Both the position numbers and the translations under genes were made by a program. A DNA stretch of 64,000 nt, taken from positions 29,962,662-30,026,661 of the forward strand of contig NC_090388.1 of the NCBI RefSeq assembly GCF_036365525.1. Direction: 5' to 3'. Under the pieces are notes generated by a model. That model saw nothing but the letters and a program-made list of their open reading frames with translations. It had not been told where the DNA came from and did no database searches. Below, in pieces: positions 1-64,000 of this stretch. Every line of letters begins with the position of its first letter. Within the stretch, counting starts at the first letter, position 1. The DNA comes from Heterodontus francisci (Eukaryota).

Positions 1-1012
1 ACAGATCTGTACATGCACAAATGTGGAAATCATTGAGCTGCGAGTCAAGTTGCCCTACTCCTTCAAAAGCTGCGTTAAACTGGTATCTCGCTGAATCTCG
101 GCATTGAAATACATGAAATACCTTTAAATTGCTGTACTTGCGTAAGATGCATACTAAACTCGACTGCCCATTTGGGTGGAAATTATTAACGGTGTGGTAA
201 ATCTTAATTATTGCCAAACAACCTGGCACTGAAAATTAACTTGTACATGTGTGCAGTCTCATGTCTTCAGATTTTAGGTTCCTTCTATCAATAAGTTTTT
301 TTTCCTTTTAATCACATTTAATCCGATCTTGCTTTCCTCTTTCGTTTTCTGTACTTATTTGATATCACTCTAATGTGCATTTCCTGGTTGAGAAGCATTG
401 CTCATTAACAATTCTTATATTTGATTGGGTAAGGAGATAGTGTTGCTTGTCTTATTCACACAGGTCTCAGCTCCTTATACAGGGCACCAAGCTGTTTCAG
501 CTCTCCAATTTAACAGGTTCCAGTGCAAAATCCCACAGACTTTGAGCAAATGCAAGTGTAATGGCTAGCGGCAGTCATTCACCGCCAAGAGCAAAATCTG
601 GCTTATGGTGTTTACAGTAAAAATCAGGGCAAAGTCTTTTTCATTGGTCAGTGAATCAGTAATTAGAGGACATAAATTCAGGATACCTAAACAACAAAGA
701 GTATAAGAGAATTGTTATGCACATAGAGGACTGTTAGAGGACATGTAAAGCCCTACTAGAAACAGTGGCGGAAGCAGAATCCATAATACCTTTTAGCAAA
801 AGTGAATAAATAATTAGAAAGAAAAGTTAAACAGATTAAGGGAGGAAGTGGAGAGCTAGTCCAGAGACCAGCAGTCAAACAGTATTCTTCTGTGCAGTAA
901 AACTCTAATTCGACAATCACTGGTATATCAATCAATATAGTGAGATGCATCATTTACTAGCTTATCGCAACATTTTTGAAATACAAAACAACCAGTCTGT
1001 GACAGTTTCACA

Positions 1013-1018
1013 TTTATT
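1013..1018 (-). terminator. rps16 polyadenylation signal AATAAA
   Basis: tttatt on + strand about 22 nt downstream of the stop codon. Confidence 0.75.
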
Positions 1019-1039
1019 TGCCAAAATCAAATAAAAGAT

Positions 1040-7988
<6,949 letters not shown>

Positions 7989-8092
7989 GTTGCTAAAGAA
8001 ACACAAAAAGATACAAACACACAATCAGGTCAATAGCAGAATTTTTTCACCAAATCACAACAGTTGCAAGTCCTCCAATGCACCCATTTCAC

Positions 8093-8127
8093 CTGTTTCT
8101 GCCAAGCGGAGCAGCAGTAAAAAAGAG
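8093..8127 (-). promoter_or_regulatory. rps16: rps16 probable non-coding first exon starting with a 5'TOP tract (TSS near 8127)
   Basis: Minus strand reads CTCTTTTTTACTGCTGCTCCGCTTGGCAGAAACAG/gtgaaa; pyrimidine-rich acceptor ctttag lies 4 nt before the ATG (intron 7993-8092); CpG-rich context about 7560-8330. Confidence 0.75.
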
Positions 8128-8364
8128 CGAACGGGGTTTCCAACCCACCGAATCAAGAGCTGTTTTGCGACACTCCTCCACTTTACGGAGCTATTTTGCG
8201 ACAGCCGAAGTCGTCAGTGTGAGAACAAGTAATGGCTGTAGAGTTGCTGGCTTTTGGTTTGGATGTTGTAGTGTATTCGCTGGGAGCTGGAGCTAGTGGT
8301 CAGTGAGCACCGGCGAGAAAGTCTGGAATATAGGAAATAAGCTTACTTTTGATTTATTTTAAAA

Positions 8365-8742
8365 TTCTTGTCTTTGTTTGCAAATCGCTCCATGGCCTCG
8401 CCCCTTCCTGACTCTGTAATCTCCTCCAGCCCCACAACCTTCCAAGATACCTGTGTTCCTCTAATTCTAACTTCTTGTGTATACCTGATTTTAATCAATC
8501 CACCATTGCTGGCTGTGCGTTCAGTTGCCTCAGCCCCAAACTCTGGAATACCCTCCCTACACCCTTTCCACCTTGCTTTCTTCCTTTAAGTCACTGCTTA
8601 AAACCTATTGCTTTGACCAGGCTTTTGGTTATCTGATCTAATATCTCCTTTTGTGACTTGGTGTCATAATTTGTTTTATAATGCACCTTTAAAGTACCTT
8701 GGGATATTTTCTTATGTTAAATCTGCAATATAAATATAAGTT
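8365..8742 (+). mobile_element. L2-type LINE 3' end
   Basis: ctccatggcctcgcccct...ctctggaataccctccc...ctgcttaaaacctattgctttgacc. Confidence 0.6.
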
Positions 8743-8905
8743 AAGTAAAAGCAAAATACTGCAGATGCTGGAAATCTGAAATAAAAACAAGAAATGCTGG
8801 AAATACTTAGCAGGTCTGACAGCATCTGTGGAGAGAGAAGCAGAGTTAACCTTTCAGGTCAGTGACCCATCATCAGAACCCTGCTGAGTATTTCCAGCAT
8901 TTCTT
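8743..8905 (-). mobile_element. Short Penelope-derived palindromic element with hammerhead-like motif and 15-bp TSD
   Basis: ATATAAATATAAGTT at 8728-8742 and 8906-8920; minus strand has CTGATGATGGGTCACTGACCTGAAAGGTTAAC. Confidence 0.75.
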
Positions 8906-9316
8906 ATATAAATATAAGTTGTTGGCTGTGACTCTGTTATTTATAATTTGGGTTTAAAGTTTCTGCCCCTTAAAAAAATTTGAGTGGCAATTTTTGTTAT
9001 TTTGATTGCAGACAAATGACAACAGTCATTCTCATTGACAGTGAAAGAGGATAAAGTGTACAAGAGCAGAACTTCCTACATTAGAATAGTGCTTACACTT
9101 CAGAAGTACTTCACTGACTATCGAGTATTTATGGTTGTGAAAGCTGCTACATAAATGCAAGCCAATAAACCCACTTCTTTGACAAAGCCTGTTAGTCACT
9201 CCTCCTACTACCTGCTCCTTTGGCTTGGTATCTATTTTTGTTTTTATTATGCTTCTGTGAAGTGCCTTGGACATTTTTCTACCTCAAAGGTGCTTTTTAA
9301 ATGTAAGTTATTGAAA

Positions 9317-9425
9317 CTAAGTTATCTCTGCTCTCCACAGATACTGACTGGCCTGCTGTGTGTTTCCAGCAGTTTCTATTTTGTTTCAGACTTGTAGCAT
9401 TTGTAGTTTTTTTGCTTTTTATTTA
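9317..9425 (+). mobile_element. Penelope terminal-repeat fragment
   Basis: ctctccacagatactgactggcctgctg...ttttgctttt, similar to the other copies. Confidence 0.6.
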
Positions 9426-9810
9426 CATATGAAGAGAGATTTGGTTGAAACTTATGATTGTGAAAGGACCTGCAACATTTGTTGCAGATTCCTCCAATGT
9501 ATCGCAGAACTGTTCCACTGCAAACAGTGGAGGGAGGAGTACAGACTCAGAGATCCCAGTGTGATGGCAAATTTAGCAAGGCTGCATTCTGGGAGTGACA
9601 CCTCACTACACAAGAGAACGAGAGAGAATTGGGATTATAGTATTAAAGACCTAACTGTGACTTGTGCTCCTAAATAAAAGGCCGTTGTGTGAACACAGCC
9701 TCCTGAATGTGCTGTCATGGTTTCCCCAGATAGCTTTCAGGCCTGTTTGAAGAAGAGTCTCCTGCTTTTTGCCATGCAGCTGCTCAAGGAGGCTCCCTGT
9801 AAATTAATGC

Positions 9811-10636
9811 GAAAGCAAAATACTGCAGGTGCTGGAAATCTGAAATAAAAACAGAATGTTCTGAAAATACTCAGCAGGTGTGGCAGCACCTGCGAGAGAA
9901 AAATAGATTTAAAGTTTCAAGTCAATGACCTTTAAAATGTAATCGACCTGAAACATTGCTGGAATTTAACGGTAGGTAGATGTGAGCCGGCCACCAACTG
10001 AAAAGTCCGTGGCGAACCCGCGTCCACCTCACCTGCGGATCCTACCTGTATTTTGCGGGTCCCCAGGCTTCAATTGATGTGAGGCGGGACTTCCACCCGC
10101 TTGACGTAGGAAGTCCCACCTAATAGAGCTGCCGGCAGCTCTTAATCCCAGCAGCGCCACTGCAGCCCAACGTGAAGGGAAGATGCCTAGGAGCCAGGAA
10201 GACAGGTAGGTTTTGGTTGCCTCCTTGGGGGCAATCGGTCAGGCCCCGGCGAGGCAAGGGTGGTCGATTGAGAGGAAGGGGAGGTGTGTGTTGGGTCTTG
10301 GGGGTGGTTGGGTTGGTGGTTGGATTATGAGGCCCACCCCGGGACCCTCTGAAGCCACCTGGTTTTCGGCCGCCCGTCCAGCCACATGTAAAATCGGCAT
10401 GCAGGCGGGCGAAGGCCACTTAAGGGCCTTGATTGGCCTGGGATGGACAGGCCTTTTCTCACTCCCGCCGCCCTATGTAATGTGGCAACGGAGGCGGGAG
10501 CGGGTCAGGAAGGCCTCCCACTCCATTTTACGCCACCCCCCCGCCACCATCCCACTCGTCGGGGTAGTGTAAAATTCAGCCCATTAACACTCTTTTTCTC
10601 TCCACAGATGCTGCCAGACATGCTGAGTATTTTGAG
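9811..10636. mobile_element. Penelope-derived palindromic element interrupted by a MITE
   Basis: Inverted arm 9811-9932; direct arm gacctgaaacatt|MITE|attaacactc...acagatgctgcc. Confidence 0.65.
9958..10582. mobile_element. Non-autonomous DNA transposon (PIF/Harbinger-like MITE)
   Basis: Termini gctggaattt...aaaattcagccc; 3-bp TSD ATT (9955-9957 and 10583-10585). Confidence 0.7.
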
Positions 10637-10639
10637 TTA

Positions 10640-11120
10640 TAGTCATTACAGTACAGAAGGAGGCCATTTGGCCCAAGTCTGTGTCGGCTCTCTATAGAAC
10701 AATGAGTCCCATTCTCCCACTCTATCCCCATAGTTCTGCAAGTTTATTTCCCTCAAGTGCCCATCCAACTTCTATTTGAAATCATTCATCATTTCCGTTT
10801 CCCTCATATGCAGCAAGCTCCAGGTCATTACCACTCACTGCGTAATAACGTCTTCTTCACATCCCCCTGCATTTCTTGCCCAAAACCTTAAATCTGTGTC
10901 CCCTAGTCTTGTACCATCAGCTAATGGGAAAAGCTTTTCTTTGTCTACCTTATCTCAATCTGTCATAATTTTGTACACTGTGGTCAAATCCCCCCTCAAT
11001 CTCCTTTGCTCCAAGCAGAACAATCCCAGCTTCTCCAACCTAGCCTTGTAGCTAAAATCCCTCATTCCTGGAACCATTCTGGTAAATCTCCTCTGCTGTC
11101 TCTCAATGACCCTCACAAAG
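10640..11120 (-). mobile_element. CR1 LINE 3' end
   Basis: QRRFTRMVPGMRDFSYKARLEKLGLFCLEQRRLRGDL. Confidence 0.85.
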
Positions 11121-11649
11121 GTGTGATGACCAGAGACCAATTAAACAAATGTCTTCAACGATTTTATTGCCAACTTGGAGATCCTGTTCAGTTACTCTGT
11201 ATTGCTCAGACTGGATAAGTCACCTGGTCCGGATGACTTCCATCCCAGGTTGCTAAAGGAAATGGGAGTGGAGATAGCAGAAGGGCTTGCCATAACCTTC
11301 CAATCTTCCCTCAATATGGGGGAGGTACCAGAGAATTGGAGAGTGACACAGGATCTCCAAATTGGCAATAAAATCATCAGACATTTGTTTAATTGGTCCC
11401 CAGTTTCAACTGTATTTGCATCCTTAAGAATTTTCAATTCATCTTTGATAAGTCTGTTGTACAAGTACTGAAGGCCTACAACTGTTATGTTTGGCTTCTA
11501 TTTAAACCTTTCACAAATAAAAGCTGTAAATTAGCTCTTTGATGCATAAAATGAATTGCTGTGTTTCTGCTTGTGTTAACATTTTTTATATCTCGGAGAG
11601 TTCTGAAGAATATGTACTTTAAAACCGTTTTCTATTGTGAAGTATGTGC

Positions 11650-12215
11650 TGTCACGCTGACCTCTCTGTCCTCGGCCTCCTACGGTGTTCCAATGAAGCT
11701 CAGTGCAAAGCTTGAGGAACAGCACCTCATCTTTCAATTAAACACTTTACAGCCTTCCAGACTCAACACTGACACCAACAATTTCAGACCATAATCTCTG
11801 CCCTCATTTTGTTTCCTTTTTCCTTGCAGGTTTTGGTTTTACTCTTGTTTGCTTTCGAATGGCAGCTGTTCATCATTCTGCCATCCATACCTCCTCTAGA
11901 CACAACTTTTATTCCTTTACTTGTCTCATTCCCACTTTCTTTGGCTCTCCACCACCAACTATTTTGTCATTTAATGTCTCCCGTCTTCCCCCCCATCACA
12001 AACCTTCCCTTTTTTTCTTTTCCCAACGTCCCGCATTTCAGCTGCTTAAAACCTAATACATTTCTAACTTTTCCTGGTTTTAATGAAAGGTATTGACCTT
12101 AAATGTTAACTCTCTTTCTCTCTCCATAGATGCTACCTGACCTGATGAGTACTTCCAGTGTTTTCTGTATTTATTTCAGATTTCCAGCATCTGCAGTATT
12201 TTGCTTTTCTATTTT
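11650..12215 (+). mobile_element. Penelope-like element 3' fragment (end of GIY-YIG region plus terminal repeat)
   Basis: KLEEQHLIFQLNTLQPSRLNTD motif, then terminal repeat with degenerate hammerhead. Confidence 0.75.
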
Positions 12216-12749
12216 AAAGCTATTTATTTTCACTTTTCTCATCTGCATTCACTTTGGAATGCAACAATTTGATTAGCTTAAACAACTCAGCAGGAGTTGC
12301 TAAGGCAATAGTAGCAGTCTTTTTGCCCTTTAGTTTCTCAATTGACCATGTTGAAAATAATGATTTCGTGTTAATACAGTGGTTTTAGTAAACAATACTG
12401 TAAGGATTACAACGAGAGGTAACATTGAAATCTGGTTTGAATCTGGATTCCATCCAACAACTGATTTTTATTTCTTTTATTTTTTTCTTGGAATGAGTAA
12501 AATTTAAACACTTCCTGCAACATGGAAACATCGATAGTAATTAAGCTATCACTTTGCAGGGCGAGTCAAGGATCGTGATTCAAAATATCTAATGGACACC
12601 AATGCAAATGAGGTTTGGACAGTATATAATTCCAGACAAGTTTTGGTGGGCCACAGGTGCTGACAGCTCCCCATACTTGCACTCACTCTAGGGTCTCAAC
12701 AACCATGAGCTTTTTTTAAGATTTTGGATTTGAAGCCAAAAATTATCAT

Positions 12750-13140
12750 TTTAAATAAAAACAGAAAATGCTGGAAATACTCAGCTGCTGTGGCAGCATC
12801 TGTGGAGAGAGAAACAGAGTTAACAATTCAGGTCGATGACCTTTCATCAGATCTGGAATAAAGTTAGAGATGTAACAGGTTTTAAGCAAATACAGTGGCA
12901 GGGAAAGGGAGGAGGGGAGGAATGAACAAAAAGGAAGGTCTGTGATAGGGTGGAAGGCAGGAGAGATTAAATGATAAAAGAGATGATGCTGCAAGGCAAC
13001 AGGGGGTGTGATAATGGGACAAGTAAAGAAACAAAAGATGTGTCCAGAGGAGGTGTAAATAGGAAATTGCAGAATCATTACCAACAGCTGCCATCTGAAA
13101 ACAAACCAAAGAAAGGAGCAGAGGTTATGATCTGAAATTA
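12750..13140 (-). mobile_element. Penelope-like terminal repeat
   Basis: Reverse-complement similarity to about 11840-12190; CTGATGAAAGGTCATCGACCTGAAT on minus strand. Confidence 0.75.
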
Positions 13141-13765
13141 TAATTTTAATTCTGTTGAGAACTCTTCTCAGTCCCATGTGTTCAAAGTTTAGTTTACTTA
13201 CTGGCATAAATTGGACCCTTGGGGCTACGAAACTTGTGCTGGTGTGCACAGTTAATGCATATGTGGTCAGATTATAGTGCTAAACACACTGGGAACTCAA
13301 TTTCTTCTGAAACTCAAAGTGGCACTGTGCACTCTGGACTATAATATGTAAGTACCTAAATGTCCATTGGTGCTCTGGGTGCTAGAAGAAGCCTGAGCAC
13401 TGAGTATGTACAGTGAGGGCGATCTAGCCAGCAAGAGTGTGATGCTTTTAGTTGATACACCTCACTTGAGCCAACCGGTTAAGTATAACAGCATAAAATA
13501 GACCTTCATGCCTCATAGCTTGTTTAAAAAAAAAATTGCTCCTCTCAATCTAGTTAAATAAAGCTCTTTAATAATTGCTGACGAGGTCCACTCTTTTCCA
13601 TTGTAAGTAACATAAGGCCATCTAGGAGCATTCTATACAGAGTCAGCTCATAGTCATTAACTCTCTGCACAGAAACTGAAATGCCCTTCAGCTCTGGTTC
13701 CCCCTGGAGTTGCAGTAGGGATGATTGCTGTATACTGATCAGCACAGGTTCCTAATAGAGCTAAT

Positions 13766-13880
13766 GAAAAATCAGAAAATGCTGCAAATACTCAGCCGGT
13801 CTGGCAGCATCTGTGAAGAGAGAAGCAGAGTTAACATTTCAAGTCAATGACCTTTCATCAGAGAACCGGTTCTGATGTTG
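13766..13880 (-). mobile_element. Penelope terminal-repeat fragment with hammerhead-like core
   Basis: Minus strand CTGATGAAAGGTCATTGACTTGAAATGTTAAC. Confidence 0.7.
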
Positions 13881-14516
13881 TCTCAGGGGAAGTATGCCCT
13901 TATCTACTACAACCTTCTCTTCATTAGAAATGGGCAGGTTCCCGTTCTATGTATATCTGATGCTGAATCAGGTACATTCTACTATAACCAAAGACATTTG
14001 AATGCAACTTCACTTGGATCTGATTAAGCTCTATCCTTCCAGCAGGAGATCCAAAGATAACTGCTTTATATAGACCTGACAGTCCATTCAGTTTTAAGTG
14101 TGTTGTGTCCTCCATCTTCCTGTAAGCAAATGTAAAGTATAATAACTTGAGATAAGCACCACGAGGTAGCTGGAAATATGATTAACTGTAAAACTTGCAA
14201 AACACCTGGAAAAGGAGGTTTGGGGATCATATTAGTTTGGCAGCATCAGGATAAATAGTTATGAAGTGGAGAAGTAATGAGCTGCATAGACAAGTCCAGG
14301 TGTGATGAAAAAGTCCTGAGACAAGATAAGCTGAGAAGAACAATGCAGAAAACAGAATGTAGCAACCTTGAAGACTGGAACTGTCTGGTGTAGGGTTGAA
14401 GGTTTATATAACATTTTCACAGCAAAAACAGGTCATGTGATATACTGCAAAACTGGGCAGAATTGATTTGTCAGATTTAGGCAACAACTTATATTTATTA
14501 TTATTTTTTTTATTGC

Positions 14517-14848
14517 TAGAGATACAGCACTGAAAAAGGCCCTTCGGCCCACCGAGTCTGTGCCGACCATCAACCACCCATTTATACTAATCCTACACTA
14601 ATCCCATATTCCTACCACATCCCCACCTGTCCCTATATTTCCCTACCACCTACCTATACTAGGGGCAATTTATAATGGTCAATTTACCTATCAACCTGCA
14701 AGTCTTTGGCATGTGGGAGGAAACCGGAGCACCCGGAGGAAACCCACGCAGACACAGGGAGAACTTGCAAACTCCACACAGGCAGTACCCAGAATTGAAC
14801 CCGGGTCGCTGGAGCTGTGAGGCTGCGGTGCTAACCACTGCGCCACCC
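14517..14848 (-). mobile_element. V-SINE (HE1-like)
   Basis: Near-identical reverse complement of 5659-5988. Confidence 0.9.
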
Positions 14849-14944
14849 ACCTTTAATGTAATAAAACGTCTCAAGATGCTTCACACGAGCATTATAAAGC
14901 AAAAGACACTGAGCCACATAAGGCAATATTAGGGCAGATGACCA

Positions 14945-16272
14945 GCTGGAAGAATTCATCAACTTTGCTTCCAAATTCCACCTTTCCCACACATTCATAT
15001 GGTTCATCTCCAACTCTTCGCCAACTTCTCTGTCTCCATTTCTGGGGATAGCTATTGACCAACATTTACTATAAGCCCACTGACTCCTACAGCTCCCTTG
15101 ACTATACTACTTCTCATGCCACTTTTGTAAGGACACTGTTCCATTCTCCCAGTTTCTCCATCTCAGTCGCATCTGTTTCCACGATGCCAGCTTCCATTCC
15201 AGTGCTTCTGATATGTTTCCTTTTTCTCCAGCTGTGGTTGACAGAGCCCTCTACTGTGTCTGTTCCAATTCCCATACTTACACTCTCATCCCTTTCCTCC
15301 CAAAACCACAATAGGGTTCCCCTTGTCCTTACTTTCCACCCCACCAGCCTCCACAGTTAACAAACCATCCTGCCCTTTGCACCACCTCCAGCATGTTTCC
15401 ACCACCAAACACATCTTCCCCTCTCCGCCCCCCACCTGACCCCTTTCAGCATTCTGAAGAGACCATTTTCTTTGTGACATCCTGGTCCACTCTTCAGTCA
15501 CCCCGCTTCCCATGGCACCTTCCCATGCAAGCACAGGAAATGTAACACCTGCCCTTTTACCTCCCACTTTTCAGGGCCCTAAACATTCCATCCAGGTGAA
15601 ACAGCAATTTACCTGTACTACTTTCAGTTTAGTATTCTGTATTTGCTGCTCATGATATGGTCTCCTCTTCACTGGGAGACCAAATGCAAATTGGGTGACT
15701 GCTTTGCAGAACACCTGCATTCAATCCACAAGCATGACCCCAAGCTCCAGTAGCCTGTCATTATAATTCGCTGCCTCACTTTCACTCTGACCTCTCTGTC
15801 ATAGGCCTTCTACACCGTTCCAGTGAAGCTCAATGCAAGCTTGAGGAACAGCACTGCATTTTTCTGTTCGGCACTTTGTAGCCTTCTGCACTCAACAGAG
15901 TTCAACAATTTCAGATCAGAACCATTGCCCCCATTTTTTCAGACAGCAGCTTTTGGTAATGATTTTGCTATTGCCATTTACACCTCCTCTAGATCCATCT
16001 TTTGTTTCTTTACTTTTCTCATTACCATCTCCTTTTTCCTTGCACCATCATTCCTTTTATCATTTAATCTCTTCTGCCTTCCACCTTATCACAGACCTTC
16101 CCTTTTGTTACCCCCAACAACACCCCCCCCCCCACACAAATACTTGCTTAAAATCTGTTACAACTCTAATTTTTTCCAGTTCTGACAAAAGGTCATCAAC
16201 CCAAAATGCTAATTGTTTTTCTCTGCACAGATGGTGACACCTGCTGATTATTTCCACAATTTTCTGTTTTTA
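14945..16272 (+). mobile_element. Degenerate 5'-truncated Penelope-like retroelement (RT C-terminus, GIY-YIG endonuclease, terminal repeat)
   Basis: LEEFINFASKFH, TNIYYKPTDSYSSLDYTTSH, KQQFTCT..LVFCICCS..GLLFTGE..KCKLGDCFAEHL, KLEEQH; many frameshifts. Confidence 0.85.
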
Positions 16273-18339
16273 TTACTGTCCATTTCCTCATTTGTTCACC
16301 GTGGTTGCTTAACTACACAAGTGGAATCTTTGCCCTTTAAGGGTATGTGCTGGTTCGAGTATCGTCAGAGGGCCCAAAAATTATGGTTGTATTTGGTTTG
16401 AGTGCCCTTTTTCAGGAATTCCTGCTCCACTAACTGGTTTACCACAACCATAGCACCAAATTAGATTAGCTCTACTGCTAGGGAACGTGCCATGCAACGT
16501 TAGTTCAGAAGAAAAGTACAATCAGAACACTTAATTGCAATGGAAATCCAGATGTAGTTGTTGAAATTGTTTCAAATCAGAGATATGTTGTAAGAGATAT
16601 CTTGTACAACAAGGAATTGGAAATATTGATGTCACAGGTAGCAATTTTTGTACCTAGTTCAGAGCACACAATTTCAACAATCAGATCACCACCACTTTCC
16701 ATGGCTCCACTCCCATACTAAAGAGGGAAGGTTTGCAGTTAAAAGGAAATGGCTGCTGATTTCAGAGATAATATGGTCCTGGGGAAAAAAGTGATGACTG
16801 GGTTGGAGAGGGAGTCATAGAAACTGAACTGGAAAGGGGAAACAAGACAGAAGTTTCGATAGCCTGACCCAAATAGCATATGCTGGTTTTACAGATTTAT
16901 TCACTTTATACAGAATATCTCAGTTAAACTTGAAACCTGATTACAGTAGGATTCTGCACAAGGGCAGCTAAGAGACACAGCATGTTGCACCAGACAAAAC
17001 AGACACAAAATTAATCTATTTGTACATTCTTTAGCACATATAATCTTTCAGTTTAAACAATATGAAAAAGTTCTGAGAGAAGGTTTGAGCGTGTGTGTAA
17101 AATTTCATCTCTGGACTCGGGCACGTGCAGGTTATGTGGGCTCCATGTCTGCCAAGTCTAGGCTGAGCCCTTCCTGCACAGCACATCACCACAACTTTTA
17201 CAACTTTATTGGGGATGTATTGTAAGACACTAGCCATCTCCCGTTTCCCCACAAACCTATCATCAGCCACAGTTTCGGAGGCAAGCCTTGTCCTCCCGGA
17301 TCCATCTGCCTCCTGGTCCATTCCTGCAGGGGGATAGAATGATGAAGGACAAGTGTGTCATTGGAACTTCCCAGCTGTTCAGAGTTTACATGTAGGATCC
17401 TTTGTTTGGCATTGCAGTTAGAAAGTGAAACTCTTCATGTTAAGTGCGTTAGAGTCCTTAAACAGCGCCTTCAATCTCCCAACGTACAATCAGCAGCCCC
17501 CTACACACTGGGGAAGAGAGAGTGTATAGTATAAAAACAGGCATTCAGCCCAAATGATCCATGCCATGTTTATGCTCTACACGAGCTTCCTCCCAACATT
17601 CTTTCAACGCTCTCACCATAACCTTTTCCTTTCTCACTCATGTGTTTCCCTCAGTTGATGGCCCTGTCTCTTTGCCCAGCAAGGATCAGGTTGCATTTGA
17701 TGAAGTGTGATACATTGCAGAAGACGACATCCATCACGGCAATTGTAGTCCCTCAGCTCCCTGGCTGATTTTGCAGTGGATGACAGAAAAGAACTGCGGT
17801 GTAGTGAGTGAGGGCTGGGGTCACCACTGTTTTGGTTGATAAGGCCCTGTGGGAAGTACACTGGAGCTTCAAAACTTACTGCAGCGTTTCAGAGCTAGCT
17901 ATTTACTACATGCACACAGCTGCTGGTATCACTTAGAGGCATAGCAATAGATTTGCTTCAGGCTCAGAATATTGGAATGCCCAGTAGAAAGGGCATTGCA
18001 ATCTTATCATTGTCTAAAGATTTCTCTATTTATAATTGCCTATGTGCATGGTCTGACTAGCATATAGTGTTGCATCATTTCCCCAAAAAATGCCTTCTGA
18101 AAATAGTCGAGTAGTCTTTTCTCACCCACTCAGTAACTGAAAACTCTAATAGCCAAAATTTTAACATTTCATAATGAATTATCTATTGACCTTTTTAATG
18201 ACTTCATTGAAGTTTTAAATTGCTGTAGCTAGTTATAAAATGTACTTTCCACACTACCATTGTTGCTACAATAATATTGTGTCAGCCAGGGAAGCACCAG
18301 ATGTGTATTTAACTTATTTATTCTTGACTTTAATCCAAC

Positions 18340-18631
18340 CAAAAAAACCCACCTTCCATTCTATTTGTGTGCGTATGATCCTTGTGTGAATGTGTAGCTT
18401 TAAAAAAAATTTTCTTCAGATTGGGTTTAGCTTGTTGCGCATAATAAACTTACCTCTCATTTAAACTCAAGAAAACCTGTCTGATTGTGAAAGAACCAAT
18501 CACATTAAAGGTAAAAGACTCACTGAGGTGGTAAATACAACCACTGTTTAAAAAGGAATAAACTGTGTTGTGGTCAAGTAAGAGGAAAGACAAAAGGGAC
18601 GACTGTGACCCTCTCCTCACTTGGCCATAAT
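18340..18631 (+). mobile_element. LTR-like fragment
   Basis: aataaa...ttaaactcaagaaaacctgtct...gttgtggtcaa...ctcctcacttg matches the reverse complement of the element starting at 63597. Confidence 0.5.
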
Positions 18632-18899
18632 AGCTATTTGAAGATATTACTGATTTTTGTTGAATCTGCAATACAATTTCTTCAAACTTCCCCCAGTACC
18701 CAAACAAACTTAAAATATGCAGTAAGATTGGAGGAATCAGGAGTGTGGATTAATCTCTTAAATTGCTGAAGCTTTGGTTCCCTTTACTCAAAACAGAAAG
18801 TTTGTATTCTAACTGACAGTAATGCATGTCCATAAGGTCAGGCAATCACCTTTCAATTTCCTCAAAATATTCTCTTTTACAAGTAATTTCAGAATAATT

Positions 18900-19200
18900 G
18901 TGTGTTTGAGCTCCACTCCAGAAGTTGAGCACATAATCTAGGCTGATTCTTTACAGCACTCGTGGTACTGTGGCTTTCTTGCAGGAGCAGGCTTTGAAGA
19001 CGACAAAGTAAATACCCTTTCTCATTATGCTGGATGTGAAGGATCTCCCAGCAACATTTGAGTATATTTCTTCTGACCAACAGGTATCTTGATCATCACC
19101 AAAAGAGATTTCATTTGCTGTCACATTTCACTACAAAAACAGCAATAACTCAACCGTAATACTCTGTAAAACACTTTGGGAAATCTTGGGCACAGGAAAA
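18900..19200 (+). mobile_element. DeuSINE (SacSINE1-like), degenerate
   Basis: ccactccagaagttgagcacataatctaggctg head similar to the 50405 copy. Confidence 0.55.
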
Positions 19201-19682
19201 AAAATGTATCAGTTCTACTGTTGGAATGTATTGCAAGGCCATCAAAACTTTTGCAGAGTAATTTTCATTCCAAAGATTAATAAGCTGGTATGCAGAGTTA
19301 TTTTCATCTGCTTTTTATAATCATTCCAAAATCCAGAAAATAAAGTATTCAAAGTTTGAGTCCTCTATACTTCTGAATATACTGCAACTACTGTACACAG
19401 ATTTGAAAGTTTCCCTTAATTTAAAACTCAATGTTCAGACAAGGCTTTTGCCAAACTAAGTTCACACTACATTGAAGATACATTCTAAAAGGAAAGCATA
19501 ACTATTTTTACAAGGTATAACGTTAGTGTATGTATAATATCCACTTGGAATAGTTAATTGGGCAACCACTTTCTGAAGTGGTTCAGTACTGGCTTTCAGC
19601 CTTGGAGTGGTTTTACAGCAGGCAGGTGGGAAAAAAAAAATGGCAACTATATGGCCAATACCTAAAGTGCTTACTTTTTATT

Positions 19683-20010
19683 TAGAGATACAGCACTGAA
19701 ACAGGCCCTTTGGCCCACCGAGTCTGTGCCGACCATCAACCACCCATTTATACTAATCCTACACTAATCCCATATTCCTACCACATCCCCACCTTCCCTA
19801 TATTCCCCTACCACCTACCTATATTCAGGGCAATTTATAATGGCCAATTTACCTACCAACCTGCAAGTCTTTGGCTGTGGGAGGAAACCAGAGCACCCGG
19901 CAAAAACCCACGTGGTCACAGGGAGAACTTGCAAACTCCACACAGGCAGTACCCAGAATTGAACCTGGGTCGCTGGAGCTGTGAGGCTGTGGTGCTAACC
20001 ACTGTGCACC
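19683..20010 (-). mobile_element. V-SINE (HE1-like)
   Basis: Same family as 5659-5988. Confidence 0.9.
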
Positions 20011-20166
20011 TCCCCCCCCCCCCACTTCCATACAAACGGAGAGAAAAACAGTCTTGCCACTGCTTGCCAGTACACCTATTAGAGAAGGTACATACCAAAA
20101 TAACCTCCAAATTAATTAAGTTCCATGCATGATTACTTTGTCTGGTGTCAATATTATTTAGTATTG

Positions 20167-20360
20167 TGGCAGCATCTGTGGAAAGAGAAGCAGAGTTAAC
20201 GTTTCGGGTCAGTGACCCTTCATCGGAACTGACGATGAAGGGTCACTGACCCGAAACGTTAACTCTGCTTCTCTTTCCACAGATGCTGCCAGACCTGCTG
20301 AGTGATTCCAGCATTTCTTGTTTTTATTTCAGATTTCCAGCATCTGCAGTATTTTGCTTT
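20167..20360. mobile_element. Young Penelope-derived hairpin element (59-bp perfect inverted repeat, hammerhead-like motif), 15-bp TSD
   Basis: Arms 20167-20225 and 20233-20291; TTATTTAGTATTGTG at 20154-20168 and 20360-20374. Confidence 0.85.
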
Positions 20361-22840
20361 TATTTAGTATTGTGTTGGGAACTAAATGATATACCAGTTT
20401 TGTAATGGAGGTGCCCTGAACAAATAGCATTCCCTAACATGATTAGAGTGATAAACATGTCTATTCCCGATAGAAAGATTAAGATCCTGTGATCTATAGG
20501 GGGAAGGAAAGAAATCCCAACTTCAAATTGAAAAAGTAGTTTATTAAATAATTGCAAGATTGAATTGAGCCATCATATTCACATATCACAAAAGTACAAT
20601 CAAGGGCACTTAAATCTTTGGGAAAAAATAAATCTCAATTCAAAAATCAGCAATACAAGTGCCTAGAATCTGAAGCTCTTTAGTAACATCAAGTTTACAC
20701 AAATTGTTATCCAAGCTACATAATTTGTTGTTTTAAAAAAAAAAATTTTAGTTTAGCACTGAAAATACAAAGATTTATAATTAACACTGCAATTTTGATG
20801 TACATGTCTTAAAATCCTTATATTCAGGCTAAACTGAATGCTTGCTCTTAAGTGCATGCTTATTTGTTGTAGGTTTAAAGAGATACACCAGGCAACAAGC
20901 AGACCTTAGTCCTCAAGTGTTGCTAGTTAAACCTCTTTACTAATGCTCATTAATAAGACTATAGCCCCGTGCTACCCTAGAGGCATTGTCAACTACACAC
21001 TCTAAATACACTTATGCCAGTGAAATACAGTTTGTGGTTTTGTTTGCCCTTCAGACAATTTCATTGTTGTTTCAGCATTCCACCCATAATTTTTATTTTA
21101 CACAACATAAACAAATCCTTACACAATACTGTAAGAAAAATGGTTGACAAGTGTAAACCATTGAATAATTCCATCTTTGAATAAAAGACAAGACATTCTG
21201 GTGGATGATTCAACATTGCAGGATACAATATGAAGTGGTTAAGACAGGACAATTGATCAATAAGCCAACAGCTGATAGACAAAAATAGCCTTGGTCATTA
21301 CAATATATGGTAGATAGCATGGATGTTAGATAATAGCTGCTATATTAGCCATATTTTGCTACCAACCATTAGCCACTTTGACTTCACATCTATCACATAC
21401 TCAGCTGGGAAGATAAGAGCACAGCTCCAGCAACATAATTTCTCAAAACATCAATTATACAGCTAGGATCTCAAATCCTTCAGTGCAATATCTAAACCCA
21501 ATACCACTGAAAAAGCGAGCTTCATTTCATAACCAACAAAACATTTAAATTGAAGAAAGCTTTCATCTGGTGAAAATTTTACAATGGTATAACTCAATTA
21601 TAGAAATGATTTCTAGATCAAACAGAATTATATAAATGTTGATGTGCACCATTCATTGCTGAAGAATGTCAACAAGCTTTAGTAGAAGGTGTTTACTGGC
21701 AAGCTATTTCCTCAATTTTACGCTATTGAAGGATGCACATTGGAATTAAACATGATAGCAGGGCAACCCTGTATATTCAAAATCCCTCACCAAGATAGAC
21801 AAATCAAGCCAATAGATACCAATGTGAATTGGGGCACAGTATGCCCTCAGTTAAAAAAAAAAATCAGGGGGGTGGGGGGAGCGAGAGCGTGACACACACA
21901 GCGCGACCTGGCCTTGTAAATAGTGGTATAGCAGCCAAGTTAACAACCTATGGTTGGGGGTGAAAACAAATTAGTTGGAGGCAACAAAAAAAAAATTGAT
22001 ACCCTTGTGTCTACAAGTCATTCCAGGGTCTTAGAGTATTTCAATTTAAAAATAAAGCAGGTAGCATGCACTTATACATTCAGAATCAGATGAGTTTTGC
22101 ATTGTTCACAAGCCTAATCCAAGAGACTGCATCTAGAAAATTGAAAACCAACCTTCCCTGATGCAATATTTTGCTCTATTTTGAGGCAGAGAATGAAGAT
22201 TAGTCATAAATCTCAGTTTGAGCCAATAGTTTCATCCCAGTTACCTGCTTCACAAGCCCACATTTGAGCAAAGTCCCCATCACACTGGGCTGGATGGTCA
22301 CTGAACAAGAAGGGCTCCATTTGTCTTAAATATCCACTTTTTTATGCTGTGCACAAGATTCCTGTAGTATCTTTATAGTGAAGTCTGGTTAGAATTCATA
22401 GTTACAGAAATGCGAGACACTACTAGATCATGCTACAACAGCAAGTAGCAAAAGGACTCCACTTGGAAAAGGTCATTCAGTACCCACCAAGTATAGCTTT
22501 GATTGCTGGTTGACAGGTAATTCATGCAAGGAAAACAAAAACCTAAATCATTTATTTGTTCAGTGCCATACCTCAGTCAAACAATTATATGCATAGGTTC
22601 TTTTGAAATAAAGACAATAGTTCTTGCAAAATAAATACTGCAATTTAGAACTACAATACATAAAACTATATTAAAATGTTTAGAATTACTTTTCAAAAGG
22701 CAAGTTTTTTTTAAACAAGAAAACATGTTTTTGCATTGGGTTGAGGGGTGTGGCAGGAAGATAGATATAATTCCTAGTGATTCATGTCAGTCCACACAAA
22801 GAACAAAGTTATATCACAGATGACAGTTGATATAAAGGCC

Positions 22841-22913
22841 TCATAAGGTTCTATGGAATAACTTGGGTGCACCAGGTCCATGATGGAACATTAGTTGAGG
22901 GTCAAATCTGTAC
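22841..22913 (-). CDS. gns: gns exon 14 (last coding exon)
   Basis: ttttcag/G then [26 protein letters not shown]. Confidence 0.93.
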
Positions 22914-25900
22914 CTGAAAAAAAAAGTAACCTGTTAATCTGAATAAAGAACAGACAGGTGATACAAATACTAAACCTACACACTCTGGGTGAGCAAATAC
23001 CAAGGTTCTGCACCTCAGGGCTTAGCCAGGAGGTGGTAGCCAATGAGTCAAGGTGTAGGACATTGCAGGTGTTTGCAGGATAGCTTCACTGCCATTTAGC
23101 TCTGCACCTATTTTGGCTCAGGTAGATTTCAATGTTAGATAAGCAGTTGGGAACTGCCAACTGCACTGGCAAATGAAGGAGGCAGAAAAGGAGGTGGAGT
23201 GGAGTGTTAAGAAAGCGACCTTCCAGATGTTGCTGTTAAGGCAAGTGGACCAAGGATGGAAATCTCAGGCATGCTTGGGAGCAGAGGGGCCATAATGTCT
23301 ACAAGTCAGAGCACACAGTACCACAGAGGAGTACTGTGAAGGAGAATGGTTTGGTTCACATTGAAATCAACAAAAAGGGAAAAAAGGTTTGAAAGTAAAG
23401 GCAGTCATACAAAACATAGTCAGTGTCTTGGGCAGGCAGAAATCCATTTACTGACAAAGAATTTGTAGCCACTTAGTGAAACTGCATAAGTTAATATCTT
23501 TAAGCAGTCTACTGATCCATGATGAAAGCAATTATAGTCTGCAGTATGCTTATTGATAGGGTCAAAAATACAAATATGGTGGGAAAGAATACAATTTATT
23601 AGTACGACCTTGCCACTTCAATGACCATAGCTTCACACACACAAAAATTATATCAAGGCCCATTGATCTTCTACAGCATTACTCAAGACAAAAATAAAGT
23701 GCCGCTTTCTAGAAAGAGTCTCTACTCATGTTGCACTTAAAAAAAACAAATGTTCTTGCCAAAGCTGTGATGGAAGTGCAAAGAGGAGTCTCTCAACTTC
23801 TACTCCTCCTCTGTATCCTCACACTTGTCTGGCTCTCCCAGATACCTGGAGGCAGACTGATGCGTGCATGAGGCAAAACTCATGACTGGCTACATCCCTG
23901 CTAACGTACTAGGACTGTTCCTTGCTCTAAGGGAAGCTACTACCAACTCACATTTGTCACAGTATAAGCACCAAGATAGTAATGGACATATGGCATTTAC
24001 ATTGGTGTGCATTAGGGAATGTCCAAAATTTCTTCTTACCTTGGATCATATATCCCCGGCGTATGACATGTTGATCCAGAACAAGACTGCAACATCATGA
24101 GACGATGGTTCATCTTCTCAAGAACTTCTTGATCTATAGTCTTGGCTATATTTATGATTTGGTGTGGGTCAGAGGTTAGATTATAGACTTCTACAAACAC
24201 CTAAATAGGAAAAACCTCAAGATTATGGAAGGGATTAAGTTGGTATACCTCATACCTTTCACTTTCAAAAGGGACCAATAGCAACTGTTACATCACTGCA
24301 ATGAGATAATAACTGATGTGCATTTATGGCCAAGTAATAATGCATTGCAAATTTATCAATGGCTTTTAGAAGAAAAATCATTTAGGCAACCTCATGATCA
24401 ACTGAACAATTGGAAGCTTCTCTTTCTAACAAGTAGAATTTGTTTTGCCTGCCAAGATTTCTAACCTGGAGAATGAAGGCACATTAAACCTGATATGCCA
24501 TTAACAGTAAATTGCAATTTAAGGGTAGATTTATAACTAGAATATTCTAGGGATTCTTTTAGAAATAGGGCCACAAACATTTGGACAATTGTGTACATTT
24601 CATATTCATTCAATCTCTTTCTGTACCCTGTCCCATCACCTTGCAATGGTCATGAATAATAGGACTGTTACAAGTAACATGAAACCAACTAATGTTTAGA
24701 AGTACATTTCCTCCCTAAGTGTTTGTAATATTGTAGATTTTTTTCAAAAGGTAGTTTTGCCTGAAAGGAGGCCCAATTTAGTATAGAAAACTGGTTCTAA
24801 CATATTCAGCTTATACTTTGAAGCCAATCACAACTCAAAAAAATAGCATGAACAAGGATGCAGCATTCTTGTTACACAATTGAGTTTAGGCCAAGTATAC
24901 CATCCACGTTAAAAACATTTATTTTGCATCCCACAGCACCTCCTTTTTCACCTCTACCAGTCTTTCAGCTATGAAGAATTTAACATATAATGTCCCAAGG
25001 TGTTTGACAGGATTATAAAGCAAAATGTGCTACCGAGCCACATAAGGAGATATTAGGGCAGATACCAAAAGTTTGGTCAGGCTTTAAAAAGGAGGCAAAA
25101 AGGTAGAGTTGGAGAGGTTTAGAGAATTCCAGGGTTTAGGGCCTTAGCAGCTGCTGGCATGACCACCGACAATGAAGCAATTAAAATCAGGCTGCTCAAG
25201 GAGCCCAAATTGGAGAAGCGCAGATATTGGAGGGTTGTGGGGCTGGAAGAGATTAAAGAGATGGCAGTGGGGGCAAGAGGGAGGGATTTGAAAACAAGGA
25301 TGAGAATTTGTTTAAAAAATACCAAGCTGTTACTTAACTGGGAGCCAATGTAGGTCAGTGAACAGATGGGTGATGGGTGAACAGGGCTTTGTGAGTAAGG
25401 ACACAGAGCAGCTTTCGGTTTACAGAGGGTAGAATGTGGGACTAGAGTGCATTCAAACAATGAGAGTCAAGTTTAGAGGTAACAAAAGCTTGGATGAAGG
25501 TTCCAGCAGTAGATAAGCAGAGGCAGAGTTGGACAATGTTACAGAAGGTGGAAATTCTCATGGCATCACTAAGACCGCCTATGTGGTCAAACATGACCCC
25601 AGGATTGAGACAGTGTGGTTCAGCCTCAACAGTTGCCAAGGAAGGGGATGGAGTCAGTTTGTCAGTCAGAGGAAGGAAGGGAGGGCAGAGGCAGCTGATT
25701 GTCTCTCAGATTAAAACCATCCAAAGGCATCTATGAGCTCTTTGCACTTGTCAGAGGGGAGAATGGAGTCTATGAAGACTGATTTCATTGGAGTCAAGTA
25801 CAGCAAGTAGATCGCAGAACAAATAGTTGAGACATAATAACTGAACCATGAAGCAAGCTACAACAATGGCTCCTCCATGTTGCAGAATCAAGTCTAATCA

Positions 25901-28900
25901 TACAGACCCAGTGATGCAAAAACTGCATGCTAGCCTTCAGTCAGAAATAAATAGAACATGCAAAACGACAACAGAACCTTAGCCGGAGAAGTAGCTGATC
26001 ACAACCTCTAGCGGCACATATTGCCTTAGTTACATGCCAGTTCAATGACCAAAGTTCGGGCAGCTATTAGGAGCACTGCTGCAATACAAAAGGTGATGTA
26101 ATTTTGTTCCAAATTAGTATTTAACTGTCCAGCTGACAACTCGGCTGGAAGACAAAGGGCTGAATTTTAATCAGCCCTCTAGAGACGGGCAGTGAAGCAG
26201 AAAGCAGAGGTGGGGGATGGCCATCAAATTGTGTCAGGTCCAGAGAATGGAGAGGACTGCCTTCCCACCCAGAGGGCAACTGAGGCCCTTAAGTAGAATT
26301 TTACTCATGGCTGAGGACCAGGGGAAGGGGGTGCAAACCGGCCTCGACCACCCAGTAACACCAGACAGCCTCAATGCCAGCTGGGGTCGGGGGCCCCTCC
26401 TCCTGCTTGGGCAATTTGTGGCCCACAGGAGGGCCCCCCGGCAGTAAAGGCTGCCCTGAAGGCAACATTTTCCCCCCCAACCCAGGGCCTGCCTGACTGG
26501 CCCCAGTGAACCAGCCCCACTTACCCGTCCTCTGGCTCTCCATGGCTGCTCCTGATCCCAGGCCTACTGCAGTACCAGCAGTGGCCACTGTGCCCAGTTG
26601 CTCTGCTGGGCTGCTGGATGCTCTTTGGGGAGGCAGGATCCCTGTCCTTACAGGGAAAGGAACCCCGGTGCTAAGCAGTTAACTGCCCAAGTGCCATAAA
26701 ATACAGCTGGGGGGTCCCCAAAACGGGCGAGGTGGGGTTCTCGTCTTTCTCGCTTGGTGCTGGGACCCCCCTGCTGCCTGCATAAAATCCAGCCCAAATA
26801 GAAAATGGGAGAAAGCTGAGCATCACTTTCAAAACAGGCACAATCCAAGACTTTGGGGTAAGGGAGGGAGTTTAAAAAGACAAAATTTAACTTCACCCAC
26901 CTCACTATCATCAAATTCACAATACTGCAAGTCAGCTGGAGTTGCAATGGTTCTTACACATGCATAGGTGTTGTTATATGCATCTTCACAAACACAGTCA
27001 GGGAAACAATTCTGTAGGAAAAGTTTGGCATAGAGTAAAATCAGGGATTAAACCATAAAAGCCTACATGAATTTCAAATAGTCTTTTCTCACGAGTACCA
27101 AGAGATTAGTTATAACTAATTTGGAACTATATAGTCATTAGTTCACTGTCGCTGGGTCAAAATCCTGGAACTCCCTTCCTAACAGCACTGTTGGGGTACT
27201 TACACCCAGAAGGACTGCAGCAGTTTAGGAAGGCTGCTCACCACCATCTTCTCAAGGGCAATTAGGGATGGGCAATAAATGCTGGCATAGCCAGCGACGC
27301 CCACATCCACCAAACAAATAAAAAAAACTAAGACATTAATCTAAATGGTGTAATGATATACTTTCATGTCATTGACTCAATACCACCTAACCTGTACCTT
27401 GCAGATTAAAAGCATGAAATAATCCAAAATGCTGTGTGGAAGTGTTTATAGAATTTCTCTAGATTTAAAATTGGCTATAAAAAAAAAAGCACCTCAATAA
27501 TGCAACTTCAGGATGGCAGTCCAGCACTAAAGTCTGGGACAATAAAGCTATAACCAAATAGATTGATAAATTTCAGCTACAGGTATCAATGAAACATGAG
27601 CTACAGTTAGTAAACGGGTGTTTTGTGACCAACTACACACTGCAAGCATATCTATGATTAAAAAAAAGCCCTGCACACGTGGACAGGCTCACGGACAGCA
27701 CCAATACCGCAAATTTACAATGCTATGGGAGCATGGGAAATCAGAGCACGGAGTGCCATTTTCTACAGGGCTGTGGTTATACTCCACTAAATACAAACTC
27801 AAACCCTTTGGAAGAGTCTCACTTTTAAACTTTAATCATGCAATGGTTTCAATGCACATCCAAAATCACTGCAAAAAAAAAAAAAAAGTAGCAACATATA
27901 AAGTTGGAAATCAACTATCCAGATATATGCAGCTGCACCCAAACTTAAAATCAGTTTTATATAATGTTTCTGAATGTGCATTGTATTTAATTTGTATTGC
28001 AGTTTTCTGGTAGAAATTTTGTAGCATCCAAAATTGAAAAAATGTAATACTTACTGTGACTCCAGGCCCCAATGAAGGGCAGGTAGGATCACTTCTATTA
28101 TGTCCCTCTCCTTGATACTCTATAAGGAAGTCAGTCCTCCAAGTCATATTTTGTGGCATACCATTCTGAGGACAGAAGTGAAATTGATTATACAGTAAGA
28201 GTTTCAGATATAATGCAAAAATGAGATTAACACAAGACTTAAATTTTTAGTGATTACAAGAGTAGCGTTTTGTCAAGTCTATTAGCACCTTGCATCTTAT
28301 TTTCACATTGTTGAAAATAATTTGGAGCTAGAATTAAACTTGAGATCTGAAATAAATGAAATCTGATGAAATTACAACAGCCACTTTGAGAATTACTTTT
28401 ATATGTTCTTACCTATAACACATTATCCATGAACATATAGTTACACATGGTCACAGTCACAAAAACCTACCAGCAGAGGGAAGAGAGACATGCCATCCAT
28501 TCTAGTCTTGTTAACGTCATAACCAGCAATATCCAGGAATGTGGGAGCCAAGTCAATATTTGCTACAAGCATCTGCAGAAGGAAATTAAATTCATTAGAA
28601 AGACTGCCACAAAAGTCTTAATCATTTTATACAAACATTAAAAAACTCTCTCATTTTCCACTAAAGGTTCAGAGATCAATAGCTAGCATAAATCGATCTG
28701 AAGCAATGAGTTCAGCTTTTCATTTCAATCCCCACCACCATGCATTGAATATTAATTAAACATGAGTTGCTGCATTTGCTCCATTGAGTGATAGTGTTGT
28801 CGGGAGAAGACTGGTGCTGTGTATCTTCGGAGTTAAGAGTGCTGGATAAAACAATTTGCATGAGGATGCAATTATCATCTCATCAGGCTATAGTAACGAA

Positions 28901-31900
28901 AGAAACCTCAAACAACTACATCACAATGGAATTGGAGTGGCATTAGAAGAACGGGTGGATTTTGAAAGCTGTGAAAAATGTTCAGTATTTAAAAGGATCC
29001 TGGGGTTAAAAATAGACAGTGGTGTAGCATTATTATTCAGACAAAACTTAGCTCTTAAGGTGTTTAAAATAGGCTTGCTTGTTTCGCTGAACACAAGTCT
29101 TCTTCACAGCATTTCTTCAATGTTAAGAGCTCTGTGCATTACTGAAGGACAAGCTGCTAACAGAAGTGAAACTTTCTACTGAAATCATAATTGATGCACT
29201 ATAATAAATCACATTAGGAAACAACTCCCAAGACTAGATACTTGATCAGACTATGTACACAGCTCCAGAATATGTTGATAAAGTACATTTCAGGTGGTTA
29301 TACAGAATTGCTTTTAAATGGAGTTGAATTGCCAAAGAATCTAAATCAACCTTGCTTTCTAGAGCATCTTAGACAGGAATCAGAGTCTCAAATCTTCTGT
29401 CTAGACTCAATCTGATCAAAACTGACTATTCCTATAATAGTTATTCCACCCACCATTCAGACAAGAATCAATCAGTCTGGTACAATTACCTTATTACTCA
29501 TGTTAGATTTGATTCCAGGTCCTCGCACAAGCAATGGCACTTTAATATCAAATTCGTATAGTTGTCGTTTATCAATTGGCAAAGAAAATTGACCTAAAAT
29601 ACATTAAAAAGATGTTACTATAGCAGAAATGCATCTCATTGTGTTTGTGCCATGCATTCTTCACTTCAGATACAACACAATTGTTCTATCAGAAAAAGAA
29701 AAAGTTGGTCTCACAATCCTGTATTATTACAGGAAGCAATTTCAGGACATCATGTATTTAGCATATCAATAAAGTAACAAGCATTAGAGTAGAGAATTAT
29801 GACTGATTCTAAACATCGAAGTTCTTATAACGGCTAGGAGGTTGTACAAACAGATGGCTACTGCAAAAGTTTGCTTGATTGCCTTGGTTTTTGAAAGATG
29901 AAGGAATAATGTTGAACCCTACCTGTACTTTGATGAACAGAGAAAGTACATGGCAATTATAAAATTGTATATACTGTACCAATTGTTGCAGAATCAACTA
30001 CAATCTGGTAATTACATGCACTCAACTTCTATTCAATAATACCTTACTAAAAATCCTGATAAATGCAAACTTTTACTACAATTTAAAAAAAATCAGATAG
30101 TAAATGCTGAACAGCATCACATTCTGCCATGCAAGAGGTCTTTATTTAGCCTGTTGTACAACAATTCAACACAAATTAGGTTATTTCTAGAAATTGGTAG
30201 CAGAATACTGGTCATTTTAATAGGCTGGGTTTGTAATCCATTCTGACAGCACTAACAAAATGGGTGTCATACACAAAATGTAGAAAAATAATTTAATCAG
30301 CTTCAAATAAAACTAATCTGAACAGGAGATAAAGAAAGTATTATTGCTTACCTGTATGATAGCCATTATCAGATGTAAAGAAAATATAGGTGTTTTCTAG
30401 CTCTTTGACTGCATCAAGTTTCTTTACAACTTTTTCTACAAGATCATCCACTGATAGCAGTGTTTGCCATCTAAGAAAAATAATCTAGGATTATGAACTA
30501 AACATCCACATATTGGTTTTTAAAGAGAGTAAAATGAATGAAAAAGAAATGAAGTCAATGAGAAACAGCCATACCTTTTTCTGAAAGCATTATCCAGAAA
30601 ATGAATTGAAGAGTTGGTCATGGGAGTCTTTGCTTGTCTGATTAGCCAATGTTTATCCTTTGAAGATTTAAAAAAAAAGTGTAAATTGACAAGCAAATAT
30701 TAAAAAAAAAAAATCAGCTCATTGATGGAAATTGGAGTCATCTGCATATTCTGCATTTACAGGTGGCTTCAAATATTTTTTAAATTGGAATATTTACATC
30801 TTCATTACACTGCTATTTTATGCAGCTGACTAACACAAGCTAACAATGATACATATCCATGGAGTTGGCTAAAGTGTATGCAGTGAAGCTGACAAGGTCT
30901 TGTCTTTTGTCCCTCTCCCATGCCATAATGTTGAAAGCATGCTGCATCAGCTCAAGAAAAAAAAATACAGCCCAAGCTTGCAAATCACAACAGACATTAC
31001 TGTGATTTAACAAGTTGCCTTCAGCTGAGACTACTTGAATTCCATAAGCAAGTAAGGCTTGTAAATACATTGGTCTGAACTGATCAGAGTTTTAAAACAT
31101 ATATTTTACTCAAGATGTGTAATTGCACAGTATGCCAACTAAAAGTAACCAGGAGTAGTTTAATTTAACTTTTTCTATTTTTCAGCAATTGATGAAATTT
31201 TACTAGATATTCCTAATGTCACTTTGCTTCACATTCATTAACCCCAAGTGGTTTTGGCCTGTATATATAGTTAATATCATACAAAATATACAGCAAAAAT
31301 AAGTTAGTCACACCTGGGATTAAACAGGAAGATAACTATTTTAATACATTCAAGCACTACTATCCAAAATTCAGTATATAGTACCTTTCCATGTATATTA
31401 AAGTTAGTGTTTCTTGGTGCTTTAACATCCAAAAAGCTCTTTTCATATTGTGGGGCAGGAGTCCAAGGGGAGTGTGGCGCTGGAGTAGAGATCATCATGA
31501 AGAACGGAACATATTTGGTTCTGTATTCCAAAAACTCCAATGAAACATTTGACTATCAAGTGAAAGCATAAAGGTTAGAATATGCTGACTGAAGTTACTG
31601 GAATTGTAAACTGTCAAACAAAAAGGTCAAGGTGTACAAATACTGGAGAAGACAAATCAAACAGCACCCCAAAAAAAAAAATCAAAAAGGCGACAGCTGC
31701 CATACATTTTGCAGACCCAAAACAATGGAAAAGGAAGGGGTAGCTGTCAATGACTCCTCCCCTGAACTAAGAGTAGCAGTGTCAGGCCTAGGCCCCCGAC
31801 CTGCCAAGAATGAGGCACAATGATTTTAAACTGTTGCTGGAGTTAAGAAAGGACTTGTTAAACAGATCAGCCGTGGTTGGAAAAGACATTTGCAAATTAA

Positions 31901-34900
31901 CGGACAGTGTTTGGAAGGACAAAGCAGCCATTCCCTGACACATACAATCTACAATGGACTTTTGATCACTAGACATTGAAGGTGGGGGGAGCTCGCATTC
32001 CAGGTTGACTGCTAAGATGGTCAAATACACAAACTGACATGGCCAAACCAGCTAGTCACACGACTAACCTGCTGGGCAACCTGAATTTTTTGAACTTGTA
32101 CAGTTTGGGCAGAAAGCGGTTTGCTCCTGCACTAAGATCTCTTTGTCTGCTCCCATCTCTTCCTCACAAGCCTCTGAATCCACTGAAGACACATGAACCC
32201 AGAGAGAAAAGTCTCCTACAGCGAACAAAGTTTAAGAAGAATACTGGGCCCCAACGAAAAGCAAGATCTATCTACAATTAAGGACTCTACAGTGAGCTCG
32301 AAGAACCGTAACAACTCTTCAGATATTGCCTCAAACCTTTCCAATTTATTTTTCTTCTGCTCTTTTCTGTCTCTATTTGCAGGTGTGTATCCAGGATATA
32401 TGCTAGCGTGGGCATTAACCAAATTAGAGTTTAAGTTTAATAAATTACAACCTTTCTTCTTTAAACTTAAGAAAGCCTGTTTGTTTTGATTTCTTTGCCT
32501 TATAATTGGAACAAGGGATTCACCAAGGGGAAGCTTAAAAACACAGTATGTTTAAAATTAAACCCTGTTACAGTAAGACCAGGTGAAGGCTGAAAGGGAA
32601 CCCTAGACCTTTTTCTCACCTGGTCGTAAAAAGCAGCATTCGAATAGCTGCAATGTCAGGGCAAGTGCCTCTAATTACTTAAATTTAAATGCTGCATAGA
32701 TTCTGGTAATTTACTAGTCACGAGAACTCCAGTTGATTACAGCAACTATATCAAATTAGACCTGCACATATCCAGCTGTACTGATTTCTTGAACTGCACT
32801 GCTACCAAACTCTTGCCAAGCTGACAGCATATTGCTCCACTTCAGATTTTTCATTTGTTCACATTATGGAAAGACACAAGATGGAAAAGGGGAGGGGAGA
32901 GAGTCGGGAGGAAAAGAAAAAGAAAACCAGGATGACGACAAAAGGCCTGGGATACATTTGGACGGATCTGTGACAATCCAAACCCGCGACCTCTACCACC
33001 TAGAAGGACAAGGGCAGCAAATGCATGGGAACACCACCACCTGCAAGTTCCCCTCCAAGTCACACACCATACTGACTTGGAACTATATTGCCATTCCTGC
33101 CACTGGGTAAAAATCCTGGAACTCCCTTCCTAACAGCACTGTGGACTACCCCACATGGACTGCAGTGGTTCAAGAATTAGGGATGGGCAATAAATGCTGG
33201 CCTGGCCAGCGAAGCCCACATCCCATGAATGAATAAAAAAAAAAAGTGATGATTTAAAAAGTATAAAGAATGCATGCTTGAATGGTTAATAACAAGTACT
33301 GAGCAAACTGATGAAGCTACAGGCTGACAAGTCCTTGGTTACTGATGGACTTCATCCCAGGATCTTAAAAGAGGTGGCTAATGAGGTAGATGTGTTGGTG
33401 TTAATTTTTCAAAATTCACGAGATTCTGGAAAGGTTCCATCAGACCGGAAAGTAGCAAATATAACCCCTCTATTCAAGAAGTTGGGTGGGGGGACGCGGC
33501 GGCAGATAACAGGTAACTATGGGGGAAGGTGTTAGAATTGATTAAGGTGGTTATAGCTGGGCACTTAGAAAAAAACTTGTGGTAAATCGGGAATAGTCAG
33601 TATGGTTTTATGAAAGGGAAATCATGTTTAACCAATTTATTGGAGTTCTTTGAAGGAGTGACATGTGCTGTGAATAAAGGGGAGCCAGTTGACATACTGT
33701 ACTTGGATTTCCAGAAGGCATTTAACAAGGTGCCATATAAAAGGTTATTGTGCAAAGTAGGAGCTCATGGTGTAGGGGGTAACATTAGCATGGAAAGATG
33801 ATTGGCTGGCTGGGAGAAAACAGAGTATGCATAATTGGGTCCTTTTCCGATTGGCAGGATGTGACGAGTGGAGTCCTGCAGGGGTCTGTGACGGGGCCTC
33901 AACATTTTACAATTTATATCAATGACTTAGATGGAGAGAAGCAATGTCATGGTGGTTAAATTTGTAGATGACACAAAGATAGGAAAGTATGTTGTGAAGA
34001 GGACATAAGGAGGTTGCAGACCGACAGATAGGTTGGGTGAGTGGGCAAAAATCTGGCAGATGGAGTAGAACGTGGGAAAATGTGAAGTTGTTCACTTTGG
34101 CAGGAAGAATAAAAAAAGCAGAGTATAACAAACGGAGATGGCAGAATTCAGAGGTGCAGAGGGATCTAGGTGTTCTAGTGCACAAGTCACAGTTAGTAGG
34201 CAGGTACAGCAAGTAATAAAGGCGGCAAATGGAACACTACCCTTTATTACGAGGAATTGAAAATAAAAGTAAGGATGTTATGCAGGACATTGGTGAGACA
34301 TCTCGACTACCGTGTACAGTTTTGGTCTCCTTATTTCAGGAAGATTGTAAATGCGTTGGAGGCAGCTCAGAGGACTTTTACTAGATCGATACCTGGAATG
34401 AACAAGTTGTCATACGAGGGAAGGTTGGACAGACTGGGCTTGTTTTCACTGAAGTTTAAAATATCCTGAACAGTCTTGACAAGGTGGATGTGGACAGGGT
34501 GTTTTCTCTTGAGGGAGAGTCCAGAACTAGGGGGCACTGTTTTAAAATTAGGGATCACCCTTTTAGGACAGATGAGGAGAAATTTTTTCTGAGGGTTGTG
34601 TGACTTGGGAACACTGCCTCAGAAGGTGGTGGAGGCGGGTCATTAAATATATTTAGAGACAGAGGTAGATAGATTCTTGTTCAGCAAGGGAATCAAGATG
34701 AGAGTGTGGAATTCGAAATGCAAACAGATCAGTCATGATCTTATTGAATGGTGGAGCCGGCTCAAAAAGGGTCAAGGGGCCTACTTTTGCTCCCAATTCG
34801 TATGTTCTTATGGAATTTAAAGTGTGACTTTTAATTTACAGTAGTTGGTCTTAAGTGGTAGATCTGCAAAATAGAAGGTTGTGTATTTAAGTTCTACTCT

Positions 34901-37900
34901 AGGATTTGGGCACAATCTAGGATGGCACTTCAGTGCAGTACTGAGGAAGTGCTGGCCAATCAAAAGGTTTAATGTCTCGTTTGAAATCTGACACTTACAA
35001 CCCAGTGAGGAAGGTATCTAGGGTTCCCTTTCAGCCTTTACCTGGTCTTACCATAACAGGGTTTAATTTTAAACACTGTTTTTAGCTCCCCCTTGGTGAA
35101 TCCTTGTTCACCACTTTCCTATTATAAAAGACAAAGAAACCAGCATAAACAGTCTTTCTTAGGTTTAAAGGTGGTGAAATTTATTAATCTTAAACTCTAA
35201 CTCAGTTGATACCTATGGATACACGATACACACATGCAAATAGAGACAGAAAAAAGAAAAACAAAGTGGAAAAGTGTGAGGCAATATCTGAAGAGTTTTT
35301 GTTATGGTTCTTTGAGCTCACTGTAGAGTCCTTGATTGTAAGTAGATCTCACTTTTTGTTAAACCTTGTTCACTGTATGAGACTTTTCTCTCTTGGGGTT
35401 CATGTGTCTTCAGTGGATTCAGAGGCTTGAGAGAAATGGGAGCAGACAGGAGAGATCGTCAGTTCAAAAGCAAACAGACTGAGTTCAAATTGTTCGTACA
35501 AATTCAGAAAAACCCAGGTTGCCAAGGTTAGTCATGTGACTAACTGGTCTGACCATGTCTTGGATTGTATCACCTTAGCAGTCTCTGGAATGCTCCTCTT
35601 ACTCTCAATACTTGGTGATCAAGATCCATGTGGGTTGAGTATCAGGGAATGGCTGCTTTGTCCTTCCAAGCACTTAATATGCAAGTGTCTTTTCCAGCCA
35701 CAGATGATCTGTTTAACAAGTCCTTTCTTCACTCCAGTAACAGTTTAAAAATCAATGTTTGTGACAAAATTAATGTGCCTCATTCTTGGCAGGTGGGGGC
35801 CTAGCATAACACACAAGAAACCCTGCTTATCCTCTTTGGTATATGTCACATAATCAAAGCAGGGGTGTTCACTTGCAGATCCCACCAACATTTATCTCTC
35901 AACCCAATTGCTACAACATATTTATTTTGTTGCTATTGCTGAAAGCCCATAGTGTGCAAACTGGCTGCCATGTTTCCTACATTACTATTGTACTTCATTG
36001 GCTGTAAAGCATTTTAGCACACCCAGAAAGTTGTGAAAGGCACCGTACAAATGTCTATTTGTTTCTTTCCAAGTATGCTAGACACAGGGAAATAATTATC
36101 CAAAACATTTTACAGATAACTTAGGACTGAACTAGAAAGCTAGATCTGGGGAGGTCGGAATTATAATATCCATCACCCAATGGAAGTGCTCCCATAAAAA
36201 TGTCTGTATGCGCTAGCATGGCAAGAAACTAGAACAGTCTGCTTAAATTTCTGTTCAAATTTATCCATGAGATATCTCTCACTATGAACAAATGAAACGC
36301 AGAAATTACTTACTAGAAGATCAGTTAGATAATCTCGGCTATAGTTCTGACCGTGATGCTGTGGTTTTCCATTAACAGAAAGTGTGTAATTGTAGTACTT
36401 TGAATTCTTTGCCTAACAAAAAGATAAAAATAGTCAGCAATGCATTATACTGAGTTCCTGCAAGATCCCCCCAACCGCCCTAAACAAATACAATGGATAC
36501 AAAAGAAACATTTATAATACACAGCAATGCCAGCTACAAGGGGTTTCTTTCTCTTCAGACTACTAGAAAAGATTGGATGCCCACCAAAGCTACTAAGTAT
36601 CATCACCTCATTCCATGACAATATGAAAGGCACAATTCAGCATGGTGACTCCTCATCAGAGCCCTTTCCTATCCTGAGTGGCGTGAAACAGGGCTGTGTT
36701 CTCGCACCCACACTTTTTTGGGATTTTCTTCTCCCTGCTGCTTTCACATGCGTTCAAGTCCTCTGACCAGGGGGCAGGTTGTTCAACCTTGCCCGTCTAA
36801 GAGAAAAGTCCAAAGTACAGAAAGTCCTCATCAGGGAACTCCTCTTTGCTGACTATGCTGCTTTAACATCTCACACTGAAGAGTGCCTGCAGAGTCACAT
36901 TGACAGGTTTGTGGCTGCCTGCAATGAATTTGGCCTAACCATCAGCCTCAAGAAAACAAACATCATGGGACAGGACATCAGAAATGCTCCATCAATATTG
37001 GCAACCACGCTCTGGAAATGGTTCAAGAGTTCACCTACCTAGGCTCAATTATCACCAGTAGGCTGTCTCTAGATGCAGAAATCAACAAGCACATGGGAAA
37101 GGCTTCCACTGCTATGACCAGACTAGGCAAGAGTGTGGGAAAATGGCGCACTGACACGGAACACAAAAGTCCGAGTGTATCAAGCCTGTGTCCTCAGTAC
37201 CTTGCTCTATGGCAGCGAGGCCTGAACAATGTATGCCAGCCAAGAGCGACGTCTCAATTCATTCCATCTTCGCTGCCTCCGGAGAATACTTGGCATCAGG
37301 TGGCAGGACCGTACCTCCAACGCAGAAGTCCTCGAGGCGGCCAACATCCCCAGCTTATACACACTACTGAGTCAGCAGCGCTTGAGATGGCTTGGCCATG
37401 TGAGCCGCATGGAAGATGGCAGGATCCCCAAAGACACATTGTACAGCGAGCTCGCCACTGGTATCAGACCCACCGGCCGTCCATGTCTCCACTTTAAAGA
37501 CGTCTGCAAACGCGACATGAAATCCTGTGACATTGATCACAAGTCGTGGGAGTCAGTTGCCAACGTCCGCCAAAGCTGGCGGGCAGCCATAAAGGTGGGG
37601 CTAAAGTGTGGCGAGTCGAAGAGACTTAGTAGTTGGCAGGAAAAAAGGCAGAGGCGCAAGGGGAGAGCCAACTGTGTAACAGCCCCGACAAACAAATTTC
37701 CCTGCAGCACCTGTGGAAGAGCCTGTCACTCTAGAATTGGCCTTTATAGCCACTCCAGGCACTGCTTCACAAACCACTGACCACCTCCAGGCGCTTATCC
37801 ATTGTCTCTCGAGATAAGGAGGCCAAAGAAGAAGAAGGGCAATTTATTTTAAATTGTACTTTGCATTCATGGTTTTAGGTAGAAAATACATCTGACCCTA

Positions 37901-40900
37901 CATTTAAACAAATGCAAAAAATATTTCATATGGTAATTGCACACTGAAAGCATCAACTCATCAGTACATGGCCGAACATTATTTGAAATGGAAATTCTGC
38001 ATAATTCCTACTGCATCTATCCAATTTAATCTTCAGAATTATGGTAATTACACATTTTAGCAGCTGTTTGCAGGTCAACTGAGAAATCCTTGTAAACACT
38101 TACCAAAGCATACCAGTAATCCCATCCTGGTGGGACATGTTCAATGCCACCTGCAGCCTCAGATCCATACTGTGGAATAAGCAATACACAAAGAGTAACC
38201 ATGAGATCTTAAACTGTTTACCAGGCAGCAAAATTTTAATTTCCAGTTCAATGAATAGTTTTGCCTGATACTACCTACCACTCTTCGGCTACAAGGGGAG
38301 GACTCTGAAAATATTTTGAAATTACATAATAGGAGCATTCATTCATTCATTGGCCTTCATAGCGAGAGGATTCAAGCACAGGAGCAAGGATGTCTTGCTG
38401 CAATTATACAAGGCCTTGGTGAGATCACATCTGGAGTAGTCTGCGCAGTTTTGGTCTCCTTATCTGAGGAAGGATGTTCTTGCTATGGAGGGAGTGCAGT
38501 GAAGGTTCACCAGACTGATTCCTGGGATAGCAGGACTGACGTATGAGGAGAGTTTGGGTCAATTATGCTTGTATTCGCTAGAGTTTAGATGAATGAGAGG
38601 GGATCTCAGAGAAATCTACAAAATTCTATCATGACTGGACAGACTAGATGCAGGAAGGATGTTCCTGATGGCTGGGGAGTCCAGTACTAGGGGTCACAGT
38701 CTAAGGATAAAGGGTAAGCCATTTAGGAATGAGATGAGGAGAGATTTCTTCACCCAGAGAATGGTGAACCTGTGGAATTCTCTACCACTGAAAGCAGTTG
38801 AGGCCAAATCATTAAATATATTCAAGAAAGAAAGAGTTAGATATAGTTCTTAGGGCTAATGGGATCAAGGGATATGGGGAGAAAGCAGGAACAGGTTACT
38901 GAGTTTTGGATGATCAGCCATGATCGCATTGAATGGCAGAGCAGGCTCGAAGGGCTGAATGGCCTACTCCTGCTCCTATTTTTCTATTCTCCATTACCAC
39001 TCCTCCCCCTCTTATGTGGAGGTATCTAGTCCCATTTGGCAGAAGGGAGAAAGGGAAGGAGGGAGAGCAAGTTTTACATATCACTGTATATATTTTGTTA
39101 CAATCCCTTTGTAAAAAGGCGATAGTGCCTTACATGATATATATTTTTTAAAATCCAAATACTATCTAGAAAGTTTCAAATAAACCTGGTGTTGTTCAGC
39201 AAATCAGTTTCATGAATGTCTTATTTGCTTTAAGAAAGGGCAGCCCCTTTGAAAGTAGGGAGCTACTTTTTAAAAGAATACTCTGTACACTAGTTGTTCA
39301 CTAACAAGCAGATCACATCAGACTAACTTTGGTGCATCTTCCAGACAGACACTTGATAAAAGCTACATTCATTTTTGACTGCAGTTGCTCTATTTTTGGA
39401 GATCCTATCTCATCAAAACAAATGGAGACATGGCAAGGACAGCAAAAAAGCAAGGTCAGCAAAATGGGGGGGGGGGGGGGGGGGGGGGGGAAAAGAGAGA
39501 GAAGAGAAAGAGAAATCACATGATTAGGTGTACTTAATAAAATGCAACCAGTTGAACTATCACAGGTAGCTGGGAATCATGACTTCTTTCATTTGAAAGT
39601 TAAAATAATTGACTTTTTGCTGTTTCTTGTACTAATCCCAAAGTTTTGTACCTAGTTGCCAATTCAGCAAGTGGAAATAATCTCATTTACATAATTTTGC
39701 ACCCTCATTAGATCTTGCCTTAAAATACCAGTTTCACCAAATTCAATCTTCTCCCAATATGCAAAAGTCCAACATAACGATACCCTCTCATCCCAGATTA
39801 TCTTTATTCATACATAAAGAAAGAGAAATACGGCTGCAAATTTGAAATGAAACTATAAATAGATGCTGAATAGCTAGTTGAGTCTTACTTTTACAGATGT
39901 TGACTAACTCGACATATATTTCCAGCATTTTGTTCTTACTTCACCTTCCAATTTGTGCCAGTACCAAAGGCCGTGGCATAATAGGCATCGTTAGATTACA
40001 GCCAGTTTTTAAAAAAAGCAGTCTTTAAAACCTGACAATGCCACTCAAAATAAAATCGATTAAAAAGCCTCCAACAGAACATTGCATTTCAGATGACAAT
40101 CATACCTAGAATTTTCCTAAACAGCAGTACAAAGGAGGAATAAGTTTGACTTATCATTAAGTCTAAAGTTCAACACCAATAAAAACAATGTTACCTCATT
40201 CAAATATTTCCCTGCAAAAAAAGTCCGATATCCACAATGACGCTGCAGGATAGCTGGGAATGTGTTAGGTTCCTGTGTTTTTTGCCATGCTTTGCTACTG
40301 CAGTTTCCTTCTAGTGTATTATTAAATACACGGTGATTGTGTGGATACTTTCCAGTCATGATACTGGCTCTGCTGGGACAGCACAACGGGCTGGCCACAT
40401 ACTGAAAGAAAATATAACATATGTAAAAACACAAAAAACATATTAGAATCATGCATACTGCATTATTTTCAAATGAGTTTTATTAAAGTATAAAACTTAT
40501 TGCTATAATGAGCATCTAACATGAGTTTTGCTTAATTTAGTTCCGTAACAACCATTTAAAAACTCATAATCTGAGCTTGACAAGTTTTAATTTGGTAAAT
40601 CAGACAGATCAAGCTGAAACAGGCAAAATTCCAATCAAGAAAGCACTTCGGTATCAACGCAGAAGGAAAGCAAGCTAAATCTGCACCAACAAAACCATAT
40701 TTGTATAACATCCCAAAAATAAAAACTGAATTCCTCCCAGACAGCAGGTTCCCAGACTACCACGTTCAAATTAAAATTTTATTTCAAGAAAAAAACAGAC
40801 AGCTCACCACATTATTAAAGGTTATTCCAAGGTCTCCAATAAGTTTTCTGGTTTTCTTCAAGGGTGTCTGCAGAAAACAAAAGGTTCAAGCTTGAATGCA

Positions 40901-41648
40901 TTATAATTCTGATTAGACCACAGTCTACAGCCCTCCCTCCATAGTATACAAGGGGGTTGGAACCCATGCAAATCACCTTAGGCTGTATCAGAAAATGTTT
41001 GACATGAAATATATATTGTAACAATAACCTGCAACTGTAAGTTTAGTGAGGCACCTCAAGAGTGCCACACACTGTACTGAACGAAATTGAACTGTGCTGT
41101 CAAATTTGAACTGTTAGCTAATGTACTTTTGCAGAATTATGAAAAGTATTTTTCAGAAATAAATAATTGATCTGTTTGGTTTGAGGATTAAGAAAAAGGA
41201 TCATTATGCCCTTTATTTTCTACACTTAATTGGAGAAAATATACTTTAAGCTGACTGACAAATTTGCATATTAAGTCACAAAAATGCTATCCTCACCCAG
41301 CTTTTTTTTTAAACTGTATCCCTAAGCCAGGCCTAGCACTGCCATCAGGCCTGATTTTGCTGATAACTGAACCAGGCCTAATGATATTGACGGCAAGTAT
41401 CACAAAAAGCAAAAAAGATCTCTGTTACTTTAAAACAAGCCACAGCCACTCCTCTCTTTCGCTCCCCCAGCAAGGCGTCGCATTGCCCCCACCCAACTAC
41501 CGACTCCTCTCACCATTCCGCCCAGCAGAACATCCTGATCGTCCGTGAGGATCAAAACGATGTTTGGCTTCTTCGAGCTAATCTCTTCAACAGTAGCAAA
41601 TAAAAACATGAATGTGACTGCACAATACAGCGTAGAAAATAAAGCCAT
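22841..41648 (-). CDS. gns: N-acetylglucosamine-6-sulfatase, 14 coding exons, 1599 nt, 532 aa
   Basis: All 14 exons have GT-AG boundaries and consistent phase; hydrophobic N-terminal signal, [12 protein letters not shown], sulfatase FGly motif [49 protein letters not shown]. Confidence 0.97.
24040..24200 (-). CDS. gns: gns exon 13 (161 nt)
   Basis: [53 protein letters not shown]. Confidence 0.96.
24970..25655 (-). mobile_element. L2-type LINE 3' fragment
   Basis: [10 protein letters not shown] motif; same family as 8365-8742 and 50890-51456. Confidence 0.65.
26157..26795. mobile_element. PIF/Harbinger-like MITE
   Basis: TIRs gggctgaatttta / taaaatccagccc; flanked by AAA on both sides. Confidence 0.75.
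26901..27011 (-). CDS. gns: gns exon 12 (111 nt)
   Basis: [37 protein letters not shown]. Confidence 0.96.
28055..28165 (-). CDS. gns: gns exon 11 (111 nt)
   Basis: [37 protein letters not shown]. Confidence 0.94.
28471..28572 (-). CDS. gns: gns exon 10 (102 nt)
   Basis: [34 protein letters not shown]. Confidence 0.96.
29490..29593 (-). CDS. gns: gns exon 9 (104 nt)
   Basis: [35 protein letters not shown]. Confidence 0.96.
30352..30470 (-). CDS. gns: gns exon 8 (119 nt)
   Basis: [39 protein letters not shown]. Confidence 0.96.
30575..30657 (-). CDS. gns: gns exon 7 (83 nt)
   Basis: [28 protein letters not shown]. Confidence 0.96.
31385..31552 (-). CDS. gns: gns exon 6 (168 nt)
   Basis: [36 protein letters not shown]...NFNIHGK. 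Confidence 0.96.
31780..32631 (+). mobile_element. Solo LTR
   Basis: TG start, ...GGTCGTAA(A)A end, internal AATAAA, 5-bp TSD AGCAG (31775-31779 and 32632-32636). Confidence 0.75.
33290..34810 (+). mobile_element. CR1 LINE RT-to-3' fragment
   Basis: [49 protein letters not shown]. Confidence 0.9.
34885..36070 (+). mobile_element. DeuSINE (SacSINE1-like) split by a solo LTR
   Basis: Head cacaatctaggatggcacttcagtgcagtactgagg before about 34992; Deu-domain and tail after 35812. Confidence 0.55.
34993..35811 (-). mobile_element. Solo LTR of the same family as 31780-32631, in inverted orientation
   Basis: Reverse-complement similarity end to end; minus strand begins TGTTATGCTAGGCCCCCACCTGCCAAGAATGAGGCAC. 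Confidence 0.75.
36314..36412 (-). CDS. gns: gns exon 5 (99 nt)
   Basis: [33 protein letters not shown]. Confidence 0.96.
36535..37837 (+). mobile_element. RTE-clade LINE, 5'-truncated and frameshifted
   Basis: [47 protein letters not shown]-terminal CxxC..H..C; (GAA)n tail. Confidence 0.92.
38104..38169 (-). CDS. gns: gns exon 4 (66 nt)
   Basis: [22 protein letters not shown]. Confidence 0.95.
38335..38990 (+). mobile_element. CR1 LINE 3' fragment
   Basis: [33 protein letters not shown]. Confidence 0.85.
39466..39490 (+). repeat. Poly-G run (25 nt) in gns intron 3
   Basis: Read directly. Confidence 0.9.
40195..40401 (-). CDS. gns: gns exon 3 (207 nt), catalytic CCPSR motif
   Basis: [23 protein letters not shown]...FFAGKYLNE. 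Confidence 0.97.
40808..40867 (-). CDS. gns: gns exon 2 (60 nt)
   Basis: [20 protein letters not shown]. Confidence 0.95.
41514..41648 (-). CDS. gns: gns exon 1
   Basis: gccATGg start; [45 protein letters not shown] then /gtgag. Confidence 0.9.
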
Positions 41649-41737
41649 GGCGCTCCGCTTGAGCACTGCACACGGATTTCCGCCCTCTATAAACTCAACT
41701 GCGCTCTCTCTCTCTGCTTCTTCTCTATGATTCACCA

Positions 41738-41746
41738 GTCACATGC
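41738..41746. promoter_or_regulatory. CLEAR/M-box-like E-box (GTCACATGC) about 90 nt upstream of the gns ATG
   Basis: Near match to the GTCACGTGAC / CATGTGAC MiT-TFE site; GNS is a lysosomal gene. Confidence 0.35.
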
Positions 41747-42489
41747 GCCTCCAAAACAAGCAAGTAACATCAGCTGATCACAGCACCTGGTGAGACCTTT
41801 CAATGGGCAATAGCAATTTTCAAGTCAGAGGAGATTGCTTATTTTTCGTGAATATATTAATTTAAAATACACAATTCTCTGTAATCATTTAACATTATAT
41901 GTATTTGCTTGTGAATTTTATTTACTTTTTTCAGTGGGCCCCACATAATTGCAAATGATTTCACTCGTGGCAACTTAAAAACCCAGGAGTTTTTCTTGGA
42001 AGGAAGAAACGATGTAGACTACAAACTATTTTAACAGTTTTGTACGTATTTTTCTACAGTGAGATACAAAGAAAGGTTACATAGTAGCCCAAATACAACA
42101 TTGCCATGCACCATAAACACCAATAGTTTATCCCTCGATTGTTTCTGTTAGTGTACAAAGTAACCTTTTTATTGTTGCTGTATGTCTGGTTGAATGGATT
42201 ATGTAAATGAGGAGGCAGAAGGGAATAAGTATAATGGCCATCACGGAGATATGTACACCTGAGGGAGCCATTAGACCCTGAATGTCCCACTGTGAATCCA
42301 GGAATAACTTACCGGAAAAAGATAGGTCCCATTGAGTCCAGAATTTCCAGTTGGCCTTGAAAGGAGCAGTAACCCTGTGCACCCCTTACAAGCCCAGTAA
42401 TGATAAAGATTTGGAGCTGGGGACCTCACGATGCTGGGTGTCCCTACTTCCATGGCTCAGATGGGACCCAGCATAACATTGGAGGTTGG

Positions 42490-42592
42490 TATAAAAACAG
42501 AAAATGATGGAAACATTCAGCAGGTGAAGCAGAATCTGTGGAGGGAGCACCGGAGTTAACATTGAAGGTCAATGACCTTTCATCAGAACTGC
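42490..42592 (-). mobile_element. Penelope terminal-repeat fragment
   Basis: Minus strand CAGTTCTGATGAAAGGTCATTGACCTTCAATGTTAAC. Confidence 0.65.
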
Positions 42593-43208
42593 AGGTTGGT
42601 ATGTTTCTCAGGTACATTAGTATGAGATGCACAGGTGTACGGAACCCACCAGATGGCTTCAGCAAGAGAAGCAACCTAGATCCCTGAAGAATCTTCCCTG
42701 GACCACTCTAGACTATCAACTATCTGTCAGTTTCAGAGTTGCATCAATTAGCAGCCCTTAGTGATGCAGGTGAAATGCATTTTGGCAGTTTATTCCAAAA
42801 AAATGGGAGACAAGAAAAATACCTTAAAAAAGAGTTTCTATCCTTAGAAAAAATTACTAGAGCTGAATTTGTGTTTTGAATAATGTGTCTGCACACTGTA
42901 CTGCAATGTATTAAGGAAGGGGTGACTATGTTAGAACCATATTTACAGCACAGAATGAGGCCTGTCACACTCATGAGAAAAGCAGTGTTAAAAAATATAA
43001 AAAATAAGCTGATGAGTTATTAAAAAATTAGGACATCTATTTTTAAAATGACCAGTACATTTTTGCCTTCAGCAAGATGGAGGACACAGTCACAGGAGAA
43101 ATACCATCTCCTGCACTAAAATACACGCTAAGAACCAAAACTCATGAACCCAATCTGCATTGAAATAAGGCAGCTCATCACACATGGATGTGAGCTATCT
43201 ACAAAATG

Positions 43209-43863
43209 TCCTCAGTACCTTGCTCTGTGGCAGCGAGGCCTGGACAACGTGTGCCAGCCAAGAGCAACGTCTCAATTCATTCCATCTTCGCTGCCTCCGG
43301 AGAATACTTGGCATCAGGTGGCAGGACTGTATCTCCAACACAGAAGTCCTTGAAGCGGCCAACACCCCCAGCTTATACACACTACTGAGTCAGCGGCGCT
43401 TGAGATGGCTTGGCCATGTGAGCCGCATGGAAGATGGCAGGATCGCCAAAGACACATTGTACAGCGAGCTCGCCACTGGTATCAGACCCACGGGCCGTCC
43501 ATGTCTCCGCTATAAAGACGTCTGCAAACGCGACATGAAATCCTGTGACATTGATCACAAGTCGTGGGAGTCAGTTGCCAGCATTCGCCAGAGCTGGCGG
43601 GCAGCCATAAAGACAGGGCTAAATTGTGGCGAGTCGAAGAGACTTAGTAGTTGGCAGGAAAAAAGACAGAGGCGCAAGGGGAGAGCCAACTGTGCAACAG
43701 CCCCGACAAACAAATTTCTCTGCAGCACCTGTGGAAGAGCCTGTCACTCCAGAATTGGCCTTTATAGCCACTCCAGGCGCTGCTTCACAAACCACTGACC
43801 ACCTCCAGGCGCGTATCCATTGTCTCTCGAGATAAGGAGGCCCAAAAAGAAAAAAAAAGAAAG
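43209..43863 (+). mobile_element. RTE-clade LINE 3' fragment with 8-bp TSD
   Basis: Same family as 36535-37837; ACAAAATG at 43201-43208 and 43864-43871. Confidence 0.92.
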
Positions 43864-43929
43864 ACAAAATGAGCTGAAACAAAGACATTCACAGACTCTC
43901 CATCTCCAGCTACACTTACTACATTAAAG

Positions 43930-44708
43930 TGTGAACATCCCTCAGCTTATCAAAATAGGCTGAAATCAGAAGCTATTGTATAGCTCCTCAGGAACCAAAA
44001 GCCTAAAGTCACATGGGAAAAACTAACACTTTATGAATTTACCTTTAAAGGTAATCTTTTTGGAGAACAAAGGGAGTCATCAAGTCATCAGAACATCAGG
44101 ATCATCAGTCTGGGATCTCCAGCCACAGAGAGAACATCGATAGCCATTTTTAATTCCAGCAAAAGGCTGAGGGAGAGAGTGAGAGAGATCAATTCCAGCT
44201 AAGACATTTGAACCCTGCTGAGACGAGTTGGCAACCAACTGCCACAGAGAAGTAAGAGAGTGCCTTTTAAACAACTCTTGCACCTGTGAAAATTGAACTA
44301 AGATACCAGCACCATCTTTAAACTGAAGTGTTATCTGCCAGGAGACTTCAGCAACCCAGCAAGGGCAAGCTGACCAGCAAACAGGCTTACAACTTTAAAG
44401 CTTACTTTCTAAGAGGATCCCACAGATTTTTCCTGAAAATTGCAGACTTTACATCACAAACTCTTAATGCCTCTTACCCATTACCTCTGTCTAGCTTTTC
44501 TTGAGTGTGCATGAGAGTGTGAATGCGTGCGTGAGTAGTGTTGCGAACATTTTGGGTGATTATTGTTCAATAAATATTTAATCTTCTGTTTTAATCTCAT
44601 GAGAAAACCTGTCACTGTCTGTTTATTTGACCAGCAAAACATTACCTGTTGTCAGTTAGGAGGTGATCAGTTTAAACCAGCCATGCCAATTCCCACCTGT
44701 CCATAACA
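43930..44708 (+). mobile_element. Degenerate solo-LTR-like repeat
   Basis: aataaa...gagaaaacctgtc motif and ...ccataaca end resemble the other LTR-like copies; left boundary uncertain, no TSD seen. Confidence 0.4.
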
Positions 44709-44714
44709 GGCCAA

Positions 44715-45560
44715 TTGGCCCATATGTCTGAGCAGGTTCTTTCCTGCAACAATTGAAAACTAATCACACTGCCTTGATGTCTCCCGATGGCCATGGATAT
44801 TCATCTGCTTTAAATATTTATCCACTTTACCCCTTAAAAGATGCAATAGTGTCTGCTTCAACTTCCCCCTGTGGCAAAGTACTCCTTGGTCCAACAATGC
44901 TGTGCATAAATAAAATTATTCTAAACTATCTCCTCACTCTCTTAGTAACAATTTTAAATTAATGATCCCTCATCAGTGACTTCCCAACAAGAGGAAATAA
45001 TCATTCTGTACTTGCCCTATGAAGCCTGCTAAAAATTAAAAACTGCTAATAGATCTCTTCTTAACCTTCTCTGCTTCAGTGCAAATTATCTCAAGTCTCT
45101 CTATATGACTATAGCTTTCCATCTCTGACATTATCCCAGTGAATCTATATTGTAAGTTCTCTATGATTTTAATGCATGTTCCAAAACTTGTACTGAAACT
45201 GGTATAATCATTATTTTCTACAAATTTATCATTTCCTCTTTACTATTGTATTCTGTGCCCCTTATTTTAAAACCCAAAATGTTTATGGCCCTTTATATGC
45301 CTTTTCCTACCCACACTCATACTTCAGGGAACTATATACTTAAACTACTAAGTCTCTCTGTTCATCCAAACCCTTCAAGGATTTTGCATTGAATGCATAT
45401 GCATTTCCTTTGTATTTCCTCCTAAAATGTATTACCTCACACTTCTCTGCATTAAACTGCATTGGTCTGCCCGTTCTGCTAATGTGTCTATGTCTTTTGA
45501 GGTATTTTTCTGTCCAACTTGCTGTTTGCCAAATCTCATACTTTTGTGTCATTGTTGATT
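44715..45560 (-). mobile_element. Old CR1 LINE fragment
   Basis: MQFNAEKCEVIHF...EQRDLVV. Confidence 0.7.
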
Positions 45561-45632
45561 TTGATATATTTCAAAAGCAAAAGTGGACACAAAACTGACC
45601 CTTGACCATTTCCAACTCAAACAACACTCATT

Positions 45633-46418
45633 GGGCTGGATTTTAAGGAGCCCTCAATGTTGTGATCAGTGATGGGAGGGGGAGGTGTCTGAAGATGGCC
45701 CCGGATGAGGCCCGCCACGGAGCTCAATGCCGACAGGGCCCAGCCCAATTCTCCCAGTGGCGGCGAGGCATCATGTCTGCCTTCCCGCTGCTGGGTGATG
45801 TGATGATAATTTGAATATTTAAATCAATTAAAATAATTAACTAAACTTACGTCGTCTCCTGATGTCCCGCTATGATCTTCAGCCTGGTGGCCGGAATTCC
45901 TGCACCTTCAGATCCCTATCCGGGAAAACTAGACGCAACACTTGTGGTGAGCAGGAGGTAAGTTTCTCAGTGCAGGGGAAGGTATGGGGTCAAATTAATA
46001 TCATGGTTGTAGGGGATGGTAGGAAGGGTTGTAGTTTAAGATTTGTGCAGTTTGTTGTGGGGGGGAAAGTCAGATGGTAAAGGTAAGTGGGGGGGGGGGA
46101 AGGGCAAATAATTAATTTAATTGTTATTGGGGTGGGAGAGGGGCAAAAGAGATGTATTTATTTAATTTCATTAAATATTTCTTTAAATATGCCGATAGGG
46201 CTAACAGCCTTTTAAAAATCGCATCAGCGCCTGCGCATAAGCAGCTGCCGCCATTGCCAGGGACGGACAGCCCGGCGCTTCTGCGTGATCAATGGGAGGG
46301 CGGCCCACCCCGACTATTTAAATGAGCTGCCGCACTTGGTATCGTGGTGGCTCTTTGGCATGCGACCCATTTTTTCGCCTGCCACCGAAATCAGCTGCGG
46401 GCTTATAAAATTCAGCCC
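45633..46418. mobile_element. PIF/Harbinger-like MITE
   Basis: TIRs gggctggattttaag / cttataaaattcagccc; flanks ATT and GTT; similar throughout to 59825-60633. Confidence 0.75.
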
Positions 46419-46804
46419 GTTAAATCTAACCCTTTATTACCTGTCTGTCAATCAACCTTCTATCCACTTTGCTACATTCTTCTCATGCTGTATGTCAGAA
46501 TTTTTGCAACAAGCTTCCTGTGAAATACCTTAATGAATGCTTTATACAGCCATGGTTGCATGCTAGTCAACTTAAGTCTTGCTAAATTATTTAGAAGCAG
46601 TTTGTTTTGCACAATTAAAATAAAAAGCAAATACAGCATATGCTGGAAATCTGAAATTAATGCAGAAAATTCTCGACATATACAGCAAGTCAGTTAAAGG
46701 AAAAATACAGATTATGATATTTTTGGTGTGTACCCTTCATCAGTTTGATTTTGTGGAGCAAATAAGTGATATCAGAGAGTCTCAGTACACTAGAGTAAAT
46801 TTTT

Positions 46805-47030
46805 TAGCAAGAGTTGCATTTATGGATGACCTCAGTACATCCCAAAGCACTTTGCAGCCTGGGAGGGCAGATGGGGCCACAGTTTAATCTCTCTTTCAAA
46901 AAATGGCACTTCCCACAGTGCAGCATTCTCTCAGTACTGTACAGAAATGTCAGCCTTGATTTTCTGCGAGTGGAACTTGAACCCACAACCTTCTAACTAA
47001 GGTGAGATTGCAATATGGCTGGCACCAAAA
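46805..47030 (-). mobile_element. DeuSINE-like fragment
   Basis: Reverse complement contains agaaggttgtgggttcaagttccactc...gctgacatttctgtacagtactgag. Confidence 0.55.
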
Positions 47031-47539
47031 TCTATGTTCCCATTGATTTCCATGTATCTCAAAATTGTGACACTAACATATTTAAATATTCTGACTTGGG
47101 ATCTATCCACTAATGAGGCACTAACTCTAAGGCCAATTCTTCTAAAACCTTTAGGCCCACAAAATTGAATCATGGAAAATAAACACATAAGAAATAATCA
47201 CCTGGATTTTGAGGATTTGCACATGTGCTATAGTTTGACAGTCCTACCTTAAGATACTGTTTTATTGAAGATAGCAAATCAGTTTCATGTCATCAGTGCA
47301 TATTCATGAAAATCAATTGAAGTGCATGACATGCCAATTTTGCAAAGTAAGCTATACCATCTGTTAAAAACTGTATCAGACAAACTAACCTGGTCCTACA
47401 CTAATGTCACTAGGATCATACACAATCCCATTTCTGAACCTTAGGTAAGCTTTAGGTAAAAGATATAGTGTCAGATCAATTTGTGCACAAATAATGTCAC
47501 CTTTACAAGTCTTTTAGAGAGTGAGCCTCGTCTTTGTCA

Positions 47540-47955
47540 TAGGAACATAGGACTTAGGAGCAGGAATAGGCCATTTGGCCCCTGCTCCACCATTCAGTAA
47601 GATCATGACTGATCTGGTCGTGGTCTCAACTCTATCTTCCTGTCTTACCCCATTGTCTACTCCCTTGTCTATCAAAAAATCTATCTAACTCAGCCTTGAA
47701 TAAATTCAATGACCCAGCCTCCACTGGTTTCTGGGGAAGAGAATGCCACAGACTAATGACCCTCTGAGAGAAAAAAAAATCTCCTCATCACTGTCTTAAA
47801 AGCGAGACCTCTTATTTTTAAACAGTGTTCCCTAGTTCTAGTCTCCCCACAAGAAGAAGCATCCTCCCAGTATCCACTCTATCAAGTCCCCTCAGGGTCT
47901 TATATGTTTCAGTAAGATTCGCTCTCATTCTTCTAAACTCCAATGGCTATAGGCA
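47540..47955 (-). mobile_element. CR1 LINE 3' end
   Basis: ggagcaggaataggccattt tail and TREHCLK-type motif on the reverse complement. Confidence 0.75.
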
Positions 47956-49054
47956 TTGTCATGAGAGATCATCAACAACTAATATTTAAAGCACCTTTAA
48001 GGGACTAAAACCTTCAAAGTATAGTGATAGTGGTAATAATGGAAGTTAGCCTCCATGCCTATTGATGACAAGGAGCATCATGTAAACAGTAATAGGACAA
48101 GGTCAATGATGGAAATCAAGAGAACATCTGAAGGGTTCATCAGGGATGGGAGGAAAAATATTGAAAGATGGGGCTAACTGTAGTAAGAAAGATAGGACTG
48201 AAACCTAGCAAGGGCAATGCCATGCAAGTGGACCACAAGATGAGCAAAGTGGAGGAGAATGAAAAAGTTGACCATATCAAATACAACGGTCATGGTCACA
48301 AAGAATATAGTTCATGAATTAGACCAAGGTAGTTTTGGAGCTGTGGGTAAGGTGAAACAAGAGTAAAAATATTCAAACAGGAAAATAGGAACAGGAGTAG
48401 GCCATTCAGCCCATCGAGCCAACTCCACCATTCAATTAGATCATGGCTGATCATCTACCTCAACGCCACTTTCCCGTGCTATCGGCATTTCCCTTGATGT
48501 CATTAGTATCCAGCTATCTATTGATTTCAGTCTTGAACATGCTCAATGATTGAGCTTCTCTGGGATAGAGAATTCCAAAGATTCACCACCCTCTGAGTGA
48601 AGAAATTCCTCCTCATCTCAGTCTTAAATTGCTTACCCTTTATTTTGAGACTATGTTCCCTGGTTCTCACCAGCTAGGGGAAACATCCTAGCTACCTTGT
48701 CACATCCTGTAAGAATTATTTAAGTTTCAATGAGATCACCTCTCATCCTTTGAAACTCCAGAGAATACAGGTACAGTTTCCTCAATCTCTCCTCATAAGA
48801 CAATCCCGCCATCCCAGGGACTAGTCTGGTGATCCTCTGTTGCACTCCCTCTATGGCAAGTATATACTTCCTTAGATGAGGTAACCAAAACTGTACACAA
48901 TATTCCAGGTGCGATGAAGGCTCACCAAGGCTCTATACGATTGCAGCACAACTTCTTTCCTCCTGTACTCAAATCCCTGTGCAATGAAGACCAACATATC
49001 ATTTGTCTTCCTAATTGCTTGCTGCACCTGCATAGTAGCTTTTTTTAAAGTTTT

Positions 49055-49469
49055 TTTTAGTTTAGTTTAGAGATACAGCACTGAAACAGGCCCTTCGGCC
49101 CACCAAGTCTGTGCCGACCATCAACCACCCATTTATACTAATCCTACACTAATTCCATATTCCTACCACATCCCCACCTGTCCCTATATTTCCCTACCAC
49201 CCACCTATACTAGGGGCAATTGCTAATGGCCAATTTACCTATCAACCAGCAAGTCTTTGGCATGTGGGAGGAAACCGGAGCACCCGGAGGAAACCCACGC
49301 AGACACAGGGAGAACTTGCAAACTCCACACAGGCAGTACCCAGAATTGAATCCGGGTCACTGGAGCTGTGAGGCTGCGGTGCTCGCCACTGTGCCACCCT
49401 ACTGCACCACTGTGCCACCCTACTGCGCCACTGTGCCACCCTACTGCGCCACTGTGCCACCCTACTGCA
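49055..49469 (-). mobile_element. V-SINE (HE1-like) with tandemly amplified 5' end, nested in CR1
   Basis: Same family; (TAAAC)n-type tail; 4x21-bp repeat at the head. Confidence 0.9.
49386..49469 (+). repeat. Tandem repeat 4 x 21 bp CCACTGTGCCACCCTACTGC(A/G)
   Basis: Units read directly at 49386, 49407, 49428 and 49449. Confidence 0.95.
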
Positions 49470-50404
49470 CCAGTGACTCATGAACGAGGACACCCAGGTC
49501 TCTTCCCAGCCTCTCACCATTTAAGAAATCGTCCGAATTTCTGTTTTTCTATCAAAGTGGATAACTTCACACTTATTCACATTACATTCCATCTGCCATG
49601 TTCTTGCCCATTCACTTAGCCTGTCCAAATCCCCTTGAAGCCGCTTTGCATCCTCCTCTCAACTTACATTCCCACCTTGTTTTGGGTCATCAGCAAATTT
49701 GGAAATATGACATTTGATCTCCACATCCAAATCATTCATATAAATTGTGAACAGCTGTGGCCCCAGCAATGATCCTTGTAGTACCCCACTAGTAACAATA
49801 GCCTGCTATTCTAAGAATGACCCATTTATTCCTACTCTCTGTTTTCTGTCTGTTAATCAATTCTCAATCCAGACCAGTATATTACGCCCTATTCCATGTG
49901 CTCTAATTGTGTTCACTAATCTCCTGCGTGGGACCTTATCAAAAGCCTTGTGAGAATGAATAAGGGGATAGATGAGTGCAGAGCTGAATGGTATCAATAT
50001 GTTCAAGACCTTAGATTGGAAAGAGAGATTAGAGATGTGGCAATAATTAGAGAGGGCAAATTAAACAAAAATTAGCTTTTTTGAGTAAGGAGATATGATA
50101 GACTGACTTGAGGGGTGAGAAAACAATATCTGAAGAGAGGAAGCAATTCATGATCTCAACAGACAATGGGTTAAGGAATGATAATTGCGTAGTCAGTAGT
50201 TGTGAGTTTTCAATTAAATCACTAGGTGGCAACAGAGACCAAGTACCCAATCTGTAATAATAAACACTGAGGCAATAGTCTGGTGGTTTTACTTTTTTTA
50301 AAAAATAAACAGTGCTACAGTCTTTCATTTGTATACTAATACCAGGAATTGGTCCTTGATTGGTGCTTGATCCCTGACCAGTCACTGGCTGGGTATTCAT
50401 TTAA

Positions 50405-50825
50405 TGGTTGCAGTCTTGCCTGTTGAATCAGAAGGTTGTGGGTTCAAGTGTCACACCAGAGACTTGAGCACATAATCTTGGCTGACACTTCATTGTGGCA
50501 CTAAGGAAGAGATGCCATTTTTCAGATGAGATGTTAAACCAAGACCCCATTTGTCTTCTCAGGTGAATGTAAAAGATCCTAAGTCATTATTTGAACCTGA
50601 GCAGGGGAGTTCTCCTGGAGTCCGGGCCAATATTTATCTTTCAAATAAAGTTGAGAATGTAACAGATGTATCTCATTGCTGTTTGTGGGACCTTGCTGTG
50701 CACAAATTCACTGCCATGTGTCCCTATATTATACCAGTGACTATACTTCAAAAGTACTGCATTGCCCATAAAGTGCTTTGGAACTGAGATCTTGAAAGGT
50801 GCTGTAAAAATGTGTTCTTTCTTCC
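50405..50825 (+). mobile_element. DeuSINE (SacSINE1-like)
   Basis: tRNA-like head gtgggttcaagt, Deu domain gatgagatgttaaacc...gagcaggggagttctcctggagtcc...ctcattgctgtttgtgggaccttgctgtgc, L2-like tail. Confidence 0.7.
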
Positions 50826-50889
50826 AATGAAATTACCTGCCATGAAGCATCTTTTCAGTATTATGAACTGTTTTCCCATATTTGTTATT

Positions 50890-51456
50890 GGTTTTCAACA
50901 ATAACTTGTATTTATATTGCACTTTTAATGTAATAAAGTGTACACAAGGCATTTCAGAGGAGGATTATAATGCAAAATTTGACACCAAGCCACATAAGAC
51001 AATATTAGGGCAGATGGCCAAAAGCTTGCTCAAAGAGTTAGGTTTTGAGAAGTGTTTTAAAGGAGGAAAGAGAGATAGAGAGGTGGAGAGGTTTACGGAG
51101 GGAATTCCAGAGCTTAGGGCCTTGGCAGCAGAAGGCATGGCCACCAATGGCGGAGTGATTAAAATTGAGCATACTGAAGAGGACAGAATTGGATGAACTC
51201 AGATATCTCGGTGGGCTGTGCTGTGGGGCTGGAGGAAATTATAGAGATGAGGAATGAGGCCATGCAGGGATTTGATAACAAGGATGAGAATTTTAAAATC
51301 AAGTCATTGCTTAACCAGAAGCCAGTGTAGATCAGCGAGCACAGGTGTGATGGGTTAACAGGACTTGGCGTGAGTAAGGACAAGACAGTAAAGTTTCAGA
51401 TGACATCACGCTTATGCAAGGTAGAATGTGGGAATCATCCAAGAGTATTGGAATAG
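50890..51456 (-). mobile_element. L2-type LINE fragment, continuing at about 53729-53890 after a CR1 insertion
   Basis: gagtattggaatag|...|atagtcaagtctagaggtaa is continuous with the layout of the 24970-25655 copy. Confidence 0.65.
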
Positions 51457-53728
51457 TTCTACATCAGTATGTTTCTTTCTACATCAGTATGTTTCTAGTC
51501 CAATGTGGAAGGAGGTATTGCTGGATCTGGTTCTGGGGAATGAGGTGGGTCAAGTGAAACAAGTGTCAGTAGCTGAACATTTAGGGGACAGTGACCGTAG
51601 TATCATAAGGTTTAGGTTAGCTATGGAAAAGGACAGGGAGCAATCCAGAGTAAAGATAATTAATTGGGGGAGGGCCAATTTCAATGGAGTGAGAGTGGAT
51701 CTGGCCCAAGTAAATTAAAATCCAAGATTGGAAGGCAAAACTGTAACTAAACAATGGGCTGCTTTTAAAGAGGGGATAGTTCGGGTACAGTAAAGGTACA
51801 TTCCCATGAGGGAGATAGGTGGGGCAAACAGATCCAGAGCTCCCTGAATGTTGAAAGAGATAGAGAATAGGATGAAGCAGAAAAAGGGTGCATTTGACAG
51901 ATGTGAGGTGGATAATACAATTAAGAAACAGGCTGAATATACAAGGTTGAGAGGAAGTGAAAAAAACAAGTAAGAGAAGCAAAGAGAGAATATGAGAAGA
52001 GACTCGTGACTAACATAAAAAGGAATCTAAACATTTTCTATCGGCACATAAATAGTAAAAGGGTGGTAAAAGGAGAAGTGGGGCCGATTAGGGACCTAAA
52101 AGGGGATTTATGCATGGAGGCAGAAGGCATGGCTGAGGTATGAAATGAATACTTTGCATTTGTCTTTACCAAATAAGAAGATGCTGCCCAAGTTATGTTG
52201 AAAGAGGAAGTAGTTGAGACACTGGATGGGCTAAAAATTGAAAAATGGCCATAATCTTCTGATCCTCCTTAGATACAGGTGTGGTGCCAGAGGCCTGGAG
52301 AATTGCAAATGTTACATCCTTGTTCAAAAAAGGCCATAAGGGCAAGCCCAGCAACTACAAGTCAGTTTAACCTCGGTGGTGGGAAAGCTTTTAGAAATGA
52401 TGATTAGGGACAAATTTAATAGTCACTTGGACAAATGTAAATTAGTTAAGGGAAGCCAGCATGGATTTGTTAAGCAAAAATTGTATTTAACTAACTTGCT
52501 TGAGTTTTTTGATGAGGTAACTAAGAGTGTTGATGAGAGTAATGTAGTTGACATGGTGGACATGGACTTCCAAAAGGCAGTTGATACAGTGCCACTAACA
52601 GGCTTGTCAGCAAAGTTGAAGCCCATGGGATTAAAGGGACAGTAGCAGCATGGATACAAAATTGGCTGCGTGACCAGAAATACAGAGTAGTTATGAACTG
52701 TTATATTTTGGGCTGGAGGAAGGTTTATAGTGGGAGTCCCCAGTAGTCGGTGTTAGGACACTGCTTTTCTTGATATATATATATTAATGACCTAGACTTG
52801 GGTGTATAGGGCACAAATTCAAAACTTGCGGATGACACAAAACTTGGAAGTATTGTGAACTGTGAGGAGCATAGTGATAAACTTCAAGAGGACATAGACA
52901 GGCTGGTGGAATGGGCTGACAAGTGGCAGATGAAATTCAATGCCAAAAACTGTGAAGTGATTCATTTTGGTAGGAAGAACAAGGAGAGGCAATATAAATT
53001 AAAGGGTACAATTCTAAAGGGGTGGGGAGTGGGGGTGCAGGAGCAGAGGGACCTGGGAATATGTGAACAATCATTGAAGGTTGCACAGCAGGTTGAGAAA
53101 GTGGTTAATGAAGCATATGGGACCCTGGGCTTTATAAATAGGGGCATAGAGTACAAAAACATGGAAGTTATTATAAACCTGTATAAAACACTGGTTCGGT
53201 CCATTTGTGGACATCACACTTTAGGAAGAATGTTAAGACATTGCAGGGAGTGCAGAAAAGATTCACAGGAATGAGGGACTTCAGATACGCGGGTACATTG
53301 GAGAAGCTGAGGCTGTTTTCCTTAGAGAAGAGAAAATTAAGAGGAGATTTAATAGAGATGTTCAAAATCATGAGGGGTCTGGATAGAGTAGATAGGGAGA
53401 AATTGTTTTCATTGGTGGAAGGATCCAGAACCAGAGGACACTGATTTAAGGTGATTGGCAAAAGAAGCAACAGCGATATGAGGAAAAACATTTTTACACA
53501 GTGAGTGGTTAGGATCTGGAATGCACTGCCTGAGAGTGTGGTGGAGGCAGATTCAAACGAGACCTGGATAAGAATCTGAATAAGAGAACTGGATAAGAAT
53601 CTGAAGAGAAAAACTTTGCAGATATCGGGAAAAGGCAGAGAAGTCGGACTAGGTGATATGCTCTTGCAGATAGCTGGCACAGAAACTTTGGGCTGAATGG
53701 CCTCCTTCTGTGCTGCAACCGTTCTATG
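51457..53728 (+). mobile_element. CR1 LINE, 2.3-kb 5'-truncated copy (endonuclease end, RT, 3' UTR)
   Basis: LLDLVLGNE..EHLGDSD, QHGFVK..TNLLEFFDEVT, DFQKA, ADDTKL, WQMKFNAKNCEVIHFG; many stops. Confidence 0.9.
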
Positions 53729-55104
53729 ATAGTCAAGTCTAGAGGTAAGAAAGGCATGAATGAGGGTTTTAACAGCAGAGGAGCTGAGGTAGGGGCAAAG
53801 TTGGGTGATGTTATGGAGGTGGAAATAGGCGTTCTAAGCGATGGTGCGGATGTGTGGTCAAAAGCTCATCTCAGCATCAAACATGATACCAAGAATAAGT
53901 GGATTTGCTGATCCTTAACATGCAAATAGATAGCTTTTTATGTGTTAGGAAAGAAGCTAACCACTCAGACTTTCTCCTGACAATTATATGTGAGAATTTC
54001 AGCCAGGAAGGAACTATCTCCAATCTTAAAACGTCATGTCGACCGATTTCCTGAATAATATCTGAACAAACTTCTAATGTGCAAAAGCAAGGAAGAGATA
54101 ACATCTTATTGCGTACTTAAGTGCAACACACCCAAACAACAGACCATTTCCCATAAATCATAGGCGGAAAGCTAGTGCAAGGAACTCACAATAGTCGCTC
54201 AGCATCAATAAACAGACTGAGTGCTGATTTCATGCACCAGCACAACATCACGTACGATATATTGAGTGGTTTCATTAATATTCTGAAAGCCACTTACTTG
54301 GACCAAAGTCAGCTTCTCCCGCTTACAAATTAACACATCGTTTATTTGCCAATTTTAAGTGTAACTAGATAAGATTGGAATCAAACAGCTTGTCTCTTGA
54401 AGAGCCTTTGTTTGTAATTGTAATCTTAACTGGGCTGTTCAGAAAACTTCTTTTAAATTATGGATTTCATTTTTAAAAATAACCATACAAATGTCAGCGC
54501 GAGATAGTAATGTCGATGCCTTCTGATTTATCTAATATGAATATATAGATATGTATCTACCATTTGAATGGTTTTAATTATGTATTGATCATATATTAAT
54601 GAATAAAATTACGTTTAATTTTTAGGATTGTTATTCAAATTTACACTTAGAACAAGCTTTCTGAAAAATCGCTCTTGATCGAACACAAAGTATTTTGCTC
54701 TTGAATTTATTTAATTACCGCCATGTATTTTTTTATATTATATTCTGGTCTTGGTAAGTTTTATCTGCAGTTGACTGCAAACCATAACACGAAATTTACC
54801 TGGAGCAAATTGTAACAGACAGAATGTGCCATGGGTGTCGTGGGGAAGCTGGACGTCCATGATTTCAACAAAGATACCATCAACACAATGTACTTTAAGA
54901 TATGTTTAAAAAGGCCATATTAAACAAAGTATTCTTGCTGAAATCACAAAAAATATAATGTGAGCCAGGAACAAAAGGCTAAATCGAGGGCGCGCTGAGA
55001 CTACCTCCCCAGACTGTGCAATGGTGAGGACCCGGAACTAGCTCCCGATCTACCTGGTCAGGAGTTGGGAAGTTTGTAGCAGATCAGCAGCGAGTGGCGT
55101 AGGA

Positions 55105-55663
55105 ATGGCTGCTTCTATTCGTATCTCGCAAAATGAACTCTCTGAAGTCGATATCTCTAATGGAAATTGTTCAGAAGAAGAGAATGGCACCTTCGTGAAC
55201 TCTGTCTGCAGTAGCTCGGACGGGCGGTCCGGCTTGCAGCAGTGGATGCACATTGTCGATTCCCAGAGAATAACCCAAGGCCCCTTTCTGTCGAAGGACA
55301 GCGGAAACATTCCACCATCGCCTGTGTCATCCTCAACTTTAATGCCAACGCAGCACTGGTCGAAAGTGGCGATCGGCACGGAAAAAGCGACGGGATCCCA
55401 CATTGACAATCGGGGCAGAGAACGCCAGTCTGGAATGGAAAGTATCGCTTGTAGGCGAACTTCTTCCATAGTGGACTGTCTGTTGACCGAACTCTATGAC
55501 TCTTGCACGTACAGCAGTCGAGGCATTGACAGTGTGGATAGTTCAACGGAGACCTCCAGTTCCGATGCTTTTCTGGGAAGGAGTAATTCTGGATCTATGT
55601 TCCTGCAGGAATTTCAGGAACAATACACTATAAAACATCAGATGCAGTACCTGGCACAAAAAG
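55105..55663 (+). CDS. tbc1d30: TBC1 domain family member 30, first coding exon (long N-terminal isoform)
   Basis: ggaATGg start; ...RRTSSIVDCLLTELYDSC...DSVDSSTETSSSD...LQEFQEQYTIKHQMQYLAQK G/gtattt resembles TBC1D30 N-terminal motifs (LLxELY, DSxDSSTE, HQMxYLxQK); adjacent to gns as in mammals. Confidence 0.88.
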
Positions 55664-56699
55664 GTATTTTTTTAACGAAATTCTTTTTGATCTCTGTAGA
55701 CATCGTTCCCCGAACAAAACGTGTCCTTAGTTCCGACTGCATTATGCTACCAGTTTGAGTTCGGCAAAGTGCCAATGCAAAGTGGCAATATCAATCTGAA
55801 GACGACTGAAACAAATAGCTTTCAGTGGCTTTGAATTTCCAAAGAGTGGAGTGTAGATCCAGCTCATGTTAGGGACCCATTTTCACTGTTAATTCATTAA
55901 TCCAAAAATAGTACCTGGGGACAAGTTGTTCTAAGTTAAGCAAGTAAGCTGCAAAATATTGTCAGGAAAATTATAGGCGTCAAAGAAAAATGTACATGAC
56001 AATTGATAGCCAACCTAGCCTTCCAAACCAGTGTGACTGAAATAAAGTGGTCCGGAAGAGGCCATGGGTGCTTTGAGGCGTATGTTAGATTTTGGCCGAC
56101 TAATATGTTAATGATGTAGACCAGCTCCTGGATCACCGGAGCTCATTGCAGTGGAAAAAATGCAAGTGCAAGCGTTTATATTTAACTTTGTTGCCATAGA
56201 TAGTAAAGGGGGAAGACTAAACATAAAGGTCATCTTGTCTAGTTTGATGTGTTCTTAAACAGCGGTGTGCATATATGCGAATGATCGAATCCTTCTATGC
56301 CATTAATGTCAGGAACTGAACCAAATTGATACAGCACTTGACTAAGCAGCAGTGAGCTCACGGGTAATTTGTGGACCTTGAGGGTAAACTTAATGTCTAT
56401 TCAGACATATGGGACTTCGGTGGACACGATTGAGAGATAACGTATGACACAGCCGTAAAATGTTACTCTAATGGGTCCACATTAAAACTCAAGATATTGC
56501 GCCTTACATCTGATTGTCAAATCTCTGTGTTAAATGACACCACGCGAGTTGAAAAGACAATGGAAATGGGAGCATGACAGATTGAGATTCTGGTCTTGAT
56601 AGTGAGATAGTCAATTGAGATCAGAACATTTGTCACTAACATTTGAAAGTGTGCTACAGGATTTAGTCCCATCTCGTAAACGTTATGTATCTGTAATAA

Positions 56700-57597
56700 C
56701 AATTTCCCTCAATCAAAAGGTCAGAAGTGGGAATGTTTGCTGATGATAGCACAATGTTCAGTACCATTCGCAACTCCTCAGGTACTGAAGCAGTCCATGT
56801 CCATTTGCAATGAGACCTGGACAACATTCAGGTTTGGGCTGATATGTGGCAAATAATATTTGTGCCACACAAGTGCCAGGCAATGACCAACTCCAACAAA
56901 AGAGAATCTAACCATCTCCCCTTGACATTCAATGGTATTACTATCACTGAATCCCACATTATCAACATCCTGGGGGTTATCATTGACCAGAAACTGAACT
57001 GGTCTGCGGCGACAAGAGCAGGTCAGAGATGAAGAATGTTGAAGTGAGTAGCTCACCTCCTGACTCCCCAAAGCCTGTCCAACATCTACAAGGCACAAGT
57101 CAGGAGTGTGATGTAATACTCCCAACTTGCCTGAATGAGTGTAGCTCCAACAGCACTCAAGAAGCTTGACACCATCCAGGACATAGCAGTCTGCTTGCTT
57201 GGCACCCCATCCACAAACTTAAACATGTACTCCCTCTGCCACCAATGCACAGTGGCAGTAACGTGCACTAGATACAAGATGCAATGCAGCAACTCACCAA
57301 GGCTCTTTCAACAGGACCTTCCAAATCCGCAACCTCTACCAGCTCGAAGGACAAGGGCAGCAGTTGCATGGGAACACCACCACCTGCAAATTCCCCTCCA
57401 AGCCACACACCATTGCCTTTCCTTCACTGTCACTGGGTCAAAATCCTGGAACTCCCTTCCTAACAGCACTGTGGGAGTACCAGCACCAGATGGACTGCAG
57501 CGGTCCAAGAAGGCAGCTCACCATAACCTTCTCAAGGGCAATTAGGGATAGGCAACAAATGCAGCCTTGCCAGCTTTGCCCACATCCCATATAAGAA
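56700..57597 (+). mobile_element. CR1-group LINE 3' fragment of a second family; shorter copies at 27140-27325 (+), 32980-33240 (+) and 61020-61185 (-)
   Basis: [34 protein letters not shown]; shared tail aagggcaattagggat.ggcaa.aaatgc. Confidence 0.8.
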
Positions 57598-57977
57598 TTA
57601 GAATTGAGTACGGTTCTTAGCAATAATTTAAGTTCGTGATTTGACTTGATTCATGTCACGAGATGTCTCTGATTTCACAGTGCACATGTCAAGAAATACA
57701 TCACCTGGTGTCATCTCTTTATCAAGTACTTCAGTGACAAATACATGAAGGAGGGTCTTCCACACTGAAGAGCGTAACATTTGGCAATTTCAAATAAAAT
57801 CTGAAACATGAGCTATTTTACTAGATGTAACTAGATAATATTGAAATAAAGAATTCTCAGCAAAATTAGTGGAACACAAAATTCAAGGGATATGGAAACA
57901 ACTTATTACCAGTAATTATTGCAGTAATTAAAATTATCTTGACATCATCCTTACAAATTTAATTTTCTTGTTAACAG

Positions 57978-58142
57978 ATATAGATGAGCTAAAGCGAATT
58001 GAAGAAGAGCTAAAATATAGAATTGCTGTGCAGTCTGCAAAGCTGGTTCGTCAGTTAAGGAGAAAAGACAATCTTTCACATAAACTACAGAAGAACAGCG
58101 ATATTGTGACAGCATGTTTGCAAGCAGTTTCACAGAAAAGGC
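57978..58142 (+). CDS. tbc1d30: tbc1d30 coding exon 2 (165 nt); gene continues beyond the window
   Basis: ttaacag/ then (D)IDELKRIEEELKYRIAVQSAKLVRQLRRKDNLSHKLQKNSDIVTACLQAVSQKR, C/gtaagt donor; phase matches exon 1. Confidence 0.93.
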
Positions 58143-59824
58143 GTAAGTATATTTTTAAAATATGGATCACACCATTTCCTCTTGCTGAATGTTATATAAT
58201 ATTTACATTTATATAGCACCTTATCACTCAATATTTTAGAATTGTCACACAATAGATAACTTTTGGAGTGCATTAATTTGCTAGGTAGGCAAATATACGC
58301 ATGGTTTGATATTTGCATGTCTTTTCATATTACTGTCGGACTTAATGGGATTGGTTTATAACCTCAGTAGTACATGACCTGCCTTTATATAATTTATATA
58401 CCATCGAGCTACTGGTTGAACAAATCAGTTAGACTACTTACTTTAAATTTACAAAATATACTTAATCATGTTTGCCTTTTGATAATTTAGAATTCTGGGG
58501 AAATCTTTACATCAGGTTTCTTTATTTTAAGTATAACCTTTATCAAATGGACCAGTAAATTAAGTAGTGGTGTTTGTATAGGAGTGCTAGACTGATGGTA
58601 ACAGCTATTAACTGGAAGAGGGGAAAAAATGGCTGAATGAAACTGGATCATGCTCTGGCAGGCAATTTTACTGCAACAAATGGAAATGTCACAAAATGAG
58701 AACAGTGGTTTGATAGTTGTACTTTTGAAGAGCAATTTTTATGCTTTGATTTCAGTCAGTTTTAGAGAAATATTGAGATTTATGCTTTCTATGCTTACTT
58801 TAATTATATGTCTTTTAATATGCTACTTTCAAAAGGTTTTATTTTGGGTCTTTCCTTATTATGGTTACATTAACACCATAAGAATTTTCCATAACAATTT
58901 GTAAACATGTAAACATTATAATTTGTAGCATCTAATAAATGGAAAGCATTACATCTTGCTGTTGAACAAATGTTGAGAATTCTGATAATTCCCTTCAGCA
59001 GCAGAATTACTGAAAGGCTTTATTTAAAAAAAATACAATTTTCCAGGTATAAATTGCTGTTCAAGCAGACTGAAGTCATGATTCTAATTACGTTTGTCAT
59101 GTTAATTGTGGAATTAAGTCAATGCAAAGTGAACATGTTTCTGGTAATTATATGCAATGCACAAATTTGCAAAACTGAAAATGTTTTAGGCTGCCGCATA
59201 TTGAATATGAGTAACTGTATCTATAGAAACATTAAAATATGGTAATTTTTTTCTTTTTTGAAAGCACTTTCTTTTGTTGCTCTCCTCTCCTCCCCATATT
59301 CTCCATTTTCTTACTTCTCTGAAGGTAGTTGCTCAGGTAGAATTCCATTGGTGTCTGAAGCCCTCTGGTTTCTTTCCCATTCAGCCATTTTCATGTATGG
59401 GTTGAGTGATTGCTGGTATGCTTCACCTGTGGGCCGCCACAGCCAAGACCAATCTAATCTTCATTTACTCACTTTCCAGCAGAAATTACTGGATACCATT
59501 TGCAAGTGGATTCTGGCTGTTCTTTCTGTCCTTGAGCCAAATGATGCTCAGGTCAATTGATGTGCCCTAATTGCCATACAAGCTGAGATTGGTTAACACA
59601 GACCAACAATTGAAACTGATAGATTTCTTGTCTGGTAGGATTCAGTAGCACACCAAATTGTATTATTATTATGTCATTGTGATATTTTCCATTACTGATT
59701 AAATAAGGAGGAAAATATTGATCGCCCGTTGTGTCAAAAGTTGTTAAAATCAATGTATATGGTCTTTTACATTCAGTATTCTATGGAGAATTGGTTAGGA
59801 GCATCCTAACTTCAATACAATACT

Positions 59825-60633
59825 TGGCTGGATTTTAAGGAGCCCTTGACGTTGGGATCTGTGGTGGGGGTGGGGGTGTGCCTGAAGATGGCCCCGGATG
59901 AGAACCGCCACGGACCTCGACACCGGCAGGGCCCGATATTATCGGTGGCGGCAAGACCACTGGACAATGGGACCGCAATATAAATATTTAAATAAATTAA
60001 ATACCTGAATTAATTACTCTCCTGTCTCCTCTGGATGTCCCTCTGCGATCTTCGGCCAGGTGGCCAGCACTCCCGCGCCTTCAGATCCCCGTCTGGGGAA
60101 ACGAGACGCAACACTGGAGGGGAGAGGGGAGGAGGTAAGTTTCTCAGTGCGGGGGTTTGGGGGTGGGTGGGGAACAGGGTCAAATTAACATCATGGGTGT
60201 AGGGGATGGTGGGAAGGGTTATAGTTTAAAGTTTGTGCATTTTGGGGGGGGGGGGTGGTGGTAAGGTCAGATGGTAAAGGTAAGTGTTTTGGGGGTGAAG
60301 GGCAAATAATTAATTTAATTGTTATGGGGGGACTGGGAGAGGAGCAAAAGATATGTATATTTCAATAAATCGTTCTTTAAATATTTAAATATGCTGGTAG
60401 GGCTAACAGCCCTTTAAAATGGCGTCAGTGCCTGTGCACAGGCGGCTGGCGCCATTGTCGGGGGTGGACAGCCCACTCCCTCCTAGTGATAGGTGGGGTG
60501 GCGGGTGCGGTGGCCCACCCCGGCTATTTAAGTGACCACGCTTGGACTCGCAATGGCTCTTTGGCGTGTGGCTGGCGTGGGTAGGCTGCCATTTTTTTCG
60601 TATTTTACTTTATATACTTATAAAATTCAGCCC
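59825..60633. mobile_element. PIF/Harbinger-like MITE
   Basis: Same TIRs; TSD ACT on both sides. Confidence 0.75.
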
Positions 60634-63596
60634 ACTATGTTTATACTGTGACTGATTTGGAAGTCAAATCTCTAGCTTAAATGCTGTGGAATGAAGAAAC
60701 TTACAATTGATTTTTGAATCAATGTACACAGCTCTCCTTGTTTTACAACTTCTCATTTACAGTTCAATTAGCTATCATCCTGTAGCTAAAACGCTGCATC
60801 AAATTTATAAGCATTATAAGCTGATGGTCTGGTCCATAGGAAAGTACATGACACGAAAGCAACAGCCTCATCTTTTACAAACTGGAGCCAGTTGATATAA
60901 TGTTGAGTTACAGGTTAAACAGATCAGTGATTGGGGTAGCAGGTTCAGTTCTGATATACCTTATTCAGAGGGGATCCAAATGAGGCTTTGAAAATGCAGT
61001 TTAAAAAATGGTAGTTCTTTTTTGTTGTTCATTCGTGGGATGTGGGCATCGCTGACAAGGCCAGTATTTATTGCCCATTCCTAATTGCCCTTGAGAAGGT
61101 GGTGGTGAGCTGCCTTTTTGAACTGCTGCAGTCCATGTTGAGTAGGTATACCACAGTGCTGTAGGTAGGAAGTTCCAGGATTCAAAATACTTAACAGTTG
61201 TATAATGCTGAAGTATAAAGTTTAATATTTATTTGTTATGATCAAAGAACGATCAACCACTTTATTCTGTTCCCAAGATTACATTTAATAGTAATAGTGA
61301 GTCAGAATAATGAAAATGCACATCTCATGCTTTTAGTTTGGGGCATATTTCCTCAGTTAATATTTTAATTATCTGTTTTGTTAACATGCAGCCTGGCTAT
61401 GCTCTGTGCTAAGGTAAATATGATAAACTTTGTATTTTATTCACACTGATAGCATGTAAGTTTGAATTTTAATTTTTTGAGATCAACAATTAATTGATCT
61501 TTTTCCGTCTTGGCAACGAACAGGTTTTTAACCAATTTATTTGCGCATGCATTAATGTGATTGTTCATATTTATAAATTTTATGCATCATTGCAGATACA
61601 CTAAAAGTGTAAGCAAATCAGTATTTAATGGCTGAATTGTGCATACAATATTGTACATTACTACTGAGAAACTCTGATTTAATTACTCTCTTGTAAAACT
61701 TGCTTTCTTTCATTTTTCAATACCATTTCCTTCTCATATCTTATATAATGGATTTGAGGCGTTTCATTATTATATCTATCTTCCTTCTGTAACATTGCAA
61801 TACAAAATCTGCTGTTTGTTCATTCTATAATTGACATTTGTAGGCCTTTTTGAAGATTTTTTCCAAGCTTTGTACGATATTGCACAGCCTATTGCTCTGG
61901 CTGATTATAACACAAACTGTAAATGGGTCCTTTCATTCAAAATATTAAGGCTCCTTACAAAGTACATTGTGTAAATAATCATGTTTTGGAGACATAAGGT
62001 TGTTTATTAAAAACATTTCTTGTGTTCGGACAAATGCATAGCTTGTGTAATGTAGCATTGGAAGGCTTTGTAATAGGACTTTTTTTCACTGATTCCAGTA
62101 CCTACTTCAGCACTAAGAGTGTTCAATTTTGTATATATTTAAGATATAGGAAGCCAGCTGGCATTAGAGAGCGCCTGTTTTACTACTGTTTTTGCCAGTA
62201 GTCACCAGACTGGAATAGGTGCAGCAACATTTAGGATTATGCAGTGTCACTATCAGTTTAACTGAATGTATACTAAACTTTGTGATACTTACAAACCTCT
62301 GACTGGGCAGCAAGAGTATCTAATTCACATTTTCTAATACTAAAAATATTTTCTAACCATCCATCTGATAACTTCGATTACATAGATCCTTTGATCTTTG
62401 AGTTAATTTGAGCAGGTTAAATATTTGTAATCTGCAAAGAAACACTCGAAATTGCAGTGGCAGAAACTAACTTGTTTATTGCCAAACCCTCTAGAATATT
62501 CCCATCAAGGAATAACAAAAGCAGTACAAGAGAGACCTTGGAATGGAATTGCTACAATGTGCTTACTTTTATCAGGGGACCATCTAGTGTTCAATTAACA
62601 ATGTGCAAGTCCCATACATGTCAGTATTAGCCAAATATTCAAATTCTCTGCAGAGCAAACAATCATATAAACATTTTGAAAATAAGTTTATGAAAGATTG
62701 TTGAAAGGATGGTGCTCAATGAATTCTTCAGTTTGAAACTAGATATTCCAGAATGACTACCAGTCCATGATTCTATAATAATCTTTGGCAGTTCTAGTTC
62801 CTGCTCAGTATAATGTTCAATCTAACTGCCCATGCACAGTTACAGATATCATTGGTGATGGTGATAGTAATGTAGTTGATAGTACACATTTAGACTTGAG
62901 GATATACTTTTTAAAATCCCTCACAGGAGTTCATGGGATAAAAATGGGAAGGTGAAATGGCCAGACGGTAGGAGGAAAATTGTAAATATTTGACTAATTG
63001 TAGTAGTTCCAATTGGGGAATTGCAACAAGTGGAATAAACCCAAAGATTGGCCATGGAACCTTTGCCATTTACAACAATTGTCAATGTATTGTAAATCAA
63101 ATGTTTACATTTTCAGCTGTGGAGAAAGGAGAGACATAAAGGTTAACTATTTTTCAGTTATTCCCAGCCAGGTCAGTAACAGATGGCAATTGCTATTTAG
63201 AAATGTAGTGAATTTTGTTGCTAAAACAGGAAATGATTATTATATAAAATAATGAGTATATAATTAATTAAAGTAGAAAATATTAATCAGATGAAAAATA
63301 TTCCAATGTAAGCATGAAGCCAAACATTGCATTTATTTGGATCCTGTTACTGTCCTTGAAATATCTCAATGCACTTCACACAGAAGAGGCCATTTTGACT
63401 TTTTGCAATAGTGTAAAACAGGTGATCGCAAATTGACAGCCTGATTACATTTCCCAATTTTTATTTCCTTTGACTTTAATGGAAACAAAAATCAAGCGAG
63501 GTGTTTAACCAGTGGTCAAGCTGATCATTGTGCAAGGAAAACTATCATTCAAAGTTAAAATTACCCCCAATGATGTTTAGAGTGCATTGACTTCAT

Positions 63597-64000
63597 TGTT
63601 CCAGTCAAGTGAGGAGGGGTCGAAGGACTTCCCTCTGTTCCCTCTCCTTGTTTGACCACAACAGGTTTAATTCTTTCTTAAAGTGGATGTACTGGCTAAT
63701 TCAGTAGGTGTTTGATTACTTACTTGCTATGATCATAACAAAAAACCAATTAGACAGGTTTTCTTGAGTTTAACAAAGAAAGAGGTTAACTTTATTGTAC
63801 CTAAAACGAACTAATGAAAATAATAAACTATGCGCAACTTTCACTCTCACACACACACAAATAGGTTACAGGGTGGGGAAAAGTAGATTGGTTGAGTTAG
63901 AGTCCATAGGAAAAAAAGGGGTATACAGTCTGTGGGGGTTAGTGATTCAGCTGGCTTCTAGCTGAATTTCGTGGTCCTGAGGCTTTTAGTTTGAAGAGGT
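63597..64000 (-). mobile_element. LTR-like repeat, runs off the window
   Basis: Same layout as 34993-35811 and 18340-18631. Confidence 0.55.

What the first reader, a model, noticed from the sequence alone, without database searches (positions are those of the whole stretch)
20154..20374. Young, TSD-flanked ~190-bp hairpin retroelement with a minimal hammerhead-like motif in each arm
Seen: a perfect 59-bp inverted repeat (20167-20225 / 20233-20291, 7-nt loop) flanked by a 15-bp direct repeat TTATTTAGTATTGTG. The minus strand reads CAGTT-CCGATGA-A-GGGTC-ACT-GACCC-GAAAC-GTT-AACT; the plus arm has the same motif minus its first bases. Sister copies have canonical CTGATGA. The layout fits a type I hammerhead: stem I AGTT/AACT, CUGAUGA core, stem II GGGUC/GACCC, GAAA, and a loop-less palindromic ACGU stem III. 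Known: Penelope-like elements carry minimal hammerheads with palindromic stem III that are proposed to cleave as dimers, and they often insert with inverted terminal repeats. Inference: this is either a non-autonomous, ribozyme-bearing mini-Penelope (retrozyme-like) family or an extreme truncation product. Zero arm mismatches suggest a recent insertion or arm homogenisation.
Basis: partly seen in the sequence, partly recalled or inferred. Interest (0 to 1): 0.7.

Follow-up and report, generated by a model that had tools for sequence, protein, structure and literature searches.

The report
Head-to-head stub of Penelope retrotransposon
This 221-base hairpin is real but is one of thousands of short scraps of a young, protein-coding Penelope-type jumping gene, not a self-standing ribozyme element; it was likely made when both cut strands of the target DNA each started a copy of the element's RNA and both copies stopped at the front edge of its small, probably weakened, hammerhead ribozyme.

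Summary
The 59-bp inverted repeat and 15-bp target duplication are confirmed. Only the minus arm carries a whole minimal hammerhead, and the hairpin would sequester it. The unit is the terminal repeat (pLTR) of a Neptune/Nematis-type Penelope-like element: 38,282 exact 52-mer matches, and long copies run into an RT + GIY-YIG frame. It is not an independent retrozyme: 23 unselected hairpins have 21 different junctions. The layout (inverted pLTR, one-sided 30-40-bp tail, TSD) is published. The breakpoints are not random, though. 61 of 100 arms start within -6..+26 of the hammerhead's first base, and 0 of 15 checked start at the predicted cut. Paired arms use the two alternative 3' ends one each (19 of 20; never both long). 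The shorter arm often reaches further 5', which excludes simple fold-back. 5' words are re-copied at +1 (283 against 3 for a control). Best model: both target strands prime on one uncut RNA and run off at its start. Against a simple RNA start: copies primed further downstream mostly pass +1. The young subfamily has U4C in the core; older ones have true CUGA. The scan noted this family before, in this genome and about 22 others. Interest modest.

The parts
20154..20168 (.). Left target-site duplication, 15 bp; its last 2 nt are shared with the inverted arm
   Evidence: the family's modal TSD is 14 bp, 13-16 bp in 23 of 56 short insertions
20167..20233 (-). Inverted short arm: pLTR positions -2 to +64 (+1 = A of AGTTCC, window 20230). 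Its outer end is not at either of the family's two usual 3' ends (minor class)
20194..20230 (-). Complete minimal type I hammerhead motif with U4C core (CCGAUGA), 5-bp stem II, palindromic CG in place of stem III; predicted cut after 20198; activity untested
   Evidence: features compared with PMC4209133
20233..20364 (+). Long arm: pLTR positions +6 to +137, ending at the family's distal 3' end
   Evidence: 1 difference in 128 nt to the nearest other fetched copy
20233..20264 (+). Broken hammerhead: lacks the 5' strand of stem I and C3
   Evidence: sequence
20329..20364 (+). About 36-nt PLE 'tail' between the proximal (about +101) and distal (about +137) 3' ends
   Evidence: two-peaked 3' ends in 100 arms; tail as described in PMC8557442, PMC3846280, PMC11167929
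20360..20374 (.). Right target-site duplication; its first 5 nt (TTATT) are shared with the element's 3' end

Best explanation
The feature is a short head-to-head insertion made of two overlapping pieces of the terminal repeat of an abundant, young, endonuclease-bearing Penelope-like retrotransposon, likely produced in one event when both strands of a staggered target cut primed reverse transcription on the same uncut RNA and both cDNAs ran off at the hammerhead's first base, the probable start of that RNA. SHOWN: identity with the PLE pLTR; parent RT-GIY-YIG frame; two alternative 3' ends 36 nt apart; pile-up of 5' ends at +1; arms of one insertion carry the same subfamily haplotype; one long and one short 3' end per hairpin; neither arm can be a mere copy of the other in many pairs. 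INFERRED: a protein dimer nicks both strands about 14-15 nt apart; one active site starts at about +137 and the other at about +101 (here, unusually, at +64 over a 2-nt match to the target); the second cDNA displaces or follows the first; the two cDNA ends are joined over 0-13 nt of microhomology (1 nt here); +1 is a capped Pol II start at an Inr-like TCAGTT. Hammerhead cleavage is predicted to play no part in making these stubs, and this copy is predicted to be dead because any transcript forms a 59-bp duplex over both motifs.
For: Family size: 38,282 exact 52-mers. Parent: 709-aa open frame in L156 with DKG, YIDD, CX4CXXC linker and GIY-YIG (Pfam RVT_1 E 1.9e-5, GIY-YIG E 0.003, both under the curated cut-off); L221 is pLTR-ORF-3'UTR-pLTR. 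5' ends: 61 of 100 unselected arms at -6..+26, 32 at +1..+5, 3 at -14..-25, 36 long and scattered; genome-wide 42,658 matches for +10..+44 against 19,351 for -12..+23. Not the cut site: the 44-mer starting at the cut has only 45,036 matches, and 0 of the 15 extra places in its first 100 begin there. Pairing of 3' ends: 19 long+short, 1 short+short, 0 long+long among 20 unselected hairpins with both ends at a usual site (23 hairpins in all), while unpaired arms split 36 long to 32 short. The short arm reaches further 5' in 10 of 21, the long arm in 3, 8 ties; this copy is of the first kind. Same source: 175 of 180 diagnostic sites agree between arms. Hard stop at +1: CCGA directly before AGTTCCG occurs 283 times against 3 for a shuffled control, and a second register 56 times with the variable base matching in 56 of 56. 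G before +1: 47 G, 28 A, 25 T in the first 100 of 5,624 (hand count; G against A p 0.002). In vitro, a Poseidon PLE protein cuts and extends both strands, starts at two internal sites bounding the tail, is predicted dimeric and does not need hammerhead cleavage (PMC11167929).
Against: Copies that run on past +140 stop at -6..+26 in only 11 of the 45 that reach +26; 34 pass beyond -7 (p 6e-5 against 61 of 100). So +1 is not the start of every template: read-through or tandem RNAs must also be used, or +1 is a barrier only during early synthesis. The cap-G signal is thin: a clean single extra G in 4 of 23 TSD-bearing junctions against one extra A, and in 6 of 15 G cases the G belongs to the TSD (the G class was over-sampled on purpose). 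5 of 180 diagnostic sites disagree between arms. 8 of 21 junctions are centred on small palindromes or tie and fit fold-back equally well. PMC11167929 saw no strand difference in start site in vitro and concerns another clade. No RNA 5' end was seen (only contigs available). The inverted arm of this very copy does not end at a usual start site. Short re-copied words could be host end-joining patches.
Confidence: 0.68

Rival explanations
1. Same PLE stub, but +1 is a template boundary or abortive-initiation point set by the RNP (telomerase-like), not the RNA's physical 5' end; about two thirds of primings stop there and some realign and re-copy.
For: Copies primed further downstream mostly pass +1 (11 of 45 stop). 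Re-copying occurs in two registers that match an AG in the template. The first register is rarer in the subfamily lacking that AG (2 of 100 against 9 of 100, hand count; weak). PLE RTs are sister to telomerase (PMC8557442).
Against: The G excess before +1 and the Inr-like TCAGTT fit a capped start. A TATA-less internal promoter with an Inr is shown for Drosophila Penelope (PMC2377424). No structure upstream of +1 that could act as a boundary was found. Only 1 of 30 re-copied ends holds a whole extra unit.
Confidence: 0.17
2. Same PLE stub, but the inverted arm arises by fold-back or self-priming of one cDNA or an antisense RNA (Arkhipova et al. 2013), with endonuclease resolution trimming the tail on one side.
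For: Arms share haplotypes. Some junctions sit on the stem II palindrome or TTCCGAA (L061, L085, L045, L078). One-sided tails follow naturally. Proposed in PMC3846280 and PMC8557442.
Against: Fold-back requires the tailed arm to hold the 5'-most bases. The opposite holds in 10 of 21 unselected and 33 of 79 total pairs, this copy included. L084 and L116 have non-overlapping arms, as in twin priming.
Confidence: 0.1
3. An independent non-autonomous, ribozyme-processed mini-element (retrozyme-like) that copies itself as a hairpin unit.
For: Two junctions recur twice among 23 hairpins. Short copies outnumber long ones. Animal retrozymes are reported to derive from pLTRs (bioRxiv 10.64898/2026.07.22.740005).
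Against: 21 of 23 junctions are unique; the recurring ones sit on microhomologies, and L070/L087 differ in haplotype. No head-to-tail units. Ends are not at the ribozyme cut. The hairpin hides both motifs. Long autonomous copies share the same haplotypes.
Confidence: 0.04

Closest known systems
Insertion units of EN+ Penelope-like elements with inverted pLTR, one-sided 30-40-bp tail and TSD (Pen2a_Av, PMC3846280 passages; Fig. 2 legend of PMC8557442)
   Same: Head-to-head inverted pLTR, tail on one arm only, short TSD, small palindrome or overlap at the junction, partial and full tandems in the parent family.
   Different: Here the whole insert is only the two pLTR pieces; the TSD is longer (mode 14 bp against 8-10); 5' ends pile up at one point; the data argue against the antisense self-priming proposed in 2013.
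Minimal type I hammerheads of metazoan PLEs (Cervera and De la Pena 2014, PMC4209133, parts 1-2 of 4 read)
   Same: 4-bp stem I, extra base between 9 and 10.1, G10.1-C11.1, palindromic 15.2/16.2, no loop 3, mostly solo motifs in truncated copies, pairs in opposite strands.
   Different: Stem II is 5 bp; the youngest subfamily has U4C; the cut triplet is GUU. No assay here.
PAc Poseidon element of Anolis in vitro (Frangieh et al. 2024, PMC11167929, parts 1-2 of 4 read)
   Same: Two internal RT start sites bounding the tail; both target strands cut and extended; uncut RNA is the template; AT-rich targets.
   Different: Other clade (no CX2-5CxxC linker). The paper saw no strand difference in start site and does not, in the parts read, describe one-long-one-short pairing or a 5' run-off point.
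Non-LTR retrozymes of animals (PMC7229834, listing and abstract only; bioRxiv 10.64898/2026.07.22.740005, part 1 of 5 and passages)
   Same: Small, non-coding, type I hammerhead, pLTR-related.
   Different: Those are head-to-tail arrays with a whole hammerhead per unit; this is head-to-head, with one broken motif and variable junctions.
L1 twin priming (recalled, no call)
   Same: The second target strand primes on the RNA and gives an inverted 5' piece between TSDs.
   Different: In L1 the two pieces barely overlap; here they usually duplicate 60-100 nt, and the two priming sites are fixed.

Membership tests
EN+ Penelope-like element (parent family) | Single ORF with PLE-type RT (DKG, YxDD) followed by C-terminal GIY-YIG endonuclease | tested here: met
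   L156 709-aa frame, (Pfam hits are below the curated cut-offs)
EN+ Penelope-like element (parent family) | pLTR flanking the ORF, partial or full tandems | tested here: met
   L221, L231, L237; 3.29-kb spaced copies on C1
EN+ Penelope-like element (parent family) | Inverted truncated pLTR, 30-40-bp tail on one end, TSD | tested here: met
Neptune/Nematis clades | CX2-5CxxC linker between RT and EN | tested here: met
   CX4CXXC at residue 575 of the L156 frame; definition from PMC8557442
Neptune/Nematis clades | RT phylogeny places it in Neptune | not tested
   no reference proteins held; no tree built
Minimal type I hammerhead of PLEs | Stems I and II, GAAA, UH, extra base after A9, palindromic 15.2/16.2 | tested here: met
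   minus arm only
Minimal type I hammerhead of PLEs | Canonical core CUGANGA | tested here: not met
   U4C in this copy and in the young subfamily; canonical in older subfamilies. U4C lowers activity in vitro but is tolerated in a viroid (PMC3088659)
Minimal type I hammerhead of PLEs | Covariation in stems | tested here: inconclusive
   stem II 100% paired in 10 hand-picked rows, one pair G-C/G-U/A-U; 76 of 500 shuffles reach it
Minimal type I hammerhead of PLEs | Match to an Rfam hammerhead model | tested here: not met
   (the models need a stem III; recalled)
Minimal type I hammerhead of PLEs | Self-cleavage as dimer or with protein | not testable with these tools
   needs an assay
Non-LTR retrozyme | Head-to-tail units, each with a complete hammerhead | tested here: not met
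Non-LTR retrozyme | Fixed unit length and junction propagated across loci | tested here: not met
   21 junctions in 23 hairpins
Non-LTR retrozyme | Abundant circular RNA cut at the ribozyme | not testable with these tools
   only contigs were served

The most novel reading that the evidence does not exclude
These stubs are a genome-wide footprint of how Penelope-like elements integrate: a protein dimer primes both strands of the cut target on one RNA at two fixed sites (one each, explaining the one-sided tail and the inverted pLTR), runs to a hard boundary at the hammerhead's first base, and there realigns on a 2-nt match and re-copies the end as telomerase does; the most successful young subfamily spread with a U4C-weakened ribozyme, so cleavage is dispensable or deliberately slowed.
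Probability: 0.3. Interest if true: 0.6.

Novelty: new member of a known kind. Interest (0 to 1): 0.3.

Why it matters
The single copy is ordinary debris. The family statistics matter more. How PLEs, the retrotransposons closest to telomerase, make inverted pLTRs and one-sided tails is still open in the papers read (antisense self-priming in 2013, endonuclease resolution in 2021, unvalidated later steps in 2024). The strict one-long-one-short pairing, the short-arm-longer junctions and the stop at +1 give sharp predictions for the existing in vitro PLE system. The U4C switch in the youngest subfamily is a natural test of whether the hammerhead matters for mobility. I found no paper stating these points (searches; listings and abstracts only), but supplements were not read, notably Fig. 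S2 of PMC11167929, and Lunse et al. on PLE hammerhead variants was not held. This scan has noted most of it before.

Tried and rejected
Rfam: no hammerhead at either threshold; only generic miRNA-hairpin scores. The first DNA search suggested one fixed breakpoint; this was a ranking bias of the query and was replaced by pattern-anchored samples. One search had a numbering slip of one base and a misplaced free position, corrected; its 3' ends read one too high. Idea that CTGA in sister copies is CpG decay: rejected (0 CCAA in 100, CTGA linked to GACCT in 35 of 40). Idea that the 5' ends are ribozyme cut products: rejected for the bulk; 7 of 70 downstream-primed copies start at +41..+51, none at +34..+40, which is inconclusive. 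Idea that +3 is a splice acceptor used in the template (the upstream sequence looks like one, and the Drosophila intron ends at helix I): no spliced junction was found with six candidate upstream words in the loci held; not excluded. Arm homogenisation: not needed. RNA start and expression: all 23 runs served were contigs; one search was laid on the element's 3' part in reverse and told nothing on starts. Empty site: not covered by the four runs laid; no relatives are held. Pfam on a shorter frame gave nothing; PDB sequence searches gave nothing. Covariation test not significant. No structure or complex prediction was run.

Full report
Observation. The inverted repeat (20167-20225 / 20233-20291, 59 nt, no mismatch) and the 15-bp direct repeat (20154-20168, 20360-20374) are as described, and the hairpin is far beyond chance (z -21). 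I number the element from the A of AGTTCC (+1 = window 20230 on the minus strand). The minus arm spans -2..+64 and holds a complete minimal hammerhead layout. The plus arm spans +6..+137 and lacks stem I 5' and C3. The 'loop' belongs to the minus arm, and the two arms meet over one shared base. Rfam does not score the motif; a descriptor finds two hits in the window against 0.03 per shuffle.

What it belongs to. An exact 52-mer of the long arm occurs 38,282 times in the 6-Gb genome. I fetched the first 100 listed places (start of contig C1; 106 matches, 100 unique arms). 36 of these arms continue upstream for 43 to over 2,100 nt with scattered 5' ends, into a reading frame of up to 709 aa with DKG, YIDD, a CX4CXXC linker and GIY-YIG (Pfam RVT_1 and GIY-YIG below cut-off). 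L221 is a full unit, pLTR-ORF-3'UTR-pLTR; L231 and L237 are partial tandems. By the linker this is a Neptune/Nematis-type EN+ PLE (PMC8557442, passages); no tree was built. The hammerhead lies on the element's sense strand at the front of the pLTR.

Anatomy of short copies. 3' ends fall in two peaks, about +101 and about +137 (which reads one too high): the PLE tail, whose ends are the two RT start sites in vitro (PMC11167929, parts 1-2 read). Of 56 distinct short insertions, 23 have an inverted arm and 36 a duplication of 7 nt or more, 13-16 nt in 23. So the window copy is typical in size, TSD and layout, and the layout is published (PMC3846280 and PMC8557442, passages). Its one unusual trait is that the inverted arm ends at +64, over a 2-nt match to the target, a minor class.

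Not an independent family. The 23 unselected hairpins show 21 junction strings; the two repeats sit on palindromes, and one pair differs in haplotype. There are no head-to-tail units. Any transcript of this copy would lock both motifs in a 59-bp duplex (inference).

Where the 5' ends fall. 61 of 100 arms start at -6..+26 and 32 at +1..+5, against 3 at -14..-25. Genome-wide, a 35-mer at +10..+44 has 42,658 matches and one at -12..+23 has 19,351. The predicted cut is after +33. A 44-mer starting there has 45,036 matches, and none of the 15 places it adds in its first 100 begins at the cut, in line with uncut RNA being the template in vitro. The stop at +1 is hard: the word CCGA directly precedes it 283 times (control word 3 times), in 15 of 30 loci extending to six or more bases of the element's start, and CCGAWGA precedes it 56 times with the variable base matching in all 56. 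This fits a cDNA end re-pairing with an AG in the template and re-copying, but host end-joining patches could do the same. TCAGTT resembles an initiator (recalled consensus), and G is in excess before +1 (47 G, 28 A, 25 T, hand count; p 0.002). Clean untemplated G was seen in only 4 of 23 TSD-bearing junctions. Against a universal RNA start: of 70 copies that run on past +140, 34 pass beyond -7, 11 stop at -6..+26 and 25 stop at +27..+140 (a few are tandem duplicates). Either read-through and tandem RNAs supply those copies, or +1 is a barrier only early in synthesis.

How the two arms relate. They agree at 175 of 180 subfamily-diagnostic sites, so both come from one RNA or one source locus. 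Where both end at a usual site, one is long and one short in 19 of 20 unselected hairpins and 65 of 66 in all loci held (the larger set is biased by my search patterns and holds a few duplicates); long+long never occurs, though unpaired arms split 36 to 32. Fold-back of a single cDNA or antisense RNA requires the tailed arm to hold the 5'-most bases. Instead the short arm reaches further in 10 of 21 unselected pairs, the long arm in 3, with 8 ties; the window copy is of the first kind. Two independent primings, one per target strand, explain this, and the Anolis protein does cut and extend both strands and is predicted dimeric. The steps of displacement and joining are inferred.

The ribozyme. 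It has the traits listed for PLE minimal hammerheads (PMC4209133, parts 1-2 read). Among the first 100 of 52,350 degenerate matches, 60 have CCGA, 40 CTGA and none CCAA; CTGA goes with GACCT in 35 of 40 and CCGA with GACCC in 55 of 60 (hand counts). So the canonical core is a true older haplotype and the young subfamily carries U4C, a change that lowers activity in vitro but is tolerated in a viroid (PMC3088659, passage). Stem II stays fully paired across 10 hand-picked copies with one G-C/G-U/A-U pair, not significant. Activity is untested.

Earlier notes of this scan. I stated my reading before the first look-up (no hits by sequence). Word and place searches then showed 181 similar notes in at least 22 genomes and 79 in this genome with much the same conclusion. 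These are unchecked AI notes and not independent support, but the finding is recurrent. What I add from my own counts are the pairing statistics, the short-arm-longer test, the two re-copying registers with a control, and the pass-through control that limits the 'RNA start' reading.

Verdict. A real, ordinary stub of a known kind of element (about 0.95 for that identity), with a mechanism that is likely but unproven (0.68). New member of a known kind; interest 0.3.

Noticed in passing
window 20540-21500 (minus): Transcript-like contigs of about 3.9 kb in 3 of 4 runs cover 20540/20554 to 21500 and stop there; a minus-strand AATAAA lies at 20545-20540. The element thus sits about 170 bp past the 3' end of a host transcript, in its likely read-through zone.
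   Followed up: partly
window 24036-24200 and 26829-27047 (minus): Exon-like frames that resemble the C-terminal part of N-acetylglucosamine-6-sulfatase (recalled; Pfam and PDB searches did not confirm); probably the host gene of that transcript.
   Followed up: partly
window 8742-8880, 9331-9425, 9812-9933, 10584-10632, 12083-12208, 12753-12855, 13768-13862, 16188-16274, 42491-42591, 46618-46696: Older, 72-93% identical copies of the same pLTR family; several have the canonical core and an A-U or G-U pair at the base of stem II.
   Followed up: partly
window 19675-20007, with copies at 5659-5988, 14507-14848, 49061-49399: A 330-bp dispersed repeat, 90-96% identical among four copies, just left of the finding; SINE-like (recalled), unrelated to the hairpin.
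   Followed up: no
window 20193-20233 (minus): With the three upstream bases present, a GUCAGU/ACUGAC helix is predicted to replace stem II; without them stems I and II form. This could keep the ribozyme off in read-through RNA, but the fold is not better than shuffles.
   Followed up: partly
G000 C1:23221481-23228095 and C1:104038113-104044733: Three matches each, about 3.29 kb apart: full head-to-tail arrays of the parent element, candidate sources of read-through RNA.
   Followed up: no
L068/L158, L072, L094: Long insertions are also head-to-head, with arms of hundreds to over 2,000 bp; in L068/L158 and L072 one arm carries the tail and the other does not.
   Followed up: partly
L221 positions +6..+140: An open frame runs through the pLTR and stops just after it; the long ORF frame resumes at an ATG shortly downstream. 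A pyrimidine tract ending in AG at about +141 looks like a splice acceptor.
   Followed up: no
window 55042-55755 (plus): A 238-codon open frame that looks like a host exon rather than a repeat.
   Followed up: no
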